Source: Phycisphaerae bacterium (GTDB taxonomy: Bacteria > Planctomycetota > Phycisphaerae > SM23-33). From it: a stretch of 62,203 bases of DNA. Under the pieces are notes generated by a model that did not search any database, was not told the origin of the DNA, and worked only from the letters and a program-made list of their open reading frames with translations. The DNA lies in NCBI GenBank assembly GCA_049975485.1, contig JBNGDC010000007.1:26153-88355 (forward strand). Reading direction: 5' to 3'. Both the position numbers and the translations under genes were made by a program. Positions 1 to 62,203 of this stretch are shown here, piece after piece. Each line of letters starts with the position of its first letter. Positions within the stretch are counted from its first letter, which is position 1.

Positions 1-1307
1 TTATCGGCACCAGCCCGGACTTCATAGACGTCGCCGAGGACCGCCGGCGTTTCGGCGAGATACTCAAAGAGCTGAATCTCACCTGCCCGGAAAGCGGCAC
101 GGCCCTGGGCGTGGACCAGGCCCGTGAGATAGCGGCGAAAATCGGCTACCCGGTGCTGGTCCGGCCCAGCTACGTTCTGGGCGGACGGGCGATGGAGATA
201 GTCTCCGACGAGGCCCAGCTCGACGTTTACATGGCCAGGGCGGTGGACGCCTCGACCGTCGGGCGGGAGCACCCCATACTCATCGACAAGTTCCTTCCGG
301 CGGCCATCGAGGTGGATGTGGACTGCATAGCCGACTTCGGCCCTCGCGCCGACGGCACGCGCGAGGACAACCCCCGCGCGGTGGTCTGCGGCGTAATGGA
401 GCACATCGAGGAGGCGGGCATCCACAGCGGCGACTCCGCCTGCGCCCTGCCGCCGTTCTCGCTGTCGGCCGGCGTCATCGCCGAAATCGAGCGGCAGGCG
501 CGCCTGCTCGCGGAGCGCCTGGAGGTCCGCGGACTGATGAACATCCAGTTCGCCGTCAAGGACGGGCGGGTGCTGATACTGGAGGTCAACCCGCGGGCGT
601 CGCGGACCGTGCCGTTCGTCTCCAAGGCCACCGGAGTACCGTGGGCGAAGCTGGCGGCGAAGGTGATGGCCGGCGAGTCGCTCGAATCGCTGGGCGTAAC
701 CGAACCCCAGCGGCCCCGGCATACGTCGGTCAAGGAAAGCGTCTTCCCGTTCACCAAGTTTCCCGGCGTGGACGTGATACTCGGTCCGGAGATGCGCTCC
801 ACCGGCGAGGTGATGGGCGTGGACATGAGTTTCTCGCTGGCGTTCGCCAAGAGCCAGATGGCCGCCGGCGTGGGACTTCCGGTCGAGGGCACTGTGTTCC
901 TGTCGGTCTGCGACGCTGATAAGCCGTCGGCCGTGGCGATAGCGCAGCGGCTGGCGGCGATGGGCTTCGATATCGTCGCGACGGCCGGCACCTACGCCGC
1001 GATATCCGACGCCGGCGTACGCGCCCGGCGGATACCGAAGCTGCAGGAAGGTCGGCCGAACATCGCGGACATGATCACCAACCGCGAGGTGCAGATGCTC
1101 ATAAACACCCCCACCCGTCGCGGGCCTGCGACGGACGAGGGACGCATCCGTGCGATGGCGACGCTTTATGAGGTGCCGCTGATAACCACCCTCACCGCCG
1201 CCCGGGCCGCCGTGGACGGCATAGCCGCGCTACGCGCCGGCGCCGCCGGCAACGGCTGGGGGGTCCGGCCACTGCAGGACTACTTCCCGCAGACTGCCGG
1301 TAAGTAG
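1..1307 (+). CDS. carB: Carbamoyl-phosphate synthase large subunit, C-terminal part (5' truncated by window edge)
   Basis: Frame is open from position 3 (IGTSPDFIDVAEDRRRF). Motifs GYPVLVRPSYVLGGRAM, MEHIEEAGIHSGDS, EVNPRASRTVPF and LGPEMRSTGEVMG, plus a C-terminal MGS-like domain. Confidence 0.97.
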   Translation, partial: IGTSPDFIDVAEDRRRFGEILKELNLTCPESGTALGVDQAREIAAKIGYPVLVRPSYVLGGRAMEIVSDEAQLDVYMARAVDASTVGREHPILIDKFLPAAIEVDVDCIADFGPRADGTREDNPRAVVCGVMEHIEEAGIHSGDSACALPPFSLSAGVIAEIERQARLLAERLEVRGLMNIQFAVKDGRVLILEVNPRASRTVPFVSKATGVPWAKLAAKVMAGESLESLGVTEPQRPRHTSVKESVFPFTKFPGVDVILGPEMRSTGEVMGVDMSFSLAFAKSQMAAGVGLPVEGTVFLSVCDADKPSAVAIAQRLAAMGFDIVATAGTYAAISDAGVRARRIPKLQEGRPNIADMITNREVQMLINTPTRRGPATDEGRIRAMATLYEVPLITTLTAARAAVDGIAALRAGAAGNGWGVRPLQDYFPQTAGK

Positions 1308-1344
1308 CGCCGATGCGGTGTCCGCCGCTTGTCGTTGGTCGGAA

Positions 1345-1379
1345 AACTCGCGATTCGCGGTTCGTAATTCGCAACTCCC
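1345..1379. repeat. Degenerate heptamer tandem repeat (GATTCGC-like, about 5 units)
   Basis: aactcgc gattcgc ggttcgt aattcgc aactccc, between convergent genes. The same type recurs at 39950-39982. Confidence 0.6.
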
Positions 1380-1385
1380 CCGTGG

Positions 1386-2504
1386 TCAGGGATTCCAGAT
1401 GTCGGCCCAGATCCTGCCTATGGTCATCCCATCGCCGTCCGAGCGGTCCGGCGGCTGACGGCCGGCCATTATCAGATTGCCCTCGCCGTCAAACTCCACA
1501 CGCAACGGCCACAAACTCTCTATGCCGGCGGAGTCCGGCGAGTAGCGCATATCGTGGAACACGACAACGTGCACGCCGTTGAGCCGGCGATACTCCGCCC
1601 GCAGGCGCCCCATGGCGAACCACCTGTAGATTTCATACTCGCGCAGACGCCGGGCCTTCTCAACCCACTCGTTGGATATGTGCCTGGCAGCGCGGCTCAT
1701 CCGCCGACGGCTCGGCGGGTCGTCGCTGAAGTGATGCACACGAACGGCTATCCACTCATCCGGCGTCTCCAGCACCGCCCGCCAGAGGAATATCGTGCCT
1801 ATCTGCGGGTAGGCGTCGGCCCGGAGTATCTCCACGTCGCCCGCGGCGCGTACGGCGATATCGACCGCGCGGTTGTGCATCAGCCGCCCCGTCCCCAGAT
1901 AGCCCATTGCCAGCGCGAAGCCCACCCAGCCGATTATCAGCGTGGCCCTGGGGGCGCTCCCGCCGCGGAACTTCCGCACGACGTAGCAGACCAGCAGCGT
2001 CAGTATCAGCAGCGGCGTGAAGATGAAATCGATGATGCCGATGGTGTTAAGCGCGTAACGCGCGTTGGTCAGCGGCGAGAAGAGCTGCGTACCGTAGGCC
2101 GTCAGGTAGTCCAGCGGCGCATGGCTGTAAAACGCCACCAGTATGCAGGCGTACAGAAGCAGAAATCCCGGCGCCCCGGGCCTGTCGCCGATGTTGGAGG
2201 ACTCCGTCGCATCGGCCTTGAAAAGTCGCAATACCTTTCGCCGGAAATACCACCAGCCAAAGGCGATGGGCAGCGCAAGAAGCGGCGCCAGCAGCAGCGA
2301 ATGTGTCGGCCCGCGGTGGATCTGCATTATGGTGAACTCGTCCACCTCGGCGCCGGTCATCGACAGCAGCGGACCAAAGAAGACGTCGAGGTCGGCGGCC
2401 GCCCCGGCCCCGAAGGCCATCCAGGTGGCGTCGCGGCCGATACGCTGGCGAAAGCCCAACTGCGCCGTCGCCGCACCCAGAAGACCTTGTGTCAGGGAGT
2501 CCAT
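1386..2504 (-). CDS. Membrane-bound metal-dependent hydrolase (YfhP/YdjM-like)
   Basis: N-terminal MDSLTQGLLGAA, then ADLD, HRGPTHSLL and SHAPLDYLTAYGTQLFSP motifs, with several TM segments. Confidence 0.85.
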   Translation of the reverse strand: MDSLTQGLLGAATAQLGFRQRIGRDATWMAFGAGAAADLDVFFGPLLSMTGAEVDEFTIMQIHRGPTHSLLLAPLLALPIAFGWWYFRRKVLRLFKADATESSNIGDRPGAPGFLLLYACILVAFYSHAPLDYLTAYGTQLFSPLTNARYALNTIGIIDFIFTPLLILTLLVCYVVRKFRGGSAPRATLIIGWVGFALAMGYLGTGRLMHNRAVDIAVRAAGDVEILRADAYPQIGTIFLWRAVLETPDEWIAVRVHHFSDDPPSRRRMSRAARHISNEWVEKARRLREYEIYRWFAMGRLRAEYRRLNGVHVVVFHDMRYSPDSAGIESLWPLRVEFDGEGNLIMAGRQPPDRSDGDGMTIGRIWADIWNP

Positions 2505-2542
2505 GGCGTCAAATGCAGCGGTGTTTGGTTAATTGGGAAAGC

Positions 2543-3168
2543 CGTTGAGCAGTTGAACAGTTAAGCAGTTAAACCATTAAGCATTACGCCTGCCTGCTGC
2601 CTGTTGCCTTCCGCCTGCTGCCTACCGGCTGCGGCGGACAAGCTTGCCTGCTGCCTGAGTAGGCCACAGCTTACTGCTTTCCCAGGCCACGACTTGCTGC
2701 TTCTCTAGGCCACGGCTTGCTGCTTCTCTTAGCCCACGGCTTTAGCCGTGGTGTATGGGACCGGTTATATATTCTACTCCAGCCCGTTTTAACGGGCTTA
2801 TCTCGGCCTGAAGAAAGGACGTTAAAACGCCCTCAAACAATCATAGCCGCCGCGGCCGGATACCATGGCCAAAGCCATGGCCTAATTATCGCCGCAGCGT
2901 GTGACGGGTGAACCGAGGGGCCGGATACCATGGCTGAAGCCATGGCCTAATTATCGCCGCAGCGTGTTACGGGTGAACCGAGGGGCCGGGTACCATGGCT
3001 GAAGCCATGGCCTGATCCACAATCCGCAATCCGCGATCATAGATCTGTCGTGCAGGTATGCTCGGCCTAAATCTGCCTATTGCCTCTTGCCTCTTGCCTA
3101 TTGCCTACTGCCTCTTGCCTACTGCCTCCCGCCTGCAATGCTTGACTGCTCAACGGCTTAACTGTTTT
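2543..3168. repeat. Composite intergenic repeat region: octamer and heptamer tandem repeats around a REP-doublet-like element with duplicated ends
   Basis: GTTRARCA octamers at 2543-2583, inverted again at about 3139-3165. CTGCCTR/TTGCCTA heptamers. A 23-bp unit x3 at 2661-2729, palindrome CCACGGCTTTAGCCGTGG at about 2734-2751, and a 65-bp unit x2.5 at 2854-3013 carrying CCATGGCTGAAGCCATGG. Confidence 0.8.
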
Positions 3169-3181
3169 ACAGACTATAGGC

Positions 3182-4741
3182 CTATTCCCACTCGATGGTG
3201 GCGGGCGGCTTGGAGGATATGTCGTACACAACGCGATTGACCCCCCGGACTTCGTTGATGATGCGGTTGGAGATTCCCGCCAGCACGTCGTAGGGTATCC
3301 GCGACCAGTCGGCCGTCATGAAGTCGGCCGAATCCACCGACCGCACGGCCACCACGTGCTCATAGGTCCGTCCGTCGCCCATCACCCCGACCGTCTGGAT
3401 AGGCAGCAGCACGGCGAAGACCTGCGCGGTCTTGCGGTACAGACCGGCCGCTCGTATCTCCTCCAGCAGGATCTGGTCGGCCTTTCGGAGCATCTCCAGC
3501 CGCTCGGGGGTAAGTTCGCCCACGCAGCGGACGGCCAATCCGGGGCCCGGGAACGGATGCCGCCAGACGACCGACTCCGGCAACCCCAACAGTTCGCCGG
3601 CGCGGCGGACCTCGTCCTTGAACAGGTCGCGCAGCGGCTCGATAAGCTCAAAACCCAGCTCCTCCGGCAGACCGCCCACGTTGTGGTGGAGCTTGATGTT
3701 CGCGGCCTCACCCGCCAGCGACCGCCCGGACTCTATCACGTCCGGATACAGCGTGCCCTGGGCGAGGTAGCGGGCGTTGGGAATCTTCTCCGCGGCGGAC
3801 TTGAAGCTCTCAATGAACGTGTGTCCGATGATGCGCCGTTTCTCCTGCGGCTCGACAACGCCCTTCAGCCGCTGAAGGAACAGATCCCCCGCCGGCACCG
3901 TGGTCAGGTCCATCCGGAAATGCTCGGCGAAGGTGCTGCGGACCAGCTCCACCTCGTTGGTTCGCAGCAGGCCGTTGTCCACGAAGATGCACGCCAGCCG
4001 GTCGCCTATCGCCCTGTGCATCAGCGCCGCGACGACCGACGAGTCCACGCCGCCGCTCAGCCCGCATATCACACGCTCATCCGCACCGACCGTGCGGCGG
4101 ATATCCTCGACGGCCGCATCCACGAACGAGCCCATCTGCCACAGGCCCTTGCAGCCGCAGATGTCATAAAGGAAATTCTCGAACACCTGCTGGCCGTGGG
4201 GAGTGTGCGTGACCTCCGGGTGAAACTGCACGCCGTAGAAGTTGCCGCTTTTGTGGCGAACGGCCGCTACGGGACAAGCGGGCGTCTCGGCCAGCGGCTC
4301 AAAGTCCTCCGGAAGCTGCTGCACCTGGTCGGCGTGGCTCATCCAGACTGTCGTCTGCGGCGGCACATTCCGCAGCAGGCGGTCGGCGTTGGTGACCTTG
4401 AGTGCGGTTCGCCCGTATTCGCACGAGGGCGCCGGGCGGACCTCCGCGCCAAGCACACCACAGCCGACCTGCATGCCGTAGCAGATTCCCAGCACCGGCA
4501 CGCCGAAGCCCAGCAGCTCCCGCCGGACCTGCGGGGCGTCCGGTTCATAGACGCTGGCAGGCCCGCCGGTGAAGATAAGCCCGCGGCAGTTCAGGCGCCG
4601 AAGGTCCTCGACGGTAACGTCCGGGCGTGCGAGCACGCTGAAGACCCCGCTCTCACGAACGCGCCGGGCGATGAGCTGGGCGTACTGGCTGCCGAAATCG
4701 ACGATTACTACCGTCTCGGATTGTGCCTCGGGTGCATCCAT
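3182..4741 (-). CDS. guaA: GMP synthase (glutamine-hydrolysing)
   Basis: [51 protein letters not shown] and KPPATIEWE. Start placed at ATG 4741. Confidence 0.98.
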
Positions 4742-4829
4742 AGGTAGAAAACGCCGCCGCTCGCGGCCGGTGCACGGCATGGAGACAACCGCGATTCGAC
4801 CCCGTGTCAGGGCCTGAAAACAAGGTCTT

Positions 4830-5756
4830 TCACTCGGCCAGTCGCGTCTCGACCAACTCGTCCACTCGCTCGGCGATCCAGTCCTCCCAGCGGGCGATGA
4901 GGACCATGTGCTCCGGTCCCGGCGTGAACACGCGGAGGTCCTTGGGTTCGTTGGCGGCGCGGTATATGGCCTCGCTGTGCTCCAGCGGCACGCTGACGTC
5001 GATAAGCCCGTGAATCAGCAGCAGCGGGCAGTCCAGCCGGGACGCCGCTTCCTCGGCCGAGGCCTCGGAAAGCTGAAAGTCGCCCATCTCGGCCGCCCGG
5101 TCCATAACGCCTTGCACGTTTTCACGGCTCATGGTCGGCGCCACCATCGCCAGATGACGCCGCATCATGGTCTCGGCGTCCTTGTAGGGAGTAACCACCA
5201 TCACGCCATCGACGCGGTCGTCGATGTCGGCGTAGAGGATGGCCGTCGCCGCCCCCAGCGTGGTTCCGAAGACATAGACGGGCTCGGCGACCACCTGCCC
5301 GGCAAGCAGTTCGTCCATGACCATCTTGACGTCATGCTTTTCCTTGGCGCCGTAGGTTATGGCCTCGCCGCCGCTGCGGCCGTGATAGCGAAGGTCCGGC
5401 AGGACCACGTCGAAGCCCTTTTCCGACAGCCGACGCCCCACGCCCAGGTAGGTCGCCTTGGACTCCGACGTTCCGTGCAGGACGACCACTGTTCCCCGGG
5501 GCTGGTCCGCCGATTCTTCGCCGGCGGCGTTTATCACCCAGACGTCGATCTCGACGCCGTCATCGGCGGTAAACACCCGATGCTCGGAGATGCGGTTCTG
5601 TGCGACGAGCTGCTCACCGGTGCCGGTCAGGTCCTCGCGGATCTTGCCCGGATGCGTATTGGGCTGGATGAGCTGGCGTGCGTATTCGTCCTGCCGGCAA
5701 CCAAGACCTGTCGCCAGCACACAGAATAAAGCGGCCGACGCAACCGTGCGTTTCAT
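4830..5756 (-). CDS. Alpha/beta-hydrolase fold lipoprotein with atypical G-T-T-L-G elbow
   Basis: Lipobox-like [41 protein letters not shown] and C-terminal His (GPEH). Confidence 0.85.
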
Positions 5757-5885
5757 GGGTTTTCTCCTGTAGCCCTGGCGGTTCGCCCGCTCCTACAGGC
5801 ACCCGCCTGCCGACGGTGAGTGTAGCAGAAACCTCTGCGCCTGCAACCGCGCGGACGAATATCTCTACCCCCTCCGCCGGCGATC

Positions 5886-7790
5886 TCAGATACGGTGGAA
5901 CTGTTTTTCCAGCTCCTTCAGCGACAGGCGTATGGTGGTAGGCCGGCCGTGCGGACAGGAGGAATACTTCTCCGCCTGCTCGCGGCGGTCCAGCAAATCA
6001 TCCATCTCGCCCGGCGTGAGCGGGTCGCCTGCCTTGACGGCGGCCTTGCACGCCATCATCGCCAGAACCTCCTCCAGCAGCCGCTCGGAGTCGATACTCT
6101 CGTCGTCCCCCAGCGCGTCGAGAAGCTCCCGCAGAAACCCGCCCGGCGATACGTCCCGCTCGCACAGCAGCGTAGGGAACGCCTGAATCGCCACCGTCCG
6201 GGGCCCGAACGGCTCGACGGATATCCCCAGCCGCCTAAGCAGTTCCGCATGCGTCTCCAGCAGGTCGGCCTCGCCGGCGGTGACCTCCAGTGTCTCCGGA
6301 ATCAGACGCCGCTGGCTGGTAAGCCCGCCCTCGGCCAATCGACCGCGCAGCTCGTTGTACAGCAGCCGCTCGTGCAATGCGTGCTGGTCCACGATTATCA
6401 GCCCCTCGTCGGCCTCGGTGACGATATAGCTGTTGTGTATCTGGACGGCAGGCCTGTGCGGAACGGGCTGATAGAAGCCCTCCACAGTTGCCTCATCCCG
6501 CTGCCCGTCTGCCGGGGTGGACCGGGGCGCCTCGGCCGGCTGCTGAGTCGGCGGGGCGCCCTGCGACGGCGGCGCCTGCGACATGCCCGACAGCAGGCCC
6601 GGCTGAGAGGTCTGTTCAGGCCGGCCCTGCTGCGACCGTGTTGACGACTCCGGAAAGCTCAATCGCGGCTGCTGGGGCGGAGCGGATTTGAAGAAGTCGG
6701 CCAACGCCTGCCGCAGCGACTCCCGCCTGCCCTCGTCGCCGCCTGGCTCCCGCGGCTCGCCGAAGTCTTCCGGCCCGCCCAGCGACGCCTCCGGCGCCAG
6801 GTCCGCCTTGTTGAGCGTTTCCTTCAGGGCCGCCAGCAACTCGCCGTGGACGAGCTGACTGTCGCGGAAGCGGACCTCGATCTTCGTGGGGTGAACGTTG
6901 ACGTCCACGTCGCCCGGGTCCACCTCCAGGAATATGAACGCCACCGGCGACATCGTTGGCTCCAGCAGCCCGCGGTACGCCTCCCGCAGGGCGTGCAGCA
7001 GGACCCGGTCGCGGATGTACCTGCCGTTGAGAAAAAAGTACTGCCACTTGCCCGACGCCCTGGCCGCCGACGGCTTGGCGACAAGCCCCTCCACCACCAC
7101 AGGCCCCCGCCGCGGCGCCAGCGGCAGCAGCGCGTCGGAAAGTTCCTGTCCGAACAGGTCGGCCACCCGCCGGGCCGTGGTCTGTGCCGCGGGGAGGTTC
7201 CGCAGCTCGCGGTCGTTGTGGACCAGCCGGAAGGCCACGTCCGGCCGGGGCAGAGCCAGCCGGGCAAGCTGCTCGGTTACGTGTCCCAGCTCGGTGTTGG
7301 CCGTCCGCATGAACTTCCGCCGCGCCGGCGTGTTGAAGAAAAGGTCACGCACGGTGATGGTGGTCCCGCCGGCCGCGGGGCACGGGCGGACCTCGCCGAC
7401 GTGCTGGTCGCAGGCCTCTATCTCATGTCCGCTGGCGGCGTCGTGGCGGCGAGTGCGGGCGTGGACGCGGGCTATGGACGCGATGGACGCCAGCGCCTCG
7501 CCTCGGAACCCCATGGTCGAGACGGCGAAGAGGTCGTCGTCGGTGGATATCTTGCTGGTGGCGTGCGGGGCGAACGCCAGGGCCAGGTCCTCGCCGTCCA
7601 TGCCGCAGCCGTCGTCGATGACCTCTATGAGTTTCCTGCCGCCGTCGGAAAGGCGTATTTCCACGCGCGTGGCGCCGGCGTCGAGGGCGTTTTCAACAAG
7701 CTCTTTGACCACGCTGGCGGGGCGCTCGATGACCTCGCCCGCGGCGATCTTGTTGACCAGGTGTCTGGGAAGTACGTGAATAGCCGGCAT
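5886..7790 (-). CDS. mutL: DNA mismatch repair endonuclease MutL
   Basis: NKIAAGEVIERPASVVKELVENALDAG, GFRGEALASI, DVNVHPTK, endonuclease motif DQHALHER, ACK and CPHGRP. Confidence 0.98.
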   Translation of the reverse strand: MPAIHVLPRHLVNKIAAGEVIERPASVVKELVENALDAGATRVEIRLSDGGRKLIEVIDDGCGMDGEDLALAFAPHATSKISTDDDLFAVSTMGFRGEALASIASIARVHARTRRHDAASGHEIEACDQHVGEVRPCPAAGGTTITVRDLFFNTPARRKFMRTANTELGHVTEQLARLALPRPDVAFRLVHNDRELRNLPAAQTTARRVADLFGQELSDALLPLAPRRGPVVVEGLVAKPSAARASGKWQYFFLNGRYIRDRVLLHALREAYRGLLEPTMSPVAFIFLEVDPGDVDVNVHPTKIEVRFRDSQLVHGELLAALKETLNKADLAPEASLGGPEDFGEPREPGGDEGRRESLRQALADFFKSAPPQQPRLSFPESSTRSQQGRPEQTSQPGLLSGMSQAPPSQGAPPTQQPAEAPRSTPADGQRDEATVEGFYQPVPHRPAVQIHNSYIVTEADEGLIIVDQHALHERLLYNELRGRLAEGGLTSQRRLIPETLEVTAGEADLLETHAELLRRLGISVEPFGPRTVAIQAFPTLLCERDVSPGGFLRELLDALGDDESIDSERLLEEVLAMMACKAAVKAGDPLTPGEMDDLLDRREQAEKYSSCPHGRPTTIRLSLKELEKQFHRI

Positions 7791-7944
7791 GGCCGCTCCG
7801 ATGGGCAGATGAACGGCACAATTCTAAAGCGCATCCGCCAGGGGACAAAGACCATTCGCCGAAACGCGCCGAGAAGGGGTGCGGTCGGAATATGGCGGCG
7901 TCCGATCGCGAACCGGAACCGAGACCGGTTCAGGAATATGTCAA

Positions 7945-8255
7945 TCGCCCCCTGACGGGGGCTTGCACGTCCGCGGCCGCCCGTTTCCACGGGCTCAGCT
8001 TCGCTTTGCCCGTGGCTACTGTCAGACGCCCCCTGACGGGGGCTACAACGTCCGCGGCGATTGGCGCTCAAACAACGGTTGCGCGAAGAGTCCCGGCGAA
8101 GCCGGAAGGCGGGATGATTGGTGATCGCCCGCACGAGCCGGTCGCCGGGCGAGGAGTCCCGGCGCAGCCGGGACGATTGAAAATAGCCACGCCCGCAAGG
8201 GCGTGGACTTTGGGAGACATCAACCGCCGGAGCCCCCGCAAGGGGGCGATTGAGA
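7945..8255. repeat. Cluster of REP-like palindromes between mutL and uvrA
   Basis: CGCCCCCTGACGGGGGCT x2, CCACGGGC...GCCCGTGG, GTCCCGGCG(A/C)AGCCGG x2, CCACGCCCGCAAGGGCGTGG and GCCCCCGCAAGGGGGCG. Confidence 0.7.
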
Positions 8256-8369
8256 CTCATATGGCCCGCGGAACTCAGGACCATGTCGCCAAAGTCTATC
8301 CGCCACCAATAACCGGCCACACCTTCGATAAGCGCCGTCTTCCGGCCGGGGGGACAGTCTGCGAGTCCG

Positions 8370-11300
8370 TCAATCGGCCGGTTCGGCGACGGGTTTTTCC
8401 TCCGCCAGGTGCGGGGCGAGGAACTTGCCCGTGTAGGACGTCTCATGCTCGGCGATCTCTTCGGGCGTGCCCTCGGCCACTACCAGACCGCCGTCGTCGC
8501 CGCCCTCGGGTCCCAGGTCGATAATCCAGTCGGCGTACTTTATGACGTCCATGTTGTGCTCGATGATGATGACCGTGTTGCCCATGTCGGCCAGGCGGTT
8601 GAGCACGTTCAGCAGATTGTGAATGTCGGCGAAGTGCAGGCCCGTGGTCGGCTCATCCAGCACGTAGAGTGTATGGCCGGTGGCGGTCTTTCCCAGCTCG
8701 CTGGCCAGCTTGACCCGCTGGGCCTCGCCCCCCGAGAGCGTGGTGGAGCTTTGCCCCAGCTCGATGTAGCTGAGTCCCACATCGTTCAGGGCCTTGAGGA
8801 GCTGCTTTATCTTGGGGAAGTTGTCGAAAAAGCTCAGCGCATCCTCCACGCGCATATCGAGCACATCCGCTATGGTCTTTCCGCGGTAGCGGACCTCCAG
8901 CGTCTCGCGATTGTACCTGGCGCCCTTACACTGCTGGCAGGTGACGTACACATCCGGCAGGAAGTGCATCTCGATGCGCTTGGTGCCCTGTCCCTGGCAG
9001 GCCTCGCAGCGCCCGCCCTTAACGTTGAAGCTGAACCTGCCGGGCTTGTATCCGCGGATCTTGGCCTCGCGCGTCTTGGCGAACAACTGCCGGATGAGGT
9101 CGAACACGCCTGTATAGGTCGCAGCATTGGAGCGGGGCGTCCTGCCGATGGGAGACTGGTCTATCTCGATGACCTTGTCCACCCGCCCGACGCCCAGGAC
9201 CTTGTCGAACTCGCCGGGCTTCTCGCGCGAGCTGTACAGCCGCCGCTTCAGCGCCCGCAGCAACGTGAGGTTCACCAGCGTGCTCTTGCCAGAGCCGGAA
9301 ACGCCCGTGACGCAGACGATGCCGCCCAGCGGGAACTTCACGTCGATGTCCTTGAGGTTGTGCTCCCGGCAGCCGCGAAGCTCCACGCACTTCTTTAGCG
9401 ACATCTTCCTGCGCCGCTGCGGTGGGGAGATGCGCATGCGCCGCGAGAGGTACTTGCCGGTGATGGAGTCGGCCGACTCGCATATCTCCTCGGGCGTGCC
9501 CTGTGCAACGATCCTTCCGCCGTGCCTGCCGGCGGCGGGTCCCATGTCTATGACCTCGTCGGCGGCGCGGATGGTGGCCTCGTCATGCTCGACGACGATT
9601 ACGGTGTTGCCCATGTCCCTCAGACGGGTGAGCGTACGTATGAGCCGGCGGTTGTCGCGCTGGTGCAGGCCGATGGTCGGCTCGTCCAGCACGTAGCAGA
9701 CGCCCACCAGACCGCTGCCGACCTGCGTCGCCAGTCGTATGCGCTGCGCCTCGCCGCCGGAGAGCGTGGCGGCCGTCCGGTCCAGAGTGATGTAGTCCAG
9801 CCCCACGTCGCACAGGAACGTCAGCCGGTGGCGGATCTCGCGAAGGATAATCTCTGCGATTCTGCTGCGCTCGGCGTCCAGCTCCAGGGAGTCGAAGAAC
9901 CCCAGGGCCTCGGCGATGTACATCCTGGTTACTTCGTTGATGTTCCTGCCGTCGATGGTCACGGCCAGCGACGCCGGCTTCAGCCGTGCCCCGCCGCAGC
10001 TCGTGCAGGGCTGCTCGGAGAGATACCCGTGCAGCCGCTGCTTGACGTACTCGCTGTCGGTCTTCTGCCAACGGCGTTCGAGGTTGGGTATCACGCCCTC
10101 CCAGTCGCCGTCCGGGTCGCCGTGCATGAGTATGTCGCGGATGCCGGGGTCGAGCTTCTCGAACGGCTCGTTGGGCGGGACGTTGTATTTGCGGCAGAAG
10201 CGGCGGATGAGGCGGTTGTAGTAGATGTTCATGCGCTTGCCGCCGCGGCGCCAGGCGTCCACCGCGCCCTGTACGAGCGACAGGCCGGGGTCGGGGACGA
10301 TCAGCTCCGGGTCGAACTCGAGAATGGTCCCCAGACCGTCGCATTCCTCGCAGGCGCCATAGGGGCTGTTGAAGCTGAACATCCGCGGGGACAGCTCCTC
10401 GAGGTTCGCCTCCGGGTGCTGCGGGCAGGCGTACGTGGCGCTGAAGAGCCAGTCCTTCCAGCCGGGCAGGTCGCGCGTAGTGGGCTTGCGGGTGGAGGAC
10501 GACCCGGAACCGTCCTGCCCGTCGTCGTCTTTCGGCTCATAGCAGATACGCACCAGCCCGCCGGCCAGCGTAAGGGCCGTCTCGATGCTGTCGGACAGGC
10601 GGATGTTCACGCCCTGCTTCATCACCAGCCGGTCCACCACCACGTCGATGTGGTGTTTCTTGTTCTTGTGGAGGTCGGGCGGTTCCTTGAGGTCGTGAAT
10701 CTCGCCGTCGATGCGGGCGCGGACGTAGCCCTCCCGCTGCATGTGACGCAGAAGCTCGGCGTGTTTGCCCTTTTGCCCGCGAACCACCGGGGCGAGCACC
10801 ATGAACCGCGTGCCTTCGGGCAACTCCATCACCGAGTCCACAATCTGCGTGACGGTCTGACTGCTGATGCGACGGCCGCATATCCAGCAGTGCGGCTCGC
10901 CCACGCGGGCGAACAGCAGGCGCAGGTAGTCGTAAATCTCCGTGATGGTCGCGACTGTCGAGCGTGGGTTGGCCTGGCCGGAGCGTTGCTCGATGGCGAC
11001 GGTCGGCGGCAGGCCCTCGATGTGCTCGACGTCCGGCTTGGAAAGCTGCTCCAGGAACTGCCTGGCGTAGGCGGATAAGCTCTCGACGTACTTTCGCTGT
11101 CCCTCGGCGTAGATGGTGTCGAACGCCAGCGAGCTTTTGCCCGAGCCGCTCAGCCCCGTGACCACGACCAGCTTGTCGCGGGGGATGCGCACGTCGATGC
11201 CCTGGAGGTTGTGCTCCTTGGCGCCGAGAACGACTATCTCGCGGCGGGCGTCGCCGAACTGCTCGACCACCTCCGGCGAGGGCTTGCCGCCCTCACTGCG

Positions 11301-11411
11301 GCCGGGAGACGACTTCGGCTTCCGCTCGGCGGAGATCGCCAAAGACTTCTTCCGCGCCGGGCGCTTGCGGGCCTTCCTGGTCTTCGGGGATGTCTTACGC
11401 TTCCTGGCCAT
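8370..11411 (-). CDS. uvrA: Excinuclease ABC subunit A, with Lys/Arg-rich N-terminal extension
   Basis: [21 protein letters not shown], two LSGGEAQR signatures, zinc fingers ([16 protein letters not shown]) and [10 protein letters not shown]. Start at ATG 11411 is supported by the adjacent promoter. Confidence 0.98.
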
Positions 11412-11427
11412 TGCCGATAATCCGGTC

Positions 11428-11456
11428 AGTATAACCGACCAGGCCCCCGCCGCCAA
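11428..11456 (-). promoter_or_regulatory. Putative sigma70 promoter of uvrA
   Basis: TTGGCG-N17-TATACT on the minus strand, ending 16 nt before ATG 11411. Confidence 0.5.
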
Positions 11457-11539
11457 GAAAACCGCATCGTCGCCGGCGGGCGTCAAGCCCTAAGCGTTTG
11501 ACATAACAAACGTTACGTAATACTAAAGGCGCCTTATAG

Positions 11540-11586
11540 CGTTGAGCAGTTAAACCGTTGAACCGTTAAGCCGTTCAACTGTAACC
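11540..11586. repeat. Octamer tandem repeat (GTTRARCM)
   Basis: gttgagca gttaaacc gttgaacc gttaagcc gttcaact. Same family as 2543-2583. Confidence 0.65.
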
Positions 11587-11719
11587 GAGACGATATGCAT
11601 GAGCATCTGACGGGACGTTGCCCAAAACTCAACTGATTGCCGAGTGCCCCTGATCCACCCACTGTATAGCAAAAAAATCCGGCTGTCCTCTGTGCTCTCT
11701 GTGTCTCTGCGGCCCAGAC

Positions 11720-13795
11720 CTATCCGCCGGTCAGCAGGTCGAGTTTGCCGGCGTAGAGCTTGAGCATCTCGCTGCGGAGGCGTTGATGGTGCGGTGCGTT
11801 CAGGCCCGGGTCGGACTTGACTATCGCGAAGGCGTCCCGCCTGGCCAGTCGGAGCAGTTCGAAGTCCTCCACCAGGTCCGCGACCTTCAGTTCCGGCAGC
11901 CCGTGCTGGCGCGTGCCGAAGATCTCGCCGGGGCCCCGCAGACGGAGGTCCTCCTCGGCAATTTTGAAGCCGTCGGAGGTCTTTTCGAGCACTTCCAGGC
12001 GTTGCTTGGCCATCGCGGTCGTACCGCCGGCGACGAGTATGCAGTGCGCGTCGTCGCGGCCTCGGCCGATGCGCCCCCGAAGCTGGTGCAACTGCGCCAG
12101 TCCGAACCGCTCCGCGTGCATTACCACCATTACGCCGGCCGACGGCACGTCCACGCCGACCTCCACCACCACCGAGGCGACCAGCACCTGCACGCGCCCC
12201 TCGCGGAAGTCGCCCATCACGCGGTCCTTCTCGTCCGCGGGGAGCTGCCCGTGCATAAGCGCGACGTTGAAGTCCTTCAGCGGACCCGCCGAAAGCTCCT
12301 CGCAGGCGTCGCGGGCGGCCGTCAGGTCGGAGTTCTCCGACGGGTTCACCAGCGGATAGATGAAATACGCCTGCCGGCCCGCCGCCAGTTGCGACCGGAC
12401 AAACTCAAGGACCTCGTCCATCTCGCCGTGGCCGGCCACGCGCGTGGTGGTCTTGCCCCTTCCCGGCGGAAGCTCGTCTATTACGGATACGTCCAGGTCG
12501 CCGAAGACGGTCATCGCCAGCGTCCGGGGGATGGGGGTCGCGGTCATCACCAGATAGTGCGGGGCGTAGCCCTTGCCGCGGATGCCGCTGCGCTGGCGGA
12601 CGCCGAACTTGTGCTGTTCATCCACCACCACCAGCGCCAGCTCGCGGAAGCGGACGTCGCCTTCGATAAGGGCGTGCGTGCCGACGACCATGTCAATCTC
12701 GCCGTCGGCGAGCCGGCGCCGCGTCTCGGCTCGCTGGTCCCTGCCCTGGCTGCCGACCAGCAGCGCCACCCGCACCCGGCTGCCGGAGAGATATTCGCTG
12801 ATGTTGCGGTAGTGCTGAGAGGCGAGTATCTCCGTCGGGGCCATTATCGCCACCTGCTTGCCGCGCGCCACGGCCAGCAACGCGGCGTACAGCGCCACGA
12901 CCGTCTTGCCGGAGCCGACGTCGCCCTGCAGAAGGCGGTTCATGGGCCTTTCCCGGGCCAGGTCTGCGCATATCTCTGAAACCGCCCTGTCCTGGGCGGC
13001 CGTCAGCTCGAAGGGAAACCGCGCACGAATGCGCCTATCCACCTGCTCGGTCACCTCAAGCGGATGGGCCGGGCGGGATACCTCCCGCATCCGCGTCAGA
13101 GCGATGCCGAGCTGCATGAGCAGGCATTCCTCGTACGCCAGGCGGCGGCGGGCGCGGCCCCACTGCTCACGGTCCTCGGGGCGGTGCATGGCGGCGACCG
13201 CCTTGGCCCGCGGCATGAGCGCCCGGCTGCGCAGAAGCTCGCGCGGCAGTATCTCCGCGACAAGGTGCTTCGCGCCCGGCAAGACGTTCGAGATGACCTT
13301 CGCTATCTGGGCGCTGGAGAGATTCGCGCCGGCGGGGTACACCGGCAGAAGCTCGTCGCGACCAAGGTCCGTACCGGCGGGGTCCCAGATGGTCTGGAAC
13401 TGCGGGTTTACGAACTGAAGCGCTTCTTTGTACATGCCCACCTTGCCGCTGACGGCGATGGTCATGCCTTCCTTTATCTGCCCGCGGAGGTAGCCGCCGT
13501 GAAACCACTTTACGCCGACCCACCCGGTCTCGTCACGCAGCGTGCACTCGAAATAAGGCCGCCGCCCAAATGACTTGTAATCCGTGAACACCACCTCGCC
13601 GGCGACGGTGGCGGTGTCCTCGTCACCACGGAGCGTGCCGATGGGCTGGGCCTGGCGGCGCAGGTCGAACCGCCGGGGGAAGTAGGTCAGCAGGTCCTCG
13701 ACCGTACGGATACCAAGGGCGGCGAGCTGCTCGGCGCGCTTGGGACCGACGCCCTTGACGAAACGCACCTCGGTGTCCGGCTTGATATCGGCCAC
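11720..13795 (-). CDS. recG: ATP-dependent DNA helicase RecG
   Basis: VKGVGPKRA, LLQGDVGSGKT, DEQHKFGV, MTATPIPRTL, QLRGRIGRG and DLRLRGPGE. GTG start at 13795 chosen because the longer ORF overlaps the LysM gene. Confidence 0.97.
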   Translation of the reverse strand: MADIKPDTEVRFVKGVGPKRAEQLAALGIRTVEDLLTYFPRRFDLRRQAQPIGTLRGDEDTATVAGEVVFTDYKSFGRRPYFECTLRDETGWVGVKWFHGGYLRGQIKEGMTIAVSGKVGMYKEALQFVNPQFQTIWDPAGTDLGRDELLPVYPAGANLSSAQIAKVISNVLPGAKHLVAEILPRELLRSRALMPRAKAVAAMHRPEDREQWGRARRRLAYEECLLMQLGIALTRMREVSRPAHPLEVTEQVDRRIRARFPFELTAAQDRAVSEICADLARERPMNRLLQGDVGSGKTVVALYAALLAVARGKQVAIMAPTEILASQHYRNISEYLSGSRVRVALLVGSQGRDQRAETRRRLADGEIDMVVGTHALIEGDVRFRELALVVVDEQHKFGVRQRSGIRGKGYAPHYLVMTATPIPRTLAMTVFGDLDVSVIDELPPGRGKTTTRVAGHGEMDEVLEFVRSQLAAGRQAYFIYPLVNPSENSDLTAARDACEELSAGPLKDFNVALMHGQLPADEKDRVMGDFREGRVQVLVASVVVEVGVDVPSAGVMVVMHAERFGLAQLHQLRGRIGRGRDDAHCILVAGGTTAMAKQRLEVLEKTSDGFKIAEEDLRLRGPGEIFGTRQHGLPELKVADLVEDFELLRLARRDAFAIVKSDPGLNAPHHQRLRSEMLKLYAGKLDLLTGG

Positions 13796-13818
13796 TGCGT
13801 CCGCCTTCGCGTAACGGC

Positions 13819-14241
13819 TCAGCGAGCGGGGATGCGGAGTTCCTGGCCGATGCGCATTTCCTGCGGGTCCAGACCGGGGTTCATCTCCACGATCTCCCGC
13901 CATCTCTGCCCGTCGCCGAGCAGTCGCTCGGATATCGACCAGAGCGTGTCGCCCCGCTTCACCACGTAAGTTGTCGAGCCGGGAACCACATCGGGCGGAA
14001 GCGGCTCGTCCGGCTGTCTGGCCTCATAGGTGGCGGCCGACGGGGCCTCGTCCGGCTCGTCCCAGGAATACTCCCGGCTCGGCGCGGGCTGCGGCGATGT
14101 CTGGTCGGACGTCTCGGAAGGCGAGAGCCGATCCAGCGAGCGTTGCGGGGGATCGTCGATCTCCGTGGTCTGCACGCTGTTGTCTTTGTTGCAGCCGAGA
14201 AGAAGCCCCGCCAGTAAAACTGCCGTCAGTGCGTAGCGCAT
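13819..14241 (-). CDS. LysM peptidoglycan-binding lipoprotein
   Basis: Lipobox LLGC, acidic/Pro linker, C-terminal LysM (YVVKRGDTLWSISERLLGDGQRWREIVEMN...IGQELRIP) and a GGAGG RBS. Confidence 0.9.
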   Translation of the reverse strand: MRYALTAVLLAGLLLGCNKDNSVQTTEIDDPPQRSLDRLSPSETSDQTSPQPAPSREYSWDEPDEAPSAATYEARQPDEPLPPDVVPGSTTYVVKRGDTLWSISERLLGDGQRWREIVEMNPGLDPQEMRIGQELRIPAR

Positions 14242-14346
14242 GGCACATCCTCCGTGAAGGTCCGTGAAATCCATATTGCCGATGGTACCACCGTCGCGGG
14301 GGCTGTCAAGCAGTGCGGCCTCGACGATCCGGCACTTCCTCCGCCG

Positions 14347-16296
14347 TTACTCGCTGGCCGCGTGCCAGCGGTACATGTTCTCAGTAACCTCCCGGGCGGC
14401 CTCGACGAGTTCCGGGTGCGGCTGGTCGGTGATATCCACGAAGCCCACCGGCTGGTCCTCGCCGTCCTGGAATCGCCCGGTAAGCGGCTGGTCGGCGTGC
14501 TGGAACCAGTGGCAGCCCAGGCCGAACGGCATCTTCACGAACTCGCTGACGTACTTGACGTAGCCGGTCCTTCGCTCGGCCGGCGTGAACGCCTGGTACA
14601 GCGGCTGGAGCTGCCGCTCGCTGAGCAGCGGCAAGTGGTGTTCGCCTATCTGGATAGGCCGGCCGCTTACGTCGTGCCAGGGCTGGAACTCCTTCCGCTC
14701 GGGGTATAACCCGTAGCAGTTGACGCTGACGATGTCGGAATACTCCCCGGCCGCTTTGACTATGCCCTCGGCGGGCATGCGCCGCACGAACCTACAGCCC
14801 ATGTACATGTGGTTGGGGTCGTGGCTCTTGAGTATGCGGCGCACGGTGGAGAAGTATTTCTCGGCGTAGAGCGCCTCGAAGTCGTCCATCGCCTGCCGCG
14901 CCGGTCCGCTGTCGGGAATCTGCTCGTCGGTCATCTTCGCGACATCCGACCAATCCGAAAGCTCCACGCCCAGGACCTTGCCCGCTTCGGACAAATCGGC
15001 AAACCGCTCGCGGCAAAAGTCCGCCCACGCCTTGTGGACGGCCGCGGCGGCGTCGGCCGAGAGCAGACGCATGTTGTTCCACGGCATCTCGTTATCCACA
15101 AAGTAGCCGATGAGCCACGGGTCGTCTGCGTGCGGGGCCGCCAGCTCCGCGAAAGATTCATCCAGCATCTTCTCCCACTTCGGGTCGAAGACGTCGGCGA
15201 AGCGCCTACTGGCCATCGGCGCGCCTTCCAGTCGGCTGCCCAGCGTGCGAACATGCGGGACCACCTGCTGGTCGAGCATGATCTCCTGCGACCAGTTCGC
15301 GATGGTGGTGAACCCCCACTTGCTGAAACGCTGAAGCACGCGGTCGCGCCAGCCCTCCAGCGAGCCGTACTTGCGAAGTATGTTCCACTTGTAGAAGCTC
15401 AGCCCCTTGTCCAGCCAGGCCGATGCGTAAGGACCGTCCTTCTCCGGCAGCTCTTCGTAGAGGAACTCCCTGCCTTCGGTGGGCGTCTGGTCGGTGGTGC
15501 GCACGCCGGTGGTCCCGACGGACAGAAACGCGTTGCCCTCGGGGTCAACGGTCCACCAGCGGCCGTCCGCGTCCTGCTCGACGCGGAAGAAGCCCGTCGC
15601 CTCGAACTTCGGCGCGTCGGGACCTGTCCAGCCGCCGAAGGCGTCGCGGTCGGCCGGCGGGTCCATCTTCGCGAGCTGCTCGGCCTCTTCCTCGGCCGCG
15701 GCGCGTAGCTGTTCTTCGCTGGTGACCTTGTTCGGCCAGTCGCCGTTGACCCGCTGTCCCAAGCGGTCCACGCACGCACGTGGCGTGTCCGACTCGGCCG
15801 GCACCAGCACCAGGTCCTTCAGGACGACCTCTCGCGGGCCTTCGCCCTCAAACTCCGCGGAGACCTTCACGCCCGTCGGCTCGTACAGCGGCTTGATGCC
15901 CGCGGCCAGCGGCAGGTCGATAAGGTCGATGTTCAACTCGCCGGTATCGCCTGCGGAAAGCTCGGCCGTCTCGACCAGGCGACAGCGCGCATGCAGGATT
16001 GTCAACGTGAGCGTCAGCGGCTTGTCGCCGCAGACGGCCGTGAGCTTCAGCGCGTCGTAGCCCTTCCAGTTTTCGGGCATATCGACGGCCTGGGGCAGCC
16101 ACTCCACCGAAGCGCCGCTCTCGGCGAATTCCACTGCCGGCCCGCCATCGGTCTGTCTGCACTCGGCGCGGTCGAGGGAGACCTGCGTGGTTTCCACCAT
16201 TCCCCCGCCACCGCCGAAGAACGTCTCGTAGCGCTGGGAAGCTTCGCGGCGGGAAGGATCGGCGAGATTCGTAAGCTTCGCTTGCTGCTGGGGCAT
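14347..16296 (-). CDS. GH50-like glycoside hydrolase (beta-agarase/beta-galactosidase-like)
   Basis: ATGFFRVEQ...WWTVDPEGNAFLSVG, WGFTTIANWS, LIGYFVDNE (acid/base), DPNHMYMGCRF, PIQIGEH (nucleophile) and GCHWFQHADQP. Confidence 0.8.
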   Translation of the reverse strand: MPQQQAKLTNLADPSRREASQRYETFFGGGGGMVETTQVSLDRAECRQTDGGPAVEFAESGASVEWLPQAVDMPENWKGYDALKLTAVCGDKPLTLTLTILHARCRLVETAELSAGDTGELNIDLIDLPLAAGIKPLYEPTGVKVSAEFEGEGPREVVLKDLVLVPAESDTPRACVDRLGQRVNGDWPNKVTSEEQLRAAAEEEAEQLAKMDPPADRDAFGGWTGPDAPKFEATGFFRVEQDADGRWWTVDPEGNAFLSVGTTGVRTTDQTPTEGREFLYEELPEKDGPYASAWLDKGLSFYKWNILRKYGSLEGWRDRVLQRFSKWGFTTIANWSQEIMLDQQVVPHVRTLGSRLEGAPMASRRFADVFDPKWEKMLDESFAELAAPHADDPWLIGYFVDNEMPWNNMRLLSADAAAAVHKAWADFCRERFADLSEAGKVLGVELSDWSDVAKMTDEQIPDSGPARQAMDDFEALYAEKYFSTVRRILKSHDPNHMYMGCRFVRRMPAEGIVKAAGEYSDIVSVNCYGLYPERKEFQPWHDVSGRPIQIGEHHLPLLSERQLQPLYQAFTPAERRTGYVKYVSEFVKMPFGLGCHWFQHADQPLTGRFQDGEDQPVGFVDITDQPHPELVEAAREVTENMYRWHAASE

Positions 16297-16601
16297 CTGT
16301 GGCTCCTGAAACTAGAGGTTTGCGAATAACGGAGACCACGATTGTGCCCCAAACAGCCTGCGGATACAAGCCGCCCCCGCTGTTTTTCCACAAACCGTAT
16401 CCGGGTTTGCGACCCCAATCCGCACCGGAAAAGGCGCCGCCTCCGCTCGTCGGTTACCGCAACCAAGCAGGACTTGCAGTACCGAAGGCATATGTTTGGT
16501 GATGCACAATTCCTTAGCGGGGCATTGGTGAACATGCTCCTGCTGCGCAGGAACATGGCACCCGGCCCTCCTTTGACGACATTCCGCAAACTGAGCCGGT
16601 C

Positions 16602-17435
16602 TTACTGTTCCTGTAGCGCGTCGGCGATGGCGGCGTTGAACTGCGGCAGGTCGCCGGGCAGCCGGGAGGTAATCAGGTTTTCGTACTCGACCACCGGTTC
16701 GTCAACGTATTCGGCGCCGGCCTCGGTAAGCTCATCTTCGATGCCCGAGTACGCCGTTACGGTGGCGCCTTCCAATACACCCGCCGTCACCAGCACCTGC
16801 GGGCCGTGGCAGATGGCCGCCACCGGCTTGCCGGACCGGAAGAACTCGCCGGCGAAGCTCACGGCTGCCTCGTGCTCGCGCAGATTCTCCGGCGAGTGTC
16901 CACCAGGGATGACCAGCGCGTCGAAGTCGTCAACCGAAACATCCGCGACGGCGGTTTCCACCTCGATTTGCTCGTCGCTGTTGTAGGCCGTCACAGACCC
17001 GACTACCGGGCCTACGACAGTGACTTCCGCGCCCAGTCCGCCAAGGTACTCCATCGGGCTCATCGCCTCGGCGTCCTGGAAGCCCTCGGTCAGCAGCATC
17101 GCCACGCGCTTGCCCGCCAGCGGCTGAAGCATCCCGGCCAGATCGTCGGCGTCTTCCTCAACCTCTTGCCGGGCGGCGTCGGCGGCCTCCTGAGCGTCCT
17201 GCTCCGTGGGCGGCTCGGGCAACTGCTCGTCGGCCGGCGGCTCGGGCGCCTCCGGCACCTGCTCTTCGGTCACGTCGCTGATGCCCGGCAACTGATCGTC
17301 GGCGGGCTCTTCAGGGGCTTCCGGCGTCTCGGGCGTCTGTGGCTCGGAGGGTTCCTCCTCGTCGCCACAACCGACGGCCAGCGCCATACCCAGCAGAGCA
17401 ATCATGACCAACGAAATGTTCACATAGCGCAACAT
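16602..17435 (-). CDS. DJ-1/PfpI family protein with lipoprotein signal and acidic linker
   Basis: LAVGC lipobox and a Glu/Pro-rich linker, followed by a PfpI domain (EGFQDAE, ALVIPGG, AAICHGPQVL, LITSRLPGDLPQF). Confidence 0.88.
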   Translation of the reverse strand: MLRYVNISLVMIALLGMALAVGCGDEEEPSEPQTPETPEAPEEPADDQLPGISDVTEEQVPEAPEPPADEQLPEPPTEQDAQEAADAARQEVEEDADDLAGMLQPLAGKRVAMLLTEGFQDAEAMSPMEYLGGLGAEVTVVGPVVGSVTAYNSDEQIEVETAVADVSVDDFDALVIPGGHSPENLREHEAAVSFAGEFFRSGKPVAAICHGPQVLVTAGVLEGATVTAYSGIEDELTEAGAEYVDEPVVEYENLITSRLPGDLPQFNAAIADALQEQ

Positions 17436-17607
17436 GGGGAGTTCCTTTCATTATCGCTCGTTCTCGAAACCAGACATATTGCTCCGGCTTCGGCAGTTAT
17501 TCTATGCGCGGCGCGTGGAGGAAAGCGGGACTACGCGCTCTGTGGAGAATGGGAGCTTTACCCGCCCGCCCCTGCCGGCGGCCGGTCTGCAGCGTGAGCG
17601 AGCGCAC

Positions 17608-17645
17608 AAAAAACGCGGCGCTCCCGGTTGTGCGAGAGCGCCGCG
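17608..17645 (-). terminator. Rho-independent terminator downstream of the PEP-CTERM gene
   Basis: Minus strand: stem CGCGGCGCTCTC / GGGAGCGCCGCG followed by TTTTTT. Confidence 0.8.
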
Positions 17646-17667
17646 CCTAATGTCAATCAGAAGCGGC

Positions 17668-18648
17668 TTATCCGCGTCGGCGACGCAACAGCACGCCTAT
17701 CCCGCCAAGGCCCAGAACCGCCAGTGTGGCCGGCTCGGGAACGTACGTTACCGATATGTCGTCGAGGATGGCCTGTGCGTCGTCGCCGGCCGCCCGCCAG
17801 AACAGGCGAATGCCCTCGATGGTGTCGTACTGTGCGAGATAGTCATCGCCGTTATACGTTTCCGTCGCATTTGCGATGATCTGCTCGCCGACCATGGCAC
17901 CGTCGTACCAGAGCTGCTGGACGAAGTCGCCCTCATCCCACTTCAGTATGTACTGATACTGCTTGTACTCGCTCTGGGAGTAGTTGCCCGCACCGGCGCC
18001 CTCGCAGCCGAACACGCCCGGCTGGGGGCTGTTCCCACCGGGCGACGAGGAGAAGCCCGGCATCCAGAAATCGTCGTTGTGCTCGAACTCGCCCTCGATG
18101 GGGTTGGTGGATGTGTCCGTGCCGCCGCCCCAGATAAGCAGGGCTTCGTTGGCGTTGTGGCGTATCCGCATGTTGTAGGCCGGGCGACCCCACCAGTGGT
18201 CGGAAAAGTCGTTGTACTTGTCGTCCAGCGTCAGGTCCATGCCGCCTTCGGGGTAGTCGTAGGTGTAGAAGACGTTGAAGCGGCTGCCCTCGTTGCTCAG
18301 CGAACGGTTGTCCCACCTGGCGTTGAACGTGACGTTCAACTCGGCGTTCTGGTCGCTGATGTCCACAGGCGAATCGAACACGAAGTCCAGGCACTGGAAC
18401 ATCCTCAGTTCGTCGCTGCCGTAGCCGGTGGCGGCCTGACCGGCCGAGGAAATGGACACCTTGCCGGCGCCGTCGGCGTTGGTGGTGAACGCGCTGGTAG
18501 GCGTAGTGTTGCCTCCCCAGGTGACGGCCTTGCTGAGGTCAACCCAGTTGCTCAGGTCGCTGAAATCGTCGTTGAGAAGCACCTGCTGTGCACCGGCCGA
18601 CGCGCAGAGAACCAAAGCCACGAGAACGACGGGAACTAGACGGATCAT
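17668..18648 (-). CDS. PEP-CTERM surface-sorted protein
   Basis: Signal peptide and C-terminal VPEPATLAVLGLGGIGVLLRRRRG. AAGGAG RBS. Confidence 0.93.
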   Translation of the reverse strand: MIRLVPVVLVALVLCASAGAQQVLLNDDFSDLSNWVDLSKAVTWGGNTTPTSAFTTNADGAGKVSISSAGQAATGYGSDELRMFQCLDFVFDSPVDISDQNAELNVTFNARWDNRSLSNEGSRFNVFYTYDYPEGGMDLTLDDKYNDFSDHWWGRPAYNMRIRHNANEALLIWGGGTDTSTNPIEGEFEHNDDFWMPGFSSSPGGNSPQPGVFGCEGAGAGNYSQSEYKQYQYILKWDEGDFVQQLWYDGAMVGEQIIANATETYNGDDYLAQYDTIEGIRLFWRAAGDDAQAILDDISVTYVPEPATLAVLGLGGIGVLLRRRRG

Positions 18649-18745
18649 GACTCACATCTCCTTTTAAGACTGCTCGCTCGCTCTGCCGCGGCCCCTCCGA
18701 GACCCTCCAAATGCTCCGCGGCGTCACCTATTCGGAGCTGTGACT

Positions 18746-18773
18746 ATTATACGGAAAATACCGTATTTGACAA
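18746..18773 (-). promoter_or_regulatory. Putative sigma70 promoter with embedded palindromic operator
   Basis: TTGTCA-N16-TATAAT (minus strand), with ATACGG-N6-CCGTAT at 18749-18766 spanning the spacer. Confidence 0.6.
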
Positions 18774-18907
18774 GACTCTATTTCCGGTGACGTGCCGGCG
18801 GAAGCCGCCGGTGAGATGACAGGAACCAACCTCGTACCGACCGGCTGGCGGGTGCATGCACAAGATTTTCTATTTATGGACCTTACGCACCAGAACCGCA
18901 AGAGACA

Positions 18908-20011
18908 TCACGGCAGCGAGGCCACCGGCGGCTCAGCCATGGTCTCGCCCGGGCTCTGGAGTATCAGCTCCCCGAAACCGGACGTCATGTAAAGGTGGTG
19001 CTCGTTTTCGTCGCCGACGACAACCAGCGCCTCGACCGACTCCTGCCCCTCTACCAGCCCCAGCCCAGACGGTCCGAGCACGCTCAGGGCCGTCGCCCAG
19101 GCGTCCGCGGCCAGGGCGTCGCCGGCCACCACCGTCACCGACGGGGCGGTATCCGCCGGCTGCCCGGTGCGGGGATCGATGATGTGGCTGTACCGTCTGC
19201 CGTCCACTTCCGAGTACCTGCGGTAGTTGCCGCTGGTGCAGACAGCCGCCGCGGGCAGACGGAGACGCATCATCGGCTCGCTCGATCCGGGGTTGAAGGG
19301 GTCCTGCAGGCCGATGGTCCACTCGTCGCCGCCGGGGCGGGGCCCGAAAAAGCGCATGTCCCCGCCGACGTTCACCAGTCCGCCGGTGCTGCCCAGAGAG
19401 CGCATGGCCTCTATCGCACGGTCCACGGCGTAGCCCTTGGCGATGGCGCCGAGATCAACCTCGGCCGAGTCCCGCCGCTTCATTACGCCGTCGCTTTCGC
19501 CGGGAAAGAACTCGAAGTCGTCCCACGTGCTCTGCTCGCGGGCCTGCCGAATATCCTCGGGCGAGGGTACGCGCCCGTGCTCGCCCGCCTCCGCCCAAAG
19601 CTCGAACACCGGAGCGGCCGTCGGGTCGAAGGCCCCCTCGGTCAGCTCGGTAAGCTCCCGGCACCGCTTCAGAAGCTCCACGGTCTCCGGCGACATCGGC
19701 ACAAGCTGCCCCGCAGGGGCGGAATTCAGCGCGCCAAGCTCCGACTGCTTTATATGAACGCTGAGGCGCGACTCCATGGTCCGCAGGACTTCCTCGGCCA
19801 CTTCGTGGGCCTGCTCGCCCAACTCCTCCTCGTCGGCGCGGACGACGGCGGTAATCTCCGTCTGCGTGCCCATGATGCCGGGTATGGAGCGCGGACCGAC
19901 CTGGATCAGGATCGGATCGCTGCCGCGGCTCTTGAACAGCCCGACGAACGTCAGCGCCAGGATGCCCGCGAACGTGCCTCCCCACATCACGCGTCTGGCA
20001 GCCAATGACAT
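18908..20011 (-). CDS. apbE: FAD:protein FMN transferase
   Basis: N-terminal TM, IMGT, GAFDPT, DLGAIAKGYAVD, AVCTSGNYRR, SHIIDPRTG and ADAWATALSVLG. Confidence 0.95.
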   Translation of the reverse strand: MSLAARRVMWGGTFAGILALTFVGLFKSRGSDPILIQVGPRSIPGIMGTQTEITAVVRADEEELGEQAHEVAEEVLRTMESRLSVHIKQSELGALNSAPAGQLVPMSPETVELLKRCRELTELTEGAFDPTAAPVFELWAEAGEHGRVPSPEDIRQAREQSTWDDFEFFPGESDGVMKRRDSAEVDLGAIAKGYAVDRAIEAMRSLGSTGGLVNVGGDMRFFGPRPGGDEWTIGLQDPFNPGSSEPMMRLRLPAAAVCTSGNYRRYSEVDGRRYSHIIDPRTGQPADTAPSVTVVAGDALAADAWATALSVLGPSGLGLVEGQESVEALVVVGDENEHHLYMTSGFGELILQSPGETMAEPPVASLP

Positions 20012-20054
20012 GTGACACCTCCCGCGGCCGGGGCTTATCCCGGCCGCCGCAAGC

Positions 20055-20402
20055 TCAGCCCGTGCCGGAATTGTGCTCGGCGGTCACCACCGAGCGGATG
20101 CCGCCGCGTGTGCTGAACCGCCCGGTCACCTTCATCCACTTCGGCGAACAAGCCGCTACAAGATCATCCAGAATCCTGTTTACCACGTCCTCGTAGAACA
20201 CGCCTACGTTGCGGTAGCCCTGCAGATAGAGCTTCAAGCTCTTCAGCTCGATGCAGGCCGCGTCGGCGACGTATTCCACCACGATGGTGGCGAAGTCCGG
20301 CTGAGCGGTCTTCGGGCAGACCGACGTGAACTCCGGCGCGATGTGGCGGATTACGTAATCCCGTTGAGGGTGTGGATTGTCGAAGGTTTCAATGTCGGCC
20401 AT
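20055..20402 (-). CDS. queF: NADPH-dependent preQ0 reductase (type I QueF)
   Basis: [28 protein letters not shown] and RGGI. Confidence 0.95.
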
Positions 20403-20457
20403 GCCGCACCTGTCGCTCCGGGGGCCTCGCCGCCCCGACCCAATTAGCTTACCCGGT

Positions 20458-20486
20458 TTGCTTCCGGAGATAAAGACGGGTAATTT
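20458..20486 (+). promoter_or_regulatory. Putative promoter for leaderless queC
   Basis: TTGCTT-N17-TAATTT-N7-GTG, with no SD sequence. Confidence 0.45.
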
Positions 20487-20493
20487 TAGCGAC

Positions 20494-21204
20494 GTGGCCG
20501 CTGCGCCGGACAATCCGAACGCCCCGCCGGCCGTCGTGCTGCTCAGCGGCGGGCTGGACTCCGCCACCACGCTGGCAATCGCCCGCGCCCGCGGGTTCGC
20601 CTGTCATGCGCTGACGTTCGAGTACGGCCAGCGGCACCGACACGAGCTGGCCGCGGCGGAGCGCATCGCCGAGTCGCTGCCGGTGGCGGATCATCGCGTA
20701 GCCCGGCTGGATTTGACGGCGGCCGCCGGCCTCGGCCGCAGCGCTCTGACCGACGAGATGGAAGTCCCCAAGGACCGCCTCGACGACGGGCACATACCCG
20801 TGACGTACGTTCCGGCGCGGAACACCATCTTCCTTTCTCTGGCGCTGGCGCGTGCGGAAGTGCTGGGGGCGTGGGACATCTTCATCGGCGTCAATGCGGT
20901 GGACTACAGCGGGTATCCGGACTGTCGGCCGGGGTTCATCGAGCAGTTCGAGCGTCTGGCGAACCTCGCCACGGCCGCCGCCGTCGAAGGCAACGGGCGA
21001 TACACCATCCACGCACCCCTGCTGCACATGAGCAAGGCCGAGATCATCCGCACCGGGCTGGAGCTGGGCGTGGACTACTCGCTGACGCACAGTTGCTACG
21101 ACCCCGCGCCCGACGGCGCCGCCTGCGGGCATTGCGACGCCTGCCGCCTGCGCCTCGCCGGCTTCAAAGACGCCGGCGCCACCGACCCGGCAAAGTATCG
21201 TTAG
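20494..21204 (+). CDS. queC: 7-cyano-7-deazaguanine synthase
   Basis: [36 protein letters not shown] and THSCY...CGHCDAC. Confidence 0.96.
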
Positions 21205-21242
21205 ACGCAGGGCGGGGCTAGCTTGCAGGCGGAGCATGTTAA

Positions 21243-21290
21243 CCCCTCCCCCATTGAGGGGGAGGCCGGCCCGCAGGGCCGGGAGGGGGT
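21243..21290. repeat. REP-like palindromic element between convergent genes
   Basis: CCCCTCCCCC-ATTGA-GGGGGAGG followed by CCGGCCCGCAGGGCCGG. Confidence 0.55.
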
Positions 21291-21340
21291 GTTTGGCTAA
21301 AATCCGTAGGGCTGCCCTGGGCAAGCAAGGTACCCTCTGG

Positions 21341-21496
21341 TCAGGAGTTTTCCCTTTGCCCTTTGGCGAATGGGCAGTTGGTTCGTTTTCCGCAGGAGCC
21401 GCAGGTTCCGCGTCCGCGTATGGCGCGGTACAACCGCACGCCGGCGAAGGCCGCGGCGGCCGCCACTATCGCGATTACGATTACCAGGTCCCACAT
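21341..21496 (-). CDS. FeoB-associated Cys-rich small membrane protein (51 aa)
   Basis: Manual translation MWDLVIVIAIVAAAAAFAGVRLYRAIRGRGTCGSCGKRTNCPFAKGQRENS: one TM plus CxxC...C, directly downstream of feoB. Confidence 0.85.
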   Translation of the reverse strand: MWDLVIVIAIVAAAAAFAGVRLYRAIRGRGTCGSCGKRTNCPFAKGQRENS

Positions 21497-21534
21497 GGTC
21501 AAACCATTCTAGCGCATCCGGCGCTAGCCGGCCG

Positions 21535-23727
21535 TCAGGTAAACAGCATGGCCGTCTGGTAGAACGCCGTCGTCACTACCCACGCCAGGACCGTCAGGTA
21601 GCCCCATTGCAGGGCGGCCCACTTCCACGAGCCGCTCTCGCGTATGGTAACCGCGACCGTCGCTATGCACGGCGAGGAGATGAGCACGAACAGCATCATC
21701 GCGAAGCCCTGCACGGGCGTGTAGTCGGCGGCCAGCTTCTGTCGCAGCGACTCGCTTTCCTCGTCGGCCTCGCCTACGGCGTAGATGACGCCCATCTGCC
21801 CGACGAAGACCTCCTTGGCGGCCATCGAACCGACCAGCGCCGTCGTTACCCGCCAGTCAAAACCCGCCGGGCGCATCACCGGCTCCAAACCCTTGCCGAC
21901 CCGCCCGATGGTGGAGTGCTCAAGCTCGGCCTTTCGAAGCTCGTTTTGCAGCTCGTCCACCCGCTGGCCGCGCTGCTGGTCGGGTAGCTCCTCGTTGGCC
22001 TCCACGGCCGCGATCCGGCTCTCGAACTGCTGCTGCGTGGACTCGGGCAACTGCGGCCAGGTCTTCAAGGCCCAGAGCACTATGACTATCGCCAGGATGA
22101 TGGTGCCGGCTTTTTTGAGGTAGTGCCAGGTCGGCTCGGCCATGTGCACCGCCAGGCCCCGTGCGGTCGGCATGCGGTAAGGCGGCAGCTCCATCAGGAA
22201 GGGCGTAACCTCGCCGCGAAACAGCGTGGAGCGCAGGATCTTGACGCATACGATCGCCAGCACCACGCCGATGACGTAGATGGTGAACAGCAGCAGGCCC
22301 TGGTTGGTAATGGGGATGAAGCCGAACAACTCGAAGGTCTCTTCGGGCTTGAAGAACGCCCCGATAATCAGCAGGTACACCGGCAGCCGGGCGCCGCAAC
22401 TCATCAGCGGCAGCACCAGTATCGTCACCAGCCGGTCGCGCCGGCTCTCCAGCACGCGGGTGGCCATAACCGCCGGCACCGTGCAGCCGAAGCCGATAAG
22501 CATGGGTATGAAGCTCTTGCCGTGCAGGCCTATCCTGTGCATCAGGCGGTCCAGCACGTATGCGGCCCGGGGCATATAGCCGCTGTCCTCCAGAATGGCG
22601 ATCGCCATGAACAGCAGCATTATCAGCGGCACGAACGTAATCACCGCGCCGACGCCCTCGATAATGCCGTCGGCTATCAGGCCGGTCAGCAGCTCGCCGG
22701 CGCCGATATCGGTAAGCGTCTCCCTGGCGCCGCCCGCCAGCGCGGCCAGCCCCTCCTCCATGACCCCCACGATCGGATTGCCCAGCCAGAACACCACCTG
22801 GAAGACCACGAACATCAGCACCGCGAAGATCGGCAGCCCCAAGTAGCGGTTGGTCAGAACCGTGTCGAGCTTGTCCGTGAACGCCAGCCGCCCCGCGGTG
22901 CGTCGTGAGACGGCCTCGTGGCAGGCGCCGGCGATGTATCCGTAACGGCGGTCCGCCAGGACCACCTCGGGCGAGTCGCCGACAACGGTCTCTATATGGT
23001 GGCGGATTTTATCGGCCTGCGCGAACAGCTCCCCGGCCGCCTCGCCGCAGAGGTCCCGCAGGCGCTGGTGGGTGCGGTCGTCGCCTTCCAGCAGCTTCAC
23101 GGCGAACCATCTACGGTGCTCCGCGCTGCCGCATCGCCGTGCGACGGCGTCGGCGAGCTGCTCGACGTGCGGTTCCACCTCGTGGCCATAGTGCGGCGGT
23201 CGCTGGCGAGCCACGGCCGACTTGGCGTCGGCGGCCGCCTTGCGTGCTGCTTCCAGCAACTCGGATATACCCTCGCCCTTGGGCGCAACGGTCCTGACGG
23301 CCGGCACGCCCAGAAGCTCGGTAATCATTCCCTCGTCGATGTCCAGCCCGTGCGACTCGGCGATATCCGACATGTTCAGCGCCAGCACCAGCGGGACGCC
23401 CAGCTCCATGAACTGCACCGCGAGGTACAGGTTCCTCTCCAGGTTGGAGGCGTCCACTACACTTACGACCACGTCAACATCGCGCTCCATAACGAAGTCG
23501 CGTGCGACGACCTCCTCCTGACTGTAGGCCGTCAGGGAGTACGTCCCCGGCAGGTCCACCACGCGAGCCGAACCGTCGTCCGTTTGGGCCAGACCCTCGG
23601 CTATCTCCACAGTGACACCCGGATAGTTGCCCACGTGCCGCCGCGAGCCGGTCATCGCGTTGAACAGCGTGGTCTTTCCGGAATTGGGGTTACCCGCCAG
23701 GGCTATCGTCAGCCGATGCTCACTCAT
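21535..23727 (-). CDS. feoB: Ferrous iron transporter B
   Basis: GNPNSGKTT, VGNYPGVTVE, DLPGTYSL, ILEDSGY, GFGCTVPA, MSCGARLPVY and PCIAT. Confidence 0.97.
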   Translation of the reverse strand: MSEHRLTIALAGNPNSGKTTLFNAMTGSRRHVGNYPGVTVEIAEGLAQTDDGSARVVDLPGTYSLTAYSQEEVVARDFVMERDVDVVVSVVDASNLERNLYLAVQFMELGVPLVLALNMSDIAESHGLDIDEGMITELLGVPAVRTVAPKGEGISELLEAARKAAADAKSAVARQRPPHYGHEVEPHVEQLADAVARRCGSAEHRRWFAVKLLEGDDRTHQRLRDLCGEAAGELFAQADKIRHHIETVVGDSPEVVLADRRYGYIAGACHEAVSRRTAGRLAFTDKLDTVLTNRYLGLPIFAVLMFVVFQVVFWLGNPIVGVMEEGLAALAGGARETLTDIGAGELLTGLIADGIIEGVGAVITFVPLIMLLFMAIAILEDSGYMPRAAYVLDRLMHRIGLHGKSFIPMLIGFGCTVPAVMATRVLESRRDRLVTILVLPLMSCGARLPVYLLIIGAFFKPEETFELFGFIPITNQGLLLFTIYVIGVVLAIVCVKILRSTLFRGEVTPFLMELPPYRMPTARGLAVHMAEPTWHYLKKAGTIILAIVIVLWALKTWPQLPESTQQQFESRIAAVEANEELPDQQRGQRVDELQNELRKAELEHSTIGRVGKGLEPVMRPAGFDWRVTTALVGSMAAKEVFVGQMGVIYAVGEADEESESLRQKLAADYTPVQGFAMMLFVLISSPCIATVAVTIRESGSWKWAALQWGYLTVLAWVVTTAFYQTAMLFT

Positions 23728-23739
23728 GGCACGGTCCTT

Positions 23740-24024
23740 CTACACCGGTCGCACGTACACGCGAGCGGCCATGCCGGCGCCGAGCATCAGCCGGGTGCCG
23801 CGAAGGTTGATTATGAGGGGACCGGGCCGGCTCCGGGAGACGACCGTAAAACTCACACCGGGCGTCAGACCCATCTCCGCAAGTCGGAACACAAGCCCCT
23901 TTCCGCCGCGGATCTCGGCCAGCTCCACCTGTGAACCGACCGGCGCCAGTGTCACCGGCATCGGCGGAGCGCCCTGACTGCGGGATCTGGCGTTCTGGGG
24001 CTTTTCTGACGGGTCCGACATCAC
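23740..24024 (-). CDS. feoA: Ferrous iron transport protein A
   Basis: RLAEMGLTPG...GPLIINLRGTRLMLGAGMAARVYV, upstream of feoB. Confidence 0.92.
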   Translation of the reverse strand: MMSDPSEKPQNARSRSQGAPPMPVTLAPVGSQVELAEIRGGKGLVFRLAEMGLTPGVSFTVVSRSRPGPLIINLRGTRLMLGAGMAARVYVRPV

Positions 24025-24545
24025 GCAGACTCCTCATCCAGACGGGCCGAAACCAGCTCGCGGAGACATTCATCGCAATGCTCCCTCTCCAGGCCCACGG
24101 AGCAATAGTGCAGAAAACTCTCTATCCAATCCCTGCCGGCCCGCGGGCAGCGCTCGATGAACTCCGCCAGCAGCCGCAGACGCTCCAGAACGTCACGGTC
24201 CAGTGCGTGCTCCACGCGGCAGGCATTGGAATCGGCCACATCGCCGCTCAGCCCCAGCACATCCGCGAAGAACCGCCGCAGAACGTGATGCCGCCGGCTG
24301 ATTTCCTCGGCCAGCTCCCGACCACGGTCCGTGAGCGTAACCGTCTGGTACGGGTCGTGGTGTACCAGCTTCCGCTCGCCCAGCGCCTTCAGGGCGGCCG
24401 TCACTGAAGACTTGCCCACCCCGAGGCGCTTGGCGATGTCACTGACGCGGGCGACCCGGCCTTGGCGCACCAACACCAGCACCGCCTCCAGATAGTCTTC
24501 CATGGCCGCCGACAGCGGCTTCTCCATGTCCTTCGCCTGTGACAT
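24021..24545 (-). CDS. DtxR/MntR-family metal-dependent transcriptional repressor
   Basis: LSAAMEDYLE, ARVSDIAKRLGVGKSSVT HTH, RRHHVLRRFF and ACRVEH, plus a Cys-containing C-terminal tail. Confidence 0.93.
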   Translation of the reverse strand: MSQAKDMEKPLSAAMEDYLEAVLVLVRQGRVARVSDIAKRLGVGKSSVTAALKALGERKLVHHDPYQTVTLTDRGRELAEEISRRHHVLRRFFADVLGLSGDVADSNACRVEHALDRDVLERLRLLAEFIERCPRAGRDWIESFLHYCSVGLEREHCDECLRELVSARLDEESA

Positions 24546-24610
24546 CCATCCGCCTTCCGGGGCGGCGATACTGCTTTCCAACAAACGTTGAATACGCCGC
24601 TTACGGGACA

Positions 24611-24657
24611 AAGTTCGCCTCTTCGAACATTATGCGCCGTAGTGAACAATGATGCAA
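24611..24657 (-). promoter_or_regulatory. Promoter and candidate DtxR/MntR operator of the feo operon
   Basis: TTGCAT-N17-CATAAT (24657-24629, minus strand), immediately followed by the palindrome GTTCG-N6-CGAAC (24613-24628). Confidence 0.65.
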
Positions 24658-24785
24658 GCGACAAATCCCCCAGAAGACGGGAACGCCTGGAAGATCCACC
24701 GTGACTGCGGCTTACGGACCATCGGTGGGGTGTTTTCTTTTTTGCGGCGGTGCTCCGGCACTGTATAAATGTCTCTGTAATGATC

Positions 24786-26366
24786 ATGCGTAAGTTCGCT
24801 GCTGTTGCCCTGCTGTCGTCAGTAATGACTTCCCCGCCCGTATCGGCCGATGCCCCCGAATCCGCACAACAGCTCTGGCGGGAGTTCTCCAATGCGCCCA
24901 CGCAGCGCCACAGCCACCTGCCGGACTTCTCCTGGGCGGGCTATGGCTACGGCGAGCGCGAGATACCCGAGCCGGATGTGGTCGCCAACGTCCGCGAACA
25001 CGGCGCCGTCGGCGACGGCCAGGCCGACGACACCGAGGCGTTCCGCTCCGCCATCGCCGCCGCCAAGGATGCCGGCGGCGGGGCCGTGCTGGTCCCGCAT
25101 GGCCGCTATCGGCTGACCGGCGTTATCCACCTTGACGCATCAGACATTGTCCTGCGCGGTGAAGGCGTCGGGCGCAGCACCTTGTTCTTCGAGCGTCCGC
25201 TCGAAGATGCGGTGCAGAAGCTTACCGACGGAACGGGACAGTCCCGCTGGTCCTGGAGTGGCGGGTTACTATGGGTCGGCCCGGACAATACCTTCGACGA
25301 CGCCGGCCGCCTGCGCAGCACCGGCGGCTATGAGCGTTGGGGGGACACCGAAGACATAGGCCCGGTCGCCGAAACCGCCGAGCAGGGAGCGTTTGAGATA
25401 ACCTTGGATGAATCGACCGCCGGACGCCTCAGCCCGGGCGATCTTGTGCTCATCAACTACCACGACCCGCCGGACCACTCGCTGCTGGAGTTCATCGGCG
25501 GACACGAGCTGATGAAACAGGCCGATTGGAACCGCCTCGCGGGCACCACTTTCCGCTGGCCTGTGGAGATTGAGACCGTGGAAGGTCGGACAATCACGCT
25601 CCGCAAGCCGCTGCGACTGCCTGTCCGCCGGCAATGGAACGTAAAGCTGACCACGCCGGGCCCGCACATACGGGAGGTCGGCATTGAGCACCTGACCGTG
25701 CTGTTCCCGCGCACTCAACTGGCCTCGCACAACCGCTATCCCGGCTACAACGGCATCTACGTCCAGAAGGCCGTCCACTGCTGGGTCCGCGACGTGCTGA
25801 TAGTCAACGCCGACAACGGCATCCTGACGACCTCGATCGCCAACTGCACGTTCAGCGACTTCACACTCAGCGGGCGCGGGCACCACCACGGAACATACAG
25901 CAAGGACACCCACGACGTACTCTTCGACCTCTTCCGCCTCCAGGCCGAGTCCTACCACGGCATCAACTGCGAGGGGCTGGCCTCGGGTGTGGTGTGGCGG
26001 CGGGGGCGGATAGACCACGGGACCTTCGACTCACACCGGAACATGCCGTTCGACCTGCTTCGCGAGCATATCCGCATCAACAGCCGGGGCCGCCCGGGCG
26101 GGGCAAGCTCGGCCGGGCCTTTCGCCGGGCGACGCGTCGTGCACTGGAACGTGCTCATGACCGGCGGCAGCGCCGATTGGGTCGCCTGCCCCGACTACAT
26201 GCCAAACGGCGCCCTGGTGGGCGTTCGCGGAACGGACATCCGCCGCACCGACCACCCCTGGGCCATGCCTCCCGGCGACAAGGGCTGTATCGTCGTTGAC
26301 CACGGCCGCGTGCCGAACCCGCCTTCGCTCTACGACGCCCAACTTCAGCGGCGACTCCGGCAGTAG
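24786..26366 (+). CDS. Secreted right-handed beta-helix glycan-active protein (pectate lyase superfamily/GH55-like N-terminus)
   Basis: Signal peptide, LPDFSWAGY, VANVREHGAVGDGQADDTEAFRSAI, GGAVLVPHGRY, IVLRGEG and beta-helix repeats. Confidence 0.8.
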   Translation: MRKFAAVALLSSVMTSPPVSADAPESAQQLWREFSNAPTQRHSHLPDFSWAGYGYGEREIPEPDVVANVREHGAVGDGQADDTEAFRSAIAAAKDAGGGAVLVPHGRYRLTGVIHLDASDIVLRGEGVGRSTLFFERPLEDAVQKLTDGTGQSRWSWSGGLLWVGPDNTFDDAGRLRSTGGYERWGDTEDIGPVAETAEQGAFEITLDESTAGRLSPGDLVLINYHDPPDHSLLEFIGGHELMKQADWNRLAGTTFRWPVEIETVEGRTITLRKPLRLPVRRQWNVKLTTPGPHIREVGIEHLTVLFPRTQLASHNRYPGYNGIYVQKAVHCWVRDVLIVNADNGILTTSIANCTFSDFTLSGRGHHHGTYSKDTHDVLFDLFRLQAESYHGINCEGLASGVVWRRGRIDHGTFDSHRNMPFDLLREHIRINSRGRPGGASSAGPFAGRRVVHWNVLMTGGSADWVACPDYMPNGALVGVRGTDIRRTDHPWAMPPGDKGCIVVDHGRVPNPPSLYDAQLQRRLRQ

Positions 26367-26437
26367 CCGGGGCGGTCCTGCTCCGCACACGTTGCTCAAA
26401 GTGTCCGAAGGCGACAGTGACGAATATTGTTCTGTAA

Positions 26438-26481
26438 TCACGAAGTTTATTGTCGTGAATTTCCGATAATTGGTGTATAAT
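26438..26481 (+). promoter_or_regulatory. Candidate operator and -10 box for the Xre-ImmA/PIN pair
   Basis: TCACGA-N9-TCGTGA (26438-26458) and TATAAT (26476-26481) in an AT-rich tract. GGGAGG RBS precedes TTG 26526. Confidence 0.5.
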
Positions 26482-26525
26482 GTTCTGGTTCAACGAAGAT
26501 ATATTCCTCGCACGGGAGGCATACC

Positions 26526-27641
26526 TTGGGCATTTCGGAACGGTTAAGTTACGCTCGTAATCGCATGGGATTGACGCTCTCGCAAGTCAGTGAAATAACA
26601 AGACTTGGGGAGTCATCCCTCTCCGAGTTCGAGAATGCGAAACGTCAGCCGAGTCTGAGTCAGCTCCGTAAGCTTGCGGAAGCATATCAGCGGTCAACCT
26701 CTTTTTTTCTCGAAGAAGGCGATATTCCGCCGGAAACCGTTTTGTGGCGGGAGTGCCCGGACGAAGAACAGAGGCAGATCGAAGCTCGGTTCCTGCGCCT
26801 TTGTGAGCAGTATCACAATCTGGAAGTCTGGACGGAGCAGAAACGCGATGCCGATTTGCCCTTCGCACACAGCAAGGCGCGTGAGTTCAACTATCCGGCT
26901 GCGGAAGCCCTGGCCGACAAAGTACGGCGTGAGCTTGGGCTTGGGGACCACCCGGCCTTGTCGTTGCTGTCGGTGCTGGAAGAAGACTGTGCCGTAAAGA
27001 TTTTTCACCTCCCGTTGAGACCAACGGGGACGGCAGCTTCTACCTTGAGTGAAACGTTCGGGGCTGCGATCCTGTTAAACAGCAATAACGTGCGATGGCG
27101 GCGAAACTTCGACCTTGCTCACGAGCTGTTCCACCTTTTGACGTGGAAAGTATTCCGCACACCTTCGGATGACTCCGATACCTCCTCTTCTGCCGACGAG
27201 CAGGAGGAGAAATGGGCCACATGTTTTGCCAGTAATCTGCTGATGCCCGTTGATGCCGTTCGAAAAGCAGTTGCATCAAAGACCAGGCAGAGCAAGCTTA
27301 GTCTGGACTCGGTCTTTGACATGGCCCGTGAGTTCGACGTATCTACCGAGGCCATGCTTTGGCGATTGCACCATACGCGCAGCATCGTCCCCGATAACGA
27401 CAATACCAAACGCCTGATAGGGACGGTTCAGAAGATGGCTCCAGCGTTTGAAGAACGACAAGATACAGAACCGTCAAAATGGCCTGAGAGGTACGAAAAG
27501 CTTGCATTAAGGGCCTTAAGACATGGCCGCATTTCGATAGGTCGTTTTGCTGAATATCTGGATATATCGCGGCAGAAAGCACTGAAGTATGTCGAGCAGG
27601 AGGTCATGGATGACGAAGAAGTTCCGCTTGCTCCTGCTTGA
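26526..27641 (+). CDS. HTH-Xre + ImmA/IrrE (peptidase M78) fusion protein
   Basis: N-terminal Xre HTH (LTLSQVSE...SSLSEFENAKRQPS), RRNFDLAHELFH (HExxH), EEKWATCFASNLLMP and C-terminal GRISIGRFAEYLDISR. Confidence 0.92.
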   Translation: MGISERLSYARNRMGLTLSQVSEITRLGESSLSEFENAKRQPSLSQLRKLAEAYQRSTSFFLEEGDIPPETVLWRECPDEEQRQIEARFLRLCEQYHNLEVWTEQKRDADLPFAHSKAREFNYPAAEALADKVRRELGLGDHPALSLLSVLEEDCAVKIFHLPLRPTGTAASTLSETFGAAILLNSNNVRWRRNFDLAHELFHLLTWKVFRTPSDDSDTSSSADEQEEKWATCFASNLLMPVDAVRKAVASKTRQSKLSLDSVFDMAREFDVSTEAMLWRLHHTRSIVPDNDNTKRLIGTVQKMAPAFEERQDTEPSKWPERYEKLALRALRHGRISIGRFAEYLDISRQKALKYVEQEVMDDEEVPLAPA

Positions 27642-28143
27642 CGCCTGCGTGGTCATCGAACTCTTCAAGCGGGGAATATGGGAAGACGTTCTCGACCGCT
27701 GTGAGATACATCTCGCTCGTACGGTCGTTGATGAGGCGCACTTCTACGAGGATGACCTGGGCGAGCGCCACTATTTCGACCTGTTGGAATACGAAGCTGA
27801 CGGGAAGATCGCCGTTTTTGACGTACCGCTCACCGAAATCAGAAACTTCCTTTCGCGGTTTGGCCCCTCATACATGGAAAGTCTGCATGACGGCGAAGCC
27901 GAGTCCCTGGCCTATCTGTTCAACTCGTCCGAGCCATGCCTTATTTGCTCGGCTGATAAAATCGTGTACCGTGTTCTCGGCAATACGAATAAAGGGGAGC
28001 AAGGGATATCGCTTCAGGAGATTCTTGAACAAGTTGGCTTGGGGCGAAAACTGTCCAAGCCGTTTGGAAAGCAGTACCGTGAATATTGGACGGGCAAGGG
28101 GATGCAGGAAGGACTTCGGGATCAGGGTTGGCAGGGGCTTTGA
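27610..28143 (+). CDS. PIN-domain protein (putative ribonuclease toxin)
   Basis: LLLLDACVVIELF, LHDGEAESLAYL and ICSADK give the acidic PIN pattern. Overlaps the end of the Xre-ImmA gene. Confidence 0.8.
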   Translation: MTKKFRLLLLDACVVIELFKRGIWEDVLDRCEIHLARTVVDEAHFYEDDLGERHYFDLLEYEADGKIAVFDVPLTEIRNFLSRFGPSYMESLHDGEAESLAYLFNSSEPCLICSADKIVYRVLGNTNKGEQGISLQEILEQVGLGRKLSKPFGKQYREYWTGKGMQEGLRDQGWQGL

Positions 28144-28174
28144 GTAGTGCGGTGCGTAGAATTGCGGCGGGCTG

Positions 28175-28203
28175 TTGTCCCGGCGGCCTGTAGGGGGCAG
28201 AAT
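28175..28203 (+). promoter_or_regulatory. Putative promoter for leaderless addB
   Basis: TTGTCC-N17-CAGAAT-N7-ATG(28211). Confidence 0.45.
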
Positions 28204-28210
28204 AGTCGGC

Positions 28211-31200
28211 ATGGGTGATTCCGCAGAACACCTCGATCTTGCCGGGCGGATTATCTCCTCGTCCGCTGCGGCTGTGCTGCTGCGCGGACCGGCGGCTACC
28301 GGAAAGACCCGGGCGGTGCTGGAATGTTACCGGCGTCTCGACGGCACAGACGGCAAGCCGGCGGCGATGCTGCTGGCTCCGAACGTTCGCGCCTCAGCCC
28401 GGTACCGACGAACGCTGCTTGAGTCGTCGGAGACCGGCGTGCTGGTCTCGCCGCGCGTGCAGACCTTCGCCGCGCTTGCCGACGACGTGCTCGCTGCGAC
28501 GCAACGCGGCGGGCGTTCGCTGTCGGCGTTGCGGCGACACCTGCTGCTGCGGCGGATCGTGCGTCTGCTTGCCTCGGCCGGCGAGCTTGCGGTGCTGGGT
28601 CCGCTGGCGGACACGCCCGGGCTTGTGCCGGCTTTGGAGGCGTCAATCGCGGAGCTTAAGCGGGCGGCGGTCGAGCCGGACGAGCTGGCCCGCGCCGTCC
28701 GGGGTCGCGAGGGCAGGACCGCCGACCTACTGAAGGTTTACACGCGATACCAGCAGGAGCTGCATGACAGCGACACCTACGACCTGGAGGGGCGGATGTG
28801 GCTGGCCCGGGACACGCTGGCGGCCGCCAGGGAGGCCCGCGACGTGGGGCTGGACGGCGTCCGCCTGGTGGCGGCCGACGGGTTCACCGACTTCACACCG
28901 ACGCAGTTGGAGATCCTCTCGCACCTGCTGCGGCTGACCGGGCGTGTCGTGCTGACGCTGCCGGTGGCCGACGACGGCAGAGAGCGATTGTGGCATTGGA
29001 CGAACCGGACGCTGGAGCAGATCCGCCGCACATTCACAGACAGTCTTGAGGAGATCTCCCTGTCGCCGGAGCCGCCGACCGGAGGCCTGCGGGCATTGTG
29101 GGATCGTGGCTTCAACACGCCGGCGGACGACCCGCCGCCGGATGGCGTCAGCGTCATATCGGCGCCGGACACGGACGCGGAGGTGTCCGCGGTAGCCATG
29201 CGAGCCAAGCGTCTGCTGGCCGGTGGGACGCCGGCCGGTCGCATAGCGGTTATCGCGCGTTCGCTGGAGCATTACCGCGAGAGCGTCGAGCGTATTTTCG
29301 CCGCATACGACGTTCCGGTCCGCCCGGCGCCGCGTCCGCTGACAGACGTGCCCATAGTGCGATTTCTGCTGGCGGCGGCCGGGCTGGCGGCAGCGAACTT
29401 CCCCTCCCACGACGTACTGCGGATGATACGCAACAGTTACTTCCGCCCGGAGGCGCTGGGCGACTTCGACGAGACCACCGTCTGTGCCGCCGAGGCCGTC
29501 ATCCGCTACGCCAATATCCTGCAGGGGCGGGAAAGCTACTCGGCTGCCTTCGAGCGGCTGGCCGCAACTGCCGAAAGGGACACGCCCGGCGAGGAACCCG
29601 AGGACGAGGAGGACGTGCCTGCGGCTCGCCTGCCCTACGACGCAACTACGCTTCGCTCGGCGGGGCGGATGCTGGAGGCGCTGTTCGGTCTTGTCGCGCC
29701 GGCGGCCGCCGACGGACAGGCCGTAGATACCGCCGCTCTGGCGACTCTGGCGGAAAAGCTCCGATTGCGGGACGCGGCCTGCGAGGCGGACGACGATGTC
29801 ATCCGTGCCCGGGACATGCTGGCGCTGAATTCGCTGGAGTCGGCGCTGGAGGCGATGGACCCGGCGCCGGCGGACATGACGGAACTTGCCCGGGCGCTGG
29901 GCACCGTCTCGATACCCGCGCCACGGAGCGAGGAAATGGTCGAGGTGCTTGACGCCCTCGACGCACGCCCCATCCGCTACAACCATGTGTTCGTACTCGG
30001 AGCGGCCGAGGGTGACTTCCCCCGCCGCTTCACGGAAAGCTCGCTCATACAGGAATCAGACCGCCTCAGATGGTCGCAGCACGGCGTGCGGCTGGACCAG
30101 CGGGACGAAATCGCCAGGCGCGAGATGCTGCTTTTCTACCTGGCCGCCAGCCGGGCCGACCAGACACTGACCTTCAGCTACCAGGCACCGGACGGTTCGT
30201 CCGAGGGTCTGGGAGTAAGCCCCCTGCTGCTGTCGCTGCTGGAGCCGTTCGGCGGGCTTGAGGCCCTGCGGAACGCCGGAAGGTTCGAGACCGTCCCGCC
30301 GGGCCGCTTCGTACAACCGGATGATGAGTTGTGCAGCCGTCGCGATGCATTGAACGCGGCCGTCGCCGGACTCTTCGGCGCGCGCGAGAATCCATCCGCA
30401 CTGGCGTGGGCGCAGTCGCAGGCGCGCGAATCGCTGACCTCGGTTGCGCGAGGACTGTGGGCGTACGAAAGACGCTGGCAGAACGGTCCGTGCAATGAGT
30501 ACGACGGAAGGGTCACGGACGAGCGGTTGCTCCGGCAACTCCAGCGCCGCTTTGGGCCGGAGGCGGTTTTCTCCGCCAGCCAGCTCAATACCTTCGGTCA
30601 GTGCCCCTGGCTGTTCTTCGCGACGTATCTGCTGGGCCTCGAACCACCTGTCGAGCCACAGCGCCGCCTCGAACCCGTCGGCCGGGGGCTGTTCGTTCAT
30701 TCCGTGCTGCGGCGGACGTTCGAATCTCTGCGCGAGGGTCCCGGCGGGTCGGTGCGGCTTACGGACATCGACGAGCGGCGCATCGAGGAGGCATTGGCCG
30801 CGGCGGTGGAGGAAGAAAGCCGGCGCGTGGAGCGGACCCGGCCGCCGTATCCCGCGCTGTGGCGGCTCCAGCAAAGACAGATGCACCGCGAGATGGCGGA
30901 TTATCTCGCCCGCCTGCGGGAAGCAGACAACGGCGAGGCCGTTCACTTCGAGCTTGGCTTCGGCCTCGACCGCGGGCTGGATGAGTCCGACGCCGCAAGC
31001 ACTTCCGAACCCGCGGAGCTGGACACGCCCGACGGTCCGCTGAAGATACGCGGGAAGATCGACCGCGTGGACCGCGCAGGGACCGAGGGTAAGCCGGTCT
31101 GGATGGTAATCGACTACAAGACCGGTTCACTGCCGTCCGCCAGGGACATCGACGAGGGGCGGAGCATGCAGCTTCCGCTTTACTCGGCGGCCGTGGAAAC

Positions 31201-31483
31201 GTTGTTCAACGTCATCGGCGCCGGCGGGGAGTTCCACCGCATCGGTCGCAAAGCCGAAACGCGCAGGTTCGCCGAAAGTGCCAAGACGACGCGCGAAGAC
31301 TTCGTCGAGCGACGTGACAAGGTTCTGGCGACGGCGGCCGGCTTCGCGGCCGCTATGCGCGAGGGGCGGTTCGACGTACTGCCGACGGACAAGTGCCCCG
31401 CGTGGTGCCCGGTGAAGGGCATATGCCGCTTCAGCCGCTTCCGCGGCGAGCTGAAGCAACCCGAAGGGGGCGACCATGATTGA
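28211..31483 (+). CDS. addB: AddB/RexB-like helicase-nuclease subunit (PD-(D/E)XK nuclease, Fe-S staple)
   Basis: RGPAATGKT, DGFTDFTPTQ, SASQLNTFGQCP, IRGKIDRVD, VIDYKTG and CPAWCPVKGIC. Confidence 0.85.
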   Translation: MGDSAEHLDLAGRIISSSAAAVLLRGPAATGKTRAVLECYRRLDGTDGKPAAMLLAPNVRASARYRRTLLESSETGVLVSPRVQTFAALADDVLAATQRGGRSLSALRRHLLLRRIVRLLASAGELAVLGPLADTPGLVPALEASIAELKRAAVEPDELARAVRGREGRTADLLKVYTRYQQELHDSDTYDLEGRMWLARDTLAAAREARDVGLDGVRLVAADGFTDFTPTQLEILSHLLRLTGRVVLTLPVADDGRERLWHWTNRTLEQIRRTFTDSLEEISLSPEPPTGGLRALWDRGFNTPADDPPPDGVSVISAPDTDAEVSAVAMRAKRLLAGGTPAGRIAVIARSLEHYRESVERIFAAYDVPVRPAPRPLTDVPIVRFLLAAAGLAAANFPSHDVLRMIRNSYFRPEALGDFDETTVCAAEAVIRYANILQGRESYSAAFERLAATAERDTPGEEPEDEEDVPAARLPYDATTLRSAGRMLEALFGLVAPAAADGQAVDTAALATLAEKLRLRDAACEADDDVIRARDMLALNSLESALEAMDPAPADMTELARALGTVSIPAPRSEEMVEVLDALDARPIRYNHVFVLGAAEGDFPRRFTESSLIQESDRLRWSQHGVRLDQRDEIARREMLLFYLAASRADQTLTFSYQAPDGSSEGLGVSPLLLSLLEPFGGLEALRNAGRFETVPPGRFVQPDDELCSRRDALNAAVAGLFGARENPSALAWAQSQARESLTSVARGLWAYERRWQNGPCNEYDGRVTDERLLRQLQRRFGPEAVFSASQLNTFGQCPWLFFATYLLGLEPPVEPQRRLEPVGRGLFVHSVLRRTFESLREGPGGSVRLTDIDERRIEEALAAAVEEESRRVERTRPPYPALWRLQQRQMHREMADYLARLREADNGEAVHFELGFGLDRGLDESDAASTSEPAELDTPDGPLKIRGKIDRVDRAGTEGKPVWMVIDYKTGSLPSARDIDEGRSMQLPLYSAAVETLFNVIGAGGEFHRIGRKAETRRFAESAKTTREDFVERRDKVLATAAGFAAAMREGRFDVLPTDKCPAWCPVKGICRFSRFRGELKQPEGGDHD

Positions 31484-34400
31484 TGTCCGCAAGCTTACCG
31501 ACGCACAGCGCCGCGCCGGCATCAAACGCATCGGCGACAACCTGGCCTTGCGCAGCGGCGCCGGCTGCGGAAAGACACTGGTCCTGACTCGCCGGTTCGC
31601 GGAGCTTCTGCTGAACGTCGGCCGCGACGCCAATCCACTGGACCGCCTGGTGGCCGTCACGTTCACCGAAAAGGCGGCCATGGAGATGACCTCCCGCGTG
31701 CGGAAGTTCCTCTCGGCCCGCGCGGCACAGGCCCGCTCGCAGGCGGACCGCATGCTCTGGCGCAACTGGGTGCAGGAGCTGCCCGAGGCGCGCATCTCCA
31801 CCATCCACGCCTTCTGCGCCCGGCTGCTTCGTACCTGCGCCGTAGAGGCGGGGCTGGACCCCGGCTTCGCCGTCTGCGCCGACGAGCTGCTCACCGCCCG
31901 GATGCGCAACGAAGCGGCCGAGCAGGCCCTGCTGGCCGCCGTCGAACGCGAAGACGAGGACGCGATGTCGGCACTGAACCTGCTGACCTTCGACGCCGCG
32001 GCCGCGGGCGCCCGGACGCTTCTGGAGACACGCACGAGCTGGCGACCGGAGGACTACTCCGATGCGGAATCTGTTCTCGCCCGCTGGGATAAGCTTCTGC
32101 GACAGTACCGCGAAAAGCTGTTGGACGACATGCGTCGGGACATCGCTCTGGCTGCCGCCGCAAGGGTACTGGAGGACCTCTCCTGCGACGACCCTTCGGA
32201 CAAGCTGGCGCCGGCGCACGCGGCCGCTCGGGAGTTCACTGTTCAAGTCTTTCAGGAAGGAACCAGGCCGTCGCGGGAGGCGGCCGAATCCGTTGCCGGC
32301 GTGGACCTCAGGGGCGGCAGCCAGAAGAACTGGGGCGGCAAGGAAGCCAAGAAGGAGCTTGTCGAAGCCCTGAAGGTCGTCCGCCAGGCCGCCGGTAGCT
32401 GGATCGAGGCGGCCGAAGGGCTCGGCGAAGCCGACCGTCAGTCGGCGGAAACTCTGGTTACGCTGGTCCGGCTGGCCCAGGAGGCCAACGAACTGTACGC
32501 CGCCGAGAAGCGTGGCCGCGGACTGCTGGACTTCGACGACCTGTTACTGACGACTCACACGCTTCTGTCCGAGCACGACGAAACGGCCCGGCGGCTTCGG
32601 GAGGGTCTGGACCAGTTGCTGCTGGACGAGGCCCAGGACACCGGCGCGCTGGAGGTGGAGCTGCTAAAGAAGGTCATCGGCGACGGCGAGGGCCGGCTGT
32701 TCCTCGTCGGCGACGACAAGCAAAGCATCTACCGCTTCCGCGGCGCGCAGGTGGAGGTCTTCCGCGACTGGTGCGACGAGCTTGGCCCACGCCGGCTGGA
32801 GGATCTGGACCTGTCCTTCCGCACACACCCGGCGGGAGTGGCCTTCATCAACCATCTCTTCGGGCGGCTGATGGGACAGACCTACGCGCCCATCCAGGCA
32901 CATCGCGGCGACAGCCCCCCGCAGCCGTCCGTCGAAATGGTGCTGGTTTCCGGCGACGAGCACAGCCCTGTCAGCAACTCCGACGACGCATGGCGCGCCC
33001 AGGCCGACGCGACGGCCGAGAGGATACGCGAGATGCTGGATAGTCGTGAGGCGCTGGTCCGCAACGCCGACGACACCGGATGGAGGCCGGTGCGACAAGG
33101 CGACATCGCCGTGCTTATGACGCGCATGACCAACACAGCCCCGCTGGAGCGGGCACTGGCGCAGCGCGGGATCGACTACTACGTGGTGGCCGGCACCGGC
33201 TTCTTCCAGCGCCAGGAGGTGCTGGACCTGCTGAACGCGCTCCGCGCCATCGACAATCCTCGGGACGACGTGGCCTTGGTCGGCGTGCTGCGCAGCGAAA
33301 TGTTCGCTGTGACCGACGAGTCGCTGCTGAAGCTCCGCGAGAGTGTCTCGCCGCCCTACTTCCCCGCCCTGCTGGCGGACGGCCCGGCAGAAGCGCTTCC
33401 CGACGACCAGGCCGACGCCTGCCGCCGCTGCGTGGAGATGATACGCGACCTCCACAGGCGGAAGGATTCCGTCGGGATAGGCGAGTTGCTGGAGGAGGTC
33501 CTCTCGGCGACGGGGTACGAGGCGGTCCTGCTGAGCCGCTTCCAGGGCCGGCGCATGGTGGGGAACATCCGACGCACCGTGGAGCTTGCCAGGCAGGCGA
33601 CGGTATCGGGCCTTACGCTGGCTCAGTTCGTGAGGCAGATGTCCGAACAGACGGCCGAGCAGAGCCGCCAGGAGCAGGCCGCCGTCAGCGGCGAGCAGGA
33701 GGACGTGGTTCGGCTGATGACCGTCCACAAGGCCAAGGGTCTGGAGTTTCCGGTGGTGATCCTGCCGGACCTCAACCACACCCGCCAGGGACCGAAGGGT
33801 CCGTTGCTGAACCGGCTGGACTGGGGATGGACGCTGAACGTCAGCGGCGACGAGGAGTCCGGTCCGTCGGAGGAAAAGCCGCTGTCCTTCCGCGTCGCCA
33901 GAAAAATAGAGGCCGAGGACCAGAAGAGCGAGGACATCCGCACGCTGTACGTGGCCGTTACAAGACACCGCGACCACTTGGTATTCGTCGGCGCGGATGT
34001 GAGAGACAAGAACGGCGAGACTATCAAGGGCGACAATACACTCTCGCAGCTCAACGAGGTCTTCGGTCTGACGGCGGCAGCGGACGCCGGGCGCGACCGC
34101 ATCGGCTACGGCGACGGATATGAGCTGGCGCTGAAACAGGTGAAATGGAGCCCGGTGCGCGGGCTTGGCAAACAGTCCAGCCGGGGCGGGCAGTTGTTGC
34201 GTGCGGCTTCGTCGCCTGTTCAGTTCGTGGAGGCGGTTGCGTCGGCCGGCGGCAAGAAGGAAAGCGAACCGCCCCTGCTGGGCCCTCTCCCAGCCGACGT
34301 AGGTGACGTTGAGGTCGCGGTGACTGCACTCAGTGATTTCGAACACTGCCCGTTGCTGTACCGTCGGCGGTACGAGTTGCGCATGCCGCCGCCGGACCGC

Positions 34401-35054
34401 CGGGCCGCCGAAGCTTCCGCAGGCCCGGACGCGCTGACTCTGGGCACGCTCTACCACCGCGCGATGGAGTTGGTGGACTTCGACCGTCCCCAGCCGGCCG
34501 ATGCCCTCATCCGCCGGGCGGCGGCCGATACGGAACTGGACGACGATGCGGAGCCGGCGACCATAACGGCCGAATTCGAGCGGATGCTAGAGACGCTCAG
34601 GCAGACAGCGCTTTGGGAGTCGCTGAAGAAAGCCGACACGAAGCTGCGCGAGCTGGACTTCATCCTGGAGCTTTCCCCGGCCGTGCTCCGCGGGCAGATA
34701 GACCTGCTGGTCGGCTTCCCCGACCGCGGGTGGGAAGTAATAGACTACAAATCCGACCGGGTGTCCGACGAACACCTCCCCGAGCACGCCGCGGGCTATG
34801 AACTGCAGATGCTCTGCTACGCATTGGCCGTCCGCGCCTGCATGGGCGAAGCGCCCTCAAGCGCGCGTCTGGTGTTCCTGCGAAGCGGACGGACTTACGA
34901 GTTTGACGTAACCGATGAAAAGCTCTCGGCCGCCGAGCGGGACATTTCCGAACTGGCCCGGCGGCTCATATCCGCGCGCCGCAGCGGACGGTTCGAGCCG
35001 AAGCAATCGCCGGCATGCCGCCGTTGCCCCTATGCCCGGCTGTGCGGTCTCTGA
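31476..35054 (+). CDS. addA: AddA/RexA-like UvrD-family helicase-nuclease subunit
   Basis: SGAGCGKT, VTFTEKAAMEM, LLDEAQDT, VGDDKQSIYRFRGA, MTVHKAKGLEFPVV, LYVAVTR and RGQIDLL...IDYKS. Overlaps addB. Confidence 0.9.
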   Translation: MIDVRKLTDAQRRAGIKRIGDNLALRSGAGCGKTLVLTRRFAELLLNVGRDANPLDRLVAVTFTEKAAMEMTSRVRKFLSARAAQARSQADRMLWRNWVQELPEARISTIHAFCARLLRTCAVEAGLDPGFAVCADELLTARMRNEAAEQALLAAVEREDEDAMSALNLLTFDAAAAGARTLLETRTSWRPEDYSDAESVLARWDKLLRQYREKLLDDMRRDIALAAAARVLEDLSCDDPSDKLAPAHAAAREFTVQVFQEGTRPSREAAESVAGVDLRGGSQKNWGGKEAKKELVEALKVVRQAAGSWIEAAEGLGEADRQSAETLVTLVRLAQEANELYAAEKRGRGLLDFDDLLLTTHTLLSEHDETARRLREGLDQLLLDEAQDTGALEVELLKKVIGDGEGRLFLVGDDKQSIYRFRGAQVEVFRDWCDELGPRRLEDLDLSFRTHPAGVAFINHLFGRLMGQTYAPIQAHRGDSPPQPSVEMVLVSGDEHSPVSNSDDAWRAQADATAERIREMLDSREALVRNADDTGWRPVRQGDIAVLMTRMTNTAPLERALAQRGIDYYVVAGTGFFQRQEVLDLLNALRAIDNPRDDVALVGVLRSEMFAVTDESLLKLRESVSPPYFPALLADGPAEALPDDQADACRRCVEMIRDLHRRKDSVGIGELLEEVLSATGYEAVLLSRFQGRRMVGNIRRTVELARQATVSGLTLAQFVRQMSEQTAEQSRQEQAAVSGEQEDVVRLMTVHKAKGLEFPVVILPDLNHTRQGPKGPLLNRLDWGWTLNVSGDEESGPSEEKPLSFRVARKIEAEDQKSEDIRTLYVAVTRHRDHLVFVGADVRDKNGETIKGDNTLSQLNEVFGLTAAADAGRDRIGYGDGYELALKQVKWSPVRGLGKQSSRGGQLLRAASSPVQFVEAVASAGGKKESEPPLLGPLPADVGDVEVAVTALSDFEHCPLLYRRRYELRMPPPDRRAAEASAGPDALTLGTLYHRAMELVDFDRPQPADALIRRAAADTELDDDAEPATITAEFERMLETLRQTALWESLKKADTKLRELDFILELSPAVLRGQIDLLVGFPDRGWEVIDYKSDRVSDEHLPEHAAGYELQMLCYALAVRACMGEAPSSARLVFLRSGRTYEFDVTDEKLSAAERDISELARRLISARRSGRFEPKQSPACRRCPYARLCGL

Positions 35055-35061
35055 GGTGCTC

Positions 35062-36063
35062 TTACGGACAACTCGGGCAGGGCTGCCCCTTGGTAACCTC
35101 GAACGGGACGCGGATGGTCTCCATCTGCTCGACGTCGGTCTTTATCACAAGCTCGCGGCCGTTCAGCTCCGGCGATACCGGTATATCCTTCATCCAGATT
35201 CGGCGGCCTTTGCCGTCCATACCCGTTGGCTCGACTTCCACCTCCATCGCCACCGGCGGCTGGACCGAGACTATCTCGAACTCGTCCACCTTGCCCGGCA
35301 AAACGTCCACGTGCCGCCGTACGCTTCGTGACGAGTCGCGCTCCAGCAGAGATATCTTCTCCGGCCAGACCATAAGCTCGCCGATGATCATCGCTCTTAC
35401 CGGGATATCGAAGCTGCCGATTCGTTCGCTGTCGGTCTTCACCCGCACGTAGGTGTCGTGCCAGCCGCGGGGCATCGGCGGCACCGTGCGGACGGTGATG
35501 CGATGGTGCCCCGGACGGACGGTTTCGACGTCGGCCTTGAGCCAGTCCACACCCGGCTCAAGGTCCGTGACAGCGAACGGCTCGTCGCTGTCGGTCGCAC
35601 GGAGTTCTACGATATGCGAAGCCGCCTCGTCGTCGCCAGTCCGCTGGAAGGACACCCTCAGCGGGTTGACGCTCACCCACGTCTCCACCATGGCCCGCAG
35701 TTCGAGCTTCAGCCGCCTGTTGGACGGATCGTTGGTGCGGATGGTGACGTCCAGCGAAACCCGCCCCACCTTGCCGTACATGGACGCCTCGGTGGTGAGT
35801 TCCGCCGTCTCGCCGGGCGGAATCTCGGTGCGGCTGAGCCGGGGGTTGGTGCAACTGGAGCACGTCAGGACGTTGAGTATCTTCAGCGGCTCGTCGCCGT
35901 CGTTGCGAAGCACGAAGGTATGGGAAAGCGTACCAACGTTGCCCACTGTTCCGAAGTCGTGGACCGGCTGCTCGCATACCAGCTTCGCAGCGGCGTTGGC
36001 CGCCGTGGTCGCCGTCGCCGTGAGAAAAACCAACGCGATAAACCGAGGGGCAGTTCTGGACAT
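35062..36063 (-). CDS. Secreted DUF1573 (Ig-like) domain protein
   Basis: Signal peptide, then HDFGTV...HTFVLRNDGDEPLKILNVLTCSSCT...IPPGETAEL...IRTNDP. Confidence 0.85.
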   Translation of the reverse strand: MSRTAPRFIALVFLTATATTAANAAAKLVCEQPVHDFGTVGNVGTLSHTFVLRNDGDEPLKILNVLTCSSCTNPRLSRTEIPPGETAELTTEASMYGKVGRVSLDVTIRTNDPSNRRLKLELRAMVETWVSVNPLRVSFQRTGDDEAASHIVELRATDSDEPFAVTDLEPGVDWLKADVETVRPGHHRITVRTVPPMPRGWHDTYVRVKTDSERIGSFDIPVRAMIIGELMVWPEKISLLERDSSRSVRRHVDVLPGKVDEFEIVSVQPPVAMEVEVEPTGMDGKGRRIWMKDIPVSPELNGRELVIKTDVEQMETIRVPFEVTKGQPCPSCP

Positions 36064-36136
36064 GGCCGCGCCTTTCTTCGTCCGGACCAGTTTGCCGGCG
36101 AATTATAACGCGCGGCCGCGGGAGTCAGAGCATTTT

Positions 36137-37066
36137 TCAACCGTCCGCGCCGATGGCTGCGGCGAGCGGCCCGCCGGCGGCGAGCTGTTCGTACTTCTCG
36201 GCGCGATCGCCGGCGTTCCGCCGGGCGACGGGGCTGCCGGTGCGTGCGAGGTCTTCGTACCATCGGGACAGTTCGCGGCACTGGCGGGCGCTAAGCTCGG
36301 CCGGGTCCGCGGCCGCCAGCCGTACATGATGCCTCAGGTCCGCGTCCAGCTCAGGAGTGAGCAGCTTTCGGGCCGTCGCGGGGTCGTCCCGCTCCGTGAC
36401 CTCCAACAGCACCAGATGCGTGCGGGCCTCGGAGTCGTCCGGGTCGCGCTGCAGACGCTGTTTCAGCGCATCGGCGCGCCGGGCGACGTTGGCCAGAATG
36501 ACCAGCTCACGAGCGCGCTGCTGAAGCTCATCGGCGCCATCCCCGCCGCTGCGACGTGCGACCTGCCCCGCCTCGCGAGTCAGCATCGCAGCGCGGGCCA
36601 GGTTGCCGTCCCGCTCGGCCGACTCGGCAAGCTCAAGCAGCGTCGTCATAAGCTGCCGCGAAACGTCCCGGGACCAACCGGACCGGCCCGCCATCCGTCG
36701 CTGCACCTCCGCTACGCGCTGCAGGCACTCGATGCGGGTGTCGGGGAACCGCTCGGCCTGCCTGCGCATGGCCTTGACGGCGACGTCGTAGTGGCTGGCG
36801 TACCCGCTGGTCAGCTCATAGGCCCGGCGGTAGTGAAGGATTACGAACGTGCGGTTGCCGCCCCACAGCTCGGCCCGGGTCAGCATACTCCGGGCCAGCT
36901 CGAGCTTGGCGCTGCCGTCGGAGTCGGCGACGGCCCGGAATTCGTCCCCGTAGAGGTCCGAAAATACCAGCTCGCCCAGCCGGTCGGGGTCTGTGGGGTT
37001 CTCCCCGGCCCGACAAAACGCGGCCGGGGCGAGTACGACCAGAAGCATTGCTGTTGCCCGGCGCAT
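36137..37066 (-). CDS. Hypothetical secreted all-helical protein
   Basis: Signal-peptide-like start MRRATAMLLVVLAPAAFC, GGGAGGG upstream, Ala/Arg/Glu/Leu-rich helical composition. The longer ORF upstream is the antisense shadow of the ROK gene. Confidence 0.7.
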   Translation of the reverse strand: MRRATAMLLVVLAPAAFCRAGENPTDPDRLGELVFSDLYGDEFRAVADSDGSAKLELARSMLTRAELWGGNRTFVILHYRRAYELTSGYASHYDVAVKAMRRQAERFPDTRIECLQRVAEVQRRMAGRSGWSRDVSRQLMTTLLELAESAERDGNLARAAMLTREAGQVARRSGGDGADELQQRARELVILANVARRADALKQRLQRDPDDSEARTHLVLLEVTERDDPATARKLLTPELDADLRHHVRLAAADPAELSARQCRELSRWYEDLARTGSPVARRNAGDRAEKYEQLAAGGPLAAAIGADG

Positions 37067-37156
37067 CGGTCCCTCCCGGGCGGTCCCTTCCACCGCCGCT
37101 GTTTTATTATAGGATACGCCTGCGCTTGCCGACCACCGGCAGGTTCCCCGCCGGCT

Positions 37157-37185
37157 TTGACATATGTCCCCGCCGGCGGGACAAT
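37157..37185 (+). promoter_or_regulatory. Putative sigma70 promoter of the ROK gene
   Basis: TTGACA-N17-GACAAT. The direct repeat CCCCGCCGGC flanks the -35 box. Confidence 0.55.
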
Positions 37186-37247
37186 GACGAACCTTCCGAC
37201 GAACCCGGCCCTGCACCGAACTCCTCGGCCGACGGAAAGGACCACAC

Positions 37248-38216
37248 ATGGCGCGACAATGCATCGGCATAGACCTTGGGGGTACTGCAATAAAGTTCGG
37301 TCTGCTGGACGAGGACAACCAGTTCAGCGAGACGATACAGCGTCCCACACCGACCGACCGCGGCGGCGACGGCGTGGTCGAACAGATGGTTTCCGGCGCC
37401 CGCGAGCTGCTGGAGCAGGCCAAGGCCGGCGGCGACGAAATCGTCGGCGTGGGAATCGGGGCGCCGGGGCCGCTGCGGATATCAGAAGGCGTCATCGTGG
37501 CGATGCCCAACATCGCCGGGATGGAAAACGTGCAGCTCCGCGACCGTGTGGGCGAAGGGCTTAATCTGCCGGCCGTGCTGGAAAACGACGCCAATGCGGC
37601 CGCCCTGGGCGAGTTCCTTATCGGAGCCGGTCGGGCGGCGCAGAACATGGTGCTGCTGACGCTGGGGACCGGGCTGGGCAGCGGTATCATAATCGAAGGT
37701 GAAATACTCCACGGTGCCCACGAGATGGGCGCCGAGATAGGCCACATGATAGTCCAACCCGGCGGCGAGCAGTGCGGCTGCGGTCAGCAGGGCTGCCTGG
37801 AGCGGTACTGCTCGGCGAAGTACCTGGCCCATCGCGCCGCCCGGCGAATACGGGATGAGAACATCACCGGTCCGCTGGCCGGGAAACTGCGGGAAAAGGG
37901 TGAGATAGACTCCCTGGATATCGAGCGGGCGATGGAAGCCGGCGACGACTTCGCGGCGGAGATGTGGGACGAGGCGGTTTACTACCTGGCCGTCGGATGC
38001 GTGAATATCTGCCGGATATTCGACCCCGACGAGATTGTGCTCGGCGGCGGTCTGACCGGGGCGGGCGAAGTACTGACGGGCCCGCTGCAGAAGCATTTCG
38101 AACGGTTGCACTGGTCCATGGCGCCGGTGACGACGAAAATAGCGTTGGCGCGGCTGGGCAACGACGCCGGCGTCGTGGGTGCGGCGGGCGTGGCCTGGCG
38201 GGCGTTCGGCCGATGA
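37248..38216 (+). CDS. ROK family sugar kinase (glucokinase-like)
   Basis: IGIDLGGT, ENDANAAALGE, LTLGTGLGSG and GAEIGH...CGCGQQGCLE. No HTH. Confidence 0.93.
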   Translation: MARQCIGIDLGGTAIKFGLLDEDNQFSETIQRPTPTDRGGDGVVEQMVSGARELLEQAKAGGDEIVGVGIGAPGPLRISEGVIVAMPNIAGMENVQLRDRVGEGLNLPAVLENDANAAALGEFLIGAGRAAQNMVLLTLGTGLGSGIIIEGEILHGAHEMGAEIGHMIVQPGGEQCGCGQQGCLERYCSAKYLAHRAARRIRDENITGPLAGKLREKGEIDSLDIERAMEAGDDFAAEMWDEAVYYLAVGCVNICRIFDPDEIVLGGGLTGAGEVLTGPLQKHFERLHWSMAPVTTKIALARLGNDAGVVGAAGVAWRAFGR

Positions 38217-38292
38217 AATGCCCGACCAAAACCGCCGATATGTGTATATCGCGGACCGCGAATTCACCGGACGCCCGGATGCGGAAAAGACA

Positions 38293-39801
38293 ATGAAACA
38301 CTACTACCCGAATTTCGATGAGTTCCTGAAGCTCTCCGAGCAGGGAAACACCATACCCGTGTACCGTCAGTTGCTGGCCGACGCGCTGACTCCCGTGACG
38401 GCCTTCCAGCGTCTGAGCCGCCCACCGGGATTCGCGCCGGCCAGGAACGCCTTCCTGCTGGAGAGTGTCGTCGGCGGCGAGCGCATCGCCCGGTTCAGCT
38501 TCGTAGCCGCCGACCCCGAGGCCGTCTTCGAGGCCCGCCGCGGCAAGATCACCATCCGCCGCCTGGCGGCCGAGCCGCAGGAAATGACCAGCGACGACCC
38601 CCTCGCCGAGCTGCAGAAGCTGGTCGCGGAGTATCGCCCGGTTCACCTTGCGGGTCTGCCGAGGTTCACCGGCGGCGTGGTCGGCTACGCGGGCTACGAC
38701 ATGGTCCGCTACTACGAGCAATTCGGCGAAGGCCCCGAAGACGACCGCGACCTGCCGGACATCTACTTCGGGCTGTACCGCACGATGGTGCTGTTCGACC
38801 ACGTTTCCAAGACCATCAAGGTGGTCTCCAACGCCCACGTGACCGACGATCCGGGCAAGGCATACAGCGAGGCCACCGAGGCCATCGAAAGGACCATCGC
38901 CCGCCTGCGCGAGGGCGACGGACAGGCCGTCGGCGAGATTACGCTGGAGCACCTGCCGCAGATTCCCTTCGAGAGCAACTTCTCGCGGGAGGACTTCGAG
39001 CAGGCCGTTGAAAGGTGCAAGGAATACATCCGCGCGGGCGACATATTCCAGGTGGTCCTGTCACAGCGGCTGGCCGTGCGTGCGAAAGCCGATGCGTTCG
39101 ACATTTACCGCGCGCTGCGTGTGGTCAACCCCTCGCCGTTCATGTTCCTGCTGAACACGCCGGACGTGACGCTGGTGGGCAGCTCCCCGGAGATCCTCTG
39201 CCGCGTGGAGGACGGCGTGATAACCAGCCGTCCGCTGGCGGGCACGCGGCCGCGCGGGCAGACCGACGAGCAGGACAAGCAGCTCGAGGCCGAACTGCTC
39301 GCCGACGCGAAGGAGCGGTCCGAGCACGTGATGCTGGTGGATTTGGCGCGGAACGACGTAGGGCGGGTGGCCGAGCCGGGCAGCATCAAGCTCGACGACG
39401 TCATGACCGTGGAGCGTTACAGCCACGTCATGCACATCGTATCGAACGTCACCGGCAAGCTGGCCGAGGGCATGACGCCTTTCGACGCGCTGCGTGCGTC
39501 GCTGCCGGTGGGCACGGTCTCCGGAGCGCCGAAGATACGGGCTATGGAGATCATCGACGAATTCGAGCCGACCCGACGCGGGCCTTACGCAGGCGCGGTG
39601 GGGTACGTGGATTTCGGCGGGAACATGGACACCTGCATAGCCCTGCGAACCATGGTGGTCACAAAGGACAAGATATACATCCAGGCGGGCGCGGGTATCG
39701 TCGCGGACTCCGTCCCCTCCCGGGAGTACGAGGAAACCATCAACAAGGCCCGGGCGCTGCTCAGGGCAATCGAGGTCGCCGAGGCGGGCTTCGAACGATA
39801 G
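38293..39801 (+). CDS. trpE: Anthranilate synthase component I
   Basis: AFLLESVVGGE, IFQVVLSQR, NPSPFM, GSSPE, EHVMLVDLARND, GTVSGAPKIRAM and QAGAGIVADS. Confidence 0.95.
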   Translation: MKHYYPNFDEFLKLSEQGNTIPVYRQLLADALTPVTAFQRLSRPPGFAPARNAFLLESVVGGERIARFSFVAADPEAVFEARRGKITIRRLAAEPQEMTSDDPLAELQKLVAEYRPVHLAGLPRFTGGVVGYAGYDMVRYYEQFGEGPEDDRDLPDIYFGLYRTMVLFDHVSKTIKVVSNAHVTDDPGKAYSEATEAIERTIARLREGDGQAVGEITLEHLPQIPFESNFSREDFEQAVERCKEYIRAGDIFQVVLSQRLAVRAKADAFDIYRALRVVNPSPFMFLLNTPDVTLVGSSPEILCRVEDGVITSRPLAGTRPRGQTDEQDKQLEAELLADAKERSEHVMLVDLARNDVGRVAEPGSIKLDDVMTVERYSHVMHIVSNVTGKLAEGMTPFDALRASLPVGTVSGAPKIRAMEIIDEFEPTRRGPYAGAVGYVDFGGNMDTCIALRTMVVTKDKIYIQAGAGIVADSVPSREYEETINKARALLRAIEVAEAGFER

Positions 39802-39841
39802 AGCACGGGCGGCTTCATTTCGCGAGGGTTACGAAGACACC

Positions 39842-39982
39842 ATGTCCGCTGAGGTTTCCGACGGAAACTTCGGCGGGCTGTGGCAGCCGGCGATCCGCCC
39901 TTCGGCGAACCCAAGGCCCAGAGTCCCGATAGCATCGGGATGGCGGGACAGTTCGCGATTCGCAATTTGCGACTCACGATTC
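39842..39982. repeat. Palindromes plus heptamer repeat between convergent trpE and vanZ-like genes
   Basis: Hairpin GTCCGCTGAGGTTTCC-GAC-GGAAACTTCGGCGGGC, palindrome TCCCGAT-AGC-ATCGGGA, and GATTCGC-type heptamers at 39950-39982. Confidence 0.55.
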
Positions 39983-40384
39983 TTACGCGGTCCGTCGGCG
40001 CAGCAGCTTGACCAGTACGCGGCCGCCTTCCCAGACCACAATCGCAATCGCGGCTCCAAGAAGGTCCGCCTGCCAGTCCTCCAATGTGCCGTAGCGGTTG
40101 AAGAACGGCTGAGTGGCCTCGTCGATGGCCGCGTAACACGCCAGGATTACCGCGGCGATCACGACCCGCCGCCAGGTTAGCACGCGGTAGGCCGTCAGCG
40201 TCGCCAGCAGAGCCGTCCCCAGCACGAAGAAGCCGATGACGTGCAGCGAGGTCGGCGAGGTGGGCATTTCCGGCATGCGATCGGCCGGTATGTGCGAGGT
40301 CGTGAAAGCCGCAATCCACAGGACAATGCAGACACTCAGCAGGACGCGGCGGACAGCGGCTTGACCGGTACGCCCGGCGGTCAC
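39983..40384 (-). CDS. VanZ-family membrane protein
   Basis: TM segments and YAAIDEATQPFFNRYGTLEDWQADLLG. Start overlaps the ParA stop. Confidence 0.85.
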   Translation of the reverse strand: MTAGRTGQAAVRRVLLSVCIVLWIAAFTTSHIPADRMPEMPTSPTSLHVIGFFVLGTALLATLTAYRVLTWRRVVIAAVILACYAAIDEATQPFFNRYGTLEDWQADLLGAAIAIVVWEGGRVLVKLLRRRTA

Positions 40385-41289
40385 TCCCGCGGCTCCGACG
40401 ACTGCTGCCGGGAGTCAGGCGAGGAGGCGTCGGCCACATCCCGCACCGCCCACTGGGGAACGTACTGCTGGGGAACGTCCTCTCTGCGGACCGGCAGGGC
40501 CGTTGTCAACGAGAGAAACTCCGCCGCCAGCGCGGCGTAGTCCTTCGCGCCGTGGCTGGAAACGTCGTAATCGAAGATGGTCGTTCCGTAGGATGGGCAT
40601 TCGGCGAGTTTCACGTTGCGCCTGATGAACGTCTCAAAAACGTGCGCGTCCGACCAGGGCGCGTCTCCGCCCCGCGCCGAGGCCAGGAAATCGCGCAGGT
40701 CGTCGCGGACCTCACCGGCCAGTCGCGTGGTGGTCTCGTACATGCACAGAATCACGCCGGAGACCCTCAGCGTCGGGTTGATGCGCCGCTGCACCAGCGA
40801 AACGGTCTCCAGCAGCTTGCCGAGGCCCTGCAATGCCAGGAAGTGCGGCTGCAGGGGAATTACCACCTCGTCGGCGGCCGCCAGCGCATTGAGCGTCAGA
40901 AGACCCAGACTCGGCGGGCAGTCGATGAAGGCGAAGTCATACTTGAGGTCCGCCTCGGCCAGTGCGTCGCGGAGAACCTGCTCGCGGCCGACGGTGTTCA
41001 CCATCTCCACCTCGGCTCCGGCCAGGTCGATGCTGGAAGGCGCCAGCGACAGCGACTCGCGCACCTGTCGCAGTGCTTCTGTCAGCTTGGCGTCGCCGCT
41101 GAGCACCTCGTACATGCCGGGCTGGTCGTCGCTCGGCTCGAGGCCGAAATGCAGCGTCAGGTGGGCCTGGGGGTCGAGGTCGATCAGACAGACGCCTCGA
41201 CCGCTGTCGGCAACAGCGGCGCCGAGGTTGGCGACGGTGGTGGTTTTGCCCACCCCGCCCTTCTGGTTGATAACCGCGATAGTCCGCAC
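40381..41289 (-). CDS. ParA/Soj-family ATPase (orphan, no adjacent parB)
   Basis: INQKGGVGKTTT, IDLDPQAHLT, IDCPPSLGLLTLNAL and IRRNVKLAECPSYG. Confidence 0.93.
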   Translation of the reverse strand: MRTIAVINQKGGVGKTTTVANLGAAVADSGRGVCLIDLDPQAHLTLHFGLEPSDDQPGMYEVLSGDAKLTEALRQVRESLSLAPSSIDLAGAEVEMVNTVGREQVLRDALAEADLKYDFAFIDCPPSLGLLTLNALAAADEVVIPLQPHFLALQGLGKLLETVSLVQRRINPTLRVSGVILCMYETTTRLAGEVRDDLRDFLASARGGDAPWSDAHVFETFIRRNVKLAECPSYGTTIFDYDVSSHGAKDYAALAAEFLSLTTALPVRREDVPQQYVPQWAVRDVADASSPDSRQQSSEPRE

Positions 41290-41295
41290 GGCGGC

Positions 41296-41323
41296 ATTAT
41301 AAGCGGTTACGGCGGGCGGACAA
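41296..41323 (-). promoter_or_regulatory. Putative promoter for leaderless ParA gene
   Basis: TTGTCC-N16-TATAAT-N6-GTG(41289) on the minus strand. Confidence 0.5.
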
Positions 41324-41442
41324 GTGCGCAAAAAGCCGCGGCGAGTATCGCCGTGGCAGGACACTCGCCGCTTTCGGCCTTTTCCGACCACCGCCTCGCG
41401 GCGACAGCCGTCGCCGAGCATTGCTCGGCGCGAATGCTGCTG

Positions 41443-41754
41443 CTATTTTCCGGCTGTCTTCCCGGAAGTCTTCTTGCGACGCGAGGACTTCTTGCGCGAA
41501 GTCTTCTTCTTGCCGGAACTCTTCTTCTTCGTCGAGCTTTTCTTCCGCGAGGATTTCTTCTTCGCAGTCGATTTGCGCTTGCGCGTTGACTTCTTCTTGG
41601 CCGTGGATTTCCTCTTCGCGGTCGATTTCTTCCGCGAGGACTTCTTGGCCGTTGACTTGCGCTTGCGTGTCGACTTCTTCCCCGTGGACTTCTTGGCGCT
41701 CGACTTCTTCCTCGTGCTCTTCTTCTTGCTGCTCGATTTCTTCTTCTTCGCCAT
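41443..41754 (-). CDS. Lys/Ser/Thr/Arg-rich histone-H1-like basic protein (103 aa)
   Basis: MAKKKKSSSKKKSTRKK... built from KKST(A/R) repeats, no acidic or aromatic residues, and a strong AAGGAGGT RBS. Confidence 0.85.
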   Translation of the reverse strand: MAKKKKSSSKKKSTRKKSSAKKSTGKKSTRKRKSTAKKSSRKKSTAKRKSTAKKKSTRKRKSTAKKKSSRKKSSTKKKSSGKKKTSRKKSSRRKKTSGKTAGK

Positions 41755-42042
41755 GTGCTCTCACCTCCTTCCTTGTTTTTTCTGTGAAGCCATCAGCGAA
41801 GAGCAACCTTAAGCACACCATCAAACACCCTGCGCACAAATATGCAAGAGCTGTTGCAAATTTTCTCGACACTTTTTGCGCGCGGAGTTAAGCAATTCTG
41901 CGCGCGTTTTGCGCAAGCATGTCGCGCGATCACTTTTTTCGATTGGACGCTCGTATATATATCGCCGCCGATGTTTCTTGAGCGCGGCCTTCGCGGGGCG
42001 AATAATGATTCTGTCAACGACGCGCCTTTGCCGAAAGGACCG

Positions 42043-43941
42043 ATGCCGATGACGACGACGGAACCGCCCCGACTGTCCGAGAACGCGCAGGAAACACTGC
42101 GGGCGCGCTATCTCATCAAGAACGAGCGCGGCGAGGTTACCGAAACCCCCCGGCAGATGTTCCTCCGCGTGGCGCGCTTCGTCGCAGAGGCCGAATCGCG
42201 ATACGGCGGCGACGTGGAAGCCACCGCCGAGACCTTCTATAAGTTGATGGCTCGCGGGATCTTCCTGCCGAACAGCCCCACCTTGATGAACGCGGGCAGG
42301 TCTCTGGGCGTGCTCAGCGCGTGCTTCGTACTGCCGGTCAACGACAGCGTGGACGGTATCTTCGAGTCGGTCAAGCACACCGCCCAGATTCAGAAGGCCG
42401 GCGGCGGCACGGGCTTCAGTTTCGACCGCCTGCGGCCGACAGGCGACTACATCGCCGGCTCCGGCGGCAGGACCTCCGGGCCGATAAGCTTCTGGCGCGT
42501 CTTCGCCGAAGCCACCCGCGCCATCCAGCAGGGCGCGTTCCGCCGCGGGGCGAACATGGGGATGATGTCGATTTACCATCCGGACATCCTGAAGTTCATC
42601 ACCGCCAAGAGCGACCTGTCGGCATTCGAAAACTTCAACATATCGGTAAAGGTCCCCGACGAGTTCATGGAGCGACTGCGTCAGGACGCCGACGCCCCGC
42701 ACGTAGTCATCAACCCGCGAACGGAAAGCAGCTATTACCTGCCGAAGGGATTGAATGTGGCCTCCTACACGCTCGCGGACCTGGCGCCGGCCGACAGCGG
42801 CGAGCCGCCGACGGAAGCGTATACCATCGGCGACGTGTGGGGGATGATAGTTTCCGGCGCCTGGGACACCGGCGAACCGGGCGTATGCTTCATCGACCGC
42901 GTCAATGCCGACAACCCCACGCCGAAGCTCGGGCGCATCGAGGCGACCAACCCCTGCGGCGAGCAACCCCTGCTGGACTACGAGGCGTGCAACCTCGGCT
43001 CCATCGACGTCGCCAAGTTCGTCCGCGACGGGCGACTGGACGAAAAGGCATTCCGTCAAACGGTCCGCCAGGCGGTTCGCTTCCTGGACGACGTAATAGA
43101 CGTCAGCAATTTCATCATCCCGGAAATCGAGTCCATCTGCACCGGCAACCGCAAGATCGGACTGGGCGTGATGGGCTTTGCCGACGCGATGTACGAGCTG
43201 GGAATCCGCTATGACAGCGACGAGGGGCTGCAGTTCGGCCGTCGGGTCGCGAAGCTTTTGACCGAGAACGCCTTCGCCGCCAGCGAGACCCTGGCGGCCG
43301 AGCGCGGAAGCTTCCCCAACTTCGAAGGCAGCCGCTGGCAGGTTGAATCGAACCGACCGATGCGCAACGCGGCCGTTACTTGTGTCGCCCCTACGGGCAC
43401 GCTGAGCATAATCGCCGGCTGCACCGGCGGCATCGAGCCGGCTTACGCGCTGGCGTTCTACCGTCACGTGCTCGAGGGCAGAAAGCTTGCCGACGTGAAC
43501 GCACCTTTCCGCAGACACGCCGAGGAGGCGGGGTTCTGGTCGCAGGAGTTGGCCGACCGCCTTGCCTCCGGCCAAAAGCTCTCCGACCAACCGGGCGTGG
43601 ACGAGCGGACCAGGGAGTTGTTCGTCACCGCGCACGACATCGCGCCGATATGGCACGTGCGCATGCAGGCGGTGTTCCAGGAATACATAGACGGCGCCAT
43701 CTCCAAGACCATCAACATGCCGAACCACGCCACGGTTGACGACGTGGCCGAGGTGTACCAGGCCGCGTACGACCTGGACTGCAAGGGCGTGACGGTCTAT
43801 CGAGACGGCTGCCGGGCCGGCCAGCCCATGGCCACTGAAGCCGACCGCCCCACACGCGTCTGCCCGCAGTGTCGCCAGGAAATCCCCGCCGAGCCCTCCT
43901 GCGCGCGTTGTCCAAACTGCGGGTACACGCTCTGCACCTGA
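42043..43941 (+). CDS. nrdJ: Adenosylcobalamin-dependent (class II) ribonucleotide reductase
   Basis: FLPNSPTLMNAG, LSACFV, GGGTG, RRGANMG, TNPCGEQPL, ACNLGS, APTGT, ISKTIN, KGVTVYRDG and a C-terminal CxxC...CxxC. Confidence 0.93.
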   Translation: MPMTTTEPPRLSENAQETLRARYLIKNERGEVTETPRQMFLRVARFVAEAESRYGGDVEATAETFYKLMARGIFLPNSPTLMNAGRSLGVLSACFVLPVNDSVDGIFESVKHTAQIQKAGGGTGFSFDRLRPTGDYIAGSGGRTSGPISFWRVFAEATRAIQQGAFRRGANMGMMSIYHPDILKFITAKSDLSAFENFNISVKVPDEFMERLRQDADAPHVVINPRTESSYYLPKGLNVASYTLADLAPADSGEPPTEAYTIGDVWGMIVSGAWDTGEPGVCFIDRVNADNPTPKLGRIEATNPCGEQPLLDYEACNLGSIDVAKFVRDGRLDEKAFRQTVRQAVRFLDDVIDVSNFIIPEIESICTGNRKIGLGVMGFADAMYELGIRYDSDEGLQFGRRVAKLLTENAFAASETLAAERGSFPNFEGSRWQVESNRPMRNAAVTCVAPTGTLSIIAGCTGGIEPAYALAFYRHVLEGRKLADVNAPFRRHAEEAGFWSQELADRLASGQKLSDQPGVDERTRELFVTAHDIAPIWHVRMQAVFQEYIDGAISKTINMPNHATVDDVAEVYQAAYDLDCKGVTVYRDGCRAGQPMATEADRPTRVCPQCRQEIPAEPSCARCPNCGYTLCT

Positions 43942-44006
43942 CCCGGCACAATTGCTCGCATGGGGTTGGCTCCGGGGGCAGGAATGGCTATCCTGTTGTC
44001 CTCAGT

Positions 44007-44783
44007 ATGAGGGAAGTTAAAAGGTCATCGCGCACCCATTTGAGCGCCGCCTTCGCCGTGCTGGCGGCGTTGCTTTCCGGCTGCGCGGTCACACAGCCGC
44101 AGAATACCCCGGTCAGCCAGCAGCGGGAACTGGACCCCGTGACAGGGCGCGGATACTGGCTATACGTCCCCAGCACCTATCGCCACGAAAAACCCGCGCC
44201 CCTCATAGTGAGCTGCCACGGCACGCCGCCGTTCGACGTAGCCGAACATCACATCCGGGAGTGGAAGATGCTCGCCGAGAAGAACAGCTGTATCGTGGTG
44301 GCTCCGGAGCTGATCGGCACGGACGGGCTTCTGGGCGACGGCCCGATCGTGGGCATGCTCACCAATGAACGTTCCATCCTCAACATCATCTCGCAGCTCG
44401 CCTACCGCTACAACCTCGACCGGGCGAACATGATGATTACTGGCTTCTCCGGCGGGGGCTTTCCCACGTACTGGGTGGGACTGCGGCATCCGGAACTGTT
44501 CAACTGCGTGGTGGCGCGTAACGCCAACTTCAGCCGTCATAATCTGCACGGGTGGTATCCGCCGGAAGCAACCGACGTCAACGTGATGGTCTATTACGGC
44601 GAAAACGACCCCGGCGCCATCCAGGCGCAGTCCAGACAGGCGGCCGAGTATCTCCGGGCCAATGGCTTCCGGGTCGAGACCGACGTTCTGCCCGGAGCCG
44701 GCCACGAGAGACACCCCGAAGTGGCAATGCAGTTCTTCCTCGAAAAACGTCGCCCGGCCCAGCCCACACAGCCCACGCGGTAA
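44007..44783 (+). CDS. Lipoprotein esterase (PHB-depolymerase-like alpha/beta hydrolase)
   Basis: Lipobox LLSGC, YWLYVPSTY...PLIVSCHG, TGFSGGG, YGEND and GAGH. Confidence 0.8.
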   Translation: MREVKRSSRTHLSAAFAVLAALLSGCAVTQPQNTPVSQQRELDPVTGRGYWLYVPSTYRHEKPAPLIVSCHGTPPFDVAEHHIREWKMLAEKNSCIVVAPELIGTDGLLGDGPIVGMLTNERSILNIISQLAYRYNLDRANMMITGFSGGGFPTYWVGLRHPELFNCVVARNANFSRHNLHGWYPPEATDVNVMVYYGENDPGAIQAQSRQAAEYLRANGFRVETDVLPGAGHERHPEVAMQFFLEKRRPAQPTQPTR

Positions 44784-44795
44784 GGCCCGGCGATG

Positions 44796-44837
44796 AAAAG
44801 GCCCCCCGGTCCCGCCTGGGCGGAACCGGGAGGCCTT
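44796..44837 (-). terminator. Terminator hairpin between the convergent esterase gene and V-ATPase operon
   Basis: AAGGCCCCCCGGTCCCGCC-TG-GGCGGAACCGGGAGGCCTT, with a short T tract on the minus strand. Confidence 0.7.
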
Positions 44838-44873
44838 CATTGGTCTGCATTTCCGGTCGGCAACCCGTTGTCC

Positions 44874-45347
44874 CTACACCGTCGCGAGCGCCGTGAGCTG
44901 CAGGTACAGGAACACGAAACCGAACACACCGACGGTCTCGGCGATGCCCATGGCGATGATCATGAACACGAAGCCCTTGCCCTCGCCCTCGGACAGGGCG
45001 CGGATGGCCGATGAGCCGATAAGTCCCTGCATCCAGGCGCTGAACATCTCCGCAAGCCCGCCGGCTATGCCCACGCTCAGCAGCACGCCGCCGAACCTGC
45101 CGACCATCTCGGCATCCAGACTCGGACCGCTAAGCCCGACGTACATCAGGATGAACGCGTAGATGGTCTGTGTAAGCGGCATGCCCAGAAGCACCATATA
45201 CGTAAAGCTCAGCCGCTCACCGGCCTTTGCCTGCTTGGCCCAGGCGCCTGCGGCGGAACGCCCCGCCGCTCCGATGCCCAGGGCGCTTCCCAGCGCGCCC
45301 AGACCCAGCACCAGGCCCAGTCCCATTTGCCCAAGGAACGTTTCCAT
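44874..45347 (-). CDS. ntpK: V-type ATPase subunit K (c)
   Basis: Four TM segments, GSALGIG, PLTQTIY, SAWMQG and GIAETV. Confidence 0.93.
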   Translation of the reverse strand: METFLGQMGLGLVLGLGALGSALGIGAAGRSAAGAWAKQAKAGERLSFTYMVLLGMPLTQTIYAFILMYVGLSGPSLDAEMVGRFGGVLLSVGIAGGLAEMFSAWMQGLIGSSAIRALSEGEGKGFVFMIIAMGIAETVGVFGFVFLYLQLTALATV

Positions 45348-45349
45348 TC

Positions 45350-47245
45350 TCAACTCTCCTTCGTCTGTTGTCCGGCGAATGGCTCGTACGGATAGCCCGC
45401 CCACTCCACGCCGACGTGACTGGAGAACTCCAGCATGTTCAGCCGGACGCCGTGGGCGAAGATTGCGATGATTACCATTGCGATGTTAAGCCCGTGCCCG
45501 AAAACCAGTACGGGCGCCGCGGCGAACCAGGTGGCCGCTCCGGCAAGCTGGGCGGCCATCCCGTTGAAAGCCAAAGCGATAAAGTACGTGGCGATGCCGA
45601 CGGCCATCAGGCGGATGTAGCTGATGGTGTCGCCGAAGGTGTTTATCAACGGCAATAGCGACGAAGCGAACCCGCCCAGCACGCGCACCAGCGGATTCTT
45701 GTGAGGTCGTCCGAACACCGACGCCAGCACCAGCCCGGCGAGCAACGCCCACCAGACGGCCATCGGCGTGTCGGCCACATCCGCGAATACCATGTTCCAG
45801 ACCACCAGCAGCATGGCCACCACCACGATGCACCAGCCCACGTCGGCCAGCATGCGCTGGTCCGGCGCCAGGAATATCACCCTGCGAACGTGCGCCAGCG
45901 CCAGGTGCACGCCGCCGATTATGAAGGCGATCTTCATCAGCAGGAACAGCCCCTCCTGCTCGTCTTGCCGCCACAGAAGCGCCGGGGCGGACATGACCCT
46001 CGCGGCCGTGCCCCAGGCGTCTTCGGCTGCAAACAGCGCATCGTAGTCCGGCCGTGTCTCGCCGCCTGCTTCCACTACGTACCCACCCCCCGAGGCCAGG
46101 GATTGCGGCGTGAGGCCGAAATAGTTGGCCGACAGCACACCCCAGATGAGCGTGCACGCGCCCACGGCGAGTATCAGTTGGGCCTTTTCGCTGCCGGCGG
46201 CCGCGGAGATGCGCCTGTAGAACACAAGCCCCAGCGCTATGAACAGCAGCCCGTAGCCCGCGTCGCCGATGAGTATGCCCGCGAACAGCGGCAGAGCCAG
46301 CATGAAGAACCCCGACAGGTCCATCTCGCGATAGCCCGGCAGCGTCCCGAGCATGTCGAACAGCCCCTTCATGGGCCTGGCCCAGCGGGGGTACTTGATC
46401 AGAGTCGGCGGCTGCTCATCTTCCGGGGGTTCGAAGGTCTGCACGCCGGCATCGACGCCGCGCTCGGACAGACCATCGGCCAGGCCGCCGGCGTCCTCGG
46501 CGGGCACCCAACCGCCGACGGCGTAGAGCGACTCGGCCTCGATGCCGCTTCGCTCGACGCTCTGCCATCGGACCTCCTCGGCGAGCTTCTGCCGTTCCCG
46601 CCCCATCTCGCCGGTCAGGTGCGCCAGTTCGTGCAGCCGCTCAGTATCGTCTTTCTGCTGCTGCTCAAGCTGGGCGGCCTCGGCTCGGACGCTCGGACGG
46701 TCGCGCGTGGGCAGCTCAACGGCAATGGCGTCTTCGGGTACCTCCGGCTCGGCCTCGTCACGGGAAGCAACGGCCACCAGCACGCGCTTGGCCGGCAGCT
46801 CCCGCAACTGCTGCACGCACTGCCCGCCGACCTGCGAAAGCTGATCCGCGGGCACGGAATAGAAGCTCACCCGCACGCCCGCCTCCTGAAGCCGCTCGAA
46901 CTGCTCCAGGCGGACGTCGCCCCACATTTCAAGATTCTGCATCTCGCGATACAGCGCATTGAGGCGGCTTCTGCGCTCGGCGGCCGACCGCTGAATGCCC
47001 AGCACCTCCGCAGCGGCATCAACGGGCGACGTATCCGGATGGGGCCCTTTGGGCTCCAGGTCCGCGAGTATCTGCCTTGCCCTGTCCAGCCGCGACACCG
47101 CCAGCGTAACCTTCTCGTCGGCCACCGCTCGGGCGGGGTCCACCGGCTGGACGTGCACCACGCCCAGCTCGCGCAGCGCCTCGAGCAGACGCTCGCGGTC
47201 GTCGCGCCGGCAGACGCAGTAGCATTTGAGCATCGGGGCTATCAT
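45350..47245 (-). CDS. ntpI: V-type ATPase subunit I (a)
   Basis: MIAPM, GWVP, PGYREMD, GDAGYG, FGDTISYIRLMA and HGVRLNMLEF. ATGA overlap with subunit D. Confidence 0.93.
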   Translation of the reverse strand: MIAPMLKCYCVCRRDDRERLLEALRELGVVHVQPVDPARAVADEKVTLAVSRLDRARQILADLEPKGPHPDTSPVDAAAEVLGIQRSAAERRSRLNALYREMQNLEMWGDVRLEQFERLQEAGVRVSFYSVPADQLSQVGGQCVQQLRELPAKRVLVAVASRDEAEPEVPEDAIAVELPTRDRPSVRAEAAQLEQQQKDDTERLHELAHLTGEMGRERQKLAEEVRWQSVERSGIEAESLYAVGGWVPAEDAGGLADGLSERGVDAGVQTFEPPEDEQPPTLIKYPRWARPMKGLFDMLGTLPGYREMDLSGFFMLALPLFAGILIGDAGYGLLFIALGLVFYRRISAAAGSEKAQLILAVGACTLIWGVLSANYFGLTPQSLASGGGYVVEAGGETRPDYDALFAAEDAWGTAARVMSAPALLWRQDEQEGLFLLMKIAFIIGGVHLALAHVRRVIFLAPDQRMLADVGWCIVVVAMLLVVWNMVFADVADTPMAVWWALLAGLVLASVFGRPHKNPLVRVLGGFASSLLPLINTFGDTISYIRLMAVGIATYFIALAFNGMAAQLAGAATWFAAAPVLVFGHGLNIAMVIIAIFAHGVRLNMLEFSSHVGVEWAGYPYEPFAGQQTKES

Positions 47246-47904
47246 TCGCCGCCTTCCTCCTGTACGACCACCGCCTGCTCGCCGCCGCGCTCGGGCATCT
47301 CGGTCTCGGCGAGCTTCTCCTTGGCGATTTTCGCGCGGGCCACACCGGCCGTCTGCTCGTCGTCCAGCTTGATGCGTATGCGGCGGATGTTCTCGCGGCA
47401 CTGCGGTATCATGACCTTCTCGAAAAGGTTCACGCGCTGGATTACCTTGGTCAGCTCGTGCTCAAGAAGTTCGTAACGCTCTTCGAGCACGTCCAGCTCG
47501 GCCTGGAGGCGGTTTACGTCCCGCAGGTCCGCCAGCGCCTGGTCCACCCACGCCGGAGTGGCGAACAGACTGTAGTCGGCCTCGGGGAAACGGATGTCCT
47601 CAAACCTCGGCAGCTCCAGCCCGGCCACGTTGTCGATCTCCGTGTGCACTTCCTCCGGCTCGGCGAGCTTCTCGACATTCACGCCCGCCAGGTCGGCAAG
47701 GATATTCTCGTAGGCGGCGAACTTGTCCCGCGCCTCATCCCTCGCAGAGGCCACCTCGCTGCGCTGCCGGGCCAACTTGCGCATGGTGAGCTGAAGCTGC
47801 TGCTGCTTGAGCTTCAGCATGGGCAGATAACGCTCGAACCGCCGCAGCATCTCCCGCTGACGGCGAAGCTCGGGGCGGGTCAGTCTGATCTTCTTCTTAG
47901 CCAA
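47242..47904 (-). CDS. ntpD: V-type ATPase subunit D
   Basis: RYLPMLKLKQQQL and QRVNLFEKVMIP. Confidence 0.93.
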   Translation of the reverse strand: MAKKKIRLTRPELRRQREMLRRFERYLPMLKLKQQQLQLTMRKLARQRSEVASARDEARDKFAAYENILADLAGVNVEKLAEPEEVHTEIDNVAGLELPRFEDIRFPEADYSLFATPAWVDQALADLRDVNRLQAELDVLEERYELLEHELTKVIQRVNLFEKVMIPQCRENIRRIRIKLDDEQTAGVARAKIAKEKLAETEMPERGGEQAVVVQEEGGE

Positions 47905-47966
47905 GGTTCAGATTGCCGATGGTCGATTATCGATTGTCGATTTAACAGCGCCGCATGGTCGACTGG

Positions 47967-49337
47967 TTAGTTTCCCGCCGCGGCTGACGTTTCGGCCTTC
48001 GCCGTCTTCTGCGTCTCGTCCGATTCTTCTGCGACTTCCTCTGTTTTCTTCGGCCAGTGGCTGTCGATAACCGCGCGGCGGATACCGGTCTCGCGCGGCT
48101 CGAAGCACTCCGCGAGTACGTCCCAGCAGCGGTCCAGCCCCTCGAACAGCGGTATGTCCACCTCGAGGTCCATGATGCGATCCTCGAACAGGTCGCCGTA
48201 CTTCAGCAGCTTCCTGTCCCAGGCGGACATCTCGAAGCCCATGTCGCGTTTTTCGCGGCTTTCGCGGCACTGGGCGTAAAGCTGGATGCAGGCGTTCATA
48301 ATCGCGCGGTGGTCGTCGCGCGTCTCGCCGTTGACCTGCTGTTTCAGACGCGACAGCGAGCCGAACGGCTCGATCCACTGGTTCCGCAGATAGAACTGAC
48401 CTTCGGTGATGTATCCGGTGTTGTCCGGGACCGGGTGGGTCACGTCGTCGCCGGGCATGGTCACGCAGGCCAGCAGGGTCATTGAGCCGGCCTCGTCGAG
48501 GTCAACGGCCTTCTCGTAACGCCGCGCCAACTGGGTGTACAGGTCGCCGGGGTAGCCGCGGTTGGACGGGACCTGCTCCATCGTAATAGCGATCTCCTTC
48601 AGCGCGTCTGCGAAGGAGGTCATGTTCGTCAGCAGCACCAGTACCCTCTTGCCGGCCAACGCGAACTGCTCGCCGGCGGCCAGGCACAGATCCGGAACCA
48701 TCAGGCACTCCACCACCGGGTCGGCCGCGGTGTGGATGAACATGATGCTCCGACCGAGCACGCCGCCTTCCTCGAACGTGTTGCGGAACTTCAGGTAGTC
48801 GTCGTGCCTAAGCCCCATGCCGCCGAGGATGATGACGTCGGCCTCGGCCTGGAGGCCCACACGCGCCAGAAGCTCGTTGTACGGCTCGCCTGGTATGGAG
48901 AAGATCGGCAGCTTCTGCGACTCCACGAGGGAGTTGAAGATGTCGATCATGGGAATCCGCGTCTCGATCATGCGGTCGGGACGGCGCCGCCGGACCGGGT
49001 TGACCGGCGGAGAGCCGATATCCACCATGTCGGCCTCGACCTCGGGCCTGTCGTCTCGCGGACGGCCTGAACCGTCAAAGACCCGCCCCAGCAGGTCGTC
49101 ACTGAACGGCACCTGCATGGGACGCCCAAGGAAGCGAATCTTGTCGCCAGTAGATACGCCCCGTGTACCCGCGAAGACCTGCAGCGAGACCTGGTCCTCG
49201 TCCAAGCTGATGACCTGCGCCAGCGACGGGCCTCTCTCGGTCTCCACGACCGCAAGCTCGTCGTAGCCCACGCCACCGGCCGTCACGGTCACGACGTTGC
49301 CGGCGATACGGGTTATCTGGTTATAGTACTTTCGCAT
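47967..49337 (-). CDS. ntpB: V-type ATPase subunit B
   Basis: [37 protein letters not shown] and [14 protein letters not shown]. Confidence 0.96.
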
Positions 49338-49367
49338 TTTCCGACCTCGGTTCGGTGTCCGTCTCGG

Positions 49368-51212
49368 CTACGAAGCTTCCTCGTCGGAGGACTCTTTATC
49401 GTCTTCCGGTTCGCCGGTTTCCTGGGGCTGAGCCGATTTCTCATCCTCTTTGTCGCTCTTGTCGGTCTGCCTGTCGCCATCGGCGGCGTGACGCTGGAGG
49501 AAGTCGTCTATCTGTTTCTCGATCTTCTTGAACTCGTCGCTGTTCCAGGCCGCGTAGTTCCAGTTGATGAAAAGGTCCCGCACCTCGAACATCTCATCGC
49601 GTGCCTGGTCCTTACTTTCGAAGGGGAAGTCCGCGTCCAGCACCTCCAGCACCTTCGCGAACACGTACTGCTGGCGCTCGCTGGTGGTGGCGGCGTCCAC
49701 CTCATTGAAGGCGTTCTGCTGGAGGTAGCAACTGTCGAAAAACTCGCTTTTGAGCATCTCCTCGAAGTCGTCCTGCGGCGTACCTTCCTCGCCGACGACG
49801 GTCATCATCTGCCGCACCTCGTTGCCGCGGCGCAGAAGCTCGCGGACGCGGTCAACCTTCGCGGCGTCGATAATGCCGGTGTACCGGCTCCAGGACTCCA
49901 GCGGATCGATGGCCGGGTAGCGGCGGGCCTCGGCCCGGTCGCGACTGAGACCCAGAAACGCGCCCACAACCTTCAGTGTGCTCTGGGTAACCGGCTCCTC
50001 GAAGCTTCCGCCCGCGGGGCTTACCGACCCGCCGATGGTAACCGACGCCTTGTTCCCGTCCGGCAACTCCACCACACCCGCACGCTCGTAAAAGTCCGCG
50101 ATGCGGCTTTCCAGGTACGCCGGATAGGCCTCCTCGCCGGGGATCTCCTCCAGCCGGCCTGATATCTCACGCAGCGCCTGCGCCCAGCGGCTGGTGGAGT
50201 CGGCCAGCACCAGGGCGTTCAGCCCCATCTGGCGGTAGTACTCTCCGAGCGTGACACCCATGTACACCGACGCCTCGCGTGCCGATACCGGCATGGCCGA
50301 TGTGTTGCAGATGATAACGGTCCGTTCCATAAGCGACCGCCCCGTGCGGGGGTCCTGCAGCTCGGGGAACTCGTTGATTACCTCCACCACCTCGCCGGCG
50401 CGCTCGCCGCAGGCGACGACGATCACGATGTCGATCTCCGCATGCCGTGCGACAATTTGCTGAAGCACGGTCTTGCCCGCGCCGAACGGTCCGGGAATGC
50501 AGTACGTCCCGCCAAGGGCGATGGGAAACAGCGAATCGACAATCCGCACCCGGCTGACCAGCGGCTCGGTCGGAAGCATTCGTCTGCGGTAGCGGCCCAG
50601 TGGAATCTTCACCGGCCAGGTCTGCTGCATGGTGACGGAGTGTTCGTTGCCTTCAGAGTCGGTGAGCTTGGCCACCTCGTCGGCGATGGTCATCTCGCCT
50701 TCGGAAGCGACGCCGGCGACCTTGAAAGTGCCGTCCCAGCTCAGCGGCACCATGATGCGATGCTCGAAGATGCCTTCCGGAACGGTTCCCAGCACGTCAC
50801 CAGCGGTTACCTCGTCGCCTTCGGAGGCCTTGGGGGTAAAGGTCCACTTCTTTTCGTTGTCGAGGGCATCGACGTAGTTACCGGCTTCGAGGAAATAGCC
50901 CACCTTCTCCGCCAGACGCGGCAGCGGGTTCTGCAGGCCGTCGTACACCTGCCCCAACAGGCCCGGCCCCAGTGTCGCGGAGAGCATCTCCGGCCGGAAT
51001 TCCACCTCGTCGCCGACTTTCAGTCCGCGTGTTTCCTCGAAGACCTGCAGGTCCGCGTGGGTCCCCCGGACGCGGATAACCTCGCTGAGTAGCTGTGCCC
51101 CGTCACCGCGGCGGCAGAACCCGATGGAGTTCTGCACCACGCGCTGGTCGGTGGCGGCGGTTACCATGTTTCCGTGGATGGTTACAATCCGTCCTTTTAC
51201 GTTCTCGCTCAC
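49368..51212 (-). CDS. ntpA: V-type ATPase subunit A
   Basis: GPFGAGKTV, ACGERAGE, NTSAMPVSAREAS, DSTSRWAQALREISGRLEEIPGEEAYP and an acidic C-terminal tail. Confidence 0.97.
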   Translation of the reverse strand: MSENVKGRIVTIHGNMVTAATDQRVVQNSIGFCRRGDGAQLLSEVIRVRGTHADLQVFEETRGLKVGDEVEFRPEMLSATLGPGLLGQVYDGLQNPLPRLAEKVGYFLEAGNYVDALDNEKKWTFTPKASEGDEVTAGDVLGTVPEGIFEHRIMVPLSWDGTFKVAGVASEGEMTIADEVAKLTDSEGNEHSVTMQQTWPVKIPLGRYRRRMLPTEPLVSRVRIVDSLFPIALGGTYCIPGPFGAGKTVLQQIVARHAEIDIVIVVACGERAGEVVEVINEFPELQDPRTGRSLMERTVIICNTSAMPVSAREASVYMGVTLGEYYRQMGLNALVLADSTSRWAQALREISGRLEEIPGEEAYPAYLESRIADFYERAGVVELPDGNKASVTIGGSVSPAGGSFEEPVTQSTLKVVGAFLGLSRDRAEARRYPAIDPLESWSRYTGIIDAAKVDRVRELLRRGNEVRQMMTVVGEEGTPQDDFEEMLKSEFFDSCYLQQNAFNEVDAATTSERQQYVFAKVLEVLDADFPFESKDQARDEMFEVRDLFINWNYAAWNSDEFKKIEKQIDDFLQRHAADGDRQTDKSDKEDEKSAQPQETGEPEDDKESSDEEAS

Positions 51213-51955
51213 GGGGTAGCTCCGGTGTCTGTATCGGCGGTTGCGCTACGGACTCGCGACGGGCGGGTGTCGTCCTCGCCGCTGAGTCGGTGCCAACGTT
51301 GCATCAGCATGAGCTTGGCGGCGTAGGCAGCCAGCTCATCGTCCGCGAAGCTGTAGTACGGTTCGTTATCGTTAAGCCAGGACCATCGGGCCTGGTCCAG
51401 CGCCTTCATCGCCGCCAGCGGGTTATCGGCCGATGAAAACTGCGATATCGCCTCGTCCAGGTCGGCCGACTCGTCGGCCAGGTCCGGCGCGACCATGTAT
51501 TGTCCCGGTTCCAGCTCCAGCGCCCGCGCCCGCTCCGCAGCCAGTGCGTTGCGAAGCGCCACCTCGTAGCCGACCCACGCAGTCAGAAATCGGCTGCCGG
51601 CCCGGCGGGCGACCTCTGCCACCTGGCGGAAGTAGCTTTCCCACACCGCGTCGGTTGCGGCACGAGGCGATTCGCCTTCGGTCTGTTCGGACGAGACCAG
51701 GTACTCCGGCAACGGCTCGTCGTTGCGCGCCTGGGCGGGCGTCAGAACCGCGGGGGAGACTTCCTCCAGCTCACCGGCCAGCAGAGCTTCTCGCTGCAGC
51801 AGGTCGTCGCTGAGCAAAAGCGCCTCGATGAGTCGCTGCGGCCCGGGCGCGCCGGAAACCTTCTCCAGCAGCTCCGCCTCGCTCAACGGCGGGGTGTCGC
51901 CCAGACGATTGAGCGCCGGAAGCGACGAGAGCAGATAGAAGTTCTCTCCACCCAT
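51209..51955 (-). CDS. DUF2764-type V-ATPase-associated (subunit C-like) protein
   Basis: YLLSSLPAL, WVGYEVALRNAL and LAAYAAKLMLMQRW. Lies between subunits E and A. Confidence 0.8.
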   Translation of the reverse strand: MGGENFYLLSSLPALNRLGDTPPLSEAELLEKVSGAPGPQRLIEALLLSDDLLQREALLAGELEEVSPAVLTPAQARNDEPLPEYLVSSEQTEGESPRAATDAVWESYFRQVAEVARRAGSRFLTAWVGYEVALRNALAAERARALELEPGQYMVAPDLADESADLDEAISQFSSADNPLAAMKALDQARWSWLNDNEPYYSFADDELAAYAAKLMLMQRWHRLSGEDDTRPSRVRSATADTDTGATP

Positions 51956-51958
51956 CGG

Positions 51959-52738
51959 CTAGTCCTGCTCGCCCTTGGACCGTTCGTCGGACTCACCCGA
52001 CGCCGACGAATCATCCTTTTCTTCGGATTCGCCCTCGCCGCCGGTCTGCTCATCCTTCTGCCGGCGCTGGTCGGCCTGGGCCTTCTGTTCGGCGGCAAGC
52101 TTCGCCTGGAATTCTCCACCCACCGCCTCAGCAAGCACGCGCTGAAGCTCCGGGCTGATCATCTCCGCGAGCGTCTCCACAACGCTCTCGCGTGTAACCT
52201 CGACGGTCCCGCCGGAGACGGTGTACTCGAACCCGACCGTCCTGAGCTTGCCTTTGAGATCGATGCCGATGTGCATCGCATCCAAGGCGTCCTGGCCGAT
52301 TTCGTTAAGCGCCCACTGCACGAGCTTGTCGCGGGTCTCGCCCGGCAGGTTGATCTCAATGCCCTGCTTCCGGTCAATATCCGACTGGGCGTACATTATT
52401 ATCAGTTCGTGAAGGACCTCTCCGAGAAACTCGATGTCGGAAAGTTTCTGCTCCACGCCATGGGCGACCACCGCCTTCATGGCCCGGTTCAGGGCCTCCC
52501 TCAGCCGATGTACGCTGTCCCGCGCCGCAAGGGTCAGCTCCGTCTCGGTCTTTCGGCGGCGGTCCTCGGCCTGCCGGTTGGCCTCTTCCACGATGCTCTC
52601 GGCCCGGCTTCGGGCGTCGGCGACGATGCGTTCGGCTTCCTCGCGGGCTTCGGCGCGTATCTTCTCGGCCTCTGCCCGCCCCGCCTCTACACCGTCCTGC
52701 TGAAGCTTCTGAACGAAGGATTCAATGGTTTCAGCCAT
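51959..52738 (-). CDS. ntpE: V-type ATPase subunit E
   Basis: IESFVQKLQQDGVEAGRAEAEKIRAEAREEAERIV coiled coil. First gene of the operon. Confidence 0.88.
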   Translation of the reverse strand: MAETIESFVQKLQQDGVEAGRAEAEKIRAEAREEAERIVADARSRAESIVEEANRQAEDRRRKTETELTLAARDSVHRLREALNRAMKAVVAHGVEQKLSDIEFLGEVLHELIIMYAQSDIDRKQGIEINLPGETRDKLVQWALNEIGQDALDAMHIGIDLKGKLRTVGFEYTVSGGTVEVTRESVVETLAEMISPELQRVLAEAVGGEFQAKLAAEQKAQADQRRQKDEQTGGEGESEEKDDSSASGESDERSKGEQD

Positions 52739-52959
52739 CTGTCGGCTCCGCTTTCAGTGACAATCCGCCCGGTCTGGGCATTGTGACTACGGGCGTGGTC
52801 CTTTCGGCTGCTGCGAGCGATAGCTCCGTCGCACCGGAGGAATCGACGCCACCGGAGCGCCCGGACACGTTTACTATCGTCCTGATACCCTACGAAGATT
52901 GCAAGCCGCGCCAAGGAAAACCATGTTCCGTCCCTGCCGGCGGGTGCACCATACGGCCG

Positions 52960-54189
52960 CTATTTCCTGCCGCGAGCGTTCCTTCCGTTGCCGGTGGTCG
53001 GCTGTCCGCCGCCGGCGGCTCCCTCGGTCCGGCCAAAGATCATCCGCCCCGCGGAGGTCTGCAGCGCGCTGGTTACGATAATATTGACGTCCTTTCCGAC
53101 GTAATCCCGCGCCTGCTCGGCCACTATCATGGTGCCGTCGTCGAGATATCCGACGCCCTGACCGGCTTCTTCACCGGGGCGGATTATGCGCACCGAGAGC
53201 GTCTCGCCGGGCAGCACCACGGGCTTGAGGGCATTGGCGAGGTCGTTGATGTTGATGACGTCCACGCCACGGAGTTGCGCAATCTTGTTCAGGTTGTAGT
53301 CGTTGGTCACCACGCGGGCGTTAAGGTGCTCGGCCAGTGCGACCAGCTTGGCGTCCACGGCCGGGGCCTCCTCGACAGCAGCTACGTGTGGGTCGATTAT
53401 CCGGATGTCCACCTTGTCGGAGTTTTGAAGCCGGTTGAGCACATCCAGACCCCGGCGGCCCCGGTTGCGGCGGAGCTTGTCGTCACTGTCGGCGATGGCC
53501 TGAAGCTCCGCGAGGATAAACCGCGGCACAACCAGCTCGCTTTCGACTATGCGCGTCTCGGCTATGTCTGCGATACGGCCGTCAACTATCACAGATGTAT
53601 CCAGCAGAAGCTGCCGGGGACCCTTGGACTGCCTCTGGAACTCCACGTAGGGGATGACGAAGCGGAAATCGTCCTTGGTCTGGAGCACGATGGTAACGCA
53701 CAGGAACACCGCGGCCGCACCGAGCACCCATTTGACCAGACTCACCGTGCTGGTGTACCTCACATACGCACGGTGGGCGCTGAGACGGTCCTCCTGCCGC
53801 TGTATCTGCTGCCGGTAGTCCTCCATGGCCTGTTCGTAGGTAATCCCGTCCCGCGGATATTCGGCCGGCACCGGCTCAACCATTTCGACCGGCGGTTGGA
53901 CTTCCGGAGGTGAGGGGTACATCATGGCCACCAGGTCCACCACCAGCGATATGATGAAAGCGAACACCAGTCCCGCCAGAACTCCCACAAACAGACCGCT
54001 GAGCACGTGCAGTCGCTTGCGGCGCCAGAACATGTCCGCCAGCACTACCGCTGCCGCAAGCAGTGCGGGGACAAGCACGTACACCGCCATGAACCAGAAG
54101 CCCCGCTCGGCTATTGGCTCCTGCATGGCCAGCGGAATGGTTATCCCCAGGACAACCAGAACGAAAAGCACTCGTATGATATGAACCAT
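52960..54189 (-). CDS. Membrane-anchored PIN/TRAM domain protein (YacL-like)
   Basis: N-terminal TM segments, [42 protein letters not shown] and [10 protein letters not shown]. Confidence 0.92.
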
Positions 54190-54486
54190 GGCCGTTTGCC
54201 CTTCCCGGCAATGACGTGTCGAACGGGCGTGATGATAGCAGTCACTTAACATCGGCGAAAGTCCCTTTGCCCGGTGAGCGCGATTTGTGCCTGGCAGCAC
54301 CCACCGCAGCGCTTATGGCGCGGTGCGGCGCTGGGAAACGCGACCCCTGCAACTTGACGCCGGCGACGCGACGCCCTAGCTTGGCCTGCGAAGTAACCGC
54401 GCCCAGCCGGATACCTCTGCCCCCGGCCAGGTTCGCCGCCTCCGCGAAAAAGCCGGACCCGGCCCAGCAGTAAAGGAACCAATCCA

Positions 54487-56088
54487 ATGCCAGAAAACCG
54501 ATCTTCCCGGCGACCCAACGTCTTGCTGATCCTTTGCGACGATATGGGCTACTCCGACATCGGTTGCTTCGGCTCGGAGATATCCACGCCGAATCTCGAC
54601 GCATTGGCCACGGGCGGCGTGCGTTTTACGCAGACCTACAACTGCGGGCGATGCTGCCCGACGCGGGCGAGCATCCTCACCGGGCTTTACCCCCACCAGG
54701 CCGGCGTGGGTCACATGGTCCAGGACATCGGCCGACCGGGCTACCGCGGATTCCTCAACGACCGCTGCGTCACCGTGGCGGAGCTTCTGCGGCAGGCCGG
54801 CTACCGGACGCTGATGAGCGGAAAGTGGCACGTCGGCGGACATTGGCCGAGGATACCAGGCCCCGAATGGCGTCCCGGCGACCCCTGCAAGCCGTTGCCC
54901 GTTGACCGCGGCTTCGACGACTGGTACGGCATACCCGGCGGCGGTAATTACTTCCTCCCGTCGCCACTGATGCGGGGGCACGACTTCATCGAGCCGGAGG
55001 ACGGCTTCTACACCACCGACGCCTACACCGACCGCGCCATCGAGATGATGACCTCCGCCGTCGGCGACGACGAGCCGTTCTTCCTGCACGTATGCTACAA
55101 CGCCCCGCATTGGCCTCTGCACGCGCACCGAGAGGATATCGAACGATACCGCGGCAAGTACCGCAACGGCTGGGACGCCGTCCGCACCGCCCGCCACGAG
55201 CAGCTCAAGGGCATGGGCATCCTGTCGGACAAATGGGACATTTCCCCGCGCGACAAGGACGCACCGCCCTGGGAGCAGGTCGAGCTGCGGGACTGGGAAG
55301 ATTCCCGCATGGCCTGCTATGCCGCACAGGTTGACTGCATGGACCGCAACATCGGCCGGTTGCTGGCGACGCTGGATAAACTCGGTGTCTCCGACGATAC
55401 CTACGTGATGTTCCTCTCCGACAACGGCGGCAGCGCCGAGTTCCTCGCCGAGAACGGCCGTAAGGAGAATGAGCTGTCCACCACGCTCGACGGCCGGGAA
55501 GTGAAAATCGGTAACATCCCGGGCCTCGAACCGGGCGACGCCGACACCTTCATGAGCTACGACCTGCCCTGGGCTAATGCGAGCAACTCCCCGTTCCGCA
55601 AGTTCAAAAGCTGGGTCCACGAAGGCGGTATTTCCACGCCGCTGATAGTGCAAGGCCCGGGCGTGGCGGGCGGCCGTATCGTACACGAGCCCAACCACGT
55701 CGTCGATATCGTCGCGACGATACTGGACGTCTGCGGGGTGGACTATCCTGGTCGGTTCAACGGCCGCGATGTCACACCCATAGAGGGCGAAAGCTTCGCC
55801 GCTCTGCTGGCCGGGAAAAGCTGGTCGCGCAATCAGCCCATATACTTTGAGCACGAGGGCAACCGTGCCGTCCGCGACGGACGGTGGAAGCTGGTTAGCG
55901 CCCGCGACCCGGGCCGGTGGGAGCTTTACGACATGGCCGAAGACCGTACCGAGCTGAACGACGTCTCCGACGGCAAACCGGACGAAGTCGATCGCCTCTC
56001 CCGCATGTATGAGGACTGGGCAAACCGCGCTGGCGTCCTGCCGTGGGAGCAGGTGACGGCCGAACGCAGGCGCCGCCGCAACGCGTAA
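54487..56088 (+). CDS. Arylsulfatase (formylglycine-dependent)
   Basis: RPNVLLILCDDMGYSD, CCPTRASILTG, SGKWH, APHWP, SDNG and HEGG. No obvious signal peptide. Confidence 0.95.
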   Translation: MPENRSSRRPNVLLILCDDMGYSDIGCFGSEISTPNLDALATGGVRFTQTYNCGRCCPTRASILTGLYPHQAGVGHMVQDIGRPGYRGFLNDRCVTVAELLRQAGYRTLMSGKWHVGGHWPRIPGPEWRPGDPCKPLPVDRGFDDWYGIPGGGNYFLPSPLMRGHDFIEPEDGFYTTDAYTDRAIEMMTSAVGDDEPFFLHVCYNAPHWPLHAHREDIERYRGKYRNGWDAVRTARHEQLKGMGILSDKWDISPRDKDAPPWEQVELRDWEDSRMACYAAQVDCMDRNIGRLLATLDKLGVSDDTYVMFLSDNGGSAEFLAENGRKENELSTTLDGREVKIGNIPGLEPGDADTFMSYDLPWANASNSPFRKFKSWVHEGGISTPLIVQGPGVAGGRIVHEPNHVVDIVATILDVCGVDYPGRFNGRDVTPIEGESFAALLAGKSWSRNQPIYFEHEGNRAVRDGRWKLVSARDPGRWELYDMAEDRTELNDVSDGKPDEVDRLSRMYEDWANRAGVLPWEQVTAERRRRRNA

Positions 56089-56113
56089 ACGTTAAAAGCA
56101 TATTGGGAGTCGA

Positions 56114-56827
56114 ATGATGCCTTCTTTCCAGACCGGCGAAATAGTGTACGAGAACCCGCTGGCGAGCGAGAAAGACGTGGCCGACTTCGTCGCCGAGGGC
56201 AGCCCCGTGACCAGCTTCCCCATGCAGGCGATGCGGCTGGAAAACGCAATGGACCCCGAGCTGGGACAGGCGGCCAACTACCTGTTCTGGTGCCCGCAGA
56301 AAATGCCCGCGGATATCTGCATCGAATGGGACTTCCGACCCATCCGCGAGCCGGGACTGGCGATGATGTGGTTCTGCGCCGACGGACGGGAGGGCAAGGA
56401 CCTCTTCGACCCGTCGCTGTCGCCGCGGACCGGCGACTACAAGCAGTACCACTCCGGGGACATCAACGGCTATCACGCCTCGTACTTCCGCCGCAAAAAC
56501 GTCCAGCACGAGCGGACATTCCACACCGCAAACCTCCGCAAGAGCCACGGATTCCACCTCGTCTGCCAGGGCGCCGACCCCATACCGTCGGTAATTGACG
56601 TTCTGGAGAGCTACCACATTCAGATAATCAAGTGCGGCGGGCACATACGTTTCAGCGTGAACGACCTGACGCTCTACGAATGGTTCGACGACGGCGAACA
56701 GACCGGGCCGGTCCTGGGCGATGGCTACATCGGCTTCCGCCAGATGGCCCCGTTGATAGCCGACTATTCCAACCTCGTCGTCCGCAAAGTGCGAATCGCC
56801 CCGGAAACGGAAGAGGGAAACAAATGA
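56114..56827 (+). CDS. DUF1961/YesU-family protein
   Basis: YENPLAS, FWCP, EPGLAM, QYHSGDINGYHASYFRR, NLRKSHGFHLV and GYIGFRQMAPL. Confidence 0.85.
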   Translation: MMPSFQTGEIVYENPLASEKDVADFVAEGSPVTSFPMQAMRLENAMDPELGQAANYLFWCPQKMPADICIEWDFRPIREPGLAMMWFCADGREGKDLFDPSLSPRTGDYKQYHSGDINGYHASYFRRKNVQHERTFHTANLRKSHGFHLVCQGADPIPSVIDVLESYHIQIIKCGGHIRFSVNDLTLYEWFDDGEQTGPVLGDGYIGFRQMAPLIADYSNLVVRKVRIAPETEEGNK

Positions 56828-58800
56828 GCGGCTTTCACATGGCCCTGCCGATAGCCGAGGCACGCGAGGGCGTGGTCTTCGACAGGGCGAACCCCGACGA
56901 CCACAACGACCGCGCTTTCGCCGACTGGGAGGCCCCGCTGGTATGGCATCACCAGGAGAGCTTCATCCTGGTGGACAGGTTCTTTGACGGCAACAAGGGC
57001 CTGCACTTCGCCTTCGAGAAGCGCGTGCCCGAGAAGGTATGGCAGAAGGGCTGGCACCTCTGGTACGACAACGCCGTCCTCGCCCGGCCCCAACCCCCGG
57101 CCGACTGCGTGCTGACCGGCACGTTCGCCCTCGAAGAACTTACCGCCGGTTTCGGCGGCGACAACATGGAGCACGTCCGCCCCTGGACCGGCATCGTCGC
57201 GCGGATGAGGGACCTTCGCAGGTACTACTACCTGTGCCTGGAATATCCGTCCCACGTGGTCCTCTACCGCAGGGACGACCACCAATGGCTGCCGGTGGCG
57301 CGGGCGCAGGTGCATCTGGACGTCTGGACGGCCTACACGCTGCAGCTCGAGATGCGGGGCTCCACGTTCCGGGCGTTTCTGGACGGGCACAAGCTCTTCA
57401 CCGCCACCGACTACGCCTACGCCGACGGCTGGGCCGGCGTCCGCGCCACCTGCACCAGCGTGGTCACGGAGTTCACCATAGAGTCGATCCCGCCGCGTTT
57501 CCCGCAACCGACGCCGCCAACGGAAACCGACCTGCCCGAACCGCAAGTCGTCCGCGACATCGACCTCAGCGACCTAGGCGACCTGTCGAAAACCGTCCGG
57601 CACAACGCGACCGTGCAGATAGGCGCCTTCGCCGGCGGAAGCGAGCCGCAACTGCTGGTGGATCTGCATAACGCCCCCGACGGGGCCACGCATGCCCTTC
57701 TGACGGCCGAGGGGGAGATTATCTGGAAACAGAACCTTGGCAATGTCGGCAAGCTCGTGCCGCTGGGCGGCAAGCCGGGCGAACCCGTCGAGCTGGTCGC
57801 GATGGGCCACGAGCTGGCGATAGTGGACGGCGCCACCGGAAAGGTGCTGCGACGCACTGAGCCGCCGCAGGCCGCCTCCGGCAAGCGCGTCGGCACGGGC
57901 AATTGCCCCTCCGAGACGGCCGATTTGGACGGAGCGGGCGTCGCCAGGCAGTTCTTCATGACGGTCTCGGCCGACGAGAAGGAGATATGGGCGTTCGACC
58001 CGGACCTTTCGCTGCGCTGGCGGGTGGAAACCCTCTCCGGCACGGGGCACGGCAATCACGTCTCGGCCTGCGACGTGGACGGCGACGGCAGAGAGGAGAT
58101 TTTCGCCGGTACGTGCCTGATAGACGCCGACGGCCGGATACTGTGGTCGCAGGAGGAAGTCGCCGCCCGGCTGAAATGCCCTAACGGCGGACACGTGGAC
58201 AGCTCGGTGATGGGCTTTTTCGCCGGGCCGGACAGTCCACCGACGGTGCACATGGCCTCCAGCTCGGCCGGTCACCTGGTGGCCGACGCGAGGACTGGCG
58301 AGCTTATCGCCGTTCACCCGCAGGGGCACGTTCAGGCGGTGGAGGCCGGTCGGGTCGTCCCCGGCAGGCCGGACGTGCAGGCCATCGCCTCCTGCCGCTG
58401 GGGCAGCTACGGCGTCACGGGCATATACGCCGCGGACGGTACGCGCCTGGGGCGGTTCCAGCCGGGCTTCGTCTGCCAGCACGCCCTGGCGGTGAACTGG
58501 ACCGGCCGCGACAGCGAGCTGCTGCTGGTCTGCGACGGCCCGGGCTGGCGCGGGCTGTACGACCATACGGGCAGACGGCTGACAGAGCTGGATTCGCTCG
58601 TGCCGTACGAGGACGCGTTCGCGCAGCGCTACGACCGCGTGCAGGCGTGGAGAGGCGCGATAATCCCCGGCGACCCGCGCGACGCGATTATCCTGAGAGT
58701 CCGCAGCCGACTGCGGATAATCGCCCCCGCCGGCGACCCGCCGACCGACAAACCCCTCAGACCCGTGCGCAGGACAAACATCTCCTCGCCGGCTTATTGA
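56824..58800 (+). CDS. Lectin-like domain + FG-GAP/PL11-like beta-propeller protein
   Basis: N-terminal beta-sandwich (YTLQLEMRGSTFRAFLDG...GWAGV) and GHGNHVSACDVDGDGREEIF...GGHVDS. ATGA overlap with the upstream gene. Confidence 0.65.
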   Translation: MSGFHMALPIAEAREGVVFDRANPDDHNDRAFADWEAPLVWHHQESFILVDRFFDGNKGLHFAFEKRVPEKVWQKGWHLWYDNAVLARPQPPADCVLTGTFALEELTAGFGGDNMEHVRPWTGIVARMRDLRRYYYLCLEYPSHVVLYRRDDHQWLPVARAQVHLDVWTAYTLQLEMRGSTFRAFLDGHKLFTATDYAYADGWAGVRATCTSVVTEFTIESIPPRFPQPTPPTETDLPEPQVVRDIDLSDLGDLSKTVRHNATVQIGAFAGGSEPQLLVDLHNAPDGATHALLTAEGEIIWKQNLGNVGKLVPLGGKPGEPVELVAMGHELAIVDGATGKVLRRTEPPQAASGKRVGTGNCPSETADLDGAGVARQFFMTVSADEKEIWAFDPDLSLRWRVETLSGTGHGNHVSACDVDGDGREEIFAGTCLIDADGRILWSQEEVAARLKCPNGGHVDSSVMGFFAGPDSPPTVHMASSSAGHLVADARTGELIAVHPQGHVQAVEAGRVVPGRPDVQAIASCRWGSYGVTGIYAADGTRLGRFQPGFVCQHALAVNWTGRDSELLLVCDGPGWRGLYDHTGRRLTELDSLVPYEDAFAQRYDRVQAWRGAIIPGDPRDAIILRVRSRLRIIAPAGDPPTDKPLRPVRRTNISSPAY

Positions 58801-58849
58801 ACGGTTGAAGTCCTCCGGCTCACGCTTCGTCCCGTCGGGACTACGTAAA

Positions 58850-59035
58850 GTAGCACACATAGGCCGGGGCTTGCCCCCCGGCGGCCGCAATCTCAGGCCC
58901 GCAGGGCCGTAACGGAATTGGCCGGGGGTGTAAGCCCCCGGAAAGCTCCGTCCCGAAGTACTCGAGGCCCCACGGGCCGGCACGATTCGCTGAGCGTTTG
59001 CCATTCGTGTCGCCCCTTCGGGGCTCTTCGTTTTT
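58850..59035. repeat. 186-bp multi-palindrome REP-like repeat, copy 1
   Basis: Ungapped direct repeat of 61059-61244 with about 18 mismatches by manual count. Preceded by GTCCCGTCGGGACTACG at 58829. Confidence 0.9.
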
Positions 59036-59071
59036 TGACCACGTTCGCACCTGGGTCCAACCGACCAGCGA

Positions 59072-59608
59072 TCAATCTTGCTCGCACGCCTGCGCATTGG
59101 CTTCTGCGACACATTTGTAGACAAGCCGCTGAAAACGCTCGACCTTCACTTCCCTCGTAACAAAGTAGGCGCATCCACACATGCCGACCGGCCAGACCAG
59201 CACCAAGATCCATGGGAATTGGTAGGCAATCATAAACACGACAAGTCCAACTACGAGACATGCTATGCCAATAAGCGAAGGCATAAAGGACAATACGATT
59301 TCAACTCCGTCACCTTCAGGGCCCGTCCCAAGGGTCACTCGCCCACCCCCAATACCTGGTAGTAGAGCGTAGCTTGGGGCCAGCATGGCCTTGCCCGACC
59401 GAAATGTCAGCCGAGTCTCCGACTCAATTGCACATGTCGCACCCCTCCGCCTCAGTTGCTCTGCAAGTATATGCAAGGCCAGCATGTGGCTTTGCCCCTG
59501 TGAGACACTTGCCATACGCGCGTATGTTGTCCTCCGCACCAGCACGTCCACGAGTTTACCAATGCTTATCATGGTCTCTTTGGTCCCATAAAGATCATGC
59601 CCAGACAT
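59072..59608 (-). CDS. Hypothetical membrane protein, paralog of 61416-61952 (candidate immunity protein)
   Basis: Shared blocks LAEQLRRR, LTFRSGKAMLAP, EIVLSFMP, FPW and ERFQRLVYKCVAEA. Two C-terminal TM segments. Start uncertain (59629, 59608 or 59572). Confidence 0.75.
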   Translation of the reverse strand: MSGHDLYGTKETMISIGKLVDVLVRRTTYARMASVSQGQSHMLALHILAEQLRRRGATCAIESETRLTFRSGKAMLAPSYALLPGIGGGRVTLGTGPEGDGVEIVLSFMPSLIGIACLVVGLVVFMIAYQFPWILVLVWPVGMCGCAYFVTREVKVERFQRLVYKCVAEANAQACEQD

Positions 59609-59691
59609 ACATACTACACGTCGCTCCATTGGGAAACCTCATCGTCACAGCTCCTAGCGGCTCCCTACCAGAACGCCTCCGTCACAGACAG

Positions 59692-60321
59692 TCACTCGTC
59701 CTCCAACACCCATTCGCCCTCATACCAAGCGCCTTGCGCGGGAAACCCAGGGTTCCGCCGACATCGTTTCAGCGCCTCCGCAGCTTCGCTGGGAATGGCA
59801 TCCTCCCTTCCGGACCAGCGAAGGTAAAGCGATCCGCCTGTCTCCTCCCGCCTCAGCAACGTATGCACCTTGTCCACACCTTCCGCTTCTGAAGAACCTC
59901 GGTAATATACGTCGTTTGCTCGAGGGGGCCTGGAAGGCCACCAGTGCAGCCAATCCGCGCCGAGGACCCTGGCCTTGTCGGACTGCGATGTACCTTCCCT
60001 TGCATAGCAATCTGATTCTTCCAAGGCCGTACGCAACTCCTCGAAAGACCCGCTGTCGATCCGCACCCACAAGTCTGCATATCCGTCCTCCGACAACACA
60101 AAGGTTCGCATCGCTATCACGTCCGGCAGATTCTCCAGTCCTAGCATTCTCAGCACGGCTGCACGCTCACTCCCATCCAGCGCGGGACACGACGGCCACA
60201 CACGCCAGACAACGATCCCCGCCAAGAACACCGCAGTAATGATGACTATCGGGACGAAGCGCCACCGTCCGCTCAAGTGTCCGCACGTGCGAACCACACG
60301 TCGCGATCTATCGGCATTCAT
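59692..60321 (-). CDS. Hypothetical N-terminally anchored protein (candidate immunity protein)
   Basis: TM FVPIVIITAVFLAGIVVWRVW followed by a soluble domain. Start uncertain, within or just after the Rhs remnant. Confidence 0.6.
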   Translation of the reverse strand: MNADRSRRVVRTCGHLSGRWRFVPIVIITAVFLAGIVVWRVWPSCPALDGSERAAVLRMLGLENLPDVIAMRTFVLSEDGYADLWVRIDSGSFEELRTALEESDCYAREGTSQSDKARVLGADWLHWWPSRPPRANDVYYRGSSEAEGVDKVHTLLRREETGGSLYLRWSGREDAIPSEAAEALKRCRRNPGFPAQGAWYEGEWVLEDE

Positions 60322-60430
60322 GTTGGCGGCTCCCGCGGCGTAGCCCCGGATGTGTCGGGACGACGCCGGGTCGTTGGTGTAGTACAAGGTCCCATCCACT
60401 GTGCCGTCGGTGTTCGTATCCCGCCAGCAC
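60316..60430 (-). pseudogene. Rhs-core remnant interrupted by a 42-bp palindromic insert
   Basis: Translates as CWRDTNTDGTVDGTLYYTND-[PASSRHIRGYAAGA]-ANMN, resembling the planctomycete Rhs segment before ERYxYDPYG. Confidence 0.65.
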
Positions 60431-60536
60431 CGCCTGCGTCGGGTACCTACCGACACGTCACACAACCGCATTGCCCAGAGCGTATTTTATCGTAAAACTC
60501 CGGTGGACAAGACCTTACCCCGCTACCTACTGCCAT

Positions 60537-60845
60537 TCACCCCACAGTGTCATCACCCGCGTTGCCGCCCGAGATATCTCTGACGGCGAGCCGCCAGGTC
60601 AGTTCAGCCATCCCAAACACGGCTGCCCAAGCCACAAGCAAGGTCACCGACCAGACCCAGGACAAGTGCTTTGCCATAGCGTGGAGCGTTATCTCCCCTT
60701 CCAGTCTTAACACCCACGCCGAATAAATCACGACTCCCGTCATTAGTCCCCCGAAATGCTCAACGATGCGCACAATCCGCCTGGGAGGAAAAGCTCTTAC
60801 CTCTCGCGGTCCGGGTCTCTCTCCATTGTCCTCGTTTACCGCCAT
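60537..60845 (-). CDS. Small two-TM hypothetical protein (candidate immunity protein)
   Basis: 102 aa, two hydrophobic segments, and GGAGG upstream of the ATG. Confidence 0.6.
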   Translation of the reverse strand: MAVNEDNGERPGPREVRAFPPRRIVRIVEHFGGLMTGVVIYSAWVLRLEGEITLHAMAKHLSWVWSVTLLVAWAAVFGMAELTWRLAVRDISGGNAGDDTVG

Positions 60846-61058
60846 CCTGCGTCCTCCGCATAGCCACAGGCACTTTTCCTACCGGGCGTTCCTTCGTACT
60901 CTTCCCAATCCCTAAGGTCCGGCTTCGCTTGGGTATAGGTTAGTTCGTAGGTCAAGCCCCGGCGCGTGCTACTCTGCGTAGTCCCAACGGGACAACTCGT
61001 GCTTCGTAGCGACCCTGCACTGCGTAGCTAACCAGGTCAAAGCAGAGCGCTTCCCAAG

Positions 61059-61305
61059 GTAGCACACATAGGCCGGGGCTTGCCCCCCGGCGGCTGCAAT
61101 CTCAGGCCCGCAGGGCCGTCACGAGATTAGCCGGGGGTGTAAACCCCCGGAAAGCTCCGTCCCGAAGTATTGGAGGCCCGACGGGCCGGCACGAGTCGCT
61201 GAACGCCCGCCTTTCGTGCCGCCCCTGCGGGGCTCTTGGTTTTTCAGCAGTACCCTACCGGGGCCTCACGACCCCGGCTATTTGAGTATCGGCCCCTCGG
61301 GCCTC
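61059..61305. repeat. Multi-palindrome REP-like repeat, copy 2 (longer, with its inverted arm)
   Basis: 61059-61244 matches 58850-59035. It continues with CCGGGGCCTCACGACCCCGGCTA and CGGCCCCTCGGGCCT, which mirror the left arm. A partial inverted copy of the left end lies at 60954-60993. Confidence 0.88.
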
Positions 61306-61379
61306 GCGCCCGCCCGCGTCGTAAACCGGCTGTATCCAACCGCCGCAGCAAACTGCATAGTGCGAAACCGTAATACTCG

Positions 61380-61405
61380 CGTGGGCAACAAGTTGCCCAC
61401 CCTAC
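61380..61405 (-). repeat. GTAG-type REP palindrome
   Basis: Minus strand GTAG-G-GTGGGCAAC-TT-GTTGCCCAC, 10 nt after the stop codon of the 61416 gene. Confidence 0.75.
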
Positions 61406-61415
61406 CTGCTACCTG

Positions 61416-61952
61416 CTAAAGAACCTTGGCTTTTCTGGTCGCTTCTGCGGCACACTTCGCGACAAGATGCCGAAAACCCTCGATTGCGACGCGTTTGCGG
61501 AGATACCCGGCTCCCCATAACGCGACCAGCCACGCCAGCGCCACGGGCCATGGAAAACCGTCAGGACCCCCCAAACCATAGGCAGCCCCGACAATAACAA
61601 CAGCCACAACAGGCATAATCGATACCCCAACGATAAAGGGCAAGAAACATACCCGGATCTCCATCCCTGCTCCATTTCGGCCGCTCACAAAAAGAAAGCT
61701 ACCCTTGGAGACACCAAGCAGCCACCCGGCAAGCGGCGACAGTATCCCCTTTCCCGTGCGAAAGGCCAACTGGTTTTCTTTCAAGACGCAGCTTGCCGAC
61801 CTTTTTCTTCTCATCTCGGAGGCAAGCAACTCAAGGACCACCGACTTGTTCGGATACGTTTCAGTGGTGCTCAACTGCTGGTACGCCTCGCCCCAAACCA
61901 GCTTGAACCACAACCGGCCGATGGTAGAGCGGATGCCATTGTCATTGCTCAT
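61416..61952 (-). CDS. Hypothetical membrane protein, paralog of 59072-59608 (candidate immunity protein)
   Basis: Blocks LASEMRRK, LAFRTGKGILSP, EIRVCFLP, FPW and EGFRHLVAKCAAEA. AGAGGA RBS 8 nt before ATG 61952. Confidence 0.78.
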   Translation of the reverse strand: MSNDNGIRSTIGRLWFKLVWGEAYQQLSTTETYPNKSVVLELLASEMRRKRSASCVLKENQLAFRTGKGILSPLAGWLLGVSKGSFLFVSGRNGAGMEIRVCFLPFIVGVSIMPVVAVVIVGAAYGLGGPDGFPWPVALAWLVALWGAGYLRKRVAIEGFRHLVAKCAAEATRKAKVL

Positions 61953-62203
61953 GGTCACGGTCCTCTGGCCACCGGATTGCTACGCGCAGACCACCCGTAT
62001 CCCTGACTTCATGTCGCCGGCCCCGGTTTGGCCACACGCTCACCGCCAGGCGGCAAACCGGAGCCAGAATACCCACTACGGCGCGCATATCAAGCATGGG
62101 CGATCCTGTCTTGCGGCCTGGTCGCAGCGGCGCTGCTTATTGGCGCCTGCACGTGATGCCGGCCGGGCTGGACGCGCCAGTCCTGCCGGCCGGATTCAGA
62201 GGT

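Follow-up and report, generated by a model that had tools for sequence, protein, structure and literature searches.

The window analysed here, a stretch of 62,203 nucleotides from a Phycisphaerae bacterium, ends in a segment (58801-62203) that differs in composition from the DNA preceding it. The decrease in GC content downstream of the glycan operon claimed in the sequence-only reading is confirmed, with windowed values of 0.69-0.72 over 58000-58799, 0.53-0.56 over 59000-59599 and 0.55-0.62 from there up to 62199, against a genome mean of 0.638. Similarly, the GC3 of the ORFs in this segment is 0.64-0.68 compared with about 0.8-0.89 for most neighbouring genes. The RGL11-like gene immediately upstream, with its stop at 58800, has orthologs in two genomes of the same genus, G002 (92%) and G001 (83%), and in both the homology ceases at its stop codon and different genes lie beyond it, so that cassette content, for which a comparison among relatives had been proposed, is variable. 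Judged by composition and by comparison with these relatives, 58801-62203 is the beginning of a strain-specific, low-GC accessory island, which runs on for another 5 kb to the end of the contig. The features of the island are collected in Table 1.

Table 1 Features of the island, in window positions. RF01687 is the Rfam family Acido-Lenti-1; its gathering score is 37 bits, which only 61104-61150 reaches among the three window matches.
Feature	Position	Strand or orientation	Description
Repeat copy A	58847-59035		Truncated REPIN-type; left arm and spacer, right arm missing
Copy A arm	58895-58941	minus	RF01687 30.0 bits, E 4.1e-4, below gathering score; nhmmer 38 bits
o185	59072-59629	minus	185 aa; N-terminal alpha/beta part, hydrophobic hairpin at about 107-159, C-terminal helix
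o209	59692-60321	minus	209 aa; N-terminal membrane anchor at residues 18-45, predicted alpha/beta domain
o209 long form	59692-60471	minus	259 aa; public-database form is 209 aa, ATG at 60321
Rhs-core stub	60317-60429	minus	In-frame fusion upstream of o209
o102	60537-60845	minus	102 aa; one hydrophobic segment, 61-82
39-codon ORF	60836-60955	minus	Overlaps o102 start by 10 nt
Inverted partial copy	60950-61001		Left end of the 189-nt repeat (I2, I13, I14); blastn 78.6% over 56 nt, E 9e-9
Repeat copy B	61056-61306		Complete REPIN-type; two arms and 107-nt spacer
Copy B left arm	61104-61150	minus	RF01687 40.1 bits
Copy B right arm	61258-61304	plus	RF01687 29.1 bits, below gathering score
Rhs 'YDAAG' stub	61294-61344	minus	Peptide GWIQPVYDA...; ends where REPIN arm starts
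Stem-loop	61380-61405		8-bp stem, immediately past o180 stop; second dispersed hairpin family
o180	61416-61958	minus	180-aa membrane ORF, paralog of o185

The coding content of the island is dominated by four small ORFs, o185, o209, o102 and o180, which had been read as co-oriented genes with transmembrane segments; each contains at least one 19-residue window with a Kyte-Doolittle mean of at least 1.6, in agreement with that description. The paralogs o185 and o180 are 32-33% identical. Homologs of o185 are confined to P0002 (82%), P0004, P0005 (E 1e-5) and one ORF in the genome G259, while o209 has a single database match, its own 209-aa form (98%), and the homolog search with o102 returned o102 alone. 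Searches of Pfam, NCBIfam and PADLOC gave o185 no family and placed no island ORF in a known immunity family, and the structure models, poor with pLDDT values of 58-60 (58 for o209), gave no match in a fold search. It had been proposed that homologs of these ORFs should lie directly behind Rhs toxin tips; the ORFs proved to be near-orphans, and the sole outside homolog with visible context, that of o185/o180 in G259, is located between skp/bamA-like and lpxD-like genes. The headless reading frame of the earlier description exists as the 39-codon ORF, for which a family search gave no match; it could be the remnant tail of a lost toxin gene. The start of o209 lies right behind the core stub, no toxin tip is left at either o209 or o102, and the gene upstream of o180 is divergent and not a toxin gene. 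The ORF o209 is a putative orphan immunity gene by its position directly behind an Rhs stub, an orphan immunity role for o185 is something we only infer, and for the island ORFs as a whole it is their context that suggests such a role.

Two stubs on the same strand connect the island with Rhs genes. The core-stub peptide WRDTNTDGTVDGTLYYTND (60426->60370) agrees at 14 of 19 positions with residues 1808-1826 of an Rhs ORF that has 2111 aa in a relative (E 0.02, small library searched), and the YDAAG stub matches Rhs residues 1685-1701 (blastx), the two being collinear on the Rhs ORF. Among 79,143 six-frame fragments of the genome scored against a profile of the Rhs C-region, the YDAAG stub ranks fifth (E 1.1, not significant genome-wide alone) and the core stub sixth (E = 3.6, not significant alone); two of the six top matches in the genome are therefore found within 1.1 kb, on the same strand and in gene order. 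Metagenome contigs reach a depth of 74 over the core stub, compared with about 12-16 alongside, and diverge at 60316/60317 and at 60429, and a second spike in depth covers the YDAAG stub (61274-61390). The DNA of the YDAAG stub is also 85% identical over 102 nt to C33:9345-9446, where the stub scores E 7e-5, and on contig C68 significant Rhs stubs (E 1.9e-14 and 5.9e-9) alternate with a small membrane ORF. The collinear matches, the ranks and the metagenome spikes bear out the Rhs-core remnant proposed at 60316-60430 and establish, at the level of sequence, the Rhs origin of both stubs. The remainder of an Rhs gene is missing from the locus. Neither a core end (DPxGL) nor a toxin domain follows the core stub, a profile search of the island finds no core end, and TIGR03696 has no match in the window or in the remaining contig C7, its sole match in the genome being a weak one at C30:37617-37688 (24.7 bits). 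Likewise, PF05593 has no match over the whole assembly, and the full-length Rhs gene sought beyond 62203 does not occur in the 5 kb up to the contig end. The assembly is 94% complete and consists of 84 contigs, and repeats break contigs; thus, an rhs gene may be unassembled.

The arrangement of intact loci is provided by related genomes. In 19 of 150 other Phycisphaerae genomes the stub peptides are adjacent within ORFs, the longest of 4866 aa and seven of them with at least 2000 aa. Behind one such ORF of 2253 aa, which carries TIGR03696 (57 bits) together with RHS and YD repeats, come a 160-aa ORF, a 620-aa orphan and then a stub that ends just past the YDAAG region. Where a relative has an intact array, its stubs are the homology tracts, 99.8% identical over 481 nt.

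The palindromes form a further set of features. Copy A sits between the RGL11-like stop codon and the 3' end of o185, and 58847-59035 and 61056-61244 constitute a 189-nt direct repeat (D1) with 90% identity. The inverted-repeat arms of copy B (I1) are 72% complementary, and the fold of 61100-61308 beats 200 of 200 shuffles (z -3.55). The stem-loop at 61380-61405 folds with a z of -2.9, equalled by 3 of 200 shuffles, and its family, in which both stem sides show G/C swaps, counts 10 genomic copies and at least 6 in G001. This stem-loop is a real hairpin. Two other palindromic stretches, 60328-60369 and 60954-61001, fold no better than shuffled sequence (19 and 96 of 200 shuffles as good, respectively), the second of them falling within the inverted partial copy of Table 1. 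A REPIN arm, the YDAAG stub and the stem-loop together make up a composite repeat that recurs at C33:34834-35151 (84% over 318 nt), at the ordinary intergenic site C33:9345-9446 and in G001 (74% over 310 nt). Because of this recurrence the YDAAG stub may have come with the repeat, and a local dead gene is not required.

The composite repeat bears on an alternative to which we assign a limited but appreciable chance, namely that the ORFs are orphan membrane genes of other function, unrelated to Rhs, and that the Rhs fragments are passengers of the composite repeat or chance resemblances. The occurrence of one composite copy amid ordinary convergent genes, the placement of the G259 homolog, the E-values of the two stubs and the lack of a family for any ORF are all consistent with this alternative. 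The core stub, however, lies outside the composite repeat, joins the start of o209 directly and in frame and, in the community, forms a discrete multi-copy module bounded by a break point on either side. The clustering of two of the top profile matches and the alternation of significant stubs with a small membrane ORF on C68 also argue against unrelated ORFs.

The arms of copies A and B belong to Acido-Lenti-1, which has 26 matches above cut-off in this genome and, by nhmmer, 39 copies at 23 places. Copies of the motif flank, in inverted orientation, two IS200-like Y1 (RAYT-like) genes, C10:80909-81355 (PF01797 98.9 bits, NF033573 76.7 bits) and C3:81300-81746. The palindromes are therefore REP-like in the strict sense, as had been claimed, and the RAYT or IS200-type transposase that was to be looked for is encoded at these two places and not in the window. 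Copy B corresponds to both flanks of the C3 gene with about 19 nt in place of the ORF: 61104-61194 aligns to the left flank up to 3 nt short of the ATG, and 61214-61306 to the right flank starting at the second base past the stop. Since 61104-61306 represents the flanks of a transposase gene minus its ORF, it is interpreted as a REPIN/MITE-type derivative. Inverted doublets with spacers of 105-114 nt are present at copy B and at four more places, and one more, with a spacer of about 150 nt, is located on C68. The C10 gene is bordered by a cysS-like and a ruvC-like gene, both in this genome and in two other MAGs, and the number of RAYT-clade genes per genome is three here and up to eight in others. 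Sequence comparison thus demonstrates both the identity of the repeats and their link to RAYT-like genes.

Of 36 loci that carry RAYT homologs, 7 display the same flanking geometry, among them one in a Bryobacterales MAG, where three of five Y1 genes are flanked and doublets have spacers of 94-116 nt, and inverted flanks occur at 8 more genes in 7 genomes; the geometry is shared by further Phycisphaerae, by Planctomycetota outside that class and by one genome of the Acidobacteriota. Of 149 additional Phycisphaerae genomes, 48 contain both the motif and the RAYT clade, 5 the RAYT clade alone, 14 the motif alone and 82 neither, a table that overstates the association because kin genomes are not independent. 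The portions of the literature searched, which include papers naming Acido-Lenti-1, contain no link to a Y1 transposase. It is very improbable that the 46-nt units are small-RNA genes that regulate or stabilise neighbouring transcripts and not mobile DNA repeats. RF01687 is an Rfam sRNA gene entry, given as a probable RNA in Table 1 of Weinberg et al. 2010 (PMC2864571), its hairpins are stable, and a terminator-like hairpin with a T-run is found on the plus strand past the glycan gene (59012-59024). In contrast, terminator-like sites are no commoner than in shuffles, and tens of copies per genome, in both orientations, in inverted doublets of fixed spacer and at the flanks of Y1 genes, point to a mobile repeat.

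The distribution of the motif also bears on the proposal that REP-like elements, instead of Rhs-core homology, delimit the cassettes and move them with a RAYT, as attC sites do in integrons. The enrichment of repeats at toxin/immunity junctions that had been suggested as a check is not observed. Rhs-stub islands account for 4 of the 23 places, three of them with copies of a single junction; among the 19 elsewhere, the inspected ones are mostly located between long ORFs with genome-typical GC3. Acido-Lenti-1 is absent from 13 Rhs-bearing loci in nine other genomes, at least three of which have the motif elsewhere. Within the island a repeat is present at just two of five module junctions, Rhs stubs mark junctions too, and the 32-33% identity of o185 and o180 is far below the 90% of their repeats, which indicates that genes and repeats did not move together. 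The proposal can draw on the REPINs at two island junctions, the REPIN on C68 that exactly separates a YDAAG stub from the beginning of the Rhs stub next to it, the RAYT-like genes of the genome and, weakly, one metagenome contig that has 31 other letters in place of 61013-61396 (shorter side 21 letters), but with most copies in ordinary intergenic DNA, relatives' Rhs loci free of them and a relative's stubs being homology tracts, neither delimitation nor mobilisation of cassettes by REP elements is supported, and we regard this reading as very improbable.

On balance, the island is probably a decayed Rhs orphan array in which the membrane-protein genes were kept, with the REPINs as a separate layer. 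An orphan array of the Rhs polymorphic-toxin type would have lost its core end, its toxin domains and any full-length rhs gene, and would have retained the four small membrane-protein genes, at least o209 and o102 of which occupy what would be immunity-gene positions; the ORFs would then be orphan immunity genes guarding against the Rhs toxins of neighbours. The palindromes are REP/REPIN-type non-autonomous elements, presumably driven by a RAYT-type IS200-like Y1 (HUH) transposase encoded elsewhere, an enzyme that may work on the hairpins as single-stranded DNA. These REPINs may have colonised the dispensable DNA of the decaying array, with one REPIN-stub junction being copied elsewhere afterwards. 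A bolder version, which we regard as improbable, has RAYT-driven REPINs inserting at conserved Rhs recombination stubs and severing toxin genes, so that the REPIN-stub composite spreads as a unit and arrays turn into toxin-less immunity archives; if true, it would give a REPIN family a part in disarming toxins and in shuffling cassettes. The island would exemplify the decay of an Rhs array to stubs and small genes in a free-living sediment bacterium, a state from which orphan immunity genes are expected to derive, their function here being putative. The sequence evidence further suggests that an Rfam family filed as a small RNA since 2010 pairs with a Y1 transposase clade as its REP/REPIN element, here as well as in many Planctomycetota and in one or more genomes of the Acidobacteriota, which would give Acido-Lenti-1 a testable function, alter the annotation of such matches and add new phyla to the REPIN-RAYT systems.

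In IS200/IS605 elements subterminal hairpins lie on either side of the Y1 transposase, and their short derivatives retain nothing but the two ends. Copy B similarly comprises two ends, although no tnpB is present and the C10 gene is single and at a conserved locus, a situation more in keeping with a domesticated RAYT than with an active IS. The match of the island repeats to RF01687 places them in another family than the attC sites of integron cassette arrays, and in sequence and structure they agree with Acido-Lenti-1 but, unlike its filing, behave here as a transposase-tied DNA repeat. REPIN-RAYT systems (Bertels & Rainey 2011, PMC3116915; PMC3337134; PMC5581495) share with the present case a Y1 (IS200-like) gene with a REP copy in inverted orientation on each side and dispersed repeats in the tens, many of them in inverted doublets, as well as, at least for the C10 gene, a housekeeping locus that related genomes retain. 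In contrast, the REP unit here is a 46-nt motif with two hairpins, the spacer of the doublets (about 105-114 nt) derives from the gene's own flanks in a MITE-like manner, the hosts are Planctomycetota and Acidobacteriota, and genomes carry several RAYT-clade genes. The closest comparison for the island itself is with the Rhs orphan toxin/immunity arrays of Enterobacteria (Poole et al. 2011, PMC3150448; Koskiniemi et al. 2014, PMC3967940). The island differs from these in having no main rhs gene (in the assembly), core end or toxin domain, in the insertion of REPINs, in stubs whose source region lies some 250-400 residues upstream of where the core ends and in an immunity function that is putative. 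It resembles them in the succession of core-homologous stubs and small co-oriented genes, in low GC content and in variation among close relatives, and an intact array of the same Rhs clade in a relative comprises a main gene, a small ORF, an orphan and a stub.

The island at the end of the window (58801-62203) is best read as a decayed, strain-specific Rhs orphan island with REPIN elements. The window corresponds to C7:26153-88355 of the genome under study (G000), and the contig extends 5028 nt more. The GC content falls from 0.69-0.72 at 58000-58799 to 0.53-0.62 past 59000, against a genome mean of 0.638, which bears out the drop noticed in a sequence-only reading of this DNA, and the four co-oriented minus-strand ORFs with transmembrane segments described there are present, all four with a hydrophobic segment. 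That reading had proposed an immunity-gene cassette array whose junctions are delimited and perhaps mobilised by REP-like palindromes; its observation was largely right and the palindromes are REP-like, but the cassette-mobilising role is not supported. Two same-genus genomes, G002 (92%) and G001 (83%), encode orthologs of the RGL11-like gene upstream, and in both the similarity ends at the stop codon. What follows is, in G001, an acyltransferase-like gene and then glutamate synthase genes and, in G002, an apparent PIN-type toxin gene and its partner (all names by sequence reading), so that content varies among relatives, a comparison that the earlier reading had called for. The site behind the RGL11-like gene (window 58800; G001:C54; G002:C89) displays a different gene content in each of the three same-genus genomes. 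Just past the window, C7:88683-91319 (L001 4531-7167) encodes an 878-aa secreted protein matching no Pfam family; G001 and G002 have ORFs that share 48% identity with its C-terminal 570 residues, and behind the gene come three small membrane or lipoprotein ORFs on the minus strand.

Features of the island, in window coordinates
Feature	Position	Strand	Remarks
Acido-Lenti-1 (RF01687)	58895-58941	minus	Rfam 30.0 bits (gathering score 37)
o185	59072-59629	minus	ORF with hydrophobic segment
o259	59692-60471	minus	ORF with hydrophobic segment; database holds 209-aa form only, ATG 60321 (o209)
o102	60537-60845	minus	ORF with hydrophobic segment
39-codon ORF	60836-60955	minus	overlaps o102 start
Acido-Lenti-1 (RF01687)	61104-61150	minus	Rfam 40.1 bits (gathering score 37)
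Acido-Lenti-1 (RF01687)	61258-61304	plus	Rfam 29.1 bits (gathering score 37)
o180	61416-61958	minus	ORF with hydrophobic segment

Two of the five palindromic stretches initially noticed belong to a 189-nt direct repeat (58847-59035 and 61056-61244, 90% identity) and a third, 61380-61405, is a good hairpin (z -2.9), whereas the folding of 60328-60369 and 60954-61001 does not exceed that of shuffled sequence. The left end of the 189-nt repeat recurs, inverted and in part, at 60950-61001. The repeat is built on the 46-nt Acido-Lenti-1 motif. Its first copy (copy A) is without a right arm, and the complete second copy (copy B, 61056-61306) folds better than 200 of 200 shuffles and aligns to both flanks of a transposase gene on contig C3. 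Window 61104-61194 matches the left flank, ending 3 nt before the ATG, and 61214-61306 matches the right flank, starting at the second base after the stop, with ~19 nt in place of the transposase ORF. Copy B is thus a transposase-less derivative composed of two inverted arms and a 107-nt spacer. In a promoter and terminator scan, sites were no more frequent than in shuffles. The stem-loop 61380-61405 belongs with a second family of dispersed hairpins, which share a conserved CCCTAC tail and show G/C swaps on the two sides of the stem. The family has 10 copies in G000 (the window, C10, C11, C13, C33, C43, C51 and C54) and at least six in G001.

At least 26 Acido-Lenti-1 matches in G000 exceed the Rfam cut-off (150 of the 875 candidates scored), and a profile built from 26 of them finds 39 copies at 23 places. 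Inverted doublets with 105-114-nt spacers also occur at C33, C12, C44 and C50; in an empty-site comparison with G001 and G002 the two flanks of the C12 REPIN proved to be on separate contigs in both genomes. The palindromes are REP-like in a stronger sense than expected, since the repeat family flanks IS200-like Y1 transposase genes, the RAYT/IS200-type genes whose search had been recommended. C10:80909-81355 encodes a 148-aa IS200-like Y1 transposase (PF01797, 98.9 bits; NF033573, 76.7 bits) with three minus-orientation copies before it and three plus-orientation copies after it, and a second Y1 gene at C3:81300-81746, its product 57% identical to that of C10, has flanks arranged in the same way. 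With a cysS-like gene on one side and a ruvC-like gene on the other, the C10 gene occupies a locus that is the same in two other Phycisphaerae MAGs (89-90% identity; L031, L032), and this kept position fits a domesticated RAYT. Two further Y1 matches with identical scores, C2:14758-15102 and 18800-19144, lie 4 kb apart and may represent a genuine IS200-type element in multiple copies, separate from the RAYT-like genes.

The same arrangement extends to other genomes. Among 36 loci of species genomes encoding relatives of the C10 protein, seven display a minus copy of Acido-Lenti-1 upstream and a plus copy downstream, six of them reaching the gathering score; Phycisphaerae, other Planctomycetota and one Bryobacterales MAG are represented. 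In the Bryobacterales genome three of five Y1 genes are flanked alike, and doublets have 94-116-nt spacers. Among the matches listed, at least eight transposase genes in seven further genomes have a motif copy 50-90 nt away. With cut-offs of E <= 1e-5 for the motif and E <= 1e-25 for the transposase clade, the motif occurs in 62 and the clade in 53 of 149 other Phycisphaerae genomes (48 with both, 5 with the clade alone, 14 with the motif alone and 82 with neither, kin not being independent).

The distribution of the repeats argues against a role in delimiting or mobilising cassettes. Only four of the 23 motif places fall within an Rhs-stub island, namely a pair in the window plus C33:34837-35044 and C68:219-461, and two flank transposase genes; most of the remaining places inspected lie between long ORFs of genome-typical GC3, several at contig ends. 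All three junctions at which a YDAAG stub of Rhs adjoins a REPIN arm derive from one by copying (window versus C33, 84% over 318 nt; C68 also similar). G001 has the composite of arm, stub and stem-loop as well (74% over 310 nt), and there, as on C68, its neighbour is an M48 peptidase gene. In addition, none of 13 Rhs-bearing loci of nine other genomes has an Acido-Lenti-1 copy, and at least three of those genomes have the motif elsewhere. Enrichment at toxin/immunity junctions, which the cassette model led one to expect, is therefore not seen. The repeats mark some island junctions, but as repeats general to the genome together with a single copied composite, not as cassette boundaries. C68:1-3400 (L003) is a second variable locus, downstream of LemA and M48-peptidase genes, with Rhs stubs, a REPIN, a 185-aa membrane ORF and an FRG-domain ORF; at G001:C86 (L080) the REPIN composite adjoins the M48 gene too. 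One metagenome contig (depth 17) has 31 other letters between window positions 61012 and 61397, in place of the REPIN and stub together with most of the stem-loop. This joint skipping 61013-61396 is only a hint because its shorter side is 21 letters, and its source may be another organism or a repeat.

The Rhs origin of the stubs is traced through relatives. In 19 of 150 other Phycisphaerae genomes, two peptides that occur beside the longer repeat copies on C68 are adjacent parts of single ORFs, the longest of 4866 aa and seven of at least 2000 aa. One of these, a 2253-aa ORF with an Rhs-associated core (TIGR03696, 57 bits) and RHS and YD repeats, is followed by a 160-aa ORF, a 620-aa orphan with 86.6% identity to the main rhs gene over 1087 nt, and a stub (99.8% over 481 nt) ending just past the YDAAG region. 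Window 61344 to 61294 corresponds to Rhs residues 1685-1701, and 60426 to 60370 (WRDTNTDGTVDGTLYYTND) has 14/19 identity to residues 1808-1826. A profile of ten Rhs C-regions, run against all 79,143 six-frame fragments of G000, gives significant matches to the C68 stubs (E 1.9e-14 and 5.9e-9), the C33 stub (7e-5) and, on C30, a protein with a signal peptide (1.5e-4). Next in rank is the pair of stubs in the window (E 1.1 and 3.6, neither significant alone); they are adjacent, on the same strand and in gene order. Metagenome contigs from one sediment study, informative only for the stretches they cover and with a best-covering sample that is perhaps the source sample itself, accumulate over both stubs and part from the window sequence at 60316/60317 and 60429. 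The core piece 60317-60429 is thus a discrete module frequent in that community. In neither the island nor the 5 kb beyond was a core end, toxin domain or RHS repeat found, and this 5 kb also lacks the full rhs gene to be sought past 62203. The C30 protein (C30:36778-37794, minus; L030 3778-4794) is a 338-aa ORF with a signal peptide that leads straight into an Rhs core tail (...DPQGL), and with a ~280-aa C-terminal domain, polymorphic-toxin-like without the Rhs shell.

Pfam, NCBIfam and PADLOC assign the island ORFs to no family, and a protein atlas gives only uninformative 'hypothetical' clusters. The paralogs o185 and o180 (32-34% identity) form a genuine family of four to five distinct members with common invariant residues and topology. 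The homolog search with o185 gave two matches, and those with o259 and o102 none except themselves. The o185/o180 profile found three matches among 1.84 billion representatives, none at E <= 0.001 in 40 relatives' genomes (one marginal match with stops), none in a metagenome locus scan and one in 400 class genomes. This last, a sporadic 174-aa gene (G259:C256:290-811; L067) between skp/bamA-like and lpxD-like genes, is the sole outside homolog with visible context, and a search of 60 other genomes of the family did not find its protein. No fold is claimed for o209 and o185, because their AlphaFold models have pLDDT 58 and 60 and gave no Foldseek match in the PDB at E <= 0.001. The ORFs are thus near-orphans, and homologs placed behind Rhs toxin tips, as the sequence-only reading predicted, did not emerge. 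An immunity role is suggested by position, most strongly for o209, directly behind the core stub, and o102, and least for o185 and o180.

The paper that described Acido-Lenti-1 in 2010 (PMC2864571) presents it as a probable non-coding RNA. No publication tying it to a transposase was found in the literature searched, which covered that paper outside its PDF supplement. The most useful result of this analysis is the link of Acido-Lenti-1 to a clade of RAYT-like transposases.
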